Part shown: positions 1 through 64,000 of the stretch, in pieces
Layout: each line of letters begins with the position of its first letter
Position numbering within the stretch: position 1 is the stretch's first letter
Assembly: GCA_963712115.1 (NCBI GenBank)
Contig: CAVQGX010000037.1
Coordinates: forward strand, 1 to 64,000
From: an uncultured delta proteobacterium
Lineage (GTDB): Bacteria; Desulfobacterota; Syntrophobacteria; BM002
DNA length: 64,000 nt
Reading direction: 5' to 3'
Made by a program: the position numbers and the translations under genes
The notes under the pieces: model-generated
Database searches by the model: none
Seen by the model: the letters and a program-made list of their open reading frames with translations, nothing else
What the model was told of the DNA's origin: nothing

Positions 1-68
1 TGGTCCTTCATGTCCTTTGCTAGAATCTGCTTGAATGGTATGCGAAGTCTCGTACCATCTTTTGTTCA

Positions 69-488
69 TCAAATTTGATCAAGCCCCGTGAGAGTCCTTT
101 GTGTCTTGGATTCAGCACCGGCAGATTTGCCGTAACTACCGCCTGCTCCACCTCCCGCAAGAACATCACCTGATAAACCACCAACCAGAAGGCCAACAAT
201 TACTCCTCCCGAGCTTCTCGAGTAGGTGACGTCGGTAGATATCTTGTCGTAGATCCAGACCTCTCGACCTTCAGCATCCGTGGTAACTATGTTCGGTGAT
301 CCCAATACTTCCGCGACTTCAGCCCCTGGCATACCTTTTCGTATCTCCCTTTGCACCGTCCCCACTGTCATCTGACGTTCTTGGGCACCGTGGGTGTCTT
401 GGTAATGTTGCTGCGCGGTCATACATCCGTTTAACCAGACACCTATCCAGATTACTGAAAGTATTTGCGCTATTCTTAAATTTTGCAT
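69..488 (-). CDS. Outer-membrane lipoprotein, SmpA/OmlA (BamE-like) domain
   Basis: Hydrophobic signal with lipobox LNGC; GM..AEV.EVLGSP...EVWIY pattern typical of SmpA/OmlA; start moved to ATG 488 (MQNLRIAQ). Confidence 0.6.
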   Translation of the reverse strand: MQNLRIAQILSVIWIGVWLNGCMTAQQHYQDTHGAQERQMTVGTVQREIRKGMPGAEVAEVLGSPNIVTTDAEGREVWIYDKISTDVTYSRSSGGVIVGLLVGGLSGDVLAGGGAGGSYGKSAGAESKTQRTLTGLDQI

Positions 489-936
489 TGCAGATCCTCT
501 GCCATAAGGGTGGAAAGTGAAATTGCAAAAATAACCAGATTCTTTTTTCCGCATCTTACGCAAAGGTCGTTCCAAATAAACCGCCAACCCGCCACTTATA
601 AAATCACACGGTTTATCAGGGGCTGGATGCTGCTTGGTTTAGATCAATATGCTGAATAATGTTAAATGCTTATACGAGAGTACATAATATGGAAGGTAGG
701 CCCTATACGGTTGGAATATGCAAACTCAGCTAAAAGAGAGCGGTTCCAAAGGGTGCAATAAGCGTTTACACTTTCCCAATTCGAACGCAGAAAAATATTA
801 CATATCAGCAAGTTAGGGTTGAGCAAGGAATGTTTACAAAGAAAGAAAGGTTGCAACCTTGTCTCTCCGTAGGCACACCAGGTCAGGATTTTATTCTGAA
901 CAACATGTTGCAGAGGAAGGTGTAAAGACCTGCAGT

Positions 937-2241
937 TTAAGCGGGAATGGCCACCAGACGATTTCCCTCTAGTCTGTCGAGTCTGGCCAAAACGTTTTGA
1001 TTTTCCAGGGGTGTGTCAGCTTGGACCAACACTGGCAGGTAATTGTCAGAAAAGCCGCACGGCAAGCCGGTTGCTGCATCCCGCCGATTCTCCACCAGAA
1101 CGGGCCGCACTTTTCCAAGAAATCGATTTAGGAAAGTCAAACGTTTGCTCTTGTCCAAGTCTCTCAGTAACCGGCAGCGCTGGCTAATCAAAGCCGGAGA
1201 TATCTGTTCCCCCATGGCAGCCGCAGGGGTACCAGGGCGGGGTGAGAAGGGAAAGATATGTAAGTAGGCTACCGGCAGAGATTCGATCAAGCGATAGGTA
1301 TTCTGGAACCGTTCATCGGTCTCACCGGGGAAACCCACCATTACATCGACTCCTACAGCCAGATCGTCAATGCGGTGAATGGCTTCTAGGACGATTTCGC
1401 TGTAGAAATGGGGATGATAGTGGCGATTCATCCGGCCGAGTATGTCAGCATCACCACTCTGGAGGGGGATGTGCAAGTGGGGGCAGATTTTGGGCTCAGA
1501 AGCTATGAGCTCCAATAAATCAGAAAAGATCTCTCCCGGTTCCAGAGAACTGAGCCGGAGGCGAGGTGGTGGGAAGTGTCCAAGAATGGACCGGAGGAGT
1601 CCAATTAGTTCCTGCTTTGGCTTTAAGTCAGAGCCCCACTGCCCCAAATGAATGCCGGTGAGGACAATCTCTTGATAACCGTGATCAAGGAATTTTTCCA
1701 CCTGTTCGATAATGGGCAGCAGGGGTATACTTCGGCCACGACCGCGGGCATAGGGGACGATGCAATATGAGCAGAAACCGTCGCAACCGTCCTGGACTTT
1801 GAGAAAGGCCCGAGTTCTGTTGGAAAAGGCTGAGAAGACTAAAGGGGTTGGGTCGGGTGCATTGCGAGCATTCTTGAGGTGGATACAAGGAGAAGTATTT
1901 TCCTCTCCTCGAGAGATATAGTCCAAGAGTGCCAACTTTTCGTTGGTTCCAAGTATATGAGTAACCCCGGGGATAGTGGCGATTTCCTCCGCGGCAACTT
2001 GAGAATAACAGCCCATGACCACTATTCTTGCTGCACCATTCAGACGGACGGCCCGTCTGATGAGCTGACGCGATTGCATGGCGGCCCTGCTGGTGACGGC
2101 ACAAGTGTTGATGCAGTAAAGGTCGGCCTCTTCGCTAAAGGGGAGGATGTCGAAGTTATTCTGTAAAAGTTTCTCTTCGAGGTAGGCCGATTCGCACTGA
2201 TTGACCTTGCAGCCTAAAGTTGCCAATGCTACTTTACTCAT
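937..2241 (-). CDS. mtaB: tRNA t6A37 methylthiotransferase (radical SAM)
   Basis: TLGCKVNQ N-terminus, NTCAV, KVQDGC-x3-C-x2-C radical SAM motif, HIPLQSG, C-terminal TRAM-like domain. Confidence 0.92.
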   Translation of the reverse strand: MSKVALATLGCKVNQCESAYLEEKLLQNNFDILPFSEEADLYCINTCAVTSRAAMQSRQLIRRAVRLNGAARIVVMGCYSQVAAEEIATIPGVTHILGTNEKLALLDYISRGEENTSPCIHLKNARNAPDPTPLVFSAFSNRTRAFLKVQDGCDGFCSYCIVPYARGRGRSIPLLPIIEQVEKFLDHGYQEIVLTGIHLGQWGSDLKPKQELIGLLRSILGHFPPPRLRLSSLEPGEIFSDLLELIASEPKICPHLHIPLQSGDADILGRMNRHYHPHFYSEIVLEAIHRIDDLAVGVDVMVGFPGETDERFQNTYRLIESLPVAYLHIFPFSPRPGTPAAAMGEQISPALISQRCRLLRDLDKSKRLTFLNRFLGKVRPVLVENRRDAATGLPCGFSDNYLPVLVQADTPLENQNVLARLDRLEGNRLVAIPA

Positions 2242-3320
2242 GCAATCACCCGCTCAATGATGCCACCCCCCAAAACCTCCTCATCCCGATAAAAGACAGC
2301 GGACTGTCCGGGAGTAATGGCCTCTTGGGGCTCTAAAAAACTGACTACAGACTCCTCTTCTCCTGTCTTTATGACGGCCGGCGCTTGTTGATGACGAGAG
2401 CGCACCTGCACCAATGCCTCAAAGCTCGATGAGGGTGGAGGCATGGAAATCCAGTTGACATTTTTGACCAGTAGTTCTTTGCGGCGGAGATCACTCTTGC
2501 AACCAACCCTTACAATGTTTGAGTCAGGCTCCAAGCCAACTACATAATAAGGGGCGGAAGCGGGAATGCCAATTCCACGTCTTTGGCCGATGGTATAACG
2601 GTGTATTCCTTCATGTTTCCCTAGTTGACGGTCCTCAAGATCGAGGACGGGTCCAGGTCCGGGCAGATCTGGCCCTAGGTGCTGTTCAAGGAAGCCCCTG
2701 TAGTCTCTAGCTGAAATGAAGCAGATTTCCTGGCTTTCCGGTCGGTAATATCCACCCATGCCAGCCTCTGCGGCGAGTTTTTTTACTTCGCTTTTAAGAT
2801 AATCCCCGAGGGGAAAGAATGTCCGGGCCAATTGGACTTGATTGAGACCGTAGAGAAAGTAAGATTGGTCTTTAGCCCGGTCTCGCCCGCGGAAAAGTCG
2901 CAAACTTCCATTAGAGCTATCAGAAAGAATTCTCGCATAATGGCCGGTGGCAAGATTGTTTGCGCCCAGTTCCGCAGCTTTCTTTTGTAGCAGAGAAAAC
3001 TTGATCCTTGGATTGCAGACCACGCAGGGGTTAGGGGTTTTACCTTTCCTGTATGCATCAACAAATGGTTCGATCACTTGCTTTTGGAAGGCAGGCCGGA
3101 GATCCACCAGATGGAGAGCAACACCAAGTCGGGCCGTGAGCTCCCTGATCTGCTTGCCGGGCTCCGGCTGATCTTCGGGGCGCAGTATCATGTGCAAGGC
3201 CAACACGGGGTGACCTTGCTGTTTGAGCAGCAAGGCGGTAACCATGCTGTCCACGCCACCGCTGACTGCCACGGCCACGGTTTCTTTTGTTCTGGGTTTG
3301 TGGGGTCGCAAACTCCTCAT
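2238..3320 (-). CDS. mnmA: tRNA 2-thiouridine(34) synthase
   Basis: SGGVDS, TPNPCVVCN, ATGHYA, KDQSYFL, SQEICF, YTIGQRRG; ATG at 3320 overlaps the upstream TGA (ATGA). Confidence 0.95.
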   Translation of the reverse strand: MRSLRPHKPRTKETVAVAVSGGVDSMVTALLLKQQGHPVLALHMILRPEDQPEPGKQIRELTARLGVALHLVDLRPAFQKQVIEPFVDAYRKGKTPNPCVVCNPRIKFSLLQKKAAELGANNLATGHYARILSDSSNGSLRLFRGRDRAKDQSYFLYGLNQVQLARTFFPLGDYLKSEVKKLAAEAGMGGYYRPESQEICFISARDYRGFLEQHLGPDLPGPGPVLDLEDRQLGKHEGIHRYTIGQRRGIGIPASAPYYVVGLEPDSNIVRVGCKSDLRRKELLVKNVNWISMPPPSSSFEALVQVRSRHQQAPAVIKTGEEESVVSFLEPQEAITPGQSAVFYRDEEVLGGGIIERVIA

Positions 3321-3745
3321 AAAGCCTCGGCCCGATCGATGCTCACGATCATGGCCCTTACGGGACAGGTGTTTACGCATAGTTCACAACCGCTGCATTT
3401 CTCTGGGTCGAAGAGCACATACATGCTAGGCCGTTCGATGTGGAGTGCTCCTGTGGGACAAACAGCAGTGCAGGCGCCACACTCGAAACACTTGTCCATG
3501 TCTCGCTGAATGTCCTGCGCCACAGTGTCCACGATTACTCCCCTCCGCTCAAGGTAGCGGATACCACGGTTGTAATCTTTGCGGCTCCGTCCTTGAAGTT
3601 CCATAACCACCATACCTTCGCGTCGAGGGTAGACGGTGGCCTTAAGGATATTGAAGGTCAAGTCGTAGTCGCGCACTAAATTGGCGATGATGGGTTCATT
3701 TACTATGTCTTTGGGAAACCTAAGCACAAGCATTTTGGAATACAT
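3317..3745 (-). CDS. NIL domain + 2x[4Fe-4S] ferredoxin protein
   Basis: FNILKA NIL motif; two CxxCxxCxxxCP motifs. Confidence 0.88.
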   Translation of the reverse strand: MYSKMLVLRFPKDIVNEPIIANLVRDYDLTFNILKATVYPRREGMVVMELQGRSRKDYNRGIRYLERRGVIVDTVAQDIQRDMDKCFECGACTAVCPTGALHIERPSMYVLFDPEKCSGCELCVNTCPVRAMIVSIDRAEAL

Positions 3746-4356
3746 GATAATCCTTTCTAAACCTTGTCCATCCAGAAATATGGCTTCCGGAAGACCACTT
3801 TCAAAATAAAAAAAGTTTCAGTCTTTAAACGGTATTTTTGGGTATAAAAGATATAATCTGCCTTGTCAAATTTTTCTAGAGAACCCGCCTTTGGTGGCGT
3901 CCTTTGTTTGTTTTCAGTGGTGCCCGAGTTGTCCCTCCCCAAGAGAAGTGTGGCTCTGATGCTTATAGTATGATCAATAGGGAAAGATGCTCAGGAGTTT
4001 TTCGAGAAATGTTTTTATGACATAGGCCACGGGAAAGCTACTCCACAACGATCATATTCACGCCATTTATTGGCAGAGTTCCTGTTTAGGAAGCACCACA
4101 TCTTCATGCAGGCCGTTTCGAGGCTGAGGTTCGTAAAGACAGGTTGCTCAGATGCTCGTTGTTTCGCAGCTTTCCCTTTTGGCCTTTGCTGATGTCTCTT
4201 CTAAGTGACTGCGGAAACACAGGTTAGAAGAATCACCCACTCATTTTGGGAAAACTCTTGAAAGATGCTTTGGTTGTACCGCTTGTCCATATCTAGTATG
4301 ATTTAAACTTTGTTAAGGTTGGGGGAATAATACTGGGGCAAAATTTGGAGTGACTC

Positions 4357-5472
4357 ATGACTGATTCGACACCATTTCAGCGACGCTTGCACAAGGTGAA
4401 GCAATTGCTGACCGATAAGCCCTTTGATACCTTCCTGGTTTCGGAACCATGGAATCGGGCTTATCTCAGCGGTTTTTGGGCAGGGGACATGCAACTTACC
4501 GAGTCCTCGGGCTTTCTTTTTGTCAGCGAAAAGGCTCAAGTGCTGGCCACGGATTTTCGCTATCAGGAGCAAGCCGAAAAAGAAGCCCCGGACTTTCACG
4601 TAGTGATCTACAGAGAGAATCTTGCCAGTATTCTGCCGGAGATCTTTGCCAGTCTGTCCACTAGAAATCTCGGGTTTGAAAACCACCATCTGACTTATGA
4701 GCGGTTTGTAAAGATCAAGGAATCGATGCATGAATGGAGCCCAAAAGGGGAATTGCTCCCTGCGGGCGAGCTGGTGGAGAGATTGCGCACCATAAAAGAG
4801 GTGGAAGAAATTGAGGCAATCAGAGAGTCCCTGGCACTAACCGAGTCCGTGCTTGAGACCACTGTGGCCGAAGCAGCAGTGGGAAAAACAGAGAAAGAAC
4901 TGGCCTGGCGTATCGAACTACTCATGCGAGAGGCGGGTGCGGAAGCGGTCTCTTTCCCCCCCATTGTTGCCTCCGGGCCCTTGGCGGCCAGGCCACACGC
5001 TGTGGTCAGCGATCGGCAGCTCCAGAAGTCAGAGACTATAATCATTGACTTGGGAGCCAGGTTGGAGCACTACTGCTCGGATATGACCAGGACACTCATA
5101 CTCGGAGAACCAGACGATAAGACACGTAGGATCTATTCCACTGTCCGGGAAGCTCAATTGCGCGCTATTGCGGCAGTGCGGTCCGGAATCTCGTCTTTTG
5201 AGGTAGATCGAGTGGCCCGCGATTATATCACCTCGGCAGGATATGGTGATCACTTTGGCCACGGCCTAGGCCATGGGGTTGGGCTCGCAGTGCACGAGAA
5301 GCCGGGTTTCGGCAAAAGCAGCTCAATGATACTCGAGGAGAACATGGTGGTCACCATTGAGCCGGGTATCTATCTTCCTGGCTGGGGTGGGGTACGGTTG
5401 GAAAACATGGTGCGAGTGACCGCGGATGGCTGTGAGGTGCTTAATAAAAACGAATTTTTCTATTCATTTTGA
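4357..5472 (+). CDS. Xaa-Pro peptidase, M24 family
   Basis: YLSGF, TDFRY, DLGA..YCSDMTRT, HGLGHGVG..VHE, TIEPGIY, GVRLE. Confidence 0.93.
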   Translation: MTDSTPFQRRLHKVKQLLTDKPFDTFLVSEPWNRAYLSGFWAGDMQLTESSGFLFVSEKAQVLATDFRYQEQAEKEAPDFHVVIYRENLASILPEIFASLSTRNLGFENHHLTYERFVKIKESMHEWSPKGELLPAGELVERLRTIKEVEEIEAIRESLALTESVLETTVAEAAVGKTEKELAWRIELLMREAGAEAVSFPPIVASGPLAARPHAVVSDRQLQKSETIIIDLGARLEHYCSDMTRTLILGEPDDKTRRIYSTVREAQLRAIAAVRSGISSFEVDRVARDYITSAGYGDHFGHGLGHGVGLAVHEKPGFGKSSSMILEENMVVTIEPGIYLPGWGGVRLENMVRVTADGCEVLNKNEFFYSF

Positions 5473-5615
5473 AAAGGGCACAGGGCTTAAGGCAAAAGGC
5501 GCAAGGCAAAGATAAAGCGATTCAATAGTGAGTTACCTTGCGCCCTGAGCCTTGTGCCTTGAGCCGCTATGCCAATAGCAAATGAGCGATGACTAAAGAA
5601 CTGGAGGATAGGGTA

Positions 5616-7037
5616 ATGCAGCAGGAATATAGAGTTGAAACCGACTCGATGGGTGAAGTGCAGGTTCCGGCGTCAGCCTATTACGGCGCCCAGACCCAAC
5701 GGGCGGTGCAAAACTTCCCCATCAGTGGTTTGAGGTTCCCCCGGGAATTTATTAGGTCGCTGGGTTTGGTTAAAGGAACAGCGGCTAAAGTTAATCTGGA
5801 GTTGGGCTTTATCTCACGAGAGGTGGCCGAGGCAATCAGCCAGGCAGCAGGGGAGGTGGCAGAGGGGAAGCTCGATGATCAGTTCCCTGTTGATATCTTT
5901 CAGACCGGATCAGGGACCTCTACCAATATGAATGCAAACGAGGTCATTGCCAACCGTGCCATTGAACTCCTCGGAGGTGAAATAGGTAGCAAGTCGCCGG
6001 TGCACCCCAATGACCACGTAAATCGGGGGCAGTCCAGCAATGATGTCATCCCCACGGCTATTCATGTTTCTGTAGCGGAAAGCATCAATGGTGGGCTAAT
6101 GGAAGCTCTCAAAAGGTGCGAGCATGAACTGGAAGCAAAAAGCAAGCAGTTCGACCCTATCGTCAAAATAGGACGCACCCATCTTCAGGATGCCACGCCC
6201 GTGCGTCTAGGACAGGAGTTCAGCGGTTACGCCCGGCAAATGGCTCTGGCTCGCGAGCGAATTGAACTGGCATTGGCAGGTCTTATGGAGCTGGCTCTTG
6301 GGGGGACAGCTACGGGGACCGGGCTGAATGCGCCAACCGGCTTTGCCTCCAAAGTAATTGGACTATTGGCAGAGGAAACGGGCCTTCCCTTTGTTGAGGC
6401 CAAAGATCATTTTGCCGCCCAGGGAGGTCAAGACGGACTGGTTGCAGCAAGTGCTGCCCTGAGAGGTCTTGCTGTTACCCTTACTAAGATTGGCAACGAC
6501 ATACGCTGGATGGCCTCTGGCCCAAGATGCGGGTTGGGGGAAGTTGAACTGCCTCCGGTACAGCCGGGCTCCTCTATTATGCCGGGCAAGGTCAATCCAG
6601 TAATTATTGAATCTCTTCTCCAAGTGGCGGTGCAAGTCATGGCCAATGATTGGGCTGTGGCTATGGGTGGGCAGGCTGGGAACCTGGAACTCAACGTCAT
6701 GCTGCCGGTGATGGCATACAACCTGTTGCAATCAGTGGGGTTGCTCAAGACCTCTATTGAGAACTTTACGGATAAATGTCTGAAAGGGCTTGAGGTAAAT
6801 GAACAGCGTTGCCAGGAATTGGTGGAACAAAGTTTGGCACTCTGTACGCCACTGGCGGTTGAGATTGGCTATGACAAGGCAGCAGAGCTTGCCCACATGG
6901 CTTATGAAAGTGGAAAGACAGTGCGAGAAGTGGCACTGGAGTTGGATATCCTGCCTAAAGAAAAGCTCGCAAAGATACTAGATGCTAGAGAGATGACGCG
7001 ACCGGGCATTCCCGGCCGCGGTGATAAAGTGGAGTAG
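5616..7037 (+). CDS. fumC: Fumarate hydratase class II
   Basis: GAQTQRA, QTGSGTSTNMN, QSSND, GRTHLQDA, GSSIMPGKVNP signature; GGAGG upstream of ATG 5616. Confidence 0.95.
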   Translation: MQQEYRVETDSMGEVQVPASAYYGAQTQRAVQNFPISGLRFPREFIRSLGLVKGTAAKVNLELGFISREVAEAISQAAGEVAEGKLDDQFPVDIFQTGSGTSTNMNANEVIANRAIELLGGEIGSKSPVHPNDHVNRGQSSNDVIPTAIHVSVAESINGGLMEALKRCEHELEAKSKQFDPIVKIGRTHLQDATPVRLGQEFSGYARQMALARERIELALAGLMELALGGTATGTGLNAPTGFASKVIGLLAEETGLPFVEAKDHFAAQGGQDGLVAASAALRGLAVTLTKIGNDIRWMASGPRCGLGEVELPPVQPGSSIMPGKVNPVIIESLLQVAVQVMANDWAVAMGGQAGNLELNVMLPVMAYNLLQSVGLLKTSIENFTDKCLKGLEVNEQRCQELVEQSLALCTPLAVEIGYDKAAELAHMAYESGKTVREVALELDILPKEKLAKILDAREMTRPGIPGRGDKVE

Positions 7038-7383
7038 GTACTAGGCATGGGGCATGGAGCATAGACATAGGGTAAGGAGCCAGAAGCCAGCTTGCAGCTG
7101 ACAGCAGACAGCTCGCGGCGTGCAGCAATAATTCTGTAGAGAGGATATCTGTTTCCTGCCAGCTGCCAGTTGCAATCTGCTTGCTGTGGTCTGACTTCTG
7201 ACCTCGGATCTCCGTCTCGCTCTTTCTCCCCGCCTGCCCGCCATCGGCTTCGCCCTCAAGCGAGGCGGGCGGGTCCCCGAATCGTATCGCTATGCCTGGT
7301 GCCCAGTCTGAGGTAAGCAGTGGTTTTGCACATTTCGCTACATCTGGTATAGTGCCTATATTACAAGAAGACCTGAGAGCCTA

Positions 7384-7989
7384 ATGGCCAAGATCATTGA
7401 TTTTGAAGACAGCCGTAAGGGTGACGACAATCTCATCTGTCGTAAACCCCTGGAGTTTAGGCGTGGAGATTGGCGCCAAGGTCACATACTGCAATGTCTA
7501 AAAAGCGAGGCGGAGAAATACCAAAACCACCGGCGCCAGGCAATCAGCACTGGCCATCGCCACATTAAGTTTGTACCTGAACACTTCAGTTTGGTGGGTG
7601 GCTGTGACTACACCGCCATGGGACTTTTTCGTTGGCGAGAGAATGAGGAGCTGGCAAGGGAGTTCTACCGGCTGGCGGGTCTTATGGAGTGTGTGGTTAA
7701 CAGCACTTCTCCTTTATTGCGTACCGATCTCCTGCGGAGTCTCTATAAGACTATACTGCAATTGAGGAAGAGCCTCAATTTCTCCTGGAAAGGTGACTCA
7801 AGTCAGTTTCTCTTGCCCTTGCATCAGAACTTTTACCATCGTAGCGACTTTTTTGATCAGATACTCCATGCAAGTACTCTCAAGGCCTTGTATAAAACAG
7901 TAGACCGTGAAACTGGGGTGCAGTTTGACTTGCTAGCGGCTGAATATGTCTTTTATCTCCCCAAGAGGATGGTCGACGAACCCGCCTAG
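7384..7989 (+). CDS. Hypothetical protein (201 aa)
   Basis: Long ORF with protein-like composition; sigma-70-like TTGCAC-N16-TATAGT upstream; no family recognised. Confidence 0.7.
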   Translation: MAKIIDFEDSRKGDDNLICRKPLEFRRGDWRQGHILQCLKSEAEKYQNHRRQAISTGHRHIKFVPEHFSLVGGCDYTAMGLFRWRENEELAREFYRLAGLMECVVNSTSPLLRTDLLRSLYKTILQLRKSLNFSWKGDSSQFLLPLHQNFYHRSDFFDQILHASTLKALYKTVDRETGVQFDLLAAEYVFYLPKRMVDEPA

Positions 7990-8020
7990 CCCATTACACA
8001 AGAAAGACAAGAGAAATGGA

Positions 8021-8048
8021 TTGACAAAAAGCCACTTTTAGATAGAAT
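8021..8048 (+). promoter_or_regulatory. sigma-70-type promoter
   Basis: TTGACA-N16-TAGAAT upstream of the 8140 ORF. Confidence 0.6.
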
Positions 8049-8139
8049 TAACAGCAAGTTATCCAGGCTGTTTCCTCTGAGAAACTATGAGACTCACTTT
8101 GTGCATTTAGCGCCACAAGGAATTTTGAGGAGCTAGAGC

Positions 8140-9231
8140 ATGCCTACATGGCCATATCGATACCAACTGAGTCTACAAGACCGATTGCGGCGCTCGGTCT
8201 ACGAAGTGCTCAGAGACCAAATGGACGTGTACCTGATTCAGCACGCTCTGGTCGATTCATACTGGAAATTCTGCGAGGCCGGAGAAGCTTATCCTTTCGT
8301 GCCTAAGAGAGAGCTTAAACCCCGGGCCAGGGTTATGGAAAAAGAGCACGTGAACCACAACCACTTTCTGGTGATGTTCTGTGAAGGGACCATTCCGGGT
8401 CGTTACAAGAAATATATTCGTTTTTTCGATTCCAATAAGGTTACCAAGGAAGGAATCTTGGAGTTTCCGCAGGTTCGGTTGCACAAAAAATACACGAAAA
8501 ACCTCAGATATTTCGAGAATCCCAGTTTTGAGAGTTTTGTACTGGACCTCTTGCCGGTGGATTATGCCCTGCTCATTCAGAGGGATCCGTCCATCAAGAC
8601 CCGAACCCGCTATGCCATGACCCATTTCCGCGTGAAGATAGACTGGCCCATTGACAATGCCACTGAAGAGATGGGGCAGCAACTTCGCTACATCGGCAAG
8701 GATCTCTACGAGATGGGTGAGAAGTACGCCGAGAGCCTGAATAACAAGCTTTTCGAAAACTATGGATTTCATTATGCTGTGGGTGGACGCCGCACCGCTG
8801 CGGTGGTTGCTGCCCAGTTTCTCAAGAAGATGGAATTCATCTCGACGGTTTACGTCGCCAGTTCAGAGTCACGCACTCTTACGCGCCTTAGCGAACGTGG
8901 TGTGAGTAGATTTGTGCTGATTAAGCTGCCCATGGAGGAGGTTTTGCGGCTGGCGGCGGAAAGTCACATGCAGTTTGACAATTTCGTGGAACGTTTCCTG
9001 ATCAACCTTGAGGATGACTATGGGGTGGGCGTCTTCCAGGTGGTATATAGCAATACGATCCATTCAAAGCCACCCGAGGATGGCAAGTTGCGAGAGCTGA
9101 AGCCAGATTTTCAGTGGTTGACTGTGAGTGATCAGCTAATCGTTCCGCTACGGGGCATCACAGACATATATCCCATCCCTTACAGCACCATCTACACTCC
9201 TGAGATAGGTGATACCGAACACTCCTTGTAA
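8140..9231 (+). CDS. Hypothetical protein (363 aa)
   Basis: GAGGAG RBS, long ORF; no family recognised. Confidence 0.8.
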   Translation: MPTWPYRYQLSLQDRLRRSVYEVLRDQMDVYLIQHALVDSYWKFCEAGEAYPFVPKRELKPRARVMEKEHVNHNHFLVMFCEGTIPGRYKKYIRFFDSNKVTKEGILEFPQVRLHKKYTKNLRYFENPSFESFVLDLLPVDYALLIQRDPSIKTRTRYAMTHFRVKIDWPIDNATEEMGQQLRYIGKDLYEMGEKYAESLNNKLFENYGFHYAVGGRRTAAVVAAQFLKKMEFISTVYVASSESRTLTRLSERGVSRFVLIKLPMEEVLRLAAESHMQFDNFVERFLINLEDDYGVGVFQVVYSNTIHSKPPEDGKLRELKPDFQWLTVSDQLIVPLRGITDIYPIPYSTIYTPEIGDTEHSL

Positions 9232-9360
9232 CCCCTATTTAAGTCAGCTTTCGCTGGCATTTCATCTCTCTAGTGAGGGGTATTGACTAATCCCCTACTT
9301 CTGTATTACCTATGAGTGCCTAATGCAAGGGCTGCCCCCTATTCCAAGAGACAGAAACTG

Positions 9361-10743
9361 ATGGCGAATCCGATGAAAATCCGGCGGAGCCGGTTAATTA
9401 CTCCAGTTAATCTACCGATCCTTAGCTTTGCTGGCCTGATCCTAATTGGTGCCCTCCTGTTAATGCTACCGGCCGCAGCCAACGGACCCCGACTCGGCTT
9501 TGTGGATGGGCTTTTTACTGCCACCTCGGCAACCTGCGTTACCGGCCTGGTTGTGGTTGATACCGGTAGCAAATTGAGCCTCTTTGGTCAGTGGGTGGTG
9601 TTGGTGCTCATCCAGTGCGGCGGCCTGGGCATAATGACCTTCTCCACCGTGCTTATACTGGTTGTGACTGGCAGGTTTTCCTTCATGCAGCGGAGCGTGG
9701 TTCAGGACTCCTTCACCCATGGCCCCGATACCGGACTCCCTTCCTTGGTCCGCCACGTGGTGCTGTTCACCCTGCTCCTGGAAGCTGCTGGCGCTGCCAT
9801 ACTCTTCCTTCGATTTTCTGAGATCTACCATCCGGCCAGGGCCCTTTACTTTGCCGTTTTCCATGCAATAAGCGCTTTCTGCAACGCCGGATTCTGCTTA
9901 TATGCACAGAGCCTTATGGACTTCAGCGGGGATCCACTGGTAAGTCTGACCGTGGCTTTCTTGATCATTTTCGGCGGCATAGGGTTCTTGGTCCTTCTGG
10001 AGTTGAAGAGGCTCTTTTCCAGTCGCAACCGAACCAGGCACTCCAGGCGGGTGTCAGTCCATTCCAAGTTGGTCCTGACCCTGACAGTCATCCTACTTGC
10101 AGGCGGCACAGCGGGATTTTTATTCTCTGAGTGGAACCACTCCATGGCTGGCCTGGCAGTGCCCAGCAAATTTCTGGCGGCTTTTTTTCAATCAGTTACC
10201 GCTAGGACCGCGGGATTCAATACCCTGGATTTTGGCAAAATGGCGAATTTCACCCTGCTCTTCACTATCCTGCTCATGTTCATAGGCGCGGCTTCGGGAT
10301 CTACCGCCGGAGGTATCAAAGTTAACACCCTGGGAGTTCTCTTCGCCATCAGCCGTTCACGGTTAAGGGGTGAGGAAGGGACGAGCATATTTCGCCGGTC
10401 CTTGTCACCAGAGACAGTTGGTCGAGCCATTTCGGTTTTCGTTTTAGCGGTTGTGTTAATCTACGCTGCCACCATGGCTCTGACAGTTAGTGAGTTGGGT
10501 ACTACCATACACCAGGAGAGCAGGGGACTTTTCCTTGAACTCCTTTTTGAGGTAGTCTCTGCCTTCGGTACTGTGGGACTGAGTGTGGGGATTACCCCGC
10601 AGTTAAGCAGTGTTGGCAAGCTCATCATCGTCCTGGTGATGTTTTTAGGAAGGCTGGGACCATTATCCATTGCCGTGGCTTTGACCGCAAAAGAACCCAG
10701 GTCCCGATTTCAGTACGCGGAAGAAAATGTCATGATCGGTTGA
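9361..10743 (+). CDS. TrkH/KtrB potassium uptake membrane subunit
   Basis: FTATSATCVTGL, SAFCNAGF, TARTAGF, GSTAGGIK, SAFGTVGLS pore-loop motifs; start uncertain (9316/9361). Confidence 0.93.
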   Translation: MANPMKIRRSRLITPVNLPILSFAGLILIGALLLMLPAAANGPRLGFVDGLFTATSATCVTGLVVVDTGSKLSLFGQWVVLVLIQCGGLGIMTFSTVLILVVTGRFSFMQRSVVQDSFTHGPDTGLPSLVRHVVLFTLLLEAAGAAILFLRFSEIYHPARALYFAVFHAISAFCNAGFCLYAQSLMDFSGDPLVSLTVAFLIIFGGIGFLVLLELKRLFSSRNRTRHSRRVSVHSKLVLTLTVILLAGGTAGFLFSEWNHSMAGLAVPSKFLAAFFQSVTARTAGFNTLDFGKMANFTLLFTILLMFIGAASGSTAGGIKVNTLGVLFAISRSRLRGEEGTSIFRRSLSPETVGRAISVFVLAVVLIYAATMALTVSELGTTIHQESRGLFLELLFEVVSAFGTVGLSVGITPQLSSVGKLIIVLVMFLGRLGPLSIAVALTAKEPRSRFQYAEENVMIG

Positions 10744-10810
10744 GCACAGTAGAGCTAGCCCGGATAAGGTCCACACCTGCCAGATAAACGTCTTATAGGG
10801 GATATACATC

Positions 10811-11464
10811 ATGAAACAATTTGCTGTCATCGGCATTGGCAATTTTGGCTACTATCTTGGGCGTCATCTCTACGAGAAAGGGCATGAAGTTCTGGCCCTG
10901 GACATCAACAAAGGCCAGGTGCAAAAGATCAAAGAAGTGGTGAGCCAGGCCGTGATCGTCGACGCCACCGATCGGGAAGCCCTGGAGGCGCTGGGAATCA
11001 GCCAGGTGGACGCGGCAGTCGTCTGTATAGGCACTAGGATGCAGGCGAGTATCCTGGCAACATTGCACCTGAAAGATCTTGGCATAAAAAGAATCCTCGC
11101 CAAGGCAACCAGTGAAGAGCACGGACGCATATTGAGGAAAGTCGGTGCCACCGAGATCCTTTTTCCCGAGAAAGACCTGGCCATAGGGGTTGCAAGTCGA
11201 TTGGACAATCCGAATATGTTGGACTATCTGCCCTTCATCGAAGGTTACAGCATTGTGGAACTTGCTCCTCCCAAGGATTTTGTGGGTAAAAAACTTAAAG
11301 AGCTTGATCTGATCAATCGCTTCTCTGTTCAGGTACTGGCCGTCAAGGAGATTCTGCCAAAGGGGTTGGTTCTCATACCAAAGGCTGATTTTGTAATAAA
11401 AGACAGCGACGCCCTCATTGTTTTGGGCCCTGATGAGACCCTCAAAGAGTTACAGGAGGCATAG
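10811..11464 (+). CDS. TrkA/KtrA potassium uptake regulatory (RCK) subunit
   Basis: VIGIGNFG Rossmann motif, RCK-C domain, follows the TrkH/KtrB gene. Confidence 0.93.
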   Translation: MKQFAVIGIGNFGYYLGRHLYEKGHEVLALDINKGQVQKIKEVVSQAVIVDATDREALEALGISQVDAAVVCIGTRMQASILATLHLKDLGIKRILAKATSEEHGRILRKVGATEILFPEKDLAIGVASRLDNPNMLDYLPFIEGYSIVELAPPKDFVGKKLKELDLINRFSVQVLAVKEILPKGLVLIPKADFVIKDSDALIVLGPDETLKELQEA

Positions 11465-11466
11465 GG

Positions 11467-11683
11467 TATATTCAGCTAGCAGCAGGCAGCTGTTTCAACT
11501 AGGCACCACTGCTTAGCTCTGGTAGAGCTTCAGGTCATTTTGGCTTCGCCGTCATTAGGTCACTACGCTTCGCTGTCATTCGTTGTAATAGGTAGGAGCC
11601 TTCAAATCGGAAGTGAGTCTTGCGAATTGAACGGTTTTAACGCTTTTAACGAATTAACTAATTCTCTAATCAACTAATTGACA
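11467..11683 (-). repeat. Composite intergenic repeat (about 215 bp); second copy near 36470-36785
   Basis: Near-identical run AATTAGTTGATTAGAGAATTAG...GAAGGCTCCTACCTATTACAACGAATGACAGCG...GCAGTGGTGCCTAG in inverted orientation. Confidence 0.85.
11534..11580 (-). repeat. Repeat A (about 46 bp, AATGACAGCGAAGCGTAGTGACCTAATGACGGCGAAGCC)
   Basis: Other copies at 20554-20599, 24749-24794, 36670-36716, 46062-46102, 54443-54488. Confidence 0.9.
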
Positions 11684-11778
11684 AAACTCTATGCCCCATT
11701 CACCAAGCCCTATGCTTTTTTAAATCCGCGATTCGAAATCCGAAATCCGAAATTACAAAAGTGCCTAGTTGTTTTAAT

Positions 11779-13437
11779 CTAGCGGGTGTTGGTTTGGACA
11801 AGGATCATCTGGCCTGTTTGGAGTAGATTGGATTGGATTTGGTTTAGAGCCTTGATCTTGGCCACAGTGGTGTTGAAACGCTGGGCAATAAGCCAAAGCG
11901 AATCTCCTCTCTTGACCGTGTAGTTGATGGTAGATTCTGGGTTGGAGGGGGGGGTGTTGCTCGCCAAAATAATCTGACCACGAAGTGGTATCTTCAAGCG
12001 CTGGCCCGTCCTGATGCGACTGGCACTGCGCAAATCATTGGCGTGCACAATGTGCCTGACCGGCACCCGATATTTCAAGGCGATTCCCGAAAGGGTCTCA
12101 CCAAAGCGTACCCGGTGGACCACGTAAGCGCGTTGAGGTGGTTTCCACTGGGGAATCTGCTCTAGATTTGCCAGAAACATCTCGCTGGTCTCTAGAGGTA
12201 AATTGAGCATGAATGGGTAATTTGGTGTAGCCTTGTAGCGCAAAGAAGGATTAAGGTCCTCTAAGGTCTTTTGCGGTATATCCAGAGTCCGGGCGACGTC
12301 GCTTAACCTCATCTGTTTGTTGACTTGGACCTTTTCGCTCTTCAAGGGCTCATCTTGCTCCAATTCAGTAAAACCGTACTTCTCAGGATCCTTGATAATA
12401 TGGAGTGCCGCGAGAAAACGGGGCACATAACGGGCGGTCTCCAACGGCAGCCTGGGGTAAAGATCCCAGAAATCATCCAAATAGTTTACATGCTGCTGGC
12501 GAATCACCCGCAGCACGTTCCCCTCGCCACAGTTGTAAGCTGCCAGCACGGTAGTCCAGTCGCCGAAGAGATCGTGGAGAACCTTGAGGTAAGTAATGGC
12601 GGCCTGGGTTGAACGCTCGGGGTCCATGCGATCATCCACCCAGCGATCGCGACGCAGATCATAACGGTAGGCGGTGGAGGCGATGAATTGCCAAAGTCCC
12701 AAAGCTCTGGCCTTGGAGAAGGCCTTGGTTTTAAAACCGCTTTCGATTAGTGGCAGCCAGGAGAGACCTACAGGAAGACCAGCCTTCTGCATCTCTTCCA
12801 CGATATAAGGCCTGTACCTGCCTGAGAGTCGGTAGGAGTCGATGAAGAAGTTTCTTTCGGATGTCTGAAAGCGTTTTATTTCCCTGTCCACATACTGGTT
12901 CATGGCCAAAGGAATTTCCCTGCTGCGGCCCATTTGGGGGTGGGACCTGGAGGCGTAGATCTCCAGAATTCGTTTGGAGATGAGTAAGCGGAGGTCCTCC
13001 TTTTGCTGGGTGATCTCAGGGTTCTCTTCGTTCTGGATTGAGCAGATGATTAGGTAACTCTGATCAAGAGACTCTATCGCTTTATCCGGTTCCCCACTAT
13101 TCCAGGATTCCAGTGCTTCCTGATAGTAGTACAAGGCGTCGTCAATGCGCTTCTGGTCAGTGTATGGCTCCTCTTCGGGGTCGACTCCTTCCACCTCTTT
13201 GGCAAGCATATCCACTGGCGATGCCCCATTTGCCGGACTATCCTCTTGGGCAACCGATGAAGCCAGAAGATTCACCTCCCCGTCGGTGGAATTGGAAAGC
13301 TTGTCTTTTTCCAGATAGGACGTTTCTTGGTTTGTAGGTTGGGAACCCTCCCCGGGCCTTTGAATAAGTCCAGACGGAGTGCAAGAGAGGATGTAGAATA
13401 ACAGGCCAAACAGAGCTAGGCAAACAGCGCGTGGCAT
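11779..13437 (-). CDS. MltD-like lytic transglycosylase lipoprotein with two LysM domains
   Basis: Lipobox ILSC; IES catalytic motif, GLWQF, AAYNCG, ETARYVP; two C-terminal LysM repeats. Confidence 0.92.
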   Translation of the reverse strand: MPRAVCLALFGLLFYILSCTPSGLIQRPGEGSQPTNQETSYLEKDKLSNSTDGEVNLLASSVAQEDSPANGASPVDMLAKEVEGVDPEEEPYTDQKRIDDALYYYQEALESWNSGEPDKAIESLDQSYLIICSIQNEENPEITQQKEDLRLLISKRILEIYASRSHPQMGRSREIPLAMNQYVDREIKRFQTSERNFFIDSYRLSGRYRPYIVEEMQKAGLPVGLSWLPLIESGFKTKAFSKARALGLWQFIASTAYRYDLRRDRWVDDRMDPERSTQAAITYLKVLHDLFGDWTTVLAAYNCGEGNVLRVIRQQHVNYLDDFWDLYPRLPLETARYVPRFLAALHIIKDPEKYGFTELEQDEPLKSEKVQVNKQMRLSDVARTLDIPQKTLEDLNPSLRYKATPNYPFMLNLPLETSEMFLANLEQIPQWKPPQRAYVVHRVRFGETLSGIALKYRVPVRHIVHANDLRSASRIRTGQRLKIPLRGQIILASNTPPSNPESTINYTVKRGDSLWLIAQRFNTTVAKIKALNQIQSNLLQTGQMILVQTNTR

Positions 13438-13499
13438 AGGAAAAAGACCTCTTCATCGAGAGTTTTTAATGATCGCGAAGGGATTTGGCGACCAGATGA

Positions 13500-13515
13500 T
13501 GCATGATTAATGCCA
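13500..13515 (-). promoter_or_regulatory. sigma-54 promoter (MltD-like gene)
   Basis: TGGCAT-TAATC-ATGCA. Confidence 0.6.
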
Positions 13516-13747
13516 AATTTCTGGCTGTGCTCGAGTAGGGCTTTGCTTTGAAACAGCGGCCACTTTAGCAAAAATCTTGCGAAAACTCTACAAGAAATAC
13601 TTTTTCTGTGGCATTGATTAGACTGCCGTTTTTTTTCACCATCTGACACTTTTGGACCGCGAATGAGCTGGATTGTAGCACCTGTCATTTAGGTCTCCAA
13701 GCCTTAACTGCATAAAAATAAAAAGAAAAATTTCTAATTTCTTAAAT

Positions 13748-13763
13748 TGGCACGATCCTTTCA
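13748..13763 (+). promoter_or_regulatory. sigma-54-like promoter (imperfect -12)
   Basis: TGGCAC-GATCC-TTTCA after an AT-rich tract. Confidence 0.4.
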
Positions 13764-13862
13764 ATTGAAACAAGCTGGGGGAGGCGCATAGAGATTGCCA
13801 TAACAGCAGGTGATCCTGTAAATTACCCCAGGGAGGTTTTCTCTGGAAGGCAGGAGGATGAA

Positions 13863-14210
13863 ATGAGCTCCCCCAACTTTGCCCAGCGCCGTAAATACCG
13901 GAGAGTCGAAGTGCAATGGCCCGTCACCATGATGACCCCTGAAGGGGATATGGACGGCACTATAGAGAATATAAGTGCTGGTGGTGCCTATATCCGCTGT
14001 GGCACCCTATTGTCCAAAAATGACCTCTTCATACTCTCCATCCTGATTCAAGACCGAGAAGAGTCGTGGCTAGGGGCAGAGGTAGTGTGGGTAGATATTC
14101 CCCTCTCGCCCGACACAGAAGCAATACCCATTGGCATGGGAATTCGCTTTACAAACCTCACAGCAGAGGATTTCCGGTTTTTGACCGATGCAGTTGCTAA
14201 ACACAGTTAA
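13863..14210 (+). CDS. PilZ domain protein
   Basis: RKYRR (RxxxR), NISAGG, VVW, GMGIRF; AGGAGG RBS. Confidence 0.88.
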   Translation: MSSPNFAQRRKYRRVEVQWPVTMMTPEGDMDGTIENISAGGAYIRCGTLLSKNDLFILSILIQDREESWLGAEVVWVDIPLSPDTEAIPIGMGIRFTNLTAEDFRFLTDAVAKHS

Positions 14211-14300
14211 TCCGGAGGAGTCAGAATTATCGGCTTTGCAAATTGCGGGGGGGTGAGAACTGCAGCCGTCCAATAAAATAAATTGTAAAGAGACAAGCTC

Positions 14301-14753
14301 TCACTTTTCTACAAACTTGCCATCTCTGAATTCACCTTCAAACTCTGCACCATCTGGGTATGTCATCCTCCCCTGTCCGTGGGGGACGTCGTTTTTCCAT
14401 TCACCCACATACTTCCTACCGTCAGGGAAAGTCATGGTCCCCTGTCCGTGCCAGTCGCCGTTTTTCCATTGTCCATCGTACGTTGCCCCGTCGGGGAAGA
14501 GCCAAATTCCGTGACCATGAGGCTTGTCATCCTTCCACTGTCCCTCATATTGTCCAGCATAAGGATTGGTTAGGGTCCCCTGGCCGTGGCGCCTGCCATC
14601 CTTCCATCCACCCTCATATTTTGCTCCTTCAGGGTAAGTCATTTCGCCCTGTCCATTTCTACAATTACCTTGTACACAGATCCCCCTTGCCATGCAGGCG
14701 GGAAGAAAAAAACAGATCCCTAACAGGAAAAAGGCTGGTAGACTTCTCTTCAA
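14301..14753 (-). CDS. MORN-repeat lipoprotein
   Basis: Tandem Y-x-G-x-W-K-x-G-x-x-HG-x-G repeats; lipobox LPAC; TTG start at 14753 inferred. Confidence 0.85.
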   Translation of the reverse strand: MKRSLPAFFLLGICFFLPACMARGICVQGNCRNGQGEMTYPEGAKYEGGWKDGRRHGQGTLTNPYAGQYEGQWKDDKPHGHGIWLFPDGATYDGQWKNGDWHGQGTMTFPDGRKYVGEWKNDVPHGQGRMTYPDGAEFEGEFRDGKFVEK

Positions 14754-14969
14754 CTCTACCTCGAACTTTTGTCGGGTTCTGATGTCTGGCAGTAAACCTG
14801 CCTTATCACATAGGGTAAAACGCAAAAATTTGCCAATCATAACATCCGACTTCGTACATTTGAATCTGTAATCCGCAACCGATGATGGCAAAAATGAGTC
14901 ATGCCCAAGAATAAATTAAGGAAAACTAGAAGGTGGGGACATTTCTTTGCTAGATCAGCCGTTCGCGGG

Positions 14970-15401
14970 TTAGAGGTCCATGTCCATACATTTTTTCAGG
15001 ACCTTTTCCAGAGCCCTTCTTGCAGATACTACCCGGGTAGGAACACGCCTATCAGATCTGAGGACCTTGGCGACTGCGGTAGAGATTAGCCAGCGGTCTT
15101 GATCGCTGATTTCGGTGAAATTGAGGCCAATGATAGGTAAGGTAAGCTCGTTATCTATAATATCCGCAGTTGACCAAACCACCTCTGCTTCGACTGCCAA
15201 ATTGCGGTCAAGCTCAGGTATTTTAATTGTCATTTCGATAATTTCATGAACCAGGGGCGGGTTTTGTAAGCGGACGGTGGCACCACCGGCACTAAGGTCC
15301 ACGGTGTAGCCTGAAATAACACCTTGATCTGTTTTAACGGTAACTGGCCATTCTATTTTAGCTCTGGGGTAGCGACGTCTTTCGACAAACTGGGGATCCA
15401 T
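14970..15401 (-). CDS. PilZ domain protein
   Basis: ERRRYPR, DLSAGG, EVVW, GLNF. Confidence 0.88.
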   Translation of the reverse strand: MDPQFVERRRYPRAKIEWPVTVKTDQGVISGYTVDLSAGGATVRLQNPPLVHEIIEMTIKIPELDRNLAVEAEVVWSTADIIDNELTLPIIGLNFTEISDQDRWLISTAVAKVLRSDRRVPTRVVSARRALEKVLKKCMDMDL

Positions 15402-15413
15402 ATGAGCGCCACC

Positions 15414-15803
15414 TTACACAGTGGAACTTCCCTCGGGTCGGTGTGGTTCTTCTTTTTGGAGGTGATCCGTAACAAGGGCTGAAATCAACTCTTGGTCGGT
15501 CCCATCAATATTGGTAAACCTGACGCCCATGCCACGAGGCCTACCTTCATTATCAGAGGTAGAAAAATTTGACCACATAACTTCAGCAGTGGCCTGAACA
15601 CGGGGACAGAGAAGGGATACACTAATGGACACTTCTAGGACTTCGTTAGGTTTTAGGGGTTCGCGGCAGCGGATAAAGGCGCCTCCGTGACTGACATCTT
15701 GGGTCTCTCCCGACATGAATCCTCTGGTGCTTTTAATAATAACTGGCCAAGATATTATGGCCCTTGGGTGTTGGCGTCTTTCTCTGCCCTCTTGCATAGC
15801 CAT
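15414..15803 (-). CDS. PilZ domain protein
   Basis: ERRQHPR, DVSHGG, GMGVRF. Confidence 0.9.
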   Translation of the reverse strand: MAMQEGRERRQHPRAIISWPVIIKSTRGFMSGETQDVSHGGAFIRCREPLKPNEVLEVSISVSLLCPRVQATAEVMWSNFSTSDNEGRPRGMGVRFTNIDGTDQELISALVTDHLQKEEPHRPEGSSTV

Positions 15804-15918
15804 AAGAATAACCTTAAGTTTTCATCATCCCATCTCAGCTCTGAACCGGAACTAGTCGGGCGGCGTGAACCAGCTACAGACTAGTTAAAGACAGGGTTCA
15901 GTTCGGTGAGATGTTGAC

Positions 15919-15934
15919 TGCAACGTCTGTGCCA
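15919..15934 (-). promoter_or_regulatory. sigma-54 promoter (PilZ pair)
   Basis: TGGCAC-AGACG-TTGCA, consensus match. Confidence 0.75.
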
Positions 15935-16031
15935 CACCACTGCTAAAGGAAAGTTTTGCTTATAATTTTTGTGAAAATCTCAATGGGCTTGTGGCTGGGG
16001 AAGGACCTCTTGCCAGGTTGAGGCTCTATAA

Positions 16032-16397
16032 TCAGAACCATAAACAGGAGCGTTTTTTGACGAAAAGATGCTCCGGTGTAGTAGTGGACTGGATTGCTCC
16101 CACAGAGCTAAAACCCCTCGCCAAGTGCTCCGGTCTGCCGTAAAGGTATCCACCACCAAGTTCAACCGGCAGGGATAAGACTACATCGCCGGGGGAAAGC
16201 ATCTCGGCGCTTTCGGCTCCATAAAACACGCCAGGCTGGTTTTTTATGGCATCTGCCTGTTCTTGGGTTAAATCCAGGACTATTCCTGATGGCAACTTAA
16301 CTGGGGCAGCTGAGACATTGCGGGCAATAACCAGGACTGGTATGAACCCTACGAGAACTAAAAGTAGAATTTCCAACTTGGGACGGTTGACCTTCAT
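16032..16397 (-). CDS. Hypothetical exported protein
   Basis: N-terminal hydrophobic signal; ATG 16397. Confidence 0.55.
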   Translation of the reverse strand: MKVNRPKLEILLLVLVGFIPVLVIARNVSAAPVKLPSGIVLDLTQEQADAIKNQPGVFYGAESAEMLSPGDVVLSLPVELGGGYLYGRPEHLARGFSSVGAIQSTTTPEHLFVKKRSCLWF

Positions 16398-16555
16398 GCC
16401 AGAATCCTGGTGTACAAAATTGGTTCCCAAAAAAAAGCCCCCACTGACTGCGTCGCGGAGAACCCAGTGCGCCTACCGCTTGAAGCCTATGGGGGTTTAG
16501 GGCTAATAAGCCCGTCGTACCTGAGACAGCAAGGTATTATATTTGCTCAGTTCCG

Positions 16556-16777
16556 TCAATCGGTAAAACCACCATTTTGTCTTGCCGCCATGCGGGTTCG
16601 CATTTCTATTTCTGTCTGGCATCCTTGGTTGTCCACTTTGAGAACAATGCATGGATGCTTGTATGGAGCTGGCTCTGTGCTTCTTATATGCGCCCCACTC
16701 AAAGCGGTGAAGACTATGCTGGCCAAGACGACTAAAGTGGTTATGATGACAAACAAGTTAAATTTTTCGACCTTCAT
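16556..16777 (-). CDS. Small membrane-anchored hypothetical protein (73 aa)
   Basis: One N-terminal TM helix; purine-rich RBS; sigma-54-like promoter upstream. Confidence 0.5.
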   Translation of the reverse strand: MKVEKFNLFVIITTLVVLASIVFTALSGAHIRSTEPAPYKHPCIVLKVDNQGCQTEIEMRTRMAARQNGGFTD

Positions 16778-16859
16778 CCCTTTTACCCTCTCACATGTAC
16801 ACTCGGTGGCCCTATCCGATCATACTTTGTAATGCCTGAGCTGCTTTCGACTTCATAAA

Positions 16860-16875
16860 AGCAGTAAGAATACCA
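16860..16875 (-). promoter_or_regulatory. sigma-54 promoter
   Basis: TGGTAT-TCTTA-CTGCT; 69 bp from a triple palindrome. Confidence 0.6.
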
Positions 16876-16943
16876 AAGTTGCAAAAAACCTCGAACATCC
16901 CAAGAAAACTCTTACTTACAGTTTTTGGCTTAATTTGAGGTTG

Positions 16944-17000
16944 GTGGCAAAATGGCCAGATTTGGCCAATTGACCAAAGACCCTTTGGTCAAAGGGCCAA
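16944..17000. promoter_or_regulatory. Triple palindromic upstream activator site (TTGGYN-N4-GRCCAA x3)
   Basis: GTGGCAAAATGGCCAG (16944), TTGGCCAATTGACCAA (16962), TTGGTCAAAGGGCCAA (16985). Confidence 0.65.
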
Positions 17001-17027
17001 TCACCAGAATCCCGCCACCTAAGGTTG

Positions 17028-17170
17028 TCACCATCACTGTGCTACGATATGGGAAGCAGGTGATTATAATGCTATATGGAATTGATACAGCGGAGAAAGG
17101 GGTAGGTATGAAAGAAGGAGGTGAAGCGGTTTACTTCCGAAATGGTTTTCGGGAAAAAGTATTGGTGGAA
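17028..17170 (+). pseudogene. Thermonuclease (SNase-like) remnant
   Basis: TITVLRYGKQVIIMLYGIDTAEKG resembles the SNase RLYGIDTPE motif; continuation VKRFTSEMVFGKK lies in another frame. Confidence 0.55.
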
Positions 17171-17283
17171 AACATGGCTGGAATACCCTGCGAACGCGGA
17201 TTGCCACGCAGCAAATGTATCAAGCCAGGCACGCTAACGTAGAAGATAATGTACGGGAGCAAGGTAATTTTGTCTGAAAGCGA

Positions 17284-17487
17284 TCAATCCCCTTGCATCG
17301 CCCCACAGTCCGCTGGCTCCAAGCACTTTGGCAAATAACGAATCCCAAGTGACTGGGCGAACTGGTATCGAGCACAATCCAAGTAGGCGCCATGACAGTA
17401 TTTTTTGAGCAATTCAAATTCCGGAGATGCTGGTTTTATCTCACTCCTATAGAACCAGCAGCCAGTACATATGTCGCAGCGAGGCAT
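17284..17487 (-). CDS. Small Cys-rich protein (67 aa)
   Basis: C-x5-C...KKYC-x6-CARY pattern; GAGGTG RBS; sigma-54 promoter upstream. Confidence 0.7.
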   Translation of the reverse strand: MPRCDICTGCWFYRSEIKPASPEFELLKKYCHGAYLDCARYQFAQSLGIRYLPKCLEPADCGAMQGD

Positions 17488-17548
17488 TTCTTCACCTCAA
17501 ATTTAGGTTTGGACTGTCAAAATATAGTTTGCAGGCAACTAAATCAGT

Positions 17549-17564
17549 TGCAATGAACGTGCCT
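17549..17564 (-). promoter_or_regulatory. sigma-54 promoter
   Basis: AGGCAC-GTTCA-TTGCA. Confidence 0.65.
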
Positions 17565-17590
17565 GCTCGGAAACCTTGTTCATCCCTCTA

Positions 17591-17982
17591 GCCCGGATAT
17601 TTCATGAATTCACGCCTTGGCGTGACTGCGACCACCTCAGGATCTCAGATTTCAGATTTTAGATTTCAGATTGAAGGGTGTCTGCTGCAAACTGGTTATT
17701 TGAGTTGAACAAGAATGCAAGTTCAATTTCCACCCTCTGCTTTGTCTGAGTCGGTTTTGTGCAATCTCAAATCCGCAATCCGCATTCTGCAATCCATAAT
17801 CGTCCTTCCTGGCGTCCTCGGGTGGTGGCCCCTGCGACGTACCGTTCAGGTACGCCTCGGAACCAATCCCGCGGTACCGCGGGACGGTTGCCCGGTGGCC
17901 CGCCCGCCTCGCCTTGCTCGCATGGCGGGCAGGCACGTCCATCTTCGTGGTCTCGCGACAGTAATTCATGAAATATCAGGGC
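17591..17982. mobile_element. MITE C, long copy
   Basis: Terminal inverted repeats GCCCGGATATTTCATGAATT / AATTCATGAAATATCAGGGC, TA on both sides; interior shared with 40269-40490. Confidence 0.8.
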
Positions 17983-18053
17983 TAGCTTCTTGCAAAAAAC
18001 CGGGTATTGATGTAAGACTTTTTTCACCCACTCGGGGTGGGGAAATACACTCT

Positions 18054-18130
<77 letters not shown>

Positions 18131-18138
18131 GGAAACAA

Positions 18139-18175
18139 TGTGCCCGGACCGGTTGGGTCCGGGCACACATCTTTT
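18139..18175 (+). terminator. Intrinsic terminator after tRNA
   Basis: TGTGCCCGGACC/GGTCCGGGCACA stem then CATCTTTT. Confidence 0.65.
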
Positions 18176-18418
18176 AAGCACGCTGAGGTGAGGATTGTGG
18201 ACCCTTAGAAACTATGGTGAACTTGCCCTCCTTCGCTTAGGGAACTTGTCCTGAGTGAAGCGAAGGAGGACAAGTAGCCTTCCCGAAGGGAATCCTCCCA
18301 GGAACGCCAGGAAAAAAAACACCCGGACCATAAGGTCCGAGTGTCTTCTTGCTAAAAGAAAAAACCCAGCAACTGGCTGGGCTCTAAATAGGTCTGATCT
18401 GCTCGAATCTGACTGTTT

Positions 18419-18607
18419 CTAGGACTCTCCCTTGCTCAGCTTTTCCACATGTGCGTCCCATATCTCTTTAGGGGTCTTGTTGATTGTGGTCGTGACCCTG
18501 GCAGCACCTTCTTCCTTTTTGATCTTTTTCCGATCATGCAGGATGACCAGGCCGAATATTACTACCAATGCAAACACACCGATCGTAGCCATGAGACCCG
18601 AAGTCAT
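18419..18607 (-). CDS. Small single-TM protein (62 aa)
   Basis: AAGGAG RBS, TM helix then basic tail; terminator-like hairpin near 18358-18383. Confidence 0.7.
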   Translation of the reverse strand: MTSGLMATIGVFALVVIFGLVILHDRKKIKKEEGAARVTTTINKTPKEIWDAHVEKLSKGES

Positions 18608-18662
18608 TTCTATTCTCCTTTAGCCCTGATACTCAATGAGACGAGCTCGCAAAAAATGCGGT

Positions 18663-20339
18663 TTAAGCTTGACTGGCAAACCATTCAGGGACATACTCCA
18701 CTACTGCCCTGACGATCTCCTTGTCGTACTCGCTCAAAGCCCCCCTGGCTATCAGAGCCTCCACTGTTTTCTCGAGCACAACCATCTTGCCATCGGTGTG
18801 AATTATAGCCGGGTAATACTCATTGACAAAGAACTGTTTGAGTCTGAAGCGCATGATCGGGTCATCGGCCATGGCCTTGACCTGTTTTTCAATTTCAGAC
18901 TTGTCACGGCCCCGTAACCTCGCCTTAGGCGATTGCATCTTCTTGGCTGCATCCTTGATACCGTCAACGGCTTTAAAAATGAGTTGCCAATGCTCAATGT
19001 TACCCAGTGAGTTAACCATCAGGCTATTGGTGGAAATTAAATTCTTCTTGCGGTCGATTTTGGCTCCTTCAAGGGGAGGGAAGAAGTAGTTGTCAGAGAT
19101 GGCACAGAAAGCGCTGACTCCACCAGCAAAGGGCCGGTCCATTAAATCGTACACCGTAAAAAACGGCTTTTGTTCGAAACGGGCGTCCTGAAGGAGTATA
19201 AGCTCTTCCTCGGTGTAATGGAAACGCTCGTCCCAGAGTTCTTGCGGGGAAAGATCCTTTCGAGTCAACGAGCTCTGGCTGGTGAGCATGCCCAGGCTCT
19301 GGCCCCCTCTCCAGACCAAGGGTAAGGCCCCAACCGTCCACTCGGCACTTCCGCCAATCTCTCCAATCATACTGTGGAAACCTCGGCCATCTGCTAACCG
19401 CAGCCCATCAAGTCCCATGACCACAGCCGGGAAGAGGTCCCCGTCCTTGTCAAATGGCGTGGCCACACCCATGGAATTTAGTTCGTCCATTGCTGGGTGA
19501 TGACGGGGTCGGTCAAGGAAGTAAGCACTCATCTGGGATAGGTCTTTTACGCCGCAGGCGTCGGCGATTATTTGAGTTTCCTCAAGTAAGTCGGTGTCCC
19601 TGGGGTTGAATTCCGGAAACATTGAACCGGCCATCCAACGTTCTATGTAGATATCGGGCAAGTGCCTTTTGAAATCGGACTCGGTGATAAAAAGCGCAGT
19701 GAGTGAACTGTGAAGACCCTTGACCGACTTGCCCGTACCGTCGATGACGTCGGAGCCCATAGACAGCCGGGTGACTTCCTTGCTCAGTCCGCGGCCGTAG
19801 CGGCTGCAATGCTCTTCTTTACCGTAAAGCGCACCAACCGGGATGGTGGGATTCCCACCCGCCTCCAATCCGGGCTTAGCCCTTACCCCCTCGGTTATGG
19901 CGCTCTCGATAATCACTTCTTCTCCTACTTCGAAGGTTTCCGTGGTAATTTGCAGCACCTCACCCATAATTTGAGCCGCAACTCGGTCATTATGCCTTTT
20001 TAGCTGGTTTATCAAGGATTTAGATTGCTGCTCCTTGGGCACGTTTGCCAGGGCGGCGAAGCCTTCGAGAACAACAGCGGCTGCGGGGAGGGCTGCTGCC
20101 AGGATGACTCCCTGACGGAGCTGCTTGCTTCTGAATACACCGAGATTGGAACGTCCGTTCACCCGGTCTTCGATGATAAAAACCGTACCCTTGGCTAATT
20201 CGAGGCCGTAAAATTCCAATACTTCCTTATGTCTGAGATTGAAAGTGGAGATCTTCTCCTTACTCATCACCCTGGGCTCGTATCGCCCATTATAGGTCAA
20301 GCGCGACTCGGCTATATCGTAACGTAAGGGAATGGCCAT
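18663..20339 (-). CDS. Extended GlpX-like (class II fructose-1,6-bisphosphatase) homologue
   Basis: AITEG, DVIDGT, DIYIER, DRPRH, DGD, IGGSAE parallel GlpX motifs; GGAGG before ATG 20339. Confidence 0.7.
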   Translation of the reverse strand: MAIPLRYDIAESRLTYNGRYEPRVMSKEKISTFNLRHKEVLEFYGLELAKGTVFIIEDRVNGRSNLGVFRSKQLRQGVILAAALPAAAVVLEGFAALANVPKEQQSKSLINQLKRHNDRVAAQIMGEVLQITTETFEVGEEVIIESAITEGVRAKPGLEAGGNPTIPVGALYGKEEHCSRYGRGLSKEVTRLSMGSDVIDGTGKSVKGLHSSLTALFITESDFKRHLPDIYIERWMAGSMFPEFNPRDTDLLEETQIIADACGVKDLSQMSAYFLDRPRHHPAMDELNSMGVATPFDKDGDLFPAVVMGLDGLRLADGRGFHSMIGEIGGSAEWTVGALPLVWRGGQSLGMLTSQSSLTRKDLSPQELWDERFHYTEEELILLQDARFEQKPFFTVYDLMDRPFAGGVSAFCAISDNYFFPPLEGAKIDRKKNLISTNSLMVNSLGNIEHWQLIFKAVDGIKDAAKKMQSPKARLRGRDKSEIEKQVKAMADDPIMRFRLKQFFVNEYYPAIIHTDGKMVVLEKTVEALIARGALSEYDKEIVRAVVEYVPEWFASQA

Positions 20340-20603
20340 GCTTACCACCTCCAGAGATTGTTTACTTGGAATGATCAGTCACTAGTGCCTAGGTGAAACG
20401 GCTGCCCGTAGTCTGTTTGGCCGGTTAACCGGTTAAGCCGGTTTTGCCGGTCTTCAGCTAATTCTTACTCTCCGATTGTTTTTCGCTTCTTGCTGTCAGC
20501 TTCCTCCTGCCAGCTGTCCTCCGTCCTCTCACTGCTACCTGCCTATTACAACAAATGACAGCGAAGCGTAGTGACCTAATGACGGCGAAGCCGAATGACG
20601 ACC

Positions 20604-21224
20604 TTAAGGCTGCGGTAGCGGCTCTTCGGTTTTTGTCTCACTGGGCTTTTCTTCTACTGGTCCTTCGTCCTTTTTTACCACCTCACTGGTTCCTGGCGCC
20701 GGTACGCCGGCAGCCTCGAGGTTTATGATTTTTGTCTCCTGCTCTTCAATTTGTTTGGTAAGCCCATTGATTTTTTGTTCTGTAGTATCCCGTTTTGCCT
20801 CGAGCCTGATACTATCTCCTTCAATCTTGAGTATTTTGGCCTTGAGGTCGGCAATCTTGTTTATGTTGTCTTCCTTTTCACCCAGGTTCGCCTTGTCTAC
20901 GACCTCCAGTTTGGCGAGGTCCAGCTTAACCTCGGCTGCATCTTGATACTTATCGGCTATATCCTCCTGGTAATCGACATGTTTCTTTCGCAGAGAGGCC
21001 AGTTCGCTCTTCATCTCAGCAAGCTTCAACTTCTCTTCGGCGACCTGCAGATTAAATGCGGCCTCATGCACCTCCGTCTGCTCCTCGGAAGGCACCTGGG
21101 CAAGTAGCTCGTCCGTGTTAGAAGTCCCGGATATTGAACTTGTGAGCTTGCGGGTAGTCTCACAACCTGTGAGCAGTGAGAAAGCAAGCAGGAAAACCAA
21201 GCTAATATAACTAAGACTTTTCAT
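20604..21224 (-). CDS. Coiled-coil lipoprotein
   Basis: Lipobox LTGC, long E/K/A-rich helix; GGAGAGG RBS. Confidence 0.8.
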   Translation of the reverse strand: MKSLSYISLVFLLAFSLLTGCETTRKLTSSISGTSNTDELLAQVPSEEQTEVHEAAFNLQVAEEKLKLAEMKSELASLRKKHVDYQEDIADKYQDAAEVKLDLAKLEVVDKANLGEKEDNINKIADLKAKILKIEGDSIRLEAKRDTTEQKINGLTKQIEEQETKIINLEAAGVPAPGTSEVVKKDEGPVEEKPSETKTEEPLPQP

Positions 21225-21319
21225 GACCTCTCCCTCCCTTGCAGTTTGATTATCCGTTTTACAACTTATTTTTGCGCCAAATGCTGTTTCCTCTGAACAA
21301 ACGGTTAGATACTTGGCAT

Positions 21320-21733
21320 TCACTCTTTAGAAGCTTCGTCTGGATCTATGATTAGAGTTTGAAAGGCTTCGAATGCCCTGGGGTCCATCTCTTTCGATTT
21401 TAGGTGTTCCAGGGCGGCCTTTGCTATGGCCCTGCGATCTTTTCCCGATATTCTTAGGAAACGGACACCCATACCTCGGGGGGTGATGTCGTCATCTGGG
21501 CCGTAGATGTTTGACCAGATAACTTCAGCCTTTACCTCGATGGCCTGCTCTGGAGCAGTGATGACCATGTCGAAGACGTCGTTTAGCCTAAGAGGTTTGG
21601 CGCATGAGACAAAAGCTCCGTCCGTGCCTAGGTCGAGGGTCACCCCCTCCATAGAGCCTTTTTCTGTTTTAACCGTTACTGGCCATTTAACTTTGACCCG
21701 TGGACCCCCGCGATCTCCTCCGCCAGTGACCAT
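21320..21733 (-). CDS. PilZ domain protein
   Basis: RGGPR, DLGTDG, VIWSNIYGPDDDITPRGMGVRF. Confidence 0.88.
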   Translation of the reverse strand: MVTGGGDRGGPRVKVKWPVTVKTEKGSMEGVTLDLGTDGAFVSCAKPLRLNDVFDMVITAPEQAIEVKAEVIWSNIYGPDDDITPRGMGVRFLRISGKDRRAIAKAALEHLKSKEMDPRAFEAFQTLIIDPDEASKE

Positions 21734-21982
21734 ATTTGTGCCTCCAGTTCTGGAAAACAATCAGCCCAGGGATTGAGCTAGAAAAGAACTATCCGGTTTT
21801 CGGTTCACTTTATTATACCGCCAGTACCAGGTTCGTTCATAGAAGGGTGCCAGCCTTGGTGGTTTTATGTGAGCAGCTCTTGTCGAAATTCTGGATGTCA
21901 CCCTAAGGAGAATAAACCACGGTTACAATATTCAAGTCAACGAAAAAGCTACACTCCATAAACAGTCAAAGGGTGCAAGGCT

Positions 21983-21998
21983 AGGCATGCCTTTTGCA
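21983..21998 (+). promoter_or_regulatory. sigma-54 promoter (OmpA-family gene)
   Basis: AGGCAT-GCCTT-TTGCA. Confidence 0.65.
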
Positions 21999-22070
21999 AT
22001 GAATCTCTCTGGTTGGGCAATCAGAAAAAAATCCACAGTCCAGAAGCTTCCGAGGTGAGGAGGAGAAGTC

Positions 22071-22619
22071 ATGAGATTGACACTCGTGGCCATAGGTGTT
22101 TTGAGCATGGTCTTACTTGGTTTAACGGGGTGTGCCAGCAAGGGTCCCGTGCAAACGGAAACCTTTGAGCAAGTAGCGGTAGAGGAGACGGCAGAAGAGA
22201 TAAGTGAGCCCTGCACAAACCTCGAAATGGCACTGGCAAGGGCGGAAGAGCTGACTCATGATAAGTATTACGGGGCAACCCAGTACGACGGGGCCATCCA
22301 GTTCGCTTTTGACAGCTACATGCTCTCGGCAGAAGCCAAAAAGGCTATAGATGCTGTAGTCGTACCCTTGGTGGAAGCTCACAAAAATTTCTATATCGAG
22401 TTGCAAGGGCACACGGACGGTTTCGGCGCAGAGGCTTACAATTTTCAACTCGGTTTGAACAGGGCCAGGGCGGTAATGGGCTACCTTTACCAAGAGCATG
22501 GCTTTTCTTTGCAGCGGATGAATGGGTTTTCTTGCGGCGAATTGAAACCCGTGGCGGACAATGACCTTGATGACGGCCGGGCGGAAAACCGCAGAGTTAC
22601 CCTGGTAGTGATAGAGTAA
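22071..22619 (+). CDS. OmpA-family peptidoglycan-binding lipoprotein
   Basis: Lipobox LTGC; FAFDS, GHTD, N..LG..RA, NRRV. Confidence 0.92.
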   Translation: MRLTLVAIGVLSMVLLGLTGCASKGPVQTETFEQVAVEETAEEISEPCTNLEMALARAEELTHDKYYGATQYDGAIQFAFDSYMLSAEAKKAIDAVVVPLVEAHKNFYIELQGHTDGFGAEAYNFQLGLNRARAVMGYLYQEHGFSLQRMNGFSCGELKPVADNDLDDGRAENRRVTLVVIE

Positions 22620-22736
22620 CGAGCCCAAAAAGGTAAGTGCATAGCGCATTGTGAGCAAGAAATGCGTGAAATGCGGCAAAGGCGAAAAAGGCAAACTTCT
22701 TTTCAGGTTTGATATTCTTTGTCCCATACTGTTTAT

Positions 22737-22767
22737 AAAAAAAGGAGCCAAGGGCTCCTTTTTTTTG
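22737..22767. terminator. Bidirectional intrinsic terminator
   Basis: A-tract, GGAGCC-AAG-GGCTCC stem, T-tract. Confidence 0.8.
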
Positions 22768-22936
22768 GGCCTTACACTTCTTCAAGGCTTCCCAATGGTG
22801 ATTTCACCCCTTCTAATTTTAGTGTAGAATCAAACCTTCTATTATGTAACAATTCAGCGGGCAGGATTAGTATTGCCAGGCGAATGGTAAGTCAAATACC
22901 CCTGTTCAAAATATGGGCCTGGAGAGGTAGATCATC

Positions 22937-24652
22937 ATGGGTTTCTTTAGGGCTTCGGCTGGATTTAAGGGTGTGAGGCGTCTTGGGAGTATAGCCAAGG
23001 TACTTATCAAGCACGGTCTCGGCGATGTGGTCGAGCGGATTGTGAGCCGCAAAGAAAAGGAAGTGGAACTAGGCAAGGTCAAGCCTACGGCTATTAAACC
23101 CGGAGTACTGTCGCCACGCCGCTTGAGGTTGATTCTGGAGGAGTTAGGGCCCAGCTTCATCAAGCTGGGTCAGTTGATGAGCACCCGGGCAGATATTTTC
23201 CCACCCGAATACATTGAGGAACTCAGGAAATTACAAGATCGAGTTCCTCCCATTCCCTATTCAGAGATCGAAAAGGTGATCGAGGAAGAACTCAAGCAAC
23301 CGGTGGCAGACATTTTCTCCGAATTCAACCGGGAACCTTTTGCCGCTGCTTCGGTGGCTCAGGTTCATCACGCTACCCTGCCCAGTGGTGAGAAAGTCGT
23401 GGTCAAGGTCATTCGTCCCGGCATCACCAAGAAGGTCAGGGAAGATATTCGTCTGATGTACTATCTGGCCGATAAGATAGAGAAGTCCTTTGATGTGGGC
23501 CGGATATTGGCGCCCACGAACTTGGTGCGGGAGTTCGAGCGGACTATTTTCAAGGAAATTGACATGCTCATCGAGGCTGGCAGCATTGAGAAGTTCGCCC
23601 ACAACTTCCGGGAGGTTGATGAGCTATACATTCCCAAGGTCTACTGGGATTACATTACCAAATCCATCCTGGTGATGGAACGGATCGATGGCATCAAGAT
23701 GGATCATGTCGATGAACTCAAGGCCCACGGCATAGATCCAAAAGAGGTGGCAAGAATAGGTCTGCGCTCCTTTTCAAGGCAGTTGATGGAATTCGGCTTC
23801 TTCCATGCAGACCCTCACCCTGGCAATACCATTGTGATGTACGATGGCCGCGTGAGCCTGGTTGACTTCGGTATTACAGGCTATCTGGACGAAGAGACCA
23901 TGCGGCAAATAGCAAACATTTTTCTGGGCTATGCCGAGCACGACTACGACATGTTGATGGATGCGTTCTTGGAAGCGGGCATAATCCATGAAGAAACAAT
24001 AGATCTGGATAGCTTCAGGATTGATCTGAAAGATGCAAGTGAAGCCTTCTACGGCCGTTCGTTGCAGTCTATATCTGTGAAAGATGTCTACGACCAGATT
24101 ATTTATCTGGCTCTTAAATATCACCTCCAGTTACCCAGGAACCTTTTGCTGCTTTTGAAGACTTTTGTTCAGACTGAGGCACTCGGGAAGATTCTGGAGA
24201 GCGACGCAAGTCTCCTGGAGTTCACCAAACCCTACGCCAAGAAGCTACTCGAGCGCGGCTATGACGCAAAAAAGATCTTCAAGAATATCGGCAGGGATAC
24301 CCGCTATGTGGGCAAATACGCCAAGGTTATGCCCAAGTTTGTCCACGATATACTCAAACAGGTGGCCAAAGGCAAACAAAGAGTTGAGATCTGGCACGAA
24401 GGTTTTCAGCAGCTTGATATAAAATTTGAAAAAGGTCTCAATCGACTAACAGTCGGCCTGGTGATCTCTGCTTCCATCATTGCTGCTGCCATGGTGCTCA
24501 ATTCGGCTCAGAAAGTCCTTGTTTTTAATGTGGAATTCCTTGGCCTGGGACCAGTTTCTCTCACTACCATTCTGGGTGTAGTTGGCTATGTAATTGCCAC
24601 CGTTTTGGGGGTTTGGCTGATCGTCTCAATTTACCGCTCGGGAAAATTGTGA
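22937..24652 (+). CDS. ABC1/UbiB (AarF) family atypical kinase
   Basis: LGPSFIKLGQ, AAASVAQVH, FFHADPHPGN, VDFG; C-terminal TM helices. Confidence 0.93.
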   Translation: MGFFRASAGFKGVRRLGSIAKVLIKHGLGDVVERIVSRKEKEVELGKVKPTAIKPGVLSPRRLRLILEELGPSFIKLGQLMSTRADIFPPEYIEELRKLQDRVPPIPYSEIEKVIEEELKQPVADIFSEFNREPFAAASVAQVHHATLPSGEKVVVKVIRPGITKKVREDIRLMYYLADKIEKSFDVGRILAPTNLVREFERTIFKEIDMLIEAGSIEKFAHNFREVDELYIPKVYWDYITKSILVMERIDGIKMDHVDELKAHGIDPKEVARIGLRSFSRQLMEFGFFHADPHPGNTIVMYDGRVSLVDFGITGYLDEETMRQIANIFLGYAEHDYDMLMDAFLEAGIIHEETIDLDSFRIDLKDASEAFYGRSLQSISVKDVYDQIIYLALKYHLQLPRNLLLLLKTFVQTEALGKILESDASLLEFTKPYAKKLLERGYDAKKIFKNIGRDTRYVGKYAKVMPKFVHDILKQVAKGKQRVEIWHEGFQQLDIKFEKGLNRLTVGLVISASIIAAAMVLNSAQKVLVFNVEFLGLGPVSLTTILGVVGYVIATVLGVWLIVSIYRSGKL

Positions 24653-24830
24653 AGCAATAGGCAGTATGCGAGACAGGCTAGACAGGCGAGAAAGGCAATC
24701 TGTCCTCTGATCTCCGACTTCCGACCTCTCACTTTACCTCTTACAATAAATGACAGCGTAGCGCAGTGACCCAATGACGGCGAAGCCAAGTGACAGCGTA
24801 GCGCTAGCTGCCAGCTCCCTTGCTGTCCGC

Positions 24831-25481
24831 CTAGGGCAGCAAGGGTTCTAACGGGCACCCCTGACAGCGGGTCTTGCGCTGGCAGTGGAGCTTTCCCACT
24901 CTCACCAACAGGGCGTGGTATTGGTTGAACAGTTTCACTTCTAATGGCAGGTGCTGGGTGAACAACTCCTGCAGTTCATCATAGCTAACCTCTTCACCAA
25001 CAAGGCCGTGGCGGCTCATAACCCGGTAAGTATAGGTATCTACGACGAAGACCGGTTTCTGTAAGGCATAAAGCAGGATACTGTCGGCCGTTTCCGGACC
25101 TACGCCGTTGACGGCCAAAAGCTCCTTTCGCAACCTGCCCGTCTCTGTCTGCTTCATAGATTCAAGATCACCGGAGTAAGCCTCGGTAACAAATTCAATC
25201 AAATTCTTCAGCCGACGGGCTTTTAGGTTGTAATAGCCGGCCGGTTTAATTAGCCGTGCCAAGTCCGCAGTGGGCATGGCCTGGAGCTTGTGCGGATTGA
25301 GCAGATTATGCCGCTTCAAGCTGGCCATGGCCTTCTCAACTCCCTGCCAATTCGTATTTTGGGTAAGCACGGCTCCAACCAGCACCTCCAGGGGGCTTTC
25401 TGCCGGCCACCAGTGCTGCGGGCCGTAAGCCTCAAGCAAAAGCTGGTAGATCTCGTTGAGTCTGTCAGAAAGGGTGTTCAT
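24831..25481 (-). CDS. HhH-GPD (endonuclease III-related) DNA repair protein
   Basis: WWPA, LTQNTNW, GVGPETAD, VVDTY, C-terminal Cys cluster. Confidence 0.9.
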   Translation of the reverse strand: MNTLSDRLNEIYQLLLEAYGPQHWWPAESPLEVLVGAVLTQNTNWQGVEKAMASLKRHNLLNPHKLQAMPTADLARLIKPAGYYNLKARRLKNLIEFVTEAYSGDLESMKQTETGRLRKELLAVNGVGPETADSILLYALQKPVFVVDTYTYRVMSRHGLVGEEVSYDELQELFTQHLPLEVKLFNQYHALLVRVGKLHCQRKTRCQGCPLEPLLP

Positions 25482-25627
25482 TCGAATATCCGAAAGCCGT
25501 TTTTCTGGGCCAGGTCAAAGTTCAATGGCATTGCCAGGAACTACCGGGACAAGTAGCCAGAATCCAGTAGGCAAAAAGCAAAGAGCAAGGGGCATAAGAC
25601 ACAATTCGAATTTCGCAATCCCCAGTC

Positions 25628-25670
25628 CTAAATGCCTAAAATGTCTAAAGTGTCTAAAATGCCTAAAGTT
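25628..25670. repeat. 9-bp tandem repeat (YCTAAARTG)
   Basis: CTAAATGCCTAAAATGTCTAAAGTGTCTAAAATGCCTAAAGT, followed by AATC(C/T)(G/A)C heptamer repeats. Confidence 0.8.
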
Positions 25671-25847
25671 ATTTCTCGCCCTGTGGTCTGCGCCTCTCTT
25701 CAATCCGCAATCCGCACTCTACAATTTACAATCTACAATCTGCAATCTAAAATCTGCAATCCCCAATCCCCCTGCCGGGCAATAGATGAGTGAGACTCTC
25801 CTCTTTGAGGCTGCGGCTTACCTGTCTCTATTTGGCCAAAAAGCTTA

Positions 25848-25877
25848 TTGACACTCGCCCTTTCTCTTTGCTAGTGT
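25848..25877 (+). promoter_or_regulatory. sigma-70-type promoter before the riboswitch
   Basis: TTGACA-N18-TAGTGT with TG extension. Confidence 0.55.
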
Positions 25878-25887
25878 TCAGAACACC

Positions 25888-25941
25888 GGCAATGGAGTCT
25901 GCCGTAAACCGCCTGCCTATTTAGGGGCTGATGACTCCTAC
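25888..25941 (+). ncRNA. Fluoride riboswitch (crcB motif)
   Basis: GGCAATGGAGTCTGCC-GTAAACCGCC...GGCTGATGACTCCTAC matches the fluoride aptamer pattern, including the GGAGTC/GACTCC pseudoknot pairing. Confidence 0.93.
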
Positions 25942-26062
25942 TTCAAAACCGTTTGGGGTAGGAGTCAGCACAAAGCCTACCCCACCGTACATTCCAATTG
26001 GGTTTTTTATTTTGGGCCCTGCGAAGATGCAGCCTTGCAGGAACCTGTCCCAGGAGAGGATC

Positions 26063-27841
26063 ATGCTTGACCACTACAAACAGATCAGCCAGAAGCTCAT
26101 GAGCTGCATCGGGAAATTGGCTGCGATCTCCATCAGGCGGGGTGACGATAAAGTCGAGAAGAACCTCCGAGAGATCGGGGAAAAACTGGACGGAAACCGC
26201 TTCCACCTGGTCGTGCTGGGCCAATTCAAGAGAGGAAAATCCACTTTCATCAACAGCCTTTTGGGGGATAAGGTGCTGCCCACTTCCGTGGTCCCCCTTA
26301 CTTCCATCGTCACTCTCCTTAAGTATGGTGAAGAGGAGGAGGTTGAAGTTCTGTTCAACGACGGTAACAAAACCACCATCTCCCGGAATCAACTGGAAGA
26401 ATATGTTACGGAGAGGGGCAACCCTTCTAATCAGAAGAACGTCAAACATGTTGAGGCATCTTACCCCTCCGGCTATCTCAAGGACGGTGTGTTCATCATC
26501 GACACTCCCGGGGTGGGCTCTACTTTCGAGAACAATACCGAGATGACCTATAATTACCTGCCGAGAGTAGACGCTGCCCTCTTTCTGTTGGCGGTGGACC
26601 CGCCCATCAGTCAGTCTGAAATAGCATTTCTTGCCGACGTTAAAGACTATGTTGAGAAGATCTTTTTTGTCCAGAATAAGATTGACTACATGAACGAAGA
26701 AGAGCGGAAGGAATCCATGGCCTTCTCCAAGGAGGTAATCGAAAAGGCACTCGGTTCCGACAGCATCACCATTTATCCAATTTCCGCCAAGCTCGCCCTG
26801 CAGGCAAAACAGTCAAAGAACAAGAAACTTTTAAGAAAGAGCCGGCTGCCTGAGTTTGACAAGGTACTGGGCGATTTTCTCCTTAAGGAAAAGGGGAAAA
26901 CCGTTCTGCGTTCGGCTCTCAACAGTACCAGGAAACTTCTCTCTGATGAGGAGTTTGCCATCCAGTTGGAACTTCGAGCCATTGCCACACCCCTGGAGGC
27001 TCTTGAGCAAAAGATTCACCTTTTCCAGGAAAAAATGGAAGTGGTCAGGCAGGACCGTGAGGACAATGTTTACTATTTCCAAGGCGAGATCAAGCGCCTC
27101 ATTGACATACTGGATCGCGACCTGGACAGACTCAAAAAAAGTGAGATACCAAGATTGATGAAAGAACTGGAGGCGATTGGCGAAAAGTACCAGCACAAGA
27201 GCGTCTCCCAGTTCGTCAAGCTTATGGAGGCAGCGCTAAACGAGGGTGTCGTTCGCACCTTTGATGACTGGATCGTCAAAGAGGAAGAGCGGCTGAATCA
27301 GGAGTATGCTCGCATTTCCAGTCGCTTTTCCAATCGGACCAATGAGATCATCGACGCTATTGTCACTGCCTCCATGGAGCTTTTTGATCTGAAGCTGGAT
27401 AGATTTGCCGCAGAAGAGACTATCAACAGGGACAGTCAGCTTTATTACATGGTGGGTGACCCGCCAAGATTTTTTGACTTGGAGGGGGCGTTTGATTTTT
27501 TTTCCCAGAAGATTTTACCTAGAAACTTTTCTCAATCCATGGTGCTCAGAGACCTGCAAAAGAAAATTCCCGAAAAGATCGACAAGAACAGCGGCAGGGT
27601 CCGTTGGGATTTCATGGACCGGATCAACAAGAGCTTCCTGAAGTTTCGCTGGGAGCTGAATTTGACCATTGATGCCACCAAAGAAGGGATCGAGAAGGCC
27701 ATCGACAAGGCAATGGAGCTGAAGAAAGCAAGCGCGGCCGAGGTTGAAAAGGCCACGAAGCTGATCAGCGGACAATACGAAGAACTCAAATTGGTTAAGG
27801 TGGATCTTCAAGCCCTGGAAGATGCCATACAAGCCTTGTAG
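26063..27841 (+). CDS. Bacterial dynamin-like GTPase
   Basis: G1 GQFKRGKST, VVPLT, G3 DTPG, G4 NKID, long helical C-terminal stalk; AGGAGAGG RBS before ATG 26063. Confidence 0.9.
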   Translation: MLDHYKQISQKLMSCIGKLAAISIRRGDDKVEKNLREIGEKLDGNRFHLVVLGQFKRGKSTFINSLLGDKVLPTSVVPLTSIVTLLKYGEEEEVEVLFNDGNKTTISRNQLEEYVTERGNPSNQKNVKHVEASYPSGYLKDGVFIIDTPGVGSTFENNTEMTYNYLPRVDAALFLLAVDPPISQSEIAFLADVKDYVEKIFFVQNKIDYMNEEERKESMAFSKEVIEKALGSDSITIYPISAKLALQAKQSKNKKLLRKSRLPEFDKVLGDFLLKEKGKTVLRSALNSTRKLLSDEEFAIQLELRAIATPLEALEQKIHLFQEKMEVVRQDREDNVYYFQGEIKRLIDILDRDLDRLKKSEIPRLMKELEAIGEKYQHKSVSQFVKLMEAALNEGVVRTFDDWIVKEEERLNQEYARISSRFSNRTNEIIDAIVTASMELFDLKLDRFAAEETINRDSQLYYMVGDPPRFFDLEGAFDFFSQKILPRNFSQSMVLRDLQKKIPEKIDKNSGRVRWDFMDRINKSFLKFRWELNLTIDATKEGIEKAIDKAMELKKASAAEVEKATKLISGQYEELKLVKVDLQALEDAIQAL

Positions 27842-27976
27842 CCGGCCAGGCAGATTGGTCAACCCTGCTGCAACACAAGTTGGTAAAAACATGCCTTCGT
27901 GGTAAGGTAAGCGCGATTCCGCCCCCATGCTCCCCATAATTGATTTGTTGATTTTCTCATTTTTCGGAGGACAGTC

Positions 27977-29449
27977 ATGGCAATAAGCCTGGCACTGATT
28001 GTAGTCTTCGGCCTGGCAGCGGATATCATTTTCCGCAAATTCAAGCTTCCTGGCCTGGTTGGCATGCTCATTGTCGGAGTTCTGGTAGGCCCCTACGTCA
28101 TAGGTCTCATGCGACCTGAAATGATGGAGGTCTCTGCCGACTTCAGAAGAATCGCCCTAATTGTCATTCTGCTGCGGGCTGGATTCGAGCTGCGACGGGA
28201 CACCATGCACCGGGTAGGTAAAACAGCGCTAATCATGTCAGCAGTGCCGGCCATCTTTGAAATTGCTGCAGTGGTGGCAGTGGCGCCTTACTTCCTGGAA
28301 ATCTCCCTCCTCGAAGCCGCCATTCTGGGCAGCATTCTGGGAGCGGTTTCCCCGGCAGTGGTGGTGCCCCTGATGATCGATTTTATGGAGAGGGGCAAAG
28401 GGGCCAAGAAGGGAATCCCAACAATGATATTGGCGGCCTCCTCCGTGGATGACGTCTTTGTCATTGTCCTCTTTACCATCTTTCTCGGTATGTATGGCGG
28501 CCACAAGGTCAATATCGCCTGGCAACTTGCCGGTATACCTATATCCATCGTCCTGGGGATAATTGTTGGTTTGATTCCCGGTTATCTACTCTACCGGCTT
28601 TTTCTCAAATACGACTGGCAACCTCCCCGGCGCACCCTTCTGGTTATAGGAACTTCCATATGTCTCATGTGGTTGGAGGAAATCGCCCACAATGTAGTGC
28701 CCATTGCCGCCCTGTTGGGGGTGATGGCCATAGGCTTCATCATCCTGGAAAAAGAGGAAGCCATTGCCCACATCATCTCCCAAAAGCTCAAGAAGCTCTG
28801 GGTTTTTGCGGAACTGCTGCTTTTTGTCCTGGTGGGAGCTCAGGTAAATGTATCTGTGGCCTGGAAAGCGGGGGCGGCGGGGCTGGCGGTTATTTTTATC
28901 GGCCTGGTGGCCAGATCGATTGGTACCTACCTGTCGGTTTTGGGCACCGATTACACTTGGAAAGAGCGCTTGTTTTGCGTGGTTGCTTACGTGCCCAAAG
29001 CAACTGTTCAGGCGGCCATCGGCGCAGTCCCCCTGGAAGCTGGGGTGGCCGGTGGTGAGGTGATTTTAGCTGTGGCAGTGCTCAGCATCCTGGTGACAGC
29101 ACCCCTCGGTGCCATTGGCATTATGCTCCTGGGTGAACCCATCTTGGAAGAAGAGAAACTCACGACCTACCGGTTCAAGACCCTAAGAGTGAAATTGCAG
29201 CTGCCAAGGGTAGGCGAGAGAATAAGAAGCAAAAGATATGGAACTATCTGGAAGATAATAGAAGAGAAGGAGGTTTGGCTGAAGACGCCTGGAACTGAAG
29301 GGAAGGAACCCGGGCCCATGCCGGCAATCTATTTGAGATTCTGGCAGCCGGAGTCGAGCAGTTCAGCCGGCACGGGCAAGACCATGGAGTATAGATACAG
29401 TTTTGTTGACACCTCATTTCATGCCAACTGGGAAATTCTCTATGACTAG
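27977..29449 (+). CDS. Cation/H+ antiporter, NHA2/SLC9B-like, with extra C-terminal domain
   Basis: ILLRAG, AVSPAVVVP, SVDDVF (DD motif), PKATVQAA; about 12-13 TM helices; GGAGG RBS. Confidence 0.9.
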   Translation: MAISLALIVVFGLAADIIFRKFKLPGLVGMLIVGVLVGPYVIGLMRPEMMEVSADFRRIALIVILLRAGFELRRDTMHRVGKTALIMSAVPAIFEIAAVVAVAPYFLEISLLEAAILGSILGAVSPAVVVPLMIDFMERGKGAKKGIPTMILAASSVDDVFVIVLFTIFLGMYGGHKVNIAWQLAGIPISIVLGIIVGLIPGYLLYRLFLKYDWQPPRRTLLVIGTSICLMWLEEIAHNVVPIAALLGVMAIGFIILEKEEAIAHIISQKLKKLWVFAELLLFVLVGAQVNVSVAWKAGAAGLAVIFIGLVARSIGTYLSVLGTDYTWKERLFCVVAYVPKATVQAAIGAVPLEAGVAGGEVILAVAVLSILVTAPLGAIGIMLLGEPILEEEKLTTYRFKTLRVKLQLPRVGERIRSKRYGTIWKIIEEKEVWLKTPGTEGKEPGPMPAIYLRFWQPESSSSAGTGKTMEYRYSFVDTSFHANWEILYD

Positions 29450-29575
29450 CGCAGAACGCATGGCGAAAAGGCATAGGGCATAGAGCATAGGGTTAAAATT
29501 TCGAAATTAAGATTCCGCAATTCTCGATTCCCATAGTGCTTAGTGCTTACTGCATAGTGCCTAGTTCGCAAAGCT

Positions 29576-30478
29576 CTATGAGCTTTGCGTAGACTCGTCC
29601 TCCCCATACCTTCTTTTCTTAATCATCATCCTGACAAATCCGGCAACAGTTATCAATGCTGCGAGAAAAAAGAGGATCGTATACAGGTTATTTGCCAGGT
29701 AAGTGAACCAGGTAATCTTTTTTCTCAGATGGGTATGCCATCTTCTCTCGAGTTCATCAAAGGGAATTGAAAAACTTTTCAAAACTGCCAAATCTATTTC
29801 ACTGCCCTCCTGCAGATGTCCAAGGAGGTCTAGAATTCGCTCTCGGCCAAATTCATGGTTGATAAACTCAACAAAACTTTTACTCTCCTCATAGGCCAGC
29901 AGAAGGGACTCTTTGTCCCTGGGGAAACTCTGACTCAATCTTTTCATGCTCAACAGATTGTTTGAGAGTACAGCCTTATCCAGAATCGATCCCTTTCTGC
30001 TCATCATGATCTCTGCAATGCCGTCGCTGGCCAACTGGGAAATTCCCTCATCGAGCCACCGTGGTAGCCTGCCATTCTTAACCCGGTTATGTAGAAGCAA
30101 ATGACACAGTTCGTGCTTCATTATTGTGCCGAGACTGAAGGGGGCGGTATTCATCTTCGTATAGTCGATCACCATCAGTTTTCTTTGGGGAACAGCGTAA
30201 GCAACAACCACTTCGCTCCCGGTCATTTCCTCAAATCTCTCCCGATTGGTGGTGAGCACCAATGTTGGCCTGAAATCCAGAGTCCAGTTCAAGCTACTCT
30301 CTAAATCACTTTTTATCGTGGGAAAGATGTTGACGGCTTCATTTGCAACAAATCTCAATGGCTCTTCGAATACAATAACTATCTCAGCTGTTTGAATTAC
30401 ACTTGCCTGCTCGGCATAAAGAGATGGGTGGAACATTACCAAAAAAATAACAAGCAAGAATAGTTCTTTTCGGGCCAT
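29576..30478 (-). CDS. Zincin (peptidase MA-like) metallopeptidase, membrane-anchored
   Basis: HELCH, PRWLDEG, LAY; signal peptide and C-terminal TM. Confidence 0.8.
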   Translation of the reverse strand: MARKELFLLVIFLVMFHPSLYAEQASVIQTAEIVIVFEEPLRFVANEAVNIFPTIKSDLESSLNWTLDFRPTLVLTTNRERFEEMTGSEVVVAYAVPQRKLMVIDYTKMNTAPFSLGTIMKHELCHLLLHNRVKNGRLPRWLDEGISQLASDGIAEIMMSRKGSILDKAVLSNNLLSMKRLSQSFPRDKESLLLAYEESKSFVEFINHEFGRERILDLLGHLQEGSEIDLAVLKSFSIPFDELERRWHTHLRKKITWFTYLANNLYTILFFLAALITVAGFVRMMIKKRRYGEDESTQSS

Positions 30479-30959
30479 CTTATTATTCAATCTATTAGCT
30501 GAAGGATGAGGATGAATACCGCATAAAATCTTTCAGTCTTTGTAGATTATTACCCCAGGGTAGTCAACTTGCTATCAAATCAAATCTCTCAAAGAGACTT
30601 AGAGGAAAAGAGAAGGTTCACAGATAAAATTGATTAATTCGCTGATTTGGTATCTCCGGTCCGACTTCGGGCAACCGGATTCTTCTATGGCTTGAATTTT
30701 GCAAGCAAAATCCTCCTTGATTGTTAGAGACCTTGGATAACGTTCCAGGTTTACCTAGCAGGGAGGTCAACGTCATGTTCCGTTTAATAAGAATGTGTCC
30801 AAAGTGCAGGGCGAGGATTTTGCTAAGGGCCAGGGTAGGGCAGCGGGTGACTTGCCCCGAATGTAAGAGCTCTTTCGTAGCTCAAGAAAACTAGAGGCAG
30901 TAAAGGAATAAGGCTTAAGAGACTAACTGATCAAGATCGAAAGAAGGGTGGAAAAAGCC

Positions 30960-31247
30960 ATGACTCTCACCAAAGCTGACATTGCGGATACCATTAGCGA
31001 CCAGGTGGGCTACACCAAGAGAGAATCCCTCAAAGTAGTAGACTACCTTTTCGAGTACATCAAGACTTCGCTGGAAACTGGCGACGATGTCCTCATAAGC
31101 GGCTTCGGTAAGTTCTCGGTGAAGGATAAGCGGGCGAGGAAGGGCAGGAATCCTCAAACCGGGGATCCCATACTTTTGTCACCCAGGAAGGTGGTAACCT
31201 TCAAATATTCTGGGAAGCTGCGAGATATGATCAATGATGATGTTTAG
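30960..31247 (+). CDS. ihfA: Integration host factor subunit alpha-like
   Basis: MTLTKADI, SGFGKF, GRNPQTG, RKVVTFK.SGKL. Confidence 0.85.
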   Translation: MTLTKADIADTISDQVGYTKRESLKVVDYLFEYIKTSLETGDDVLISGFGKFSVKDKRARKGRNPQTGDPILLSPRKVVTFKYSGKLRDMINDDV

Positions 31248-31302
31248 GCCGGGATGAACATGATTTTCAATGTCCATTCTGAGCCTTTAGAGGGGAAGTG
31301 GC

Positions 31303-31494
31303 TTATTCAAAAAGTTCCTCCTGGATTTCGATCCTGCGCTGCTCTAGTGCATACTTCAGAAACTTCCTTTCAGCCTTTCTGTAGTCTTCCTCCCCGTAAT
31401 AATTGCGGTTCTCCTCTGTTCGGAAGATAGCTCTATATTTTTCTAACAGCAGCCGGATACCTGACTTATTTTGTATCTTCATTTTCTTAATCAC
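31303..31494 (-). CDS. Small hypothetical protein (63 aa)
   Basis: FR..EN.NYY...DY..AERKFLKY, protein-like composition. Confidence 0.6.
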   Translation of the reverse strand: MIKKMKIQNKSGIRLLLEKYRAIFRTEENRNYYGEEDYRKAERKFLKYALEQRRIEIQEELFE

Positions 31495-31848
31495 AACCTT
31501 TCAATCTTTGATTTACAGCCTTTACAACCACCTCTCTTCTCCACTCCTCCTTTCTTCCCGAAATTCAGTCATCAAAAACTCCCTGCTGTTTCTACTCGAC
31601 GCTCTGTTGCTCAAAAGCAATCTTGATCAGTTTGGAGTCTCCTGAGGAAACTACAAAGAGTTTAATTTCGAGTTAGGCAAGCCGACAATTTCTCATGTAA
31701 CTTTCGATTGTTGGTGCTGACAGTTACAAATACACTTAACACAAATCGTACCAATCCCAGATGATTGATTTATTATTAATAATTACCAATATTTAAGTGG
31801 TAAAACGGGAAAATTTGTCCAGGAAATCCTGGGTAATCCGATGCCAAC

Positions 31849-31868
31849 AGTGGAAAAAATTTTCCACT
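31849..31868. promoter_or_regulatory. Palindromic operator/UAS candidate
   Basis: AGTGGAAAA-AA-TTTTCCACT about 66 bp upstream of a sigma-54 promoter. Confidence 0.5.
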
Positions 31869-31933
31869 TTTTCCCGCGTGGTTATCATGAGTTCATGGCT
31901 GTAGGATCATTTTTTGCTTTAATTTTGATAATT

Positions 31934-31949
31934 TGGCATGTATTTTGCT
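31934..31949 (+). promoter_or_regulatory. sigma-54 promoter (PilZ-ihfA-PilZ)
   Basis: TGGCAT-GTATT-TTGCT. Confidence 0.75.
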
Positions 31950-32055
31950 TTTTTAATGACCTAAAGGTTTGAAAATAAAGCATGTTTCTGTAATTGCTTG
32001 GTTTTTGGAACTTAACTGAGAGCATGAGAGGGTAGGGGAAGAGGGCCACAACAAG

Positions 32056-32370
32056 ATGATCTACGACGATAGACGAACATACCCCAGAGCCGAGGTAAAA
32101 TGGCCTGTTTCCGCAGTTACACCTGAGGGGACCATCCATGGCGAGACGAAGAATCTCAGCATGTTGGGGGCTTTTATCTGCTGTCCTCAACCTCTGAGAT
32201 TAAATGAAATAGTGGCATTGACCATCAATATCCCGGACACGGAGCACTCACTCACAGTTAGGGCACAAGTGGTGTGGTCAAATGGTTGCGCTTGCGAGGA
32301 CGAGGCGAGCCCAAATGGCATGGGAGTCAGGTTCATATGGCATTGCGGAATCCTGACTAACGAGAATTGA
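32056..32370 (+). CDS. PilZ domain protein
   Basis: DRRTYPR, NLSMLG, VVW, GMGVRF. Confidence 0.88.
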   Translation: MIYDDRRTYPRAEVKWPVSAVTPEGTIHGETKNLSMLGAFICCPQPLRLNEIVALTINIPDTEHSLTVRAQVVWSNGCACEDEASPNGMGVRFIWHCGILTNEN

Positions 32371-32404
32371 AGCGAGAGGTAGTCATTAACAAAGGATACT
32401 CGTC

Positions 32405-32695
32405 ATGACCCTAACAAAAGCAGAAATCGCCGAACAGGTCCACAATCAGGTAGGCCGGAACAAGAAAGAATCCGCGCAAATGGTTGAAGCTCTTTTCGAA
32501 ACCATCAAGGAGTCTCTAGAAGAGGGGAAGGATGTCATGATCAGCGGTTTCGGAAAGTTCTCTATCCGTGACAGAGGAGAAAGAAAAGGCAGGAACCCAC
32601 TCACTGGCGATGCAATAATGCTACCGGCAAAGAAAGTGGTGACTTTCAGATGCTCTGGAAAACTCAGGGAGAAAATAAACGGGGAAACAAAGTGA
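32405..32695 (+). CDS. ihfA: Integration host factor subunit alpha-like (second paralogue)
   Basis: MTLTKAEI, SGFGKF, GRNPLTG, VVTFRCSGKL. Confidence 0.85.
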   Translation: MTLTKAEIAEQVHNQVGRNKKESAQMVEALFETIKESLEEGKDVMISGFGKFSIRDRGERKGRNPLTGDAIMLPAKKVVTFRCSGKLREKINGETK

Positions 32696-32753
32696 GCCTC
32701 TTTTTTGCCTCCTGTGAAAGGTTAAACTGTTCCAGAAAGACGGATAAGGCGAT

Positions 32754-33092
32754 ATGGTCTTAGGAATCAAGAGCCGCGGGCAGCCTAGAGCCAAAATAAA
32801 ATGGCCCGTTTTAATGCAGACCACTAGCGGTTCAATAAGCGGGGAGACCCAGAACATCAGCACCAGTGGTGCCTTCATCTTCTGCCAGGATCCGTCAGGT
32901 CTAGAAGACAACTTCCAGATAATTATCAAGGTTCCTCACCGTCAGTCGCTGAGCATATCAGCAAAGGTCGTTTGGAAGACAGCTTCCACAATGAATGACA
33001 AGGCTCCAGGTTCTGGTATCGGCGTCCAGTTCTCAGGAATCTCAGCAGACGATCGGAGGCTTCTCCAAGCCTTGATCGCAAAACACCGATAG
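32754..33092 (+). CDS. PilZ domain protein
   Basis: RGQPR, NISTSG, VVW, GIGVQF. Confidence 0.85.
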   Translation: MVLGIKSRGQPRAKIKWPVLMQTTSGSISGETQNISTSGAFIFCQDPSGLEDNFQIIIKVPHRQSLSISAKVVWKTASTMNDKAPGSGIGVQFSGISADDRRLLQALIAKHR

Positions 33093-33155
33093 TAACTTGT
33101 GTCCATCCAGAGATTCCGGGTAAACATTAACTAATTCCTCCTATCTTTCATCCCT

Positions 33156-33171
33156 TGGCACCATGTTTGCA
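33156..33171 (+). promoter_or_regulatory. sigma-54 promoter (candidate sRNA)
   Basis: TGGCAC-CATGT-TTGCA, consensus match. Confidence 0.75.
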
Positions 33172-33181
33172 TTAAAACTCC

Positions 33182-33261
33182 AATGAGGTGGGCGTAAAGC
33201 TCACCCATACCATTTCCCTAGTCCCCCATTGGCACAGGAGAGTCGGTGGGGGACTTTTTTT
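33182..33261 (+). ncRNA. Candidate about-80-nt sigma-54-dependent sRNA
   Basis: Hairpin GGTGGGC/GCTCACC, linker, 14-bp terminator stem and T-tract directly after the promoter. Confidence 0.6.
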
Positions 33262-33461
33262 CCCTGCCAGACCTCACCTTTTCCCCTTGCGCCTAACCTA
33301 GTCTAGCCTGTATATTCCACAAATCTGTTTCGCCAAATATCCGACCAGATTAATACTTCTGAACTCCGCTGCCGAGCTTGCTTCTGCCGGCACCTGGCTC
33401 GAGAAGCAAAGAAAGATTTTCTGAGGGAAAGGGGTGTGAGAACAGTAAGGAGAATATCAAG

Positions 33462-34019
33462 ATGAAAAGGGTTTTAATAATAGTAATATTATTTACTATC
33501 CTCCCTGCCAACACTTTTCCTGCGGTCCAACAAAAGGATCAGCTATTGCAGGCAACAACAGCTGCTTTGGTGGTCCAGTCTCTTCAATTAGGTGATAAAG
33601 CACAACAGTTATTTAGCATAAAGGACGGTCTTCTAAAGATCGTAAGAATAAGAGAAGGTAATCTTACCTCTCAAGAGGATATGATGATTGATGCAGCCAC
33701 AGAGATGAAGTATATTGCTACGGTCGCCTATTTCGAAGGTAATCTATTAGGGGCTGTGTTGGCTTTAAAAAAAGAGTTCAAGTTACATTTTATTAATGAT
33801 CGAATATTGGAACTTGAGAATGCTATAAAAGGTACCATTTCAAGCTTACAAGCTATACAGGTTGCACACTCAAGAATAGAGGAGAGGTCGGCCAGAGGCC
33901 AACTGGATAGATCAATCAAGGCCGTAGGGGAAATACTGGAGATATACAAAAATAGCATTGAGATCTTGCAGAGGATAAAGAAGAAAGAATTTGGCGAAGA
34001 GGAGATAAAACAACCGTAA
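33462..34019 (+). CDS. Hypothetical exported helical protein
   Basis: AAGGAG RBS, signal peptide MKRVLII. Confidence 0.7.
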   Translation: MKRVLIIVILFTILPANTFPAVQQKDQLLQATTAALVVQSLQLGDKAQQLFSIKDGLLKIVRIREGNLTSQEDMMIDAATEMKYIATVAYFEGNLLGAVLALKKEFKLHFINDRILELENAIKGTISSLQAIQVAHSRIEERSARGQLDRSIKAVGEILEIYKNSIEILQRIKKKEFGEEEIKQP

Positions 34020-34230
34020 AAAGCCCGATAATGCCCGAGGGAATTGAAATAATTGTAAGGAACCGTTAGGCTAAAAGAGCAACTCAGTATCAAGCAGTCT
34101 TGTATCAATACGATGTGGGTCCTATCTGCCACGAGATCGAGCCTGGAACTAGCAAAGAACCAGGCCTGGAGGACTTGGTCTTGAGCTCCCCCAAGTGAAC
34201 GGCTCAAGGCACAGGGCCTTTGTTAGCCAG

Positions 34231-34596
34231 CAGCAGGCAGTCGTTTCAACTAGGCACTAGGGACTAAGCACTAGGCACAGCAGGTCGACGCGGGGACCCG
34301 CCCGCCTCGCCTGAAGGCGAAGCCGATGGCGGGCAGGCGCGGAGAAACGGCGAGACGGCGATGAGAGGTCAGAGGACAGACGACAGATGGTTCAAAGTAC
34401 TGAATACCCGCCCGCCTCGCCTGAGCGGCTCGCGATGGCGGGCAGGTCGAACAGCAGAACAAGGAACCGCAGAATGATGAAGTGATCACTTAGATATTGG
34501 AAATTCCTTGTTCGATATTCTGCGGTTCGAAGAGGCGGTAGCTCAGATGAAGTCAATTTTGATTGCTTTTCTCCTGAATTCTGGATTCTGACTCCT
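34231..34596 (+). repeat. Composite repeat E; second copy 46471-46791
   Basis: About 320 bp near-identical (TTCAACTAGGCACTAGG...CTGAATTCTGGATTCTGACTCC); this copy carries an extra repeat-B insert. Confidence 0.9.
34297..34337. repeat. Repeat B hairpin (CCCGCCCGCCTCGC...ATGGCGGGCAGG)
   Basis: Other copies near 7233-7273, 17899-17933, 34407-34446, 36531-36609, 46604-46643. Confidence 0.9.
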
Positions 34597-34763
34597 GGCT
34601 CCTTGCTCTATGCCCCATGCTCTATGCTCCATGCCCTAGGCCTTACGCCTTATGCCTTAAACCTCTTGGTCCGGCAAAGCCATTGAAACTTGACCTGGCC
34701 CATCGAAGATCCCGCTATGCGGGGAAGGACCAAGTTTTCTTTGCCCAAATAAAGAGGCAGCCC

Positions 34764-34964
34764 ATGAACAGTTACGAAATTCATTTGGCAGGAGACAAGA
34801 GATGCATATTTTGTGGTGCCCAGGGAGATAGTGTGCAGCTTCTGAATACAAGAGCAGAGTGTAAAGGGGGAGTGGAAAGCTATTATTTTCGCTGTGGCCA
34901 ATGCCGGCAGTATTTTGTGGAATACTGGATCAACGGAGAATTGAAGACTGTGCTAGCCTCGTGA
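34764..34964 (+). CDS. Small zinc-ribbon protein (66 aa)
   Basis: CIFC...CGQC; GAGG RBS before ATG 34764. Confidence 0.6.
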   Translation: MNSYEIHLAGDKRCIFCGAQGDSVQLLNTRAECKGGVESYYFRCGQCRQYFVEYWINGELKTVLAS

Positions 34965-35042
34965 AGGGGGCCTCAGTGTGGTTCGGGCGAACCCAAGGAA
35001 AAAGATCAGACCCATTCACAAAGCAGTTAACCGTAAAAGGAC

Positions 35043-35273
35043 GTGGGGATGGCGAAGCTCAATAAGATCGCCCTGGGGTTAATAACAGAGCTGGAGTCTA
35101 TTCGGGATGAGTTGGGCTCAGCACTGGACAACATAGAAGGCAAAGGTAAAACTGACGTTATTCATGCACATGGCCGTCTTGCAGACTTGGCAGCAAATGT
35201 CACTCTTCTGGTCGGGCAGTTCAGCCTAAAGAATTTGGCCAAATTCATCAGGGGGAGGACAAAAAGGGGATAG
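35043..35273 (+). CDS. Small hypothetical protein
   Basis: Helical composition, AAAGGA RBS. Confidence 0.5.
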   Translation: MGMAKLNKIALGLITELESIRDELGSALDNIEGKGKTDVIHAHGRLADLAANVTLLVGQFSLKNLAKFIRGRTKRG

Positions 35274-35345
35274 CCTGCCGAAGAGTTCAGGATGACATTG
35301 AGTAGGTTGCGGATGGAAAGCAACTAAAGAAAAGGAGGAGAGCCG

Positions 35346-36419
35346 ATGAAAGCAGTAGTCTACGAAGAATATGCCCCGGATGATGATTTTAAGCGGATTC
35401 TGAAGGTGAAAGAAATTGACGAGCCCAAACCGAAGCCCAATCAAGTGGTTTTCCAGGTAAAGGCAGCAGCGCTCAACTACAACGACATCTGGGGAATGCG
35501 AGGAACGCCCATTCCAGTACCCTTGCCCCACATTTCGGGCTCGGACGCAGCAGGGGAAGTGATTGCTGTAGGGGAAGATGTAAAGCAGATTAAAGTTGGA
35601 GACAGGGTTGTGTCTCACTCAAACATGTCCTGCAGGGTTTGTGCGGCCTGCACCGATGGTCGGGAGTTCGATTGCAGGTACAGGACCATTTGGGGTTTTG
35701 AGACAGGGCCGCTGTGGGGGGGATTTTCCGAAGTCACCTATCTCCCCGAGGTAAATGTCATAAAGATACCGGATAAGGTGAGCTACGACGAGGCTGCGGC
35801 AGCTTCGATGACCTTGCTCACTTCCTGGCACATGCTGGTTGGGAGAGCCAAGATCAAACCCGGACAGACCGTGCTGGTCATGGGGGGCGGCAGTGGTGTG
35901 GGAAGTTTTGGCATCCAGATTGCCAAGCTTTACAACTGCACGGTAATCGCCACAGCCAGCGGGGATAAGTTGGACAAGTGTCTAGAACTCGGGGCAGACT
36001 ACGCCGTGGATCACAGGAAGGAGGACTGGCCCAAGCAAGTGAGGGCCATAAGCAAGGAAATTGGCCAGAAAACCGGTGTGGTTCCTGGCATAGACGTCTC
36101 TTTTGACCACATTGGCGAGACCCATTTTAACCAGCAGCTGACTCTGCTCAAGTATGGTGGAACTCTGGTCCAGTGCGGGGCAACAACGGGCTATGACGCC
36201 AAGGCCGACCTCAGGCACATTTTCTTTAAGGGTACAAACATACTTGGCTCAAGCCAGGGAACCAAGGCCGAGGTAGAACAGGGATTCTACTGGATGTCCC
36301 AAGGAAAGATAAAGGCTGCCATAGACTCCGTATACCCCTTTGAAAAAGCGGCAGAGGCTCACACAAAGATGCTTACAGGCAAAGGGTTGTTCGGCAAGAT
36401 CCTCTTGAAGCCAGAATGA
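35346..36419 (+). CDS. Zn-binding MDR-family oxidoreductase
   Basis: LNYND, GSDAAG, C-x2-C-x2-C-x7-C structural Zn site, GGSGVG; AGGAGG RBS. Confidence 0.9.
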   Translation: MKAVVYEEYAPDDDFKRILKVKEIDEPKPKPNQVVFQVKAAALNYNDIWGMRGTPIPVPLPHISGSDAAGEVIAVGEDVKQIKVGDRVVSHSNMSCRVCAACTDGREFDCRYRTIWGFETGPLWGGFSEVTYLPEVNVIKIPDKVSYDEAAAASMTLLTSWHMLVGRAKIKPGQTVLVMGGGSGVGSFGIQIAKLYNCTVIATASGDKLDKCLELGADYAVDHRKEDWPKQVRAISKEIGQKTGVVPGIDVSFDHIGETHFNQQLTLLKYGGTLVQCGATTGYDAKADLRHIFFKGTNILGSSQGTKAEVEQGFYWMSQGKIKAAIDSVYPFEKAAEAHTKMLTGKGLFGKILLKPE

Positions 36420-36469
36420 TCTCGAACTCAAAAGGTAGCATGGAGCATAGGGCACGGGGCATGGAGTCT

Positions 36470-36785
36470 TGTCAATTAGTTGATTAGAGAATTAGTTAAT
36501 TCGTTAAAAGCGTTAAAACCGTTGAATTCGCCTGCCCGCCATCGCGAGCCCTATCGGCATTGCGAGGCTTCAGCCGAGGTGGACGGGCCGCTCAGGCGAG
36601 GCGGGCGGGTTGAAACCGTTCAATTCGCAAGACTCACTTGCAATTTGAAGGCTCCTACCTATTACAACGAATGACAGCGAAGCGTAGTGACCTAATGACG
36701 GCAAAGCCAAAATGACGTGAAGCTCGATCAGAGTGAAGCAGTGGTGCCTAGTGCTTAGTTCCTAGTGCCTAGTTGAATAGCTGCT
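36470..36785 (+). repeat. Composite repeat copy with nested inserts
   Basis: Matches 11467-11683 plus a repeat-B insert that is itself interrupted. Confidence 0.85.
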
Positions 36786-36809
36786 CGCTGAATAAGACCG
36801 GCCAATGGG

Positions 36810-37160
36810 CTAAGATTTGCGAGAATGTTCCGCCGTAAGGGTTGCTTCTCTTCCCTCAGGGGCAGGGGCAGACACCCTGATCGTGTAGTTTTTGCCAATT
36901 CTGACAATGTCCCCGTCGCAGAGCTCAGCTGACATCACTCTTTTGCCGTTAACAATAGTGCCGTTCTTACTTCCTTGGTCAGAGACAAGTATTTTTCGCC
37001 CCTTTACTGCAATGGTCGCATGGAGGCGGGACACGGTCATGTCCTTGAGAACGATGTCATTTCCGTGGACGCGCCCAATGGTTAGATTAGCTCCATCGGC
37101 GAGAGAATACTCTTTCAGGACAAGGTCTTGCAGGGTCAGTTCCAGCTTGAACGTACTCAT
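36810..37160 (-). CDS. FHA domain protein
   Basis: IGR...NDI, VSRLHA, D.GSKNGT.VNG, GD...IG. Confidence 0.92.
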   Translation of the reverse strand: MSTFKLELTLQDLVLKEYSLADGANLTIGRVHGNDIVLKDMTVSRLHATIAVKGRKILVSDQGSKNGTIVNGKRVMSAELCDGDIVRIGKNYTIRVSAPAPEGREATLTAEHSRKS

Positions 37161-37406
37161 TTTCCGATCCGATCGATTTGGTTTGCCATAGCAACCGATG
37201 CAACGATTATACCGCAGCAGAGGTTGCTGAGCGGATGCAAGTGCGGTGAGTTACTTTCTTGTAGATTGGATCGGGTATTTTGTCAATTAGCCAAATCTTG
37301 CCTTGTTCACTCTCTCTGAGATGCTCAAAGGGCTTAACGGGTTGACTAATTGGGATTTGAGATGTAGCTTACCCTCCAAGAGAAACCCCTTGACCCGACC
37401 AATCAG

Positions 37407-37931
37407 ATGAGCTGGAAAAAATCAAGATTTATCTCTGTAATGGTTTTTTTATCGCTGGTCATGGCCGCATTTTTCAGTGGCCATGCTTTTGCGGATGCTT
37501 TTGTCGACAGGCTGGTTAAGTTTGACGGCAAATTATTGAAAGGAAAACTGGACCAAGATGACAATCTTGAGTTTCTTGGACAAGGAAAATGGGAGTCACC
37601 GGTTAAGCTTAGATTCAGTCTATTTGTGCGGGCGCATTTCGAATTGGTCCCCTTCATTGAAACAGAGACTCGGGGAATATTGGGTGAATACGCCGTTACT
37701 TTTACTGTAGTCCCGAAGACAAGGCGCGCTTCTTACCAAAATCTTAGGTTCAAGATTTTAACCAGTACGGGGAGCGAGATAGTCAGTAGTGGTGTGGCTG
37801 CACCGAACGGTTCGGGGTGGGTGATAGGAATAGCAACTGACGAGAAGCCTTTTGACATACACGTCTCATACACAACGGAAAGGGGACGGGAGCTAACCCC
37901 TGTCCCTTCAGAGGGTAGCGATCCTTCTTGA
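37407..37931 (+). CDS. Hypothetical exported protein
   Basis: Signal peptide ending AFA; beta-rich mature region. Confidence 0.65.
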   Translation: MSWKKSRFISVMVFLSLVMAAFFSGHAFADAFVDRLVKFDGKLLKGKLDQDDNLEFLGQGKWESPVKLRFSLFVRAHFELVPFIETETRGILGEYAVTFTVVPKTRRASYQNLRFKILTSTGSEIVSSGVAAPNGSGWVIGIATDEKPFDIHVSYTTERGRELTPVPSEGSDPS

Positions 37932-37970
37932 CTAAGCCCGGATATTTCATGAATCGCCTGCTGTGCTTTG

Positions 37971-38027
37971 TTGGCTAATAGACCAAATAGACTTTGGCCT
38001 TTTGGCCAGATTTGGCATTTTGACCAA
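37971..38027. promoter_or_regulatory. Triple palindromic upstream activator site
   Basis: TTGGCTAATAGACCAA (37971), TTGGCCTTTTGGCCAG (37994), TTGGCATTTTGACCAA (38012). Confidence 0.65.
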
Positions 38028-38095
38028 CCCGCCTGATCTTGTCTACTGGATTTAAGTAGCTGTATCTAATAAACTTGTCGACTTTTTCTCTCTTT

Positions 38096-38111
38096 TGGCA
38101 TTTTCCCTGCG
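38096..38111 (+). promoter_or_regulatory. sigma-54 promoter
   Basis: TGGCAT-TTTCC-CTGCG. Confidence 0.65.
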
Positions 38112-38121
38112 AATACAATCA

Positions 38122-38209
38122 AATCCAAAAGGTGGGTTGGCAACCTCCTCTCCACCTTATAGCCCGCCCCCATCAGCTAAGTGAGTCCGGCTTGATGGGG
38201 GCATTTCTT
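38122..38209 (+). ncRNA. Candidate sRNA or structured leader, similar to 33182-33261
   Basis: AAGGTGGG/TCCACCTT hairpin then GCCCCCATCA/TGATGGGGGC stem with weak T-tract. Confidence 0.5.
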
Positions 38210-38287
38210 GAGATACCGCATTTTGTTGTTCATCGAACAACCGAGGCCTATTTGATAAAGACCAAAGAGAAAACAAAGGGGTGATTA

Positions 38288-38707
38288 ATGGCAGAAAATC
38301 AACGGGGATATCCTAGGGCCGACATCAAGTGGCCAGTTGTGGTAAAGAGCGATAAGAGAACCATGGAGGGGGTAACCTCGAATGTCACCCCCAACGGAGT
38401 GTTTATCCACTGCCAACAACCATTGAGACTAAATGAAGTTTTTGATATGGACATTAGCATTCCCGGTTCAGACCAATCCCTGAAAGCAAGAGCGGAAGTT
38501 ATCTGGTCTAACAGATACGGTCCGAATGATGATATTTCGCCTCGAGGCATGGGTGTGAGATTCCTCAGAATCTCCAGCGAGGCCCGCAGATTTATAGCCA
38601 GAGCAGCGATGGATTACCTGAAGTCAAAAAAGGTCGCACCAGAGCTGCTGCAGACCCTGAGCACTTTGATGATAGACCTTAACGAAGTAGAGTCAAAGGT
38701 CGCTTGA
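38288..38707 (+). CDS. PilZ domain protein
   Basis: RGYPR, NVTPNG, VIWSNRYGPNDDISPRGMGVRF. Confidence 0.88.
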   Translation: MAENQRGYPRADIKWPVVVKSDKRTMEGVTSNVTPNGVFIHCQQPLRLNEVFDMDISIPGSDQSLKARAEVIWSNRYGPNDDISPRGMGVRFLRISSEARRFIARAAMDYLKSKKVAPELLQTLSTLMIDLNEVESKVA

Positions 38708-38732
38708 GGGAAGGGTAGTACCTGAGGGTTAT

Positions 38733-40136
38733 TCAAAAATAACTCGATCCGTCCCAGCAGTGGGTGCACAACCTTTTTTTGGGTAGACCGATGGCACCCA
38801 CCAGGTCCTCCAACTTCTGATACTGCAGGGAGGTCAGACGCAGACGCTCTTTGATTCTATCAATCATCTGTGAAAATTTCTGAGATCCAGGAAGAAGATA
38901 TTCATCCATATTTATGTCTTCCCTGCCCTCTATCTCCTTGATGACGCTTCGCCCGGCAAGGTCCAATGTTGATCGGGAGGTGGAGAAGTTAAGAAACTCA
39001 CAGGGGAAGATCAAGGTGGGACATGCGGGTCGCATGTGGACTTCCAGTGCGCCGTAGTCGAACAATATCTGAATGTTGTCCTTCAGTTGGGTCCCCCGCA
39101 CAATTGAATCCTCACAAAAGAGAATCCTTCTGCCCTCTATCATGGATCTTATGGGGATCAGTTTCATCTTGGCCACAAGATCTCTCACGTCCTGGTTCTG
39201 AGGCATAAAACTTCTGGGCCATGTGGGGGTGTATTTAACAAATGGCCTCAGGTAAGGTATTTTTCTCTCGTTGGCATAGCCGATGGCGTGACCTATCCCA
39301 GAGTCCGGAATCCCGGCGACGAAATCTATCTCGACCTGGTCATTTCCAGCAAGTGCCGAGCCGCATCTGTTGCGCACCGACTCAACATTTATTCCTTCAT
39401 AATCAGTGGCAGGGTAACCGTAGTAAACCCAGAGAAATGCGCAAATCTGCATCTTCTTACCGGGCTTGTTGCGTTGTTCATAGCCGTCTGCCGTAAGCAA
39501 GATGGTTTCACCGGGTCCCAAGTGAGTTACCACTTCATAGCCGAGGTTCGGAAAGGCGCATGATTCTGAGGCTACGGCAAAAGCACCATTCTTTTTGCCT
39601 ATTACCAGGGGGGTTCTTCCCAGCTTGTCTCTGGCAGCGTACATGCCTTCATCTGTGAGAAGGAGCATGGAACATGAACCCTGGATAGCTTCCTGGGCAT
39701 TTCTTATGCCGTCCTCAATGGTGTTCTCTTCGCAAATTAGGGTGGAAGCCAGCTCCGTGGGGTTTATCACCCCGCCGCTGGTTTCCAGAAAATGCATCTT
39801 TTTCCGGAGCGCTCTTTGCTCGAGTTCCTCTATGTTGTTAATTTTGCCGACGGTGACGATGGCGAATGTCCCCAAGTGCGATCCGATCATCAGTGGCTGA
39901 GGATCATTGTCACTGATGACTCCAATACCGCTATTTCCATGAAATTTCGGCAGAACAGGCTCGAATTTTGCTCTGAAATAGTTTTTTTCGATGTTGTGAA
40001 TGGATCTGTTGAACCCGGTGGAGCCATGCACTGCAAGTCCCCCTCGTCTAGTGCCGAGGTGTGAATGGTAATCCGTCCCGTAAAAAAGGTCATTAACGCA
40101 GTCGTCCCTCGCGACAACCCCAAAGAGCCCACCCAT
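38733..40136 (-). CDS. purF: Amidophosphoribosyltransferase (variant lacking Cys1)
   Basis: ARD..G..PL, ASES, GIPDSG, EDSIVRGT PRPP motif, C-terminal CTHC; starts MGGLFG. Confidence 0.92.
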   Translation of the reverse strand: MGGLFGVVARDDCVNDLFYGTDYHSHLGTRRGGLAVHGSTGFNRSIHNIEKNYFRAKFEPVLPKFHGNSGIGVISDNDPQPLMIGSHLGTFAIVTVGKINNIEELEQRALRKKMHFLETSGGVINPTELASTLICEENTIEDGIRNAQEAIQGSCSMLLLTDEGMYAARDKLGRTPLVIGKKNGAFAVASESCAFPNLGYEVVTHLGPGETILLTADGYEQRNKPGKKMQICAFLWVYYGYPATDYEGINVESVRNRCGSALAGNDQVEIDFVAGIPDSGIGHAIGYANERKIPYLRPFVKYTPTWPRSFMPQNQDVRDLVAKMKLIPIRSMIEGRRILFCEDSIVRGTQLKDNIQILFDYGALEVHMRPACPTLIFPCEFLNFSTSRSTLDLAGRSVIKEIEGREDINMDEYLLPGSQKFSQMIDRIKERLRLTSLQYQKLEDLVGAIGLPKKRLCTHCWDGSSYF

Positions 40137-40268
40137 TATCTGCTCCTATTTTTCTGGTGACGGCCGGCAGAAATCTCAGTAAGGAACAAAATGTCTACCA
40201 TAACCGGAGAAATATTGCACTAGTCTTGTTGAGAAAGAAGAGAGGGCAGGCCTGCAACGGTTCTCTAA

Positions 40269-40490
40269 CCCGGATATCTCATGAATCACCTGCTGCGACC
40301 ACGGATATGGCCGTCCTTCTCTCCGAGCTGTAGGCTCTCCGAGCCGGAAGCCTGGCGTCCTCGGGTGTCGGCCCCTGCGACGTACCATCCAGGTACGCCT
40401 CGGAACCAATCCCGCGGTACCGCGGGACGGTTGCCAGGTGGCACGACCATCTTCGCGGTCTCGCGACAGCAATTCATGAAATATCCGGGT
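40269..40490. mobile_element. MITE C, short copy
   Basis: TA-ACCCGGATATCTCATGAAT...ATTCATGAAATATCCGGGT-TA. Confidence 0.8.
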
Positions 40491-40675
40491 TAAGCTGCTC
40501 CTGCTAGATCTTTTGGTTCAAAATATTGGCACTTGACGCAGATGGCCCGGGCCTCCCTTTGCAGCACTATGGCATGGAGGCCGGAAAAGCTGGCGGGTAT
40601 ATCTCGTTTCACCGTCTCAAGATCTTGGCATAGCGGGTAATGCCTACAATCTGCGGGTCTCTTGGAGTCTACCAT
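40490..40675 (-). CDS. Small Cys-rich protein (61 aa)
   Basis: C-x5-C...CxxC; GGAGG RBS; sigma-54 promoter upstream. Confidence 0.7.
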   Translation of the reverse strand: MVDSKRPADCRHYPLCQDLETVKRDIPASFSGLHAIVLQREARAICVKCQYFEPKDLAGAA

Positions 40676-40724
40676 GGCATGCCTCCGTTCTCATGGTAGT
40701 TCATCCCCCCCAATGTGTAACCGC

Positions 40725-40740
40725 TGCAAACTCAATGCCA
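40725..40740 (-). promoter_or_regulatory. sigma-54 promoter
   Basis: TGGCAT-TGAGT-TTGCA. Confidence 0.75.
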
Positions 40741-40930
40741 AGCCGACTTTCGATTTCGGATTTGTCCTTCGGACTCCCACCCATCGGGTAGGTTCCCGGT
40801 TTCGGAATGCGGAATTCTAATCTTTTTTCCGGCTATGCAATCGTAGCTGCAAAAGCTGATATAATACTCCAGTGATAAATGTCTTCTGAAATCAATCTGC
40901 GACCACAGCGTCAGGTAGGTGGGAGGGGTT

Positions 40931-42253
40931 ATGAAGCGCAAAGGGGAAATTGCCGAGGCTGAAGGTAAACTTGGAGTACTGATCCCGGGAATTGGGGGTG
41001 CGGTGAGCACCACTTTCTTGGCAGGGGTGGAAGCGATTCGCCAAGGCTTGGCCCTTCCTATTGGTTCACTGACCCAGTTGGGCACTGTTCGTCTCGGGAA
41101 GCGCTTTGAGTATCGCATCCCCCGGATTAGGGACTTTGTGCCGCTGGCACAGTTGGATAACCTTGTCTTCGGCGGGTGGGATGTGTTTCCAGATGACTGT
41201 TATAGGGCGGCCCTGCAAGCCGACGTTCTTAAACCGGAGCACCTCGAGGCGGTCCGTTCTTTTCTTGAAGGCTTAAAACCCTGGCCGGCGGTTTTCAACA
41301 CCCAGTTCGTTAAAAACCTCGCGGGGCCACACTTGAAGACCCAGACAAATCATCTAGATCTTGTTGAGGCCATCAGGGCGGATATTGACATATTTGAGCA
41401 AAAAAATGATGTATCTCGCTGTGTCATGATCTGGTGCGGCAGCACAGAGGTGTACCTGAAACCTGGGGAAGTACATGCTTCGCTCAGCAATTTCGAATTA
41501 GGACTGAAAAACAACGATCCCAACATCTCACCGAGTATGCTCTACGGTTATGCCGCCATTACCAGTGGCATTCCTTACATAAATAGCGCTCCTAATCTTA
41601 CGGTTGACATTCCAGCCATGGTAGAGCTGGCTGAGAAGCACCAAGTCCCGGTAACCGGCAAGGATTTGAAAACCGGACAGACTCTTATGAAGACTATTCT
41701 GGCGCCAGGACTGAAGGCCCGCATGCTCGGCCTTACGGGTTGGTATTCAACCAATATTCTTGGCAACCGTGACGGCATGGTACTGGACGATCAAGCTTCT
41801 TTCAAGTCCAAGGAAGAGAGCAAATTGTCGGTCCTCGAGACTATTTTGCAGCCAGAGGTTTACGCGGACTTATACGGTGATTTTCACCACAAAGTGGTTA
41901 TCAGCTACTATCCACCCCGGGGTGACAACAAAGAAGGCTGGGACTGCATAGACATATTTGGCTGGCTGGGATATCCGATGCAGATCAAGGTGGACTTTCT
42001 TTGTCGGGACAGTATCTTGGCGGCGCCTTTGGTGCTCGATCTGGTTCTGTTCATGGATCTGGCGCAGCGGGCTGAAATGACCTCCATCCAGGAGTGGCTC
42101 TCTTTCTATTTCAAGAGTCCACAGTGTGCAGCCGAGCTCTATCCCGAGCACGATCTCTTCATTCAGTTGATGAAACTAAAAAACACTCTACGCTACCTTA
42201 TGGGGGAAGACCAAATCACCCACCTCGGACTAGACTACTACTATGCCCTCTAG
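40931..42253 (+). CDS. ino1: myo-Inositol-1-phosphate synthase
   Basis: GGWD, GKDLKTGQT, NILGNRDG, GDNKE.WD, RDSILAAPL.LDL, FYFKSP. Confidence 0.93.
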   Translation: MKRKGEIAEAEGKLGVLIPGIGGAVSTTFLAGVEAIRQGLALPIGSLTQLGTVRLGKRFEYRIPRIRDFVPLAQLDNLVFGGWDVFPDDCYRAALQADVLKPEHLEAVRSFLEGLKPWPAVFNTQFVKNLAGPHLKTQTNHLDLVEAIRADIDIFEQKNDVSRCVMIWCGSTEVYLKPGEVHASLSNFELGLKNNDPNISPSMLYGYAAITSGIPYINSAPNLTVDIPAMVELAEKHQVPVTGKDLKTGQTLMKTILAPGLKARMLGLTGWYSTNILGNRDGMVLDDQASFKSKEESKLSVLETILQPEVYADLYGDFHHKVVISYYPPRGDNKEGWDCIDIFGWLGYPMQIKVDFLCRDSILAAPLVLDLVLFMDLAQRAEMTSIQEWLSFYFKSPQCAAELYPEHDLFIQLMKLKNTLRYLMGEDQITHLGLDYYYAL

Positions 42254-42271
42254 CCCGGATGAGCTACAAAG

Positions 42272-42305
42272 AAAAAGAGCCACAGGAAATTGTCCCGTGG
42301 CTCTC
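42272..42305 (-). terminator. Intrinsic terminator
   Basis: AGAGCCACGGGA/TCCTGTGGCTCT stem plus T-tract on the minus strand. Confidence 0.8.
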
Positions 42306-42484
42306 ATGACGAGGTGGTATCACATTTACCTCCCAAGTTTTTCTGCTCACTGGCACTCTTGCGGCTGAAGCTCGAACCTCTTTTTTAGTTATAAACCAGT
42401 GTCTATCTGGTTCTTTGTCTAGGTGTTAGATTGAGCTTTCCCACCGTAATCAGTGCCTCGGGTATTTGTGTTCACCTCGTTGCT
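42272..42484 (-). ncRNA. Candidate about-210-nt rod-shaped sigma-54-dependent ncRNA
   Basis: Nested complementary blocks ACGAGGTG/CACCTCGT, GGCACT/AGTGCC, AAGCTC/GAGCTT, AACCAG/CTGGTT; own promoter and terminator. Confidence 0.6.
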
Positions 42485-42494
42485 TTTACAGATA

Positions 42495-42510
42495 AGCAAG
42501 TGGTGTGCCA
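42495..42510 (-). promoter_or_regulatory. sigma-54 promoter
   Basis: TGGCAC-ACCAC-TTGCT; palindrome TTGGCGAAAAGGCCAA at 42605-42620 upstream. Confidence 0.75.
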
Positions 42511-42656
42511 TCAATGCCTGAAACAAGCATTTAACAATTAGTTAGTAAAATCAAGATAATATTCTTCTCTCCAACTGCAGCTCCATAATCATTCTTCGGG
42601 AAAATTGGCGAAAAGGCCAAATAGGAATTTGCCAAATGGTTAGGGAAGGCAGGTCT

Positions 42657-42860
42657 TCACCGCGACAGGGTTACACTTGTTATTGTTGGCCGCTGGGAAA
42701 GAATACCCAGTTTTTTTATCTCAATGTAGTGGCGGATTAAAGGAAGGGAGAGGGCTTCTGCTGGAACCTCAACTGTTTGGCTAGGTTTGAGCACTATCGG
42801 CTCGTCGGTTACGTGCTCCAGAACGACGGTTGCCCGGGAAAAATTTTTTATTATCGGCAT
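42657..42860 (-). CDS. Small hypothetical protein (67 aa)
   Basis: AAGGA RBS; protein-like composition. Confidence 0.6.
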   Translation of the reverse strand: MPIIKNFSRATVVLEHVTDEPIVLKPSQTVEVPAEALSLPLIRHYIEIKKLGILSQRPTITSVTLSR

Positions 42861-42983
42861 ATTTTGTTCCTTGCCAAATTGTTAGATATGGGATGAATTA
42901 TCCTGTTAGTTTAATTTTCATCGGTCATCATAACAGCAGACTGCCGAGAATGAAACATTTATTCACTGCAACCGCTCAGCAAG

Positions 42984-43412
42984 TCAGGATTGCAGTAAAC
43001 GCCGATCCTCCTCGGCTATGAAAGTGAAACGAATCCCAGTACCGAAGAGACCATGACCGAGTTCCGTTGAATGCAGCACCTCTCCCCTGGCAGATATAAT
43101 CTGGTCTTCTACTGCTATTTCCAATTCCAGCTGCACGCCCCGATCTAGTTTTCTGTGGGTCTCTATTTTTGCTCCCCCCTCGCTAACGTCGAGAGTTCGT
43201 CCAATAGAGATTATGTATTCCTGTCTCTTATCTTTCTTGGGGACATACGAAGCCAAATTGAGAGAACGGATCCTGGGGCTTGCTCTCTTTTCCCTCACAT
43301 TTTCCAGGTGAGCTTCTGCTTGGTCTATTCCAACCTCAATAGACTGCAACTTCTTAACATGCTGATCCCAAAACTCTGTTGGACTCACTTCTAAAAATCC
43401 CATAGGAGTCAC
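42984..43412 (-). CDS. PilZ domain protein with N-terminal extension
   Basis: KRASPR, DVSEGG, GIRF. Confidence 0.85.
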   Translation of the reverse strand: MTPMGFLEVSPTEFWDQHVKKLQSIEVGIDQAEAHLENVREKRASPRIRSLNLASYVPKKDKRQEYIISIGRTLDVSEGGAKIETHRKLDRGVQLELEIAVEDQIISARGEVLHSTELGHGLFGTGIRFTFIAEEDRRLLQS

Positions 43413-43722
43413 CTCCGTAAATATCCGGGTTAAGTTTGCTACAAAACATGGTTGAATGTCAAAGGCAGTAAATTTAAGAGCGAGAAATGCGAGACGGGCA
43501 TAGAGATCAGAGGTCAGTGGACAGGGTTCAAGCTGATCTCTGACCTCCGACTTCTGACCTCTGGGATAGACGAGTTCGACGATTTCAACGAATTAACTAA
43601 TTCTCTAATCAACTAATCAACAAATCGCCCTGAGCCTCTCTTCAATCCGCAATTCGAAATCTCATATCCCAAATCCGCAATCCGCAATCCGCAATTACCA
43701 AAGTGCCTAGTCTATTCTTTGG

Positions 43723-43738
43723 TGGCATATTTCCTGCA
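43723..43738 (+). promoter_or_regulatory. sigma-54 promoter
   Basis: TGGCAT-ATTTC-CTGCA. Confidence 0.65.
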
Positions 43739-43850
43739 ATTTTGAACTTGACGACGAGGGAGCCTATCCCACTACGTTCAACCTCCCTCTGCAAAAGTAC
43801 TCATAGCAATAATAGCACCTTGGGGGCAAGTAATAAGAAAGGCGGCCAAA

Positions 43851-44243
43851 ATGACCTTTGAAGACCACCGCGTGCATCCTAGAGCAAATCTCAGATGGTC
43901 TGTTTCCCTCGAACTTGATGGTGTAGTCACAGAGGGCGTGACTAAGGATATTAGCGAAGGCGGAGCATACGTCTGTTGTGCTACCCCACTGGGGCCAAAA
44001 GAAGAGTTTTGTATGGTCATAAATGCCCCAAATAAGCAGCTAAATGTCAAGGCTGAGGTGGTCTGGGCGAATACCTATGGTGTTAATGACGAGATTACTC
44101 CAAGGGGAATGGGTGTGCGTTTTATGAATATCACCGGCGAAGACAGAGGGATTATTGCTAGAGCTGTAGCTGAACACCTCGCCAAAAATAAAGTGCCTGA
44201 GGATCTGCAAACTTCTATGTTGGATACGTTGGAAATCGAATGA
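43851..44243 (+). CDS. PilZ domain protein
   Basis: RVHPR, DISEGG, VVWANTYGVNDEITPRGMGVRF. Confidence 0.9.
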   Translation: MTFEDHRVHPRANLRWSVSLELDGVVTEGVTKDISEGGAYVCCATPLGPKEEFCMVINAPNKQLNVKAEVVWANTYGVNDEITPRGMGVRFMNITGEDRGIIARAVAEHLAKNKVPEDLQTSMLDTLEIE

Positions 44244-44520
44244 TTTCACCTTCCCGTGGCCTGCGTCGCAAAAATATTTTTGGGGAAACTCCTGCCTTGT
44301 GAAGACTTGACACATCCCCGAGACAAAGTTAGGGTGGGTTATAGGAGACGGGGCACGATCTCTCAGACTTCCCAGTCTAACAATCAAGCGGAAATTTCCA
44401 CCGGATTCCATGCTTCGAAGGCCCAAAGAGGCTAAAGGGTGGCGTGTTTGCAGAATTGCCGCCGAGTTTCTGGCCGGCGGCATGAAGAATAGAATTAGTG
44501 GCAATCTATTGTCGCCACCC

Positions 44521-44536
44521 TGGCATGCTATGTGCT
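44521..44536 (+). promoter_or_regulatory. sigma-54 promoter (cytochrome)
   Basis: TGGCAT-GCTAT-GTGCT. Confidence 0.6.
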
Positions 44537-44581
44537 TGTTAGTTTACACCTTTGTTTGGGACCTGGAGTCGAGAGTTGGAG

Positions 44582-45787
44582 ATGGATAAGTTCAGAGCTG
44601 CATTGGTTGCGGCACTCGCCTTATTGACTATTTTTTTGCTTTCCCCTATTGCCTACGCATTCCATGAGGGCGGTGGGGAGGAGTACTGTCTTGGATGCCA
44701 CAACATACAGAGGTCTGAGAGTAGCCAAGACCCCAGCCCAGGCGAGAATTCCTCTACTTTGACTCCCAGGGTGACTCTCAAAGGCTCAGACCCGAGTTCA
44801 ACCTGTCTGCGATGCCATGCCGTAAGTGGTGCAATTCAATCTGTGTTGAGTAATGATGGTTCAAAGTTCACTCCAGGAGGAGACTTCTATTGGCTGCAAA
44901 AGACATTCACTTGGACCGAAGGAGGGCTCTCCTATCAGAGCGAGGCTGACTCCCACGGTCACAATGTGGTGGCCCTTGACTATGGTTTGAATCAAGACCG
45001 GAGACAGAACACCGCTCCAGGGGGCAGTTACCTTGCCCCGTCTCTGGCTTGTACCAGTTGTCATAACCCACATGCCACGACCATGGCAAATGGAGGAGCC
45101 GGGAGTACAACTTCGGTGTTAACTATATACGGTGAGGAGCCCTTCGAAGGAACAACTAACGGAAACTACCGGCTCCTCGGTGGAGCGGGCTATCAAGGCA
45201 GTCCGCAGGGATCCGGCGTGACTTTTACTCATGGGCCACCCGTTGCGGTGGCCGATTCATCAAGCTGGACCGAGACCGACTCGAGCCACCCGGCTTACGG
45301 TTCTGGCATGTCCGAGTGGTGTGCAAACTGTCACCCAGCCTTCCTCAATAGCAGCACCAGCGGGGTAGGAGGCAAGCATCCAGCCGGCAAGGGTGCGAAG
45401 CTAAATGCAGACATTGCCAAGAACTACAACTATTATATGAAAACGGGTGATCTCAGCGGGATCCAGGCGAGTGCTTACCTGGCTCTGGTGCCCTTTGAGG
45501 TAGGTATCTCCGATGTGGTCTTTCTCGATCCTTCAAGCTCTTCCGGCCCAAGATTTGGGAATGCCAATGTAATGTGTCTGACCTGTCACAGGGCTCACGC
45601 CTCTCCATTTCAAAATATCGGCAGGTGGGATTTTGAGACCGCATTTATTGCCGACTCTCACCCCCAATTTAACGATGGAGGTGCCAGTGGCAATGATGTG
45701 GTGAACAGTTACTATGGCAGGAATATGACGGCGGAGTTCGGCGAAACCCAGAGGCAACTCTGCAACAAATGTCATCTGAAAGACTAA
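44582..45787 (+). CDS. OmcS-like hexaheme cytochrome c
   Basis: Signal peptide, mature FHEGG; six CxxCH; TPGGDF, GHNVVA.DY, APGG, YRLLGG, AYG.GMSEWCANCH, HPAG, CHRAHAS, QR.LCNKCH.KD match the OmcS family as I recall it. Confidence 0.88.
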   Translation: MDKFRAALVAALALLTIFLLSPIAYAFHEGGGEEYCLGCHNIQRSESSQDPSPGENSSTLTPRVTLKGSDPSSTCLRCHAVSGAIQSVLSNDGSKFTPGGDFYWLQKTFTWTEGGLSYQSEADSHGHNVVALDYGLNQDRRQNTAPGGSYLAPSLACTSCHNPHATTMANGGAGSTTSVLTIYGEEPFEGTTNGNYRLLGGAGYQGSPQGSGVTFTHGPPVAVADSSSWTETDSSHPAYGSGMSEWCANCHPAFLNSSTSGVGGKHPAGKGAKLNADIAKNYNYYMKTGDLSGIQASAYLALVPFEVGISDVVFLDPSSSSGPRFGNANVMCLTCHRAHASPFQNIGRWDFETAFIADSHPQFNDGGASGNDVVNSYYGRNMTAEFGETQRQLCNKCHLKD

Positions 45788-45992
45788 ACCCTAATGTTGC
45801 ATATCTATATCGAGGAAAAACGCGCAAGAGTACGTTCCGCCGTAGGCGGACTGCGCACAGGCTCGGACAGGTCGAGGCGTACTTGACGGTACGTGAAGTC
45901 CTGTCCGAGGCGAGTCCAGCCGTCCCGCCATGGGCGGGACTATCGCGCGAGCGCAGCGGTTTTTTACTGGTGTAGGTATGCAACATTAGGGT
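45788..45992. mobile_element. MITE D
   Basis: Terminal inverted repeats ACCCTAATGTTGCATA / TATGCAACATTAGGGT; internal hairpins. Confidence 0.75.
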
Positions 45993-46242
45993 ACATTCAG
46001 CTTGCCCTCTGTCCTCTGCTAGTCGCCCCCACCCGCCTTCCATCCTCTACCTCTTACAATCAATGACAGCGAAGCGTAGTGACCTAATGACGGCGAAGCC
46101 AAGTGCCCCAAGGCTTTGCAGGAGCGAAGCCCTGCTGCCTGCTGTCAGCAGCAAGCTGTCAGCTGAACGTACCTTCTCACTCGTCTCTAAGGTCAAACTC
46201 GTGGTATTCTAAAAAAGAAAACCAAAAAAGAGGGGTGAGCAA

Positions 46243-46449
46243 ATGGAACCGTGGAGAAAAATCGGGGTAGTCATTATTTTTGGCATAGTTGCTATTATCG
46301 GTGGCGGGGTTGCCTGGGTCCTGTCAGAAGACTGGGCTGTTGTCTTCACCTTTCTGGGCATTGTAACTTTTTGCCTCCTAGCTTTTCTTTTGAACCCAGA
46401 GCAAATGGTTAACCAGATGGGTGCAGAGAAAAAACCAGGGGAACATTAA
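46243..46449 (+). CDS. Small two-TM membrane protein
   Basis: Two hydrophobic helices; GAGGGGTG RBS. Confidence 0.7.
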   Translation: MEPWRKIGVVIIFGIVAIIGGGVAWVLSEDWAVVFTFLGIVTFCLLAFLLNPEQMVNQMGAEKKPGEH

Positions 46450-46470
46450 GAAGGGTTTAGCCGGTCTTGT

Positions 46471-46791
46471 CAGCAGGCAGCTATTCAACTAGGCACTAGG
46501 AACTAAGCACTAGGCACAGCGGAACGAAGGGGGGACGGGGAGAAACGGCGATGAGAGGTCAGAGGACAGACGACAGTCTACAGATGGTTCAAAGTACTGA
46601 ATACCCGCCCGCCTCGCCTGAGCGGCTCGCGATGGCGGGCAGGTCGAACAGCAGAACAAGGAACCGCAGAATGATGAAGTGATCACTTCGATATTCGAAA
46701 TTCCTTGTTCGACATTCTGCGGTTCAAAGAGGCGGTAGCTCAGATGAAGTCAATCTTGATTGCTTTTCTCCTGAATTCTGGATTCTGACTC
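46471..46791 (+). repeat. Composite repeat E, second copy
   Basis: Matches 34231-34596. Confidence 0.9.
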
Positions 46792-46795
46792 CCAA

Positions 46796-47095
46796 CTATG
46801 AATGAAGGGATTGGGATAGGGATAGGGTGGAATTGTCTAGCTTCCTAATTAGCCGCTCTACATCGGTCCAGTCTTTTCCCCTCCTCTCTGTCCTTGAAGT
46901 CCCCTCCTCTTGGGCAAGAAGAGCTTTTTGCAACACCTCCAAAGCTTCTCGCAGCATAGCTTCCGCACCTTGAAACCAGATGAGGTTGTCACTTGACTTA
47001 TCAGCCTCAATTATGCCTGTACAGGAGTCTCTCAACACGTAAAGTTTGGCGACTGCTTTTTTGACGCTGTCGTAGAGTTCGCCGTCACTGCTCAT
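46796..47095 (-). CDS. Hypothetical protein
   Basis: GGGGAG RBS before ATG 47095; helical composition. Confidence 0.55.
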   Translation of the reverse strand: MSSDGELYDSVKKAVAKLYVLRDSCTGIIEADKSSDNLIWFQGAEAMLREALEVLQKALLAQEEGTSRTERRGKDWTDVERLIRKLDNSTLSLSQSLHS

Positions 47096-47506
47096 GCGCT
47101 CCCCCCTGGAGCTGTTGCCCATCCTTTAGTCCTGATATTCGCCGGTGTGGAAGAATAAAGGTAATTCAAGCTATTTCGTTAAGTTATCGATCGTTTGCTA
47201 GAAATGAACTCTCAGCCTCGATTACGAGCACCATAGAAAATTACTATAATAATTTAGCTGATGTCAATGAATTTGGCCCAACGAATCAGTCAAAATGGTG
47301 TTTTTTATAGGGGTATGTCGTGGTAAACTTGCTGCCCCTCAAATGTTGATTAATAGTGTTAATTATTTTACTTCATATGTAGATGTTTATAAGTCAAGTT
47401 ATTACGCAGGGTCAGAGCTTTTGTTGTAGAAGTTATAAAAGATTTTTCGCCCCAATTCACTTCAAAAAATCTGATCCCCAACCCCTCTCTCGAGGTGAAA
47501 TGTCTT

Positions 47507-49246
47507 CTAAGGAGCCCTTCTACAGTTCAATATAGCCTCAATGTTTCTATCTGCCCAGTCATCCACCCGTCGTTCAGTTTCGACATAGTTGATGACTCTC
47601 TCGGACAACCGTCTTTCTTGCGTCAATGCTTGCACCACATCTTCCCCCGCACTTTTGGCACTCATGGGGTTGACGTAAACAATCCCGTCTTCCTCTCCAA
47701 ACCCTTGCTGTTTGAGTACCCTTGATGCGCCGCTGGTGCTCAAAACTAGGATGCCTCGCTCCTCCGGGAGTCTGTATTTTTGCGCAAGGATGTACTCGAA
47801 GGCGACTAGGTTCATCCCATCCTCCAGGGGCGTCACCAGCATGACATCGATCTCTTTCATGAACTTATAATTTTGCGGCGCTGGAATGCCTTGGTCTATG
47901 TGGGTGATGGGGACATCTTTGATTTTCTGGTTAAGCTTGGTCACCCTTTCCTCCAGAAAGGCATGCAGTTTTTGGTAGTCTGGGCTTTCAGATCTGCTTG
48001 GGGCCGTCACCTGGTAAAAGCGGGCATCCTTTTTCAAAGCTTTTAATTTAGTAAGGGCGTGCTCAAAGATACTTAGCCTGGCAACAAGTCCTTTGGTGTA
48101 GTCGCATCTCTCGAGACCACCAAAGATATATCTTCCTGCTTTTCTGTCATTGTTGATTTGCTGGTAAAGGCTCTTTCCGCCCAACTTATAGTTCAACCTT
48201 TCACCCTCGGCAACTTCAGAAAGTATGTAGTCCACATCCAGGCCAATGGGAAAGGCGCCAATTGTTGTCACCGAATCCTGGTGAATCACTTCGTAGAAGC
48301 GATCCTTGATCCTTATTTCCACAGGAAACCACTCTTGCAGGGCCTCTAAATAGTGGTCACAATATTCTTTGGTATGAAAAGCGATGAAATCATTTGAAAG
48401 CATGCCCCAGGTCAACTTCTGCAATGCTGTCTCGATGGTTTCTCCAAATGGATCATATACCTGAGCTTTCACTCTGTGTCTCTTGTCCTCCCTGATGAGA
48501 CCCTGGATTTCATGAATATTGAAGAAAGGTGTGTGGATGAATTGACCCACGTGTACCCTCTTTCTTTTTTCGTCAGATATACCCTCTTCCACCAGAAGTG
48601 CCTTGTACACTTCGGCAATCCGCATGAGATGGTAATCCTGATTCCAGATGACAATGTTGTCTCCATTTTTTTGCAATGCCATGCTCTTGCGAGTCTCGTC
48701 AATGATGGTATTGGCGAAGGTGACGCCGCTGCTGGTGTATTGAACAAAATCATTTTTGACAAAGTGAGGCCTGGGAAACACTGGTGTTTTTTTGTAAAAG
48801 AGCGGTGTTCGCGTGAGGTGCATGAGAGGCCAAAGAAATCCATTGGCAAATTTACTGTAGTAACTGTGCATGTGCTTGGTGTCGAAAAAAACGAATCTCA
48901 TGTAAAAGTCATATTTTTTGTACTTGAAGTGCATTCTGCCATCGCGCTTTATCTCTATATGAGGAAAATGATCAGGGGCGTATTTGGCCTTTTTCATCCT
49001 TCTGAATAGCCGGGTGTAGTGTCCTCTGGCCACATCGATATCGTAATCTCCCATGGAGGCACCTATCCAGGTGGTGTCCCATCTCCCAGGTTTGAGGAGA
49101 CCTGCCATGGCCTGCACCAGACCTCCCTCGCCAAAGCTCGGTGCCTCAGGCTCAGTTCCCTTTTTTAGGCACGCCTGCGCGTCTTTCAGGAATTCTTCCG
49201 AAAAACTGAACGGTCCCCTGTTTGATACAATGACCAGATAACTCAT
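47507..49246 (-). CDS. otsA: Trehalose-6-phosphate synthase-like (GT20)
   Basis: VSNRGP, GGLV, NGFLWPLMH, QDYHL, HTPF, ERCDYTKG, TPLEDGMNLVAFEY. Confidence 0.8.
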   Translation of the reverse strand: MSYLVIVSNRGPFSFSEEFLKDAQACLKKGTEPEAPSFGEGGLVQAMAGLLKPGRWDTTWIGASMGDYDIDVARGHYTRLFRRMKKAKYAPDHFPHIEIKRDGRMHFKYKKYDFYMRFVFFDTKHMHSYYSKFANGFLWPLMHLTRTPLFYKKTPVFPRPHFVKNDFVQYTSSGVTFANTIIDETRKSMALQKNGDNIVIWNQDYHLMRIAEVYKALLVEEGISDEKRKRVHVGQFIHTPFFNIHEIQGLIREDKRHRVKAQVYDPFGETIETALQKLTWGMLSNDFIAFHTKEYCDHYLEALQEWFPVEIRIKDRFYEVIHQDSVTTIGAFPIGLDVDYILSEVAEGERLNYKLGGKSLYQQINNDRKAGRYIFGGLERCDYTKGLVARLSIFEHALTKLKALKKDARFYQVTAPSRSESPDYQKLHAFLEERVTKLNQKIKDVPITHIDQGIPAPQNYKFMKEIDVMLVTPLEDGMNLVAFEYILAQKYRLPEERGILVLSTSGASRVLKQQGFGEEDGIVYVNPMSAKSAGEDVVQALTQERRLSERVINYVETERRVDDWADRNIEAILNCRRAP

Positions 49247-49597
49247 GAGGTATTACTCCTAATATTTTTAAGGTAGTTCCGATTTAGATTTGTTATTTGT
49301 CAGCTATATCCACTTAATGCTTATCTTGTCGATTCCGTCCATGTCAACTTTGATTTCTCTGTTTCTTGCCGAGACCGGGAGTGTGACAAGGGTTGACCCC
49401 CAAGGGGAGATAAGCTAGTGTCGATCCAGAAATCTTTGGCAATAGGGGGACCAATTATTTGGCCCGGGATGTGCAACAAATCTGTCAAACTCTGGCAGGG
49501 CCTCGAAAGTAATGCACTTTTTCAACATGGTGAATTTGACGAAATGGATTGAATTCGTTAAGGTTATTCATAACTTTGCATTGTAGGGTGGAGATTC

Positions 49598-50248
49598 ATG
49601 ATTGATCCATTTGCGGTAAAAGACTGTGCCCTCATTGCCATCGCTACCGGCGAACGGGCCCACAATCTCAGAGAGTTGAGGGATCGCCTGGAGACAACCC
49701 GTCCAGGCTGTATCTACCACCATTTCTGGGGGGGACTGCTGCGCCCCAGCTTTGATGATCCCGAGTATCAAAACGACTTTGCCGTCTGGGCCTATCACGG
49801 CCTGCACGATAGATTTCTTGCCGAGAGGCTTGCCCTCATCGATCCCACCGAATTAGCTGACATGGAAGAGTTGAGGCGAGAATTGATAGAGATTATCGAA
49901 GAGAGACTGGATGAAAATGAGTTGGTGCCGTGGGCCTCTGCGCATCAACAGTTTCACTTCATTCGCTCACAGATCATCGTCTTTGACACAAGAATCCGGA
50001 TCAGCGAACCGGAAGAACTCAAGGGGCACATTCCCCAACTCACCGTGGGTAGCATTTTCTATCACTTTGTGGACGCTCGCAGGCGGACAGCCAACAGGAG
50101 CGATGATTTCAGCGAGTGGCTCAAGGGTTTTGGCAACAGCTACAATAGACTATTAGAGCAGATAGCGGCCCTGGATCCCTATTTCAAATCTCTGACGGAG
50201 CTGAGGTCCCAACTCAGTCAGATATTCGAGGAGTATGTGAGTAGATGA
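49598..50248 (+). CDS. DUF5752-like protein
   Basis: Duplicated IY(H/F)HF...NDF..W motif; typical neighbour of TreT-like genes. Confidence 0.75.
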   Translation: MIDPFAVKDCALIAIATGERAHNLRELRDRLETTRPGCIYHHFWGGLLRPSFDDPEYQNDFAVWAYHGLHDRFLAERLALIDPTELADMEELRRELIEIIEERLDENELVPWASAHQQFHFIRSQIIVFDTRIRISEPEELKGHIPQLTVGSIFYHFVDARRRTANRSDDFSEWLKGFGNSYNRLLEQIAALDPYFKSLTELRSQLSQIFEEYVSR

Positions 50249-51486
50249 CAGATCTCCTGCTGGACCAATACCAAGAGATAGTCGGTGAGGACGTGATTAG
50301 CAGCCTGCGCCAGCTGGCCGAGCCTCTCAGAGGTGCAAAGGTAGTGCATGTAAATTCTACCAAGGAGGGTGGTGGCGTAGCCGAGATTCTTCATCGCATG
50401 ATCCCTTTAAAAAAGGAGCTGGGCCTTGAACCCAGCTGGGAAGTTATTGTCGGAGAGGGGGAGTTCTATCAATGCACAAAGTATATGCACAACACTTTGC
50501 AGGGGAACCGGTTCGAAATTCCCCAACCCCTGCTCAGACGGTATGAAGAGACCAATGAGGAGAATGGAGAGAGATTGCGAGGCCAACTGGAGGAGGCTGA
50601 TTTCGTCTTTATCCACGACCCGCAACCTGCACCCCTGTTGAATTTGTGCCCCGGAAGGAGGGGGAAGTGGATCTGGCGCTGCCATATAGATGTGAGCCGT
50701 CCATACCGGCCGGTGTGGAAGTACCTGCGTAATTTTGTTGAACCCTATGATGCCAGCATTTGGTCACTGGCTGAGTTTGCCCAACCCTTGCATCACCCTC
50801 TTTACCTAATCGCCCCAAGCATTGATCCCCTAAGTGACAAAAATCAGGAACTTTCCAAAAAGGAGCTCCAGGAGGTTTTGAAGCGCTCCAAGGTCGACCC
50901 TGACCGGCCAATTGTTGTCCAGGTCTCCCGCTTTGATCGCTTCAAGGATCCCGTAGGAGTGATCCAGGCCTTTCGACTGGCAAAAAATTTTGTTCCACTT
51001 CAGCTTGTCCTCGCAGGCGGCGGGGCCACAGACGATCCCGAGGGGGAGGAGGTTCTCGCCGAGGTTAGGGCAGCGGCAATGGACGAGCCGGACATCCACG
51101 TCATGCTTTTACCTTCTGATGCTCACCGCACCATCAACGGGCTGCAGAGAATCTCGGACATTGTGCTGCAAAAATCCACTAAGGAAGGCTTCGGCCTCAC
51201 AGTTACTGAAGCGATGTGGAAAGGCAAACCGGTTATCGGTGGAGAAGTCGGTGGCATACGACTCCAGGTGCACAACCATCACACTGGTTTTCTGGTCAAT
51301 ACTCCCGAAGGGGCTGCACTGAGAATCAGATATCTCCTAACCCACAGGGATAAGTTGGAGGAAATGGGTCGCAAGGCACGCCAGTTAGTTTTGGAGAACT
51401 TTCTCATCACGCGCCATGTTCGTGAATACCTTACCTTAATGCTGGCGATACTTCGGGGAACCGAAGAAAGGATTGAGCTTGTATGA
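50245..51486 (+). CDS. TreT-like glycosyltransferase (GT4, trehalose synthase)
   Basis: VNST..GGGVAEIL, IHDPQP, WRCHID, SRFD.FKD, EGFGLTVTEA. Confidence 0.9.
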   Translation: MTDLLLDQYQEIVGEDVISSLRQLAEPLRGAKVVHVNSTKEGGGVAEILHRMIPLKKELGLEPSWEVIVGEGEFYQCTKYMHNTLQGNRFEIPQPLLRRYEETNEENGERLRGQLEEADFVFIHDPQPAPLLNLCPGRRGKWIWRCHIDVSRPYRPVWKYLRNFVEPYDASIWSLAEFAQPLHHPLYLIAPSIDPLSDKNQELSKKELQEVLKRSKVDPDRPIVVQVSRFDRFKDPVGVIQAFRLAKNFVPLQLVLAGGGATDDPEGEEVLAEVRAAAMDEPDIHVMLLPSDAHRTINGLQRISDIVLQKSTKEGFGLTVTEAMWKGKPVIGGEVGGIRLQVHNHHTGFLVNTPEGAALRIRYLLTHRDKLEEMGRKARQLVLENFLITRHVREYLTLMLAILRGTEERIELV

Positions 51487-52297
51487 CCCCGCCTCAGCCG
51501 AGGGGCCGGAAGTTGCCAAAGTGCCTGATTTCTGGCGCAGGTTGAGAGTGTCCGAAAGAAGATTCCTCGCTTTGGATTACGACGGCACCCTAGCACCATT
51601 TCACCCAGATCCCATGCAAGCCTTCCCCCTACCCGAAATTCCCGAGTTACTCAAAAAACTGAGCGAAAGAAGTGATACCACTTTGGCGATCATTTCGGGT
51701 CGCCCGCTAAGGGAAATATTAGAGCTTCTGGGAGATTTGGCTGTTGTGGTCGTAGGCAGCCACGGTCGAGAGATGAAGAAGAGAGACGGAAGCCTGACGG
51801 CAATGGAGCCAACAAACAAACAAAGAGAGGGATTAGAAGCTGCCCTCCACCTTGCCGTCCAAGAGGGTTTTGAGGACCATCTGGAAAAGAAAATAGGGAG
51901 CATTGCCCTCCACACCCGCCCTTTGTCGCCTCATAGGGCGGGGGAAATCGAAAACATTGCCTTTGCAAAGTGGTCAGTCCTAGCCCAGCAGTACGACCTC
52001 GAGTGTATGGGCTTCAACGGAGGAGTTGAGGTCCGGTGCACCGGGCGAAACAAAGGGGATGTGCTGGCAGAGCTTCTGGACCTTCAGCCCTCGGGGACTT
52101 TCTCGGTCTACATCGGAGACGATTTAACAGACGAAGACGGTTTTCGAGAGATTAAAGGTCGGGGCATCGGCATAAAAGTGGGTGAATCCGCCACACCCAC
52201 TGCCGCCACCGGCTTCCTGGCCAGTTGCGAAGAGGTGAGAGACTTTCTTCGAGCCTGGTCCCTTTCCAACCCTTCCCCTGTTCCACATCTCCCTTGA
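51473..52297 (+). CDS. otsB: Trehalose-6-phosphate phosphatase (HAD IIB)
   Basis: DYDGTLAP, ISGR, GSHG, NKG, GDDLTDEDGF. Confidence 0.9.
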   Translation: MSLYDPASAEGPEVAKVPDFWRRLRVSERRFLALDYDGTLAPFHPDPMQAFPLPEIPELLKKLSERSDTTLAIISGRPLREILELLGDLAVVVVGSHGREMKKRDGSLTAMEPTNKQREGLEAALHLAVQEGFEDHLEKKIGSIALHTRPLSPHRAGEIENIAFAKWSVLAQQYDLECMGFNGGVEVRCTGRNKGDVLAELLDLQPSGTFSVYIGDDLTDEDGFREIKGRGIGIKVGESATPTAATGFLASCEEVRDFLRAWSLSNPSPVPHLP

Positions 52298-52343
52298 GGG
52301 ATAGGTGTTTCCCAACAATCACGATCTATAAAGGAAGGAAACC

Positions 52344-52931
52344 ATGCGGATCCTCATCCCACTGATTATGGTTATCACCCTGCATGGTTCAGATTCATTT
52401 GCCGAACCTTCTCTGAGACCTTGGGCCCATCACAATCAAAAAGATTATGAAGCCGGAGTCACCACAGATGATGCCTTCGCGGGGAAATATTCAGCCTATA
52501 TAAGATCAAAGAGTTCAGAAACAAGTACTACAGGCACCCTCTGGCAAGCTATAAAGCCGCGACCGGACTGGTTTGGGGAAAAGGTCATGATGACTGTCCA
52601 GATGAGAACACTCAAGGTCAAGGAGGCAGCTGGATTATTTATGAGGGTGTCCACCTACAGTGGTTGGATCAACTATGACTATATGTACGACAGGTTGGCC
52701 AAAGGTGACACTGGTTGGCAAAAGCACATGATTGTCTTGGAAGTTCCTAACGACACAAGCTTGATAGATTTTGGCGTCTGGATAATCGGTCCGGGAGAGG
52801 TTCAGGTAGATAACTTCGGGTTCGAGGTAGGCGATCCCAAGGTTCGGGTCACTGGCACTTCTGAAAAAATAGAATTTGGCGAACCCGAAAACCTGGATTT
52901 TGAGCGGTATTCCAAGGGAGAAGGTTTCTAA
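52344..52931 (+). CDS. Exported beta-sandwich (carbohydrate-binding-like) hypothetical protein
   Basis: Signal peptide; GLFMRV, GDTGW, LEVP, FG...GPG, P.NLDFE. Confidence 0.65.
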   Translation: MRILIPLIMVITLHGSDSFAEPSLRPWAHHNQKDYEAGVTTDDAFAGKYSAYIRSKSSETSTTGTLWQAIKPRPDWFGEKVMMTVQMRTLKVKEAAGLFMRVSTYSGWINYDYMYDRLAKGDTGWQKHMIVLEVPNDTSLIDFGVWIIGPGEVQVDNFGFEVGDPKVRVTGTSEKIEFGEPENLDFERYSKGEGF

Positions 52932-52974
52932 GATAAGATGAGTTTTGGTTTTTCAAAAGAAAAGGAGAGTAAAG

Positions 52975-53769
52975 GTGGCGCTAAAGATTTTTCAGGTCGA
53001 TGCTTTTACCGATAAACCATTTACCGGCAACCCGGCTGCAGTCTGCATTCTCCCCGAACCGAGGAATGAGATTTGGATGCAGAAGGTGGCGCGAGAGATG
53101 AACTTGTCCGAAACAGCCTTTCTTTGCCAGCAGGAAGACGGTTTCAATCTCCGTTGGTTTACCCCAAGTGTTGAGGTTGATTTGTGCGGTCATGCCACCC
53201 TGGCAAGCGGTCATATTTTATGGGAGGCGGGCATGTTGACTCGTCAACAGCAGGCAAGGTTTCACACCCGCAGTGGATTATTGACTGCTGAGAGCAAGGG
53301 AGATGAGGTGGAACTCAACTTTCCATCTACTCCTGAAGAGCCCACGACTGCACCCTCGGGACTCAGTGACGCCTTGGGCCTGGAGCCCAAGTACATCGGC
53401 AAGAGCAAGTTTGACTACCTTTTGGAGGTAGAATCAGAAGAGCTGGTTAGAAAATTGACACCCGATTTTTCCTTGCTCAGGAAACTACCAATTCGTGGCA
53501 TCATCGTTACAAGTCCTGCTGATTCTGCTGAGTACGATTTTGTCTCTCGTTTCTTTGCCCCGGCTGTGGGAGTGGATGAAGATCCAGTGACAGGTTCAGC
53601 CCATTGCTGTCTTGGTCCTTTCTGGAGCAAGAAATCCGGTAAAAATGTCTTTGTTGCTTATCAGGCCTCATCCCGCGGTGGTATTGTCCGGGTGAGAGTT
53701 GACGGAGACCGTGTATACCTCGGTGGCAAGGCAGTTACAGTACTTAGGGGAGAACTGATCCATGACTGA
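52975..53769 (+). CDS. PhzF-family isomerase/epimerase
   Basis: QVDAF, GNPAAV, NLSETAF, EVDLCGHATLA, EDPVTGSA. Confidence 0.93.
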   Translation: MALKIFQVDAFTDKPFTGNPAAVCILPEPRNEIWMQKVAREMNLSETAFLCQQEDGFNLRWFTPSVEVDLCGHATLASGHILWEAGMLTRQQQARFHTRSGLLTAESKGDEVELNFPSTPEEPTTAPSGLSDALGLEPKYIGKSKFDYLLEVESEELVRKLTPDFSLLRKLPIRGIIVTSPADSAEYDFVSRFFAPAVGVDEDPVTGSAHCCLGPFWSKKSGKNVFVAYQASSRGGIVRVRVDGDRVYLGGKAVTVLRGELIHD

Positions 53770-54066
53770 AGAGACATAGAGCATGGGGAAGTAGGGTCGA
53801 ATTTGGAATTGCGAATTACGAATTTAGGAATTAGAGAATTAGTAAAATCGTTAAAGTCGTTAAAACCGTTGACGTTCATCTGAGCAACCCATTTTTGAAC
53901 CGCAGAATGTCGATACGAAGGCAATTACGAATAAATCGCAAAGCTAATGACCTCATGATCGGCGGTTCAAAATGACTCTGCAGCTCGATCATAGTCAGTA
54001 CTTGTGCCATCTGTACTCTATCGTACCTGCCTCTGAGCCTGTCGAAGGGCCCGCCTCGCCCAGTCA

Positions 54067-54375
54067 CTAATTAGGCCAGCTTGGATACTCGCTGGGGTTG
54101 TTCTGATTGGACTTGAATCTGCTGGACATCAACATAACTAACTTGAGCAACCCACGTAAGCCAAAGAACACAATGGCAAAGGCAAGCAAGGCCGTTGCTG
54201 CACCTGCTAGTTGGCATTGCCAGTCTGGCGGATAAGAGTACAACTCCAAGGACTTGCCATAGACGGCAGTTCGAAACATCTCTTTGTAAACATTCTCTCC
54301 GATTGGGTAGCTGGGAACCATTGCTATTACAGCAGGCACCACAAGTATGCGGTTTATTCTTCTGCTAATGTACAT
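54067..54375 (-). CDS. Hypothetical membrane protein
   Basis: Two hydrophobic segments; AAGGA RBS. Confidence 0.45.
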   Translation of the reverse strand: MYISRRINRILVVPAVIAMVPSYPIGENVYKEMFRTAVYGKSLELYSYPPDWQCQLAGAATALLAFAIVFFGLRGLLKLVMLMSSRFKSNQNNPSEYPSWPN

Positions 54376-54568
54376 TGCTTAATCCTTCTTTCTCGGTTCC
54401 TGGTGGATCTCCGCACCTCCCGCCTTGCTTCACGCCATGCCCAGTGACAGCGAAGCTTAGTGACCTAATGACGGCGAAGCCAATTGACGGGAAGCGCTAA
54501 CTGCACGCCGCTAACTGAAGATTCCGTCTCGCTCGTCTCGCCCGACCTCCCGTCTCGCCAATGTCGCC

Positions 54569-55321
54569 TCACCAGTCGAGATTCTTGAACTGTCGATAAA
54601 GAAGATAGCCCCCCCAAACCAGGGCTAAAATCATCAGCATCAGCCCGGTGGTGTATGCCAGCTTGGCCAGGAGGTGATCGTGCTTCAACCAACCAAGGGT
54701 TCGGAGGATGTTTTCCCAATCGTGCCCGTCCGTCTCTTTTCCGGTGACGCCTCCCAGCAAAATTAGATTAAGGGCGCGGGCGTCATTGATATAGGGTGCA
54801 ACGTCGAGGAAATTCTGGCCGAACCACCAGAGGCACGCCGCAGCACCGAAGTTCTGCCCATAGCTGAGCAGCAAGGCCACAGTGCAGATAAGAGGTATGA
54901 GCAACTGGCCGAGAGTACCTCCGAGGAACATGATGAACCGTCCAAAGGGGGAGAAAATTATGTGGCCTGCCTCATGGAAAGGAAGATTTATCAGGTGCAT
55001 GAAGGGCATGACACCGTAGGCCATCTCCAGGGAGGTGAAAAGATACTTCAAGAGGTAGAAGAGCAGGAGGACATAGACGCCTATTCTCCCGGCAAAATAA
55101 AAGACGTTGACATCTTCATCGACACGAAAAAGAAGATAAGTCAACGAACTCCAGAGGTCAGCGCTACTCTTCTGCGCTTCTAGACGAACTGAGCCACCTG
55201 CCTGAGCGGTTGCCCCGGCGACAGTTTCCCGTGCGGCGTAGTATTTGGAAAAAATAATGCCACAGCGGTTACATTCGTTGTTGCCATCGGCCTGTTTGAA
55301 GCCGCACTTCGGACAAAGCAT
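54569..55321 (-). CDS. Zinc-ribbon + membrane HExxH (peptidase M50B-like) protein
   Basis: CPKC...CNRC, HEAGH, HDW, multiple TM helices. Confidence 0.8.
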   Translation of the reverse strand: MLCPKCGFKQADGNNECNRCGIIFSKYYAARETVAGATAQAGGSVRLEAQKSSADLWSSLTYLLFRVDEDVNVFYFAGRIGVYVLLLFYLLKYLFTSLEMAYGVMPFMHLINLPFHEAGHIIFSPFGRFIMFLGGTLGQLLIPLICTVALLLSYGQNFGAAACLWWFGQNFLDVAPYINDARALNLILLGGVTGKETDGHDWENILRTLGWLKHDHLLAKLAYTTGLMLMILALVWGGYLLYRQFKNLDW

Positions 55322-55350
55322 GGTTGATCCTCCATCTCATGGAGAACTAA

Positions 55351-55366
55351 AGCAATCACCGTGCCA
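55351..55366 (-). promoter_or_regulatory. sigma-54 promoter
   Basis: TGGCAC-GGTGA-TTGCT, consensus match. Confidence 0.75.
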
Positions 55367-55515
55367 CAGGGCCGCAAACGAACCATTAGCCGTGTTGTTG
55401 CCTGGGTTTAATAGATCAGCAGAATTTCGTTGAGTTCTATCCGTCTCGGCATTACAGTAAGGGGCAACAGTTTTGCTAAATGTTTTTAATTTTGACTTTT
55501 GCCGGAGGTTCAGCA

Positions 55516-57984
55516 ATGAACGACTATGAAAAGCTCGGTGCTTTTTATCTCGGCAGGAACTATGATCTTGACCAAGGCAAGCTGCAAGAGAGCTTGGTCC
55601 TTTACGACTCCAAGGACCTCACTACCCATGGGGTCATCATCGGCATGACCGGCAGCGGCAAAACCGGCCTCGGCATCGCCCTTATTGAAGAGGCACTAAT
55701 TGACAGAATTCCTGTTATTGCCGTGGACCCTAAAGGAGACTTGCCCAATCTGCTGTTGAGTTTTCCCCAGCTGCGGGCTGAGGATTTCCGTCCCTGGGTG
55801 GATGAGCAGGATGCCATGCTCCAGGGGGTGACCCCGGATGAGTTTGCGGCTGAGCAAGCTAAAATCTGGCGAAGGGGGCTGGCGGAGTGGGGCCAGGAAC
55901 CTGAACGTATCGCCCGTCTTCGGGCCTCGGCCGATTTTGCCGTCTACACCCCAGGGAGCAATGCTGGTCTGCCGGTGAGCATTCTGCGGACTTTCGCCCC
56001 ACCGCCAGGTGCGATTCTCGAAGATAGCGATCTGTTGAGAGAACGCATTCAGACCACCACTACAGGACTGCTGGCGCTAATCGGCATTGAAGCAGACCCA
56101 CTAACTAGTCCTGAGCACATTCTGATTGCCAACATCCTGGAGTCAACCTGGTCAGAGGGCAGGGGGTTTGACCTGGCCGGGTTGATCCATGCTATTCAGA
56201 CTCCGCCCTTCGAAAGACTGGGGGTCATGGACTTGGACCTCTTCTTTCCTGCCAAAGAGCGATTCACCCTTGCCATGCGCTTGAACAGCCTGCTAGCCGC
56301 ACCAGGTTTTGAAAGCTGGCTTTCCGGCGAGCCTCTGGATATCAATCGCATGCTCTTCACTGACCAGGGCAAACCGAGGCTTTCGATATTTACTATTAAT
56401 CATCTTGCAGATGGTGAGCGGATGTTCTTCCTCTCCATACTGCTCAATGAAATACTGGGATGGATGCGGATGCAGCCCGGCACTTCCAGCCTGCGGGCTA
56501 TCTTGTACATAGATGAGATTTTTGGTTATTTCCCGCCGGTAAAGAATCCACCTTCCAAGGCACCGCTGCTGACCCTGTTGAAACAGGCCCGAGCCTTTGG
56601 ACTGGGGGTGGTGCTCTCCACTCAGAATCCGGTGGATCTTGACTACAAGGGACTGGCCAACACAGGCACCTGGTTCATTGGTCGCCTGCAGACCGATCAG
56701 GATAAAGAACGAGTTCTGGGTGGGCTCGAGGGAGCCTCTGCAGGTAGGGGCTTTAATCGGGGACAGGCTAGTAAGATCCTGGCAAAACTTGGTAAGCGTG
56801 TATTCCTGCTCCATAATGTACATGAAAACGAACCGGCTATCTTTCAGAGTCGCTGGGTGCTTTCTTATTTGCGGGGACCTATGACCCGTGAGCAAATCAA
56901 ACTGCTTGTGGCCGCCCGCAAAGAGAGGGAATCGGCCATTATGCCACCTGTGGTTGCAGGTCAACCCACAGCGGCCGCTGCTGCCTCCCGGGCTAAAGAA
57001 ATAACCGCTCTGTCCCCATTGGCATCACAACCACCGGTGTTGCCTGCTGAGATAGAGGTTTTTTACCTGGCACCATCAGGATCCGGCCATGGTCTCCTCT
57101 ACTATCCCTCGGTGATTGGCCAGGCAGAGGTTCACTACAGCAGTGCCAAATATGAGGTGGATGAAACCAGGACCATGGCCGTTGCTGTCCAGCTCGAAGA
57201 GGGGCCCATAGCCCTCGAATGGGACAATGGAGTAGAATTCGAACTGGAGGACTTGCAAACCGCCCCTGTGGTGGGGGCAGAGTTTGCTGATTTGCCGGCG
57301 GAGGCCAATGAGGTAAAGTCCTACCGCAACTGGAATAGAGATTTCCTCCGATGGGTTCGGGTAAACCGACCGCTCACCCTCTATCGGTCCGAACGGTTTT
57401 CGCAGACAAGTGGGGTGAACGAAACTGAAGGTGAGTTCCGTGCCCGGCTCTCACAGGTGGCCCGTGAAAAGCGGGACCTGGAAATCGAAAAGCTGCGCCG
57501 GAAATACAGTCCAAAGTTCACCAGCTTGAACGATCGACTGAGGAGGGCCGAGCAAGCCATAGCCCGGGAGGAGGAGCAAGCCAAATCCAAGACTTTGGCC
57601 ACGGCCATTTCTTTTGGCACGGCAATTCTGGGTGCCTTCTTGGGGCGCAAAACCGTCAGCGCCACATCAGCCTCGCGCATGGGAACGGCGATGAAGTCGG
57701 CTGGCCGGCTAGGGAAGGAAAAGATGGATGTGGCCCGAGCCCGGGAAACAGCTGAAGCTATAAGGGAACAACTGAACCAACTTGAACTGCAACTTCAGGG
57801 GGATATTCAAAACCTGGAGGGGGCGTACGACCCGGCCTCGGAAGAGCTCAAGGAAATCAAGGTGAATCCCAAGACCACCGATATGAGCCTTAGACTATTC
57901 GGCCTGGGCTGGCTGCCTTACCGCAAAGAGGTGGACGGCGGCTTGGGTCCCGACTACCGCTTGAAATCCACCATACGAATCTGA
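55516..57984 (+). CDS. HerA/FtsK-like P-loop ATPase
   Basis: TTHG...GMTGSGKT, VDPKGD, YIDE, ARAFG...STQNP; C-terminal coiled coil. Confidence 0.85.
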   Translation: MNDYEKLGAFYLGRNYDLDQGKLQESLVLYDSKDLTTHGVIIGMTGSGKTGLGIALIEEALIDRIPVIAVDPKGDLPNLLLSFPQLRAEDFRPWVDEQDAMLQGVTPDEFAAEQAKIWRRGLAEWGQEPERIARLRASADFAVYTPGSNAGLPVSILRTFAPPPGAILEDSDLLRERIQTTTTGLLALIGIEADPLTSPEHILIANILESTWSEGRGFDLAGLIHAIQTPPFERLGVMDLDLFFPAKERFTLAMRLNSLLAAPGFESWLSGEPLDINRMLFTDQGKPRLSIFTINHLADGERMFFLSILLNEILGWMRMQPGTSSLRAILYIDEIFGYFPPVKNPPSKAPLLTLLKQARAFGLGVVLSTQNPVDLDYKGLANTGTWFIGRLQTDQDKERVLGGLEGASAGRGFNRGQASKILAKLGKRVFLLHNVHENEPAIFQSRWVLSYLRGPMTREQIKLLVAARKERESAIMPPVVAGQPTAAAAASRAKEITALSPLASQPPVLPAEIEVFYLAPSGSGHGLLYYPSVIGQAEVHYSSAKYEVDETRTMAVAVQLEEGPIALEWDNGVEFELEDLQTAPVVGAEFADLPAEANEVKSYRNWNRDFLRWVRVNRPLTLYRSERFSQTSGVNETEGEFRARLSQVAREKRDLEIEKLRRKYSPKFTSLNDRLRRAEQAIAREEEQAKSKTLATAISFGTAILGAFLGRKTVSATSASRMGTAMKSAGRLGKEKMDVARARETAEAIREQLNQLELQLQGDIQNLEGAYDPASEELKEIKVNPKTTDMSLRLFGLGWLPYRKEVDGGLGPDYRLKSTIRI

Positions 57985-58338
57985 TATGTTCCTCTGCGGC
58001 TTGGATCCACTCAGGAGCCAATTTCAAAGGTGGTTCATCCGGTATTTGCTTGAATGCGAGGATGTAAGAGGTGGATGAGACAGGGGAAGGTCCTCGACAA
58101 AGGTGCATATTCGCATCTATGGGATTCCCGGCTCTTGGTCCTTTAAAACAGTTATCGCCGACGCAGACGAAGGGCATTCCAGGCTGCCAAAGCAAAACAC
58201 CGGCGGCTCAGATGCACTTTCCCTCGGACCTCCCCCTGTCCCAGTATAGCCACACTATCATTGGCCAAAATATGGTCATCCAAGCAGATCCCGGGTGAAC
58301 CTCAAGAGCAACCTTTTGGCTAAGAAAGAGATGCTACT

Positions 58339-58968
58339 ATGTTGAGAAGATGGTATCTAGCTGCAGCCATGATCATGCTGGCCAGTCTGATGGTCACTCC
58401 CACGGCATTTACTGAGGAGTCCGCCCGAGAGTTTAGAAAAGAGAACGGGCTCCTGGCCTACACTCCCCCCGCCTGGTTTCTAGAGGGTCACTTCATTGCC
58501 CGGGAAAAGAATCCAGCTTACGTTTTCGGGCGGGTGCAGGATTTCGTTCTGGCTGTGGGCGGCAAAACAACCTGGTTGATCGAGGACGCGGAATTAAAGC
58601 GGGTTGAGCAGGCCTCCGTAGAAGGGGAGAGCCCTGAATATTCCTTGTTTCTGGAGTCTGTTTCACCTGAGCGCACGGAATATTGGGTTTTTGTGGTGCT
58701 GCCTCATGAAAGCGCCCAAGCTTGGTTCGACGCCAGGCGGGCATATCATGGAAGAAAGGCTGAGGATTATTACGGAAAAACCCAAAGTGAGCTCGAGTCC
58801 GCCCTTAGCCAAGGCCTTAAAATTAAAGCTGAGCTTCGCTTTTTCATAGAGAAAGGAGAGATCAGCCTAGAGTGCCCCGAGGACGAGATCATGAAGAGAT
58901 ACAATTTCCAGCCGGTTTTTGACCTCAGCGGTGGTCGCTGGTTGGGTTCGGCTGCCAAGACCAAGTAG
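58339..58968 (+). CDS. Hypothetical exported protein
   Basis: Signal peptide; no family recognised. Confidence 0.7.
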   Translation: MLRRWYLAAAMIMLASLMVTPTAFTEESAREFRKENGLLAYTPPAWFLEGHFIAREKNPAYVFGRVQDFVLAVGGKTTWLIEDAELKRVEQASVEGESPEYSLFLESVSPERTEYWVFVVLPHESAQAWFDARRAYHGRKAEDYYGKTQSELESALSQGLKIKAELRFFIEKGEISLECPEDEIMKRYNFQPVFDLSGGRWLGSAAKTK

Positions 58969-58990
58969 ACGGGTTAAGGAGGTATGAATC

Positions 58991-60223
58991 ATGTCATCCC
59001 AGAGGGATAATAGTGGAAAACCTAATCGCCGCGACTTCTTCAAGCAGGCTGCAGCCATCGGATTGGGGGCCACGGTGGGAGGATCCTCTTTCTTGCGGCC
59101 CCACCAGGCTTCGGCCCAGATCACCATTCCCAAGGAACCCATGCCCCGCAGACCCTTTGGCCGCTCGTCCATAATGGTCTCCACCCTTTCACTGGGCGGG
59201 ATGTTCGACATTCTCAACAACCGGTTGATGCTCGCCAAGGCTCTTGATTGGGGGATCAACTACTGGGACACAGCGGAGGGCTACGGCCGGGGCCGCAGCG
59301 AAGAGGGCATCGGTCGCTGGTTCGCCCGCAATCCCCATACCCGCAAGCAAGTTTTTCTGGTAACCAAACTTTCCACAAGAAGAGGTGGTGAGTTTACCGG
59401 CCGGCTGGAGGAGAGTCTCAAAAGGCTGCACACTGATTACGTGGATCTATTCTTTGTCCATGGAATAAGTGGCATAGGTGAGATGGAATCCAGTCTGGAA
59501 TCCTGGGCACAAGCCATGAAAAAGAGTGGTAAGATAAGGTTGTTCGGCTTCAGCACCCATTCCAACATGGAAGAGTGCCTGGAGGGAGCAGCCAAGCTTC
59601 CATGGATAGACGGCATCATGTTTACTTACAATTATCGCCTGATGCACGAGCCCCGCATGAAAGAGGCTGTTGAGGCCTGTTACCGAGCCGGTATCGGTCT
59701 AACGGCCATGAAGACCCAGGGCGGCGGCCCGGTCAAAAGCGACAGTGAGTCTGAGATTGAAATGGCGGGCCGCTTTATGCAAAAAGGATTTTCAGACAAT
59801 CAGGCAAAGCTCATGGCTGTCTGGCAAGATAAGCGTATCGCCAGCATCTGTTCGCAAATGCCCAATCTCACCATCATGGCCACAAACGCAGCGGCGGCAG
59901 TGGAACAAACCCGCCTGTCAAAGTCAGATCGCCTCTTCCTGGCCAAATACGCCGAGGAAACCTGCGGTGACTATTGCGCCGGATGCGAGCGTCTCTGTTC
60001 AGAAGTGCTTGCCCAAAGGGTGCCAATCAGCGATGTCATGCGCTGCCTTATGTACTTCCATTCCTACCAGGATCTCGGCTTGGCACGTGCCACCTTCCAA
60101 AGTTTGCCGACTCAGACAAAAGAGCTTTTGACCCAGGTGGATTTCAGCAAGGCAGAAAGGTCTTGCCCCCGAAACTTGAAAATCGGAAAACTGATGCGAG
60201 AGGCTGCGACTCTATTTGTCTGA
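58991..60223 (+). CDS. Tat-exported aldo/keto reductase with Fe-S C-terminus
   Basis: NRRDFFK Tat motif; DTAEGYG, SLKRL.TDYVD, C-x3-CxxC-x3-C cluster. Confidence 0.9.
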   Translation: MSSQRDNSGKPNRRDFFKQAAAIGLGATVGGSSFLRPHQASAQITIPKEPMPRRPFGRSSIMVSTLSLGGMFDILNNRLMLAKALDWGINYWDTAEGYGRGRSEEGIGRWFARNPHTRKQVFLVTKLSTRRGGEFTGRLEESLKRLHTDYVDLFFVHGISGIGEMESSLESWAQAMKKSGKIRLFGFSTHSNMEECLEGAAKLPWIDGIMFTYNYRLMHEPRMKEAVEACYRAGIGLTAMKTQGGGPVKSDSESEIEMAGRFMQKGFSDNQAKLMAVWQDKRIASICSQMPNLTIMATNAAAAVEQTRLSKSDRLFLAKYAEETCGDYCAGCERLCSEVLAQRVPISDVMRCLMYFHSYQDLGLARATFQSLPTQTKELLTQVDFSKAERSCPRNLKIGKLMREAATLFV

Positions 60224-60266
60224 CCTAGCCCGGATAGTGAAGAGCAATTCCAAATCACAAAGACTA

Positions 60267-60337
60267 AGGTTTCAGTGTTCAGGTTTCAGGTTTTACTCTT
60301 GCTTTTTCTTTTTCCTGACACCTGACACCTGAAACCT
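60267..60337. repeat. Palindrome built from heptamer micro-repeats
   Basis: AGGTTTCAGTGTTCAGGTTTCAGG...CCTGACACCTGACACCTGAAACCT. Confidence 0.75.
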
Positions 60338-60391
60338 CAGTACCAAAGGACCAGGTTTTCTCTGATTAAATAGATTAAGCGGGGTGGCTCG

Positions 60392-61354
60392 GTGGTTCTT
60401 ACCTTTCTGGCAATCTGCATGGGCATAGCATTGCTGGCCTTTGGCGCTAACCGCTTTGTGGGGGCAGCAGCATCTCTTGCGAGACGCTTAGGGGTCTCAC
60501 CACTATTTGTCGGTCTGACCATAGTGTCAGCGGGGACTTCTTTTCCCGAGCTCTTAGTTAGCACCACAGCGGTGCTGAGCGGCCATTCTGCAATGGCTCT
60601 GGGTAACGTACTAGGAAGTAATATCGCTAATGTATTTCTTGTTCTCGGGCTCTCGTCTCTTTTGCATCCGGTAAAAGTGGATGCACAGGTTATCGGCAGA
60701 GACTACTCGGCACTGCTTCTGGCCACAGTAATAGCATGGCTCATGGCCAGCAACGGAGTGTTAGGCCGCTTGGAAGGTGTGGTTCTCCTTGCAGGTCTCA
60801 TAGCATATTATGGCGTTACCCTCAGATCAGCCGGAGCAGGTGGAGACTGGAAATTAAGTGGTGCAACGAGTAAGGATGGCCATCTGCCCACACAGTCTCT
60901 CTATGGTCTCGTCGTCCGATTAGTTGCCAGCCTTGTTCTGCTGCTCGTTGGAAGTCGCTTGCTAGTCTGGGGTGGCGTAGGGCTCGCCCGAGCAATGGGT
61001 GTCAGTGAGCTGGTCATCGGCCTGACCCTGGTAGCAGTGGGAACCAGTCTTCCAGAATTGGCCACCACTCTAACTGGGATCATTAAGAAGCAAGACGCGA
61101 TTGCTCTGGGAAATGTGGTTGGTTCCAACATGTTCAATACCTTGGCCATACTTGGTACTATCTCGGTGCTGAGTCCTCTGCCAATTACTTCCGAGAACTC
61201 TACTCGTGATTTCCCAGTGACGCTTCTGGCTTCCCTGGTTCTCTGGCCTATTTCCTGGTCTCGACGAAAAGGGCGTGGACGGGTGAATCGTTTCGAGGGT
61301 GGAATTCTCTTGGGGTTGTACGGAGCCTATCTGTACTTGCTGGCAGGCAGATAG
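60392..61354 (+). CDS. Calcium/sodium antiporter (YrbG-like, CaCA)
   Basis: Two GTSxPE...GN..GSN alpha repeats. Confidence 0.92.
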   Translation: MVLTFLAICMGIALLAFGANRFVGAAASLARRLGVSPLFVGLTIVSAGTSFPELLVSTTAVLSGHSAMALGNVLGSNIANVFLVLGLSSLLHPVKVDAQVIGRDYSALLLATVIAWLMASNGVLGRLEGVVLLAGLIAYYGVTLRSAGAGGDWKLSGATSKDGHLPTQSLYGLVVRLVASLVLLLVGSRLLVWGGVGLARAMGVSELVIGLTLVAVGTSLPELATTLTGIIKKQDAIALGNVVGSNMFNTLAILGTISVLSPLPITSENSTRDFPVTLLASLVLWPISWSRRKGRGRVNRFEGGILLGLYGAYLYLLAGR

Positions 61355-61451
61355 TTGAAATTTGTTTACTCTCTCTTAACTTTTGACATTGCAGCGGATA
61401 GGATAGATGAAAATTTGGCAAAGAGATATCCAACTTTGAGAGGATGAGAAA

Positions 61452-62831
61452 ATGCTCGAGAGTCTGGACCCGGTTTTACTGGCACGAATACAGTTTACCT
61501 TTACCATTGCATTCCACATTATCTTCCCAGCCTTTACCATCGGCCTTGCCAGCTGGTTGGCCGTGGTCGAGTGGCGCTGGCTGAAGACCGGCAACGATAT
61601 CTATCAAGAAGTTTACCGCATGTGGGTAAAAATATTTGCGGTGACCTTCGGCATGGGAGTGGTGTCAGGCGTGGTTATGTCATTCCAGTTCGGCACCAAC
61701 TGGTCCGTATTCTCAGATAAGGTGGGTAATATTTTTGGACCGTTGCTGGGCTTTGAGGTGCTGACGGCTTTTTTCCTGGAGGCTTCTTTCCTCGGCATCA
61801 TGCTCTTTGGTTGGAATCGGGTGAGCCGTAAGATGCACTTTGCCTCAACCATAATAGTGGCAAGTGGCACCCTCATATCAGCCTTCTGGATCCTGTCGGC
61901 CAATAGCTGGATGCAGACGCCACAAGGTTTCCGTCTCGGCGAACATGGTCTGCTCTATCCCACCAACTGGTGGCAAATCATATTCAATCCTTCTTTCCCC
62001 TATCGTTTCATGCACATGGTCACTGCTGCCTACCTGACTACGGCCTTTGTCGTTGGTGGCGTTGGTGCTTATTATCTATGGCGTAAGCTTCATGTAAGCC
62101 ATGCCAGGGTGATGTTCGGTATGGCAATGATTATGGCGATTTTTGTGGCCCCCTTTCAGCTGGTGCTTGGAGACTTACACGGGCTGAACACCCTTAAACA
62201 TCAGCCTGCTAAGGTATCTGCCATGGAAGGTATCTGGGAAACTGAGCGCGGCGCCGCCTTGAAGCTCTTTGGCTGGCCCGATCAACAGGAAGAAAAGACA
62301 AAATATGCAATTGAAATTCCTAAGTTGTCCAGCTTGATCCTCACCCACGATCTCGATGGTGAAGTGAAAGGTCTTAAAGAGTGGCCCAAAGAAGAGCGCC
62401 CCCCGGTGGCCTGGGTGTTCTGGTCATTTCGTCTGATGGTTGGCGTTGGTTTGTTGATGATATTGACCGGGGTTATGGCTGCCATTCTTTATTTTCGCAA
62501 AAAACTCTTTGACACGCCGTGGTTCCAATTTTGGTGCATGGCCCTTACGCCAGCAGGTTTCATCGCCGTCATCACCGGATGGTGCGTTACTGAAATCGGC
62601 CGGCAGCCTTATGTGGCCTATGGAGTTATTCGCACCGCGGAATCAGTCTCACCGGTACCTGGCCCACACATCGCCTTGTCTCTACTGGCATTCATCATCA
62701 CCTACATCTTTATATTCGGGGCAGGCAGTTATTACATTTTGCGACTTATTGCAAAAGGTCCCTCTACCGAGGAAGAAGCTTATGGTGACCATGGCGTAGA
62801 TGAACCGCCCCTGGTAACTGATCTGGTATGA
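61452..62831 (+). CDS. cydA: Cytochrome bd oxidase subunit I
   Basis: ARIQF...HIIFP, FQFGTNW, FFLEA, HQPAK...E, EIGRQP. Confidence 0.95.
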   Translation: MLESLDPVLLARIQFTFTIAFHIIFPAFTIGLASWLAVVEWRWLKTGNDIYQEVYRMWVKIFAVTFGMGVVSGVVMSFQFGTNWSVFSDKVGNIFGPLLGFEVLTAFFLEASFLGIMLFGWNRVSRKMHFASTIIVASGTLISAFWILSANSWMQTPQGFRLGEHGLLYPTNWWQIIFNPSFPYRFMHMVTAAYLTTAFVVGGVGAYYLWRKLHVSHARVMFGMAMIMAIFVAPFQLVLGDLHGLNTLKHQPAKVSAMEGIWETERGAALKLFGWPDQQEEKTKYAIEIPKLSSLILTHDLDGEVKGLKEWPKEERPPVAWVFWSFRLMVGVGLLMILTGVMAAILYFRKKLFDTPWFQFWCMALTPAGFIAVITGWCVTEIGRQPYVAYGVIRTAESVSPVPGPHIALSLLAFIITYIFIFGAGSYYILRLIAKGPSTEEEAYGDHGVDEPPLVTDLV

Positions 62832-62847
62832 GAAACAGGAGAAGAAC

Positions 62848-63867
62848 ATGTTTAGTTTTGCCAGCTTTTTGAACTTGCCCATTGTCTGGTTTGGGCTGAT
62901 TGCAACGGCCGTCCTCCTGTACGTGCTGCTGGATGGATTTGATCTTGGTGTTGGTATTCTCTTTCCTTTTGCCCCTTCTGATCAGTGCCGTGATCGGATG
63001 ATGAACTCAATTGCTCCTTTTTGGGACGGCAATGAGACTTGGCTGGTCCTTGGCGGTGGCGGCCTGTTTGCAGCCTTTCCTCTGGCATACGCTGTCTTGA
63101 TGCCGGCTCTCTACGTCCCGGTGATCCTCATGCTCCTCGGCCTGATTTTTCGGGGGGTTGCCTTTGAGTTCCGCTTCAAAGCAACGGGCAAATCCAGGAG
63201 GATATGGGATTATTCTTTCCACTTTGGTTCCCTGGTTGCAGCCTTTATGCAGGGGATGTTTCTCGGTGGTTTGGTGCAGGGGGTCCAGGTCGATGGCCGG
63301 AACTTTGCCGGTGGCCCTTTTGATTGGCTGAATGGTTTCAGTGTAATGACGGGCTTTGCCCTGGTGTGTGGCTACGGTTTGCTGGGCGCTACCTGGGTGG
63401 TGATGAAAACCGATGATACCACCCAGGAGTGGGCGCGAAAGTGCGCCAATTATTTACTGTTCTACGTTGCTTTGTTCATGGGGTTGGTTAGTTTGATCAT
63501 GCCTTACATCAATGCGGATGTGAAAAGGTTGTGGTTTAGTTCGCCTAATTTCTTCATGCTCTTGCCAATACCCCTGCTGACCCTTGCCATGTTTGTAACA
63601 ATCTGGCGTGATTTGCATAAGCAAAGGGAATACCGGCCTTTCTTACTGAGCGTTGGACTTTTTATTATGGGATACATCGGTTTGGCCGTCAGTCTGTGGC
63701 CTTATGTAGTACCCTTTGACATCACCATCTGGCAGGCGGCAGCAGCACCGGAATCTCAATCTTTACTTTTGGTGGGAACAGTCCTCATGTTACCCGTGGT
63801 ACTCGGATACGTAGGCTACAGTTACTACATATTCAGGGGAAAAGCATCCCATGAGACCACTTACTAA
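62848..63867 (+). CDS. cydB: Cytochrome bd oxidase subunit II
   Basis: LDGFDLG, PFWDGNETWLV, RGVAFEFR. Confidence 0.95.
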   Translation: MFSFASFLNLPIVWFGLIATAVLLYVLLDGFDLGVGILFPFAPSDQCRDRMMNSIAPFWDGNETWLVLGGGGLFAAFPLAYAVLMPALYVPVILMLLGLIFRGVAFEFRFKATGKSRRIWDYSFHFGSLVAAFMQGMFLGGLVQGVQVDGRNFAGGPFDWLNGFSVMTGFALVCGYGLLGATWVVMKTDDTTQEWARKCANYLLFYVALFMGLVSLIMPYINADVKRLWFSSPNFFMLLPIPLLTLAMFVTIWRDLHKQREYRPFLLSVGLFIMGYIGLAVSLWPYVVPFDITIWQAAAAPESQSLLLVGTVLMLPVVLGYVGYSYYIFRGKASHETTY

Positions 63868-63970
63868 AAAGCAGCAGCAATGGCTATGGTTTTTAGCACT
63901 TTGGTGCGGCGGTTTGGCAGCTGCAGCACTGCTGGCCTATTTGGTCCGGTTGGTCATGGGTATTGGCTAA
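63851..63970 (+). CDS. Small membrane protein after cydB (DUF2474-like, 39 aa)
   Basis: MRPLTKKQQQWLWFLALWCGGLAAAALLAYLVRLVMGIG*, overlaps the cydB end; below the ORF-track cutoff. Confidence 0.7.
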   Translation: MRPLTKKQQQWLWFLALWCGGLAAAALLAYLVRLVMGIG

Positions 63971-64000
63971 AATTAAGGCTCTTGCGGAATTTGCTTGGAT

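Follow-up and report, generated by a model that had tools for sequence, protein, structure and literature searches.

A fluoride riboswitch precedes a dynamin-like GTPase gene and an NHA2-type antiporter gene and recurs with the dynamin gene in distant genomes

The 64,000-nt stretch of DNA that we analyzed (the window) carries a fluoride aptamer in the 5′ leader of a gene for a dynamin-like GTPase, which is followed on the same strand by a gene for an NHA2-type antiporter (Table 1). A preliminary description of the locus had proposed each of these elements, together with a promoter just 5′ of the aptamer, and our searches and alignments bore it out on all four. Using the Rfam covariance model for the fluoride riboswitch (RF01734), we obtained a full-length match (model positions 1–64 of 64) at 58.0 bits, compared with a gathering score of 34 (E = 1.7e-13), and this was the sole match in the 4.9-Mb genome. 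The 3′ end of the aptamer lies 115 nt from the likely start codon of the GTPase gene. The −35 hexamer of the promoter-like element and a TAGnnT box are kept as conserved columns in the closer leaders of our leader alignment; the element was absent from the output of a consensus promoter scanner because its −10 box is too distant from TATAAT.

Table 1. Features of the riboswitch–GTPase–antiporter locus, in window coordinates.
Feature	Position	Strand	Details
Promoter-like element	25848-25877	+	TTGACA 25848-25853, 18-nt spacer, TAGTGT 25872-25877; read from the sequence
Fluoride riboswitch aptamer (crcB motif, RF01734)	25879-25947	+	Rfam model match; paired core ~25888-25941
H1, anti-aptamer hairpin	25932-25967	+	TGACTCCTAC 25932-25941 pairs with GTAGGAGTCA 25958-25967
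H1, paired strands	25933-25966	+	GACTCCTAC 25933-25941 : GTAGGAGTC 25958-25966
H2, candidate antiterminator	25955-25983	+	GGGGTAGG 25955-25962 pairs with CCTACCCC 25976-25983
Terminator-like hairpin	25972-26013	+	AAAGCCTA 25972-25979 : TGGGTTTT 25999-26006, then T-run to 26013
H4, second conserved hairpin	26016-26045	+	From the leader alignment; T-run in most relatives, none in the window
Ribosome-binding site of the GTPase gene	26052-26059	+	AGGAGAGG
BDLP/IniA-type dynamin-like GTPase (P0002)	26063-27841	+	592 aa; Pfam Dynamin_N 4.2e-32
Intergenic gap	27842-27976	+	135 nt; ribosome-binding site GGAGGA 27966-27971
NHA2-type CPA2 cation/proton antiporter (P0001)	27977-29449	+	490 aa; Pfam Na_H_Exchanger (PF00999) 4.2e-47

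Downstream of the aptamer, the leader can adopt a set of competing helices. The two alternative pairings put forward in the preliminary description, H1 and H2, were recovered at exactly the positions it had proposed, and both are conserved in 13 related leaders. H1 competes with the pseudoknot strand of the aptamer and is present in minimum-energy folds, and H2 can coexist neither with H1 nor with the terminator stem, whose counterpart in relatives (H3) is mostly CCCACC:GGTGGG followed by a T-run. Across the 13 leaders, paired cells made up 90.6% of H1, 96.2% of H2, 92.3% of H3 and 79.7% of H4, and 35–61% of slid controls in which the partner strand of H1 or H2 was shifted by 1–3 columns (46–61% for the H2 controls). 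Covariation was slight, with the platform helices mostly conserved rather than compensated among these leaders; four pairs of H4 were altered on both sides. When we folded the window leader under constraints, the terminator stem appeared in the free fold and H2 took its place once the 3′ strand of the aptamer was held. Several relatives retained H3 in the minimum-energy fold even with that strand held, and the relay would therefore depend on co-transcriptional kinetics. The window terminator stem is weak (8 pairs, G-U pairs included) and was unlisted by a simple terminator scanner, and the whole-leader fold was only 1.6 sd better than shuffles. As judged from sequence, these results support a genuine fluoride riboswitch with a switchable platform. 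Many crcB RNAs likewise have a terminator platform that overlaps the 3′ strand of the aptamer, according to Weinberg 2010 (PMC2864571); the window differs from the classical platforms in its predicted three-helix relay, which replaces a terminator directly overlapping the aptamer.

The listed open reading frame of the GTPase begins at 25931, inside the aptamer, and the likely start is the ATG at 26063, behind AGGAGAGG. The closest solved relatives of the protein were BDLP of Nostoc punctiforme and IniA of the Mycobacterium iniBAC operon, both by sequence (2j68, 3.2e-49, and 6j72, 4.1e-33, respectively) and by Foldseek comparison of the AF2 model (IniA 2.5e-21, BDLP 3.0e-21, probability 1.00). 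As in these proteins, the G domain leads into a neck and trunk of long helices, which span residues 277–441 and 473–591 in the AF2 model (pLDDT 84.9); identity in the structural alignments is only 18–19%. The G motifs GQFKRGKST, DTPG and NKID are present, and G53, G58, K59, T80, T84, D147, T148, P149, G150, N205, K206 and D208 were invariant in 38 sequences. Aromatic residues are kept in the family consensus at the predicted trunk tip (residues 444–472); unlike in IniA and BDLP, this tip was modeled at low confidence (pLDDT <50), and we therefore regard membrane binding by the GTPase as putative. The locus further departs from these comparison systems in that no partner dynamin adjoins the gene within the window. 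As predicted for the window GTPase, IniA is a stress-induced, single-gene-family dynamin; it responds to drugs, whereas the predicted inducer route here is a fluoride-sensing RNA and not a protein regulator.

For the antiporter, the closest solved chain was SLC9B2/NHA2 (7b4l, 8.4e-41). The membrane part (residues 9–392) has the 13-helix-type Na_H_Exchanger core of SLC9B2/NHA2 and NapA, and it keeps both the DD motif (SVDDV, aligned to SFDDI in NHA2) and the PKATVQAAIG helix, which is identical in NHA2; D158, D159 and K341 were invariant in 21 orthologues. The N-terminal extension of NHA2 is missing (the match begins at chain residue 142) and, unlike NHA2 and NapA, the protein adds a beta-rich C-terminal domain of ~100 aa (nt ~29150–29446) that is conserved in the same 21 orthologues. 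This domain was modeled by AF2 as one helix and a small beta domain (pLDDT 84.8) and had no significant structural match in the PDB (best Foldseek E-value 0.087, EF-P domain I). On the sequence features above, the protein is most likely an electrogenic Na+(Li+,K+)/H+ exchanger of NHA2 type.

The absence of Fluc/CrcB and CLC-F genes from the window, noted earlier, extended for CrcB to the whole genome. The CrcB profile (PF02537), which was positive in 11 of 14 reference genomes used as a control, gave no match in the host genome and none in any of the order's 22 genomes; the host assembly is 94.4% complete with 6% contamination, and an exporter could therefore be unassembled. Three CLC genes were found, all on other contigs and none near the riboswitch, and none of them carries the CLC-F signatures GNNLI/GMGLI, GREGT/V or GEVTP given in PMC11139923, having GREGP or GKEGP instead. 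Compared with classical fluoride-riboswitch operons, whose cargo is crcB/Fluc, eriC-F/CLC-F, a Na+/H+ antiporter, enolase or pyrophosphatase, the locus shares the aptamer family, with a full score, but has no recognised exporter in operon or genome. A Na+/H+ antiporter is a familiar cargo, and PMC11139923 ranks such antiporters second in frequency among the gene classes associated with fluoride riboswitches.

These absences, together with the conserved extra C-terminal domain and the position of the antiporter subfamily directly behind fluoride aptamers at 24–33 of 79 loci, would fit a reading in which the NHA2-type protein is a non-canonical fluoride/HF exporter that substitutes for the missing Fluc/CLC-F. 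We consider this very improbable, given that the protein retains, in alignment with NHA2, both the DD motif and the lysine conserved in cation/proton CPA2 exchangers, that its gene belongs to the core of the genus and lacks fluoride control there, and that a pH/Na+ role accounts for the association without new chemistry (PMC11139923). In the fluoride-stress module proposed in the preliminary description, the riboswitch and dynamin cargo are accordingly supported and the F− exporter is not.

Recurrence was examined at increasing distances from the window. Among close loci, the aptamer was found at 11 of 14, the remaining three being two without upstream DNA and one with a decayed aptamer. Within the order, all seven window-type copies carry the aptamer, and 15 of the 22 genomes had no window-type copy (E 1e-20). 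More distant relatives (32–78% identity, from many phyla and some archaea) had a same-strand upstream aptamer at 55 of 80 loci, 51 of them within 500 nt; the other 25 had none within the 1.5-kb upstream flank searched. The riboswitch label fell on 53 rows of a tree of 77 proteins and was scattered over most clades. At the class level, the aptamer was present at 41 of 58 window-type copies vs. 1 of 69 in a paralogous clade, and a dynamin match lay downstream of 52 of the 150 aptamers listed. These counts, drawn from genome sequences, support the riboswitch plus the dynamin as the conserved evolutionary unit, with the dynamin as its conserved cargo. The ORFs first downstream of the dynamin gene (n = 59) included MFS in six, enolase in four, Na_H_Exchanger in two and HAD-like in two, neighbors that fit a fluoride setting. 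A dynamin-like GTPase as first and conserved cargo sets the locus apart from the classical operons, being a gene class unnamed in the literature searched. Full-text searches of the literature covered, together with one paper's supplements, gave no link between fluoride riboswitches and dynamins, in line with the earlier remark that no fluoride role for dynamins had been described.

The GTPase could instead be a back-up or decoy, an extra or fluoride-tolerant copy rather than a dedicated membrane-repair factor. Structural work has shown dynamin-type GTPases trapped by metal fluorides, and on this reading Mg or Al fluoride complexes would mimic the gamma-phosphate and trap such enzymes in the cell. 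Many class genomes contain an unlinked paralogue alongside the copy that has a riboswitch, which would agree with a back-up, as would the second, distant Dynamin_N protein on another contig (C22) of the host genome; fluoride-inhibited enolase and pyrophosphatase are moreover classic riboswitch cargo (PMC11139923), and the enolases counted above lie behind the dynamin gene. The linked and unlinked copies, however, form separate, long-diverged clades and are not recent duplicates, and the order genomes that do without a window-type copy, which is therefore dispensable, also speak against this explanation. We judge it improbable, if less so than fluoride export by the antiporter.

The history of the locus bears on how closely the two genes belong together. 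In same-genus comparisons, the riboswitch and dynamin gene form a ~2.2-kb cassette that behaves as an indel before a core antiporter gene: ten same-genus loci have the order UbiB, HhH-GPD, antiporter, peptidase with no dynamin, and none of the 12 dynamin-free same-genus antiporter loci has an aptamer (for 5 of them, Rfam at E 0.1 likewise gave no hit). In one genome, the cassette lies at one locus (L013) and an antiporter without it at another (L122). The window gap did not align with the conserved native antiporter leader of cassette-free relatives, and these comparisons indicate that the cassette is mobile and has been inserted here before the core antiporter, displacing its native leader. 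As the antiporter is a fixed-place core gene without a riboswitch in the genus, its pairing with the dynamin is secondary here.

Such a history raises the alternative that the riboswitch governs the dynamin gene only, with a separate promoter in the 135-nt gap driving the antiporter, whose place behind the cassette would be an accident of insertion. The 12 same-genus antiporters without dynamin or aptamer, which occupy the matching chromosomal position wherever the flank is readable, are consistent with this, as are the genome with separate cassette and antiporter and the wider gap (365 nt) of L010, the closest relative. The gap is merely ~57 nt in two other relatives (L011 and L012), however; a consensus scanner listed no promoter-like or terminator-like site within it in the window, and the cassette has replaced the native leader. 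The riboswitch–dynamin–antiporter order, whose recurrence we counted as the preliminary description had suggested, was present at 11 of 79 antiporter-orthologue loci with different, unrelated dynamin subclades, and more distant antiporter orthologues are themselves behind an aptamer (24 of 79 loci at ≥30 bits, plus 9 weaker). Control of the dynamin gene alone is thus rather unlikely.

We favor, as somewhat probable, a fluoride-inducible transcription unit in which the switch controls the GTPase and then the antiporter, with roles in membrane remodeling and in pH/Na+ adjustment. RNA would start from the promoter at ~25848–25877, and its first 60–70 nt would form the aptamer. Without fluoride, the 3′ strand of the aptamer, GACTCCTAC, would pair with GTAGGAGTC in H1, freeing CCTA...CCCC for the terminator hairpin and U-run, at which transcription would stop. 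With fluoride bound, that strand would be held in the pseudoknot, GGGGTAGG and CCTACCCC would form H2, and the blocked terminator would allow RNA polymerase to read through into the dynamin gene and then, most likely, across the terminator-free gap into the antiporter gene. Both the fluoride-dependent read-through and the co-transcription are predicted from sequence. The GTPase may then bind, remodel or reseal the cytoplasmic membrane when fluoride/HF stress harms the envelope, a role proposed by analogy with IniA and DynA, which are stress-induced dynamins with membrane roles. The antiporter would tune cytoplasmic pH and Na+ and thereby limit fluoride loading, since F− behaves as a weak acid whose accumulation scales with the pH gradient.

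Present accounts of microbial fluoride defense rest on two exporters, Fluc and CLC-F, with metabolic back-ups, a picture that is not easily squared with about one-third of the best-scoring fluoride riboswitches of the class preceding one dynamin-like GTPase clade, with the spread of this pairing over many phyla and some archaea, and with its occurrence in genomes without a recognisable exporter. We tentatively raise the further idea, which we hold to be rather unlikely, that an ancient bacterial and archaeal dynamin-like clade is a dedicated, exporter-independent effector of the fluoride response and the main defense in CrcB-free lineages. Such a GTPase might reseal lesions or shed membrane bearing metal-fluoride deposits, with help from an NHA2-type antiporter, which would reduce the pH gradient that drives fluoride into the cell; in the boldest form, GDP with Mg-fluoride would trap the dimeric transition state of the G domains, and fluoride would both induce and activate the enzyme. 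Bacterial dynamins are a family still seeking physiological roles, and fluoride as a defined inducer, acting through a defined regulatory RNA, offers a simple handle on their function. For fluoride biology and organofluorine bioengineering, the locus points to a candidate resistance determinant that would act on the envelope rather than by ion export. The host is a sediment bacterium, and its class is likewise one of sediment bacteria.

A fluoride aptamer followed by a conserved, switchable platform stands ahead of a gene for a BDLP/IniA-type GTPase, which is its conserved cargo, with an NHA2-type exchanger gene behind. The aptamer named in the preliminary description was borne out by the Rfam Fluoride model (RF01734), which matched in full with 58.0 bits (gathering score, 34), and it is the sole fluoride aptamer of the 4.9-Mb, 70-contig genome. 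Closer leaders keep the -35 hexamer and a TAGnnT box of the promoter immediately 5′ of the aptamer, which was not among the sites returned by a consensus promoter scanner. An ORF called from 25931 opens within the aptamer; we ruled out this start because of that location, whereas the ATG at 26063 has a ribosome-binding site and matches the starts of relatives, and the first gene almost certainly begins there, preceded by AGGAGAGG. Short near-tandem units lie on either side of the two genes, and relatives have similar repeats at the same intergenic site. Despite the upstream heptamers, the nearest database records to the window's genes are deltaproteobacterial/Thermodesulfobacteriota genomes, not cyanobacterial ones.

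Features of the fluoride-riboswitch locus and its surroundings in the window
Feature	Position	Strand	Remarks
tRNA gene	18054-18127		72.2 bits; besides the aptamer, sole Rfam match within the window
UbiB-type kinase gene			upstream flank
HhH-GPD glycosylase gene			upstream flank; divergent
Near-tandem units, upstream	25690-25775		CAATCYR-type heptamers
Promoter, -35 TTGACA	25848-25853	+	
Promoter, TAGTGT	25872-25877	+	
Fluoride aptamer	25879-25947	+	
TGACTCCTAC	25932-25941		complementary to GTAGGAGTCA
GTAGGAGTCA	25958-25967		
GGGGTAGG	25955-25962		complementary to CCTACCCC
CCTACCCC	25976-25983		
Terminator stem, AAAGCCTA	25972-25979		free fold
Terminator stem, TGGGTTTT	25999-26006		free fold; T-run 3′ of it
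Dynamin-like GTPase gene (start almost certain)	26063-27841	+	592 aa
NHA2-type antiporter gene	27977-29449	+	490 aa; ribosome-binding site GGAGGA upstream
Antiporter C-terminal domain	29150-29446		residues 392-490, ~100 aa
Near-tandem units, downstream	29455-29570		CATAGRG/TAGTGC-type
MA-clan peptidase gene			downstream flank; convergent

The two alternative pairings proposed earlier for the region behind the aptamer are exact, with both helices at the positions described. We counted paired cells in an alignment of 13 leaders (the window and relatives): 90.6% were paired in H1, the anti-aptamer hairpin joining the aptamer 3′ strand to its competitor, 96.2% in H2, the antiterminator, 92.3% in H3, the terminator stem of relatives (CCCACC:GGTGGG, with a T-run in the closer ones), and 79.7% in H4, a second hairpin with four pairs altered on both sides and a T-run in most relatives. 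Shifting the 3′ partner by 1-3 columns brought pairing down to 35-61%. Covariation in the platform helices is slight, and they are conserved rather than compensated. The window's own terminator stem has drifted, and this weak terminator was not among the sites of a simple terminator scanner. In constrained folding with the aptamer strand held, that stem was lost and H2 formed instead; in some relatives, the minimum-energy fold retained H3 even then. These folds suggest that the platform acts as a fluoride ON switch: with fluoride present, the aptamer strand would be held, H2 would form and the terminator would be blocked, and with fluoride absent, H1 would form and the terminator with it.

The riboswitch recurs with the dynamin gene. 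An aptamer lies 115-190 nt upstream in 11 of 14 close dynamin loci (61-90% identity); of the other three, two are without upstream DNA and one (L020) has a decayed 5′ half. In L020 (3770-4008), the aptamer 3′ half and the platform helices are kept, the 5′ half (P1) has decayed and the aptamer falls below the Rfam cut-off; it looks like a riboswitch on its way to loss. Within the order, the dynamin gene is present in 7 of 22 genomes, with an aptamer directly upstream in all seven. Among 80 more distant loci, the best by profile out of 616 relatives drawn from the species-genome collection (32-78% identity; three are repeats of contigs already counted), 55 have a same-strand aptamer at the Rfam gathering score in the 1.5-kb upstream flank, within 500 nt in 51, and successive batches of 20 gave 14, 14, 16 and 11. 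This set takes in Nitrospirota, Actinomycetota, Bacillota, Acidobacteriota, Aquificota, Bacteroidota and four archaeal records. Same-strand ORFs fill the upstream flank of some of the 25 aptamer-negative loci, so an aptamer farther upstream is possible there. In a quick tree of 77 distant-set proteins (four rows with internal stops removed; six partial or irregular matches and three duplicates left out), the riboswitch label falls on 53 rows spread over most clades, and the well-supported branches require at least eight changes of label. Four loci (L083, L084, L089 and L119) carry two fluoride aptamers back to back, about 200-400 nt apart, one ahead of the dynamin gene and the other ahead of a divergent gene.

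Across the 122 genomes of the class, aptamers occur in at least 91 and family members (E 1e-30) in at least 97. We matched 150 listed aptamer places against 150 listed dynamin places; the resulting counts are lower bounds, with 84 aptamer and 19 dynamin places outside the comparison. At least 52 of the 150 aptamers listed lie 5′ of a dynamin match. A same-strand aptamer within 500 nt accompanies at least 41 of 58 members of the window-type clade (dynamin ranks 1-58) versus 1 of 69 in a distinct, lower-scoring paralogue clade (ranks 59-127), which ties the association to a single dynamin clade; among fragments and long forms (ranks 128-150), the count is 4 of 23. It is not a side effect of many riboswitches per genome. 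An anti-phage or mobile-island role for the dynamin was dismissed on the recurrence of the riboswitch and the fluoride-type neighbours.

The first-gene product matches Dynamin_N in Pfam (4.2e-32), and a profile of 38 family members found BDLP of Nostoc (2j68, 3.2e-49), IniA (6j72, 4.1e-33) and the Campylobacter DLP pair as its nearest solved chains. In the AF2 model (pLDDT 84.9), long helical bundles come after a G domain, and IniA (2.5e-21) and BDLP (3.0e-21) lead the Foldseek matches; the family alignment shows no substitution in G1, G3, G4 or the switch threonines. The trunk tip (residues 444-472) was modelled with low confidence, and the membrane-binding element is therefore only putative. 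The family is large: a cut-off of E 1e-30 takes in 2327 representative clusters, almost all of them about 570-630 aa in length. The copy of one sister genome (G010:C27:17142-18752, the record of L014) may be truncated, as its dynamin match ends at residue 535-538 with an in-frame TAG; its aptamer is intact.

IniA and DynA are stress-induced bacterial dynamins, and on their model the GTPase would act on the cytoplasmic membrane under fluoride stress. Lysis caused by fluoride, as described in the available text of PMC12700350, fits such a membrane role. It is also possible that the protein is a back-up or fluoride-tolerant GTPase: the genome encodes a second, distant Dynamin_N protein (G000:C22:13535-14251, L203; 758-aa frame), which is without a fluoride aptamer because the genome's single one is at the window.

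The second-gene product was rightly called NHA2-type at the outset, since it matches SLC9B2/NHA2 among solved chains (8.4e-41) and keeps the DD motif and the PKATVQAAIG helix; its Pfam match is Na_H_Exchanger (4.2e-47). The C-terminal domain is a conserved feature of every one of the 21 aligned orthologues, with W425, K426, E429, E430, W434, W456, W485 and D490 invariant; its model (pLDDT 84.8) consists of one helix and a small beta domain. Searches with this domain gave no Pfam match, no Atlas match and no significant Foldseek match, the best being EF-P domain I at E 0.087.

In this genus, the cassette of riboswitch and dynamin gene has been inserted ahead of the antiporter. Neither dynamin nor aptamer is found in 12 of 14 same-genus antiporter loci (87-96% identity). 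In ten of these 12, the glycosylase gene lies directly 5′ of the antiporter, most of the ten also having UbiB farther upstream and a peptidase gene after the antiporter; in both cassette-bearing loci, the cassette sits exactly between glycosylase and antiporter. One genome has the two on different contigs, the cassette in L013 and a cassette-free antiporter in L122. These two insertions and the split genome indicate that the riboswitch-dynamin unit moves as a block. Cassette-free genomes have a common conserved leader of ~200 nt before the antiporter, which is absent from the window and with which the window's 135-nt intergenic gap does not align. In L122, L123, L125, L131 and L137 it reads TTTACATC...GGAGTGTACCATCGG...CCGAACCGGA. 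At E 0.1, Rfam gave no match in the antiporter leader of any of the five cassette-free loci scanned, L122, L123, L125 and L131 among them, and this leader may be an unrecognised regulatory element.

With the antiporter's native leader displaced by the cassette, the simplest source of antiporter expression is transcription reading through from the riboswitch promoter. The alternative is that the antiporter is driven by a promoter of its own; a site scan of the gap between the two genes returned neither a promoter-like nor a terminator-like site. In L011 and L012, this gap measures only about 57 nt, and in L010 365 nt. In the RNA library X15, one contig spans the gene junction (27585-28029) and another covers 25803-27638, reaching 110 nt or more beyond the predicted promoter on its 5′ side; these contigs cannot prove a single transcript and may reflect DNA carry-over, and are no more than a hint of co-transcription. 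In a second library, X16, a contig starting at 27977 carries a leader of the cassette-free type, which means that relatives lacking the cassette are mixed into the sample.

Among the dynamin's close relatives, the antiporter is next only in the window, L010, L011 and L012. We scanned 79 antiporter-orthologue loci with a covariance model built from 61 aptamers and found a same-strand aptamer of at least 30 bits within 400 nt upstream in 24, with weaker ones in nine more, and a dynamin-like gene within 3 kb in 15. The triad of riboswitch, dynamin and antiporter envisaged in the preliminary description does recur, in that order in 11 of the 79, seven of which have a second aptamer between the genes. 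Dynamin and antiporter, each with aptamers of its own and repeatedly clustered, are thus independent members of the fluoride regulon.

As an electrogenic Na+/H+ exchanger, the antiporter would shift cytoplasmic pH under fluoride. Na+/H+ antiporters of the fluoride regulon are read as a counter to acidification in the available text of PMC11139923; by our reasoning, accumulation of fluoride as a weak acid scales with the pH gradient, and proton import would thereby lower fluoride loading as well. The preliminary description had instead proposed a non-canonical fluoride exporter, a role that the intact cation-site residues make unlikely; its observation of the locus stood, and its interpretation was supported in part. 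CRCB (PF02537) had no match in the genome itself (94.4% complete) or elsewhere among the order's 22 genomes. Of the class's 122 genomes, 45 encode it, and these are all of one family; the other five families (40 genomes and the window's own) have none, although most of those genomes have aptamers. The genome's three CLC genes encode 585-602-aa forms with GREGP or GKEGP and none of the CLC-F signatures given in the available text of PMC11139923.

The aptamer family and its association with Na+/H+ antiporters have been described (PMC11139923 and Weinberg 2010, PMC2864571, in their accessible portions). A full-text search found no paper joining a fluoride riboswitch to a dynamin, in keeping with the earlier remark that no fluoride role had been described for dynamins; published fluoride-regulon gene tables outside that search may list one. 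Neither "dynamin" nor "GTPase" is present in the accessible portions of Weinberg 2010 and its supplementary files. What appears to be new is a known riboswitch class with a putative membrane-remodelling GTPase as conserved cargo, in a genome without a known exporter.

The gene after the dynamin encodes a prenyltransferase-like toroid protein in six relatives (L015-L018, L022 and L023) and unrelated proteins in the remaining close ones. Toroid and zinc-ribbon/HEAT proteins were rejected as partners in the window's own genome, where the toroid query had no match and the HEAT query weak generic matches only. Two same-genus sisters, G007:C234 (L040 1501-3068) and G010:C55 (L039 1501-3070), have a second fluoride aptamer; it stands ahead of genes for a small zinc-ribbon/HEAT-repeat protein and for the same prenyltransferase-like alpha/alpha-toroid protein as in those six relatives. 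In L040, a 139-aa unnamed protein likewise lies behind it.
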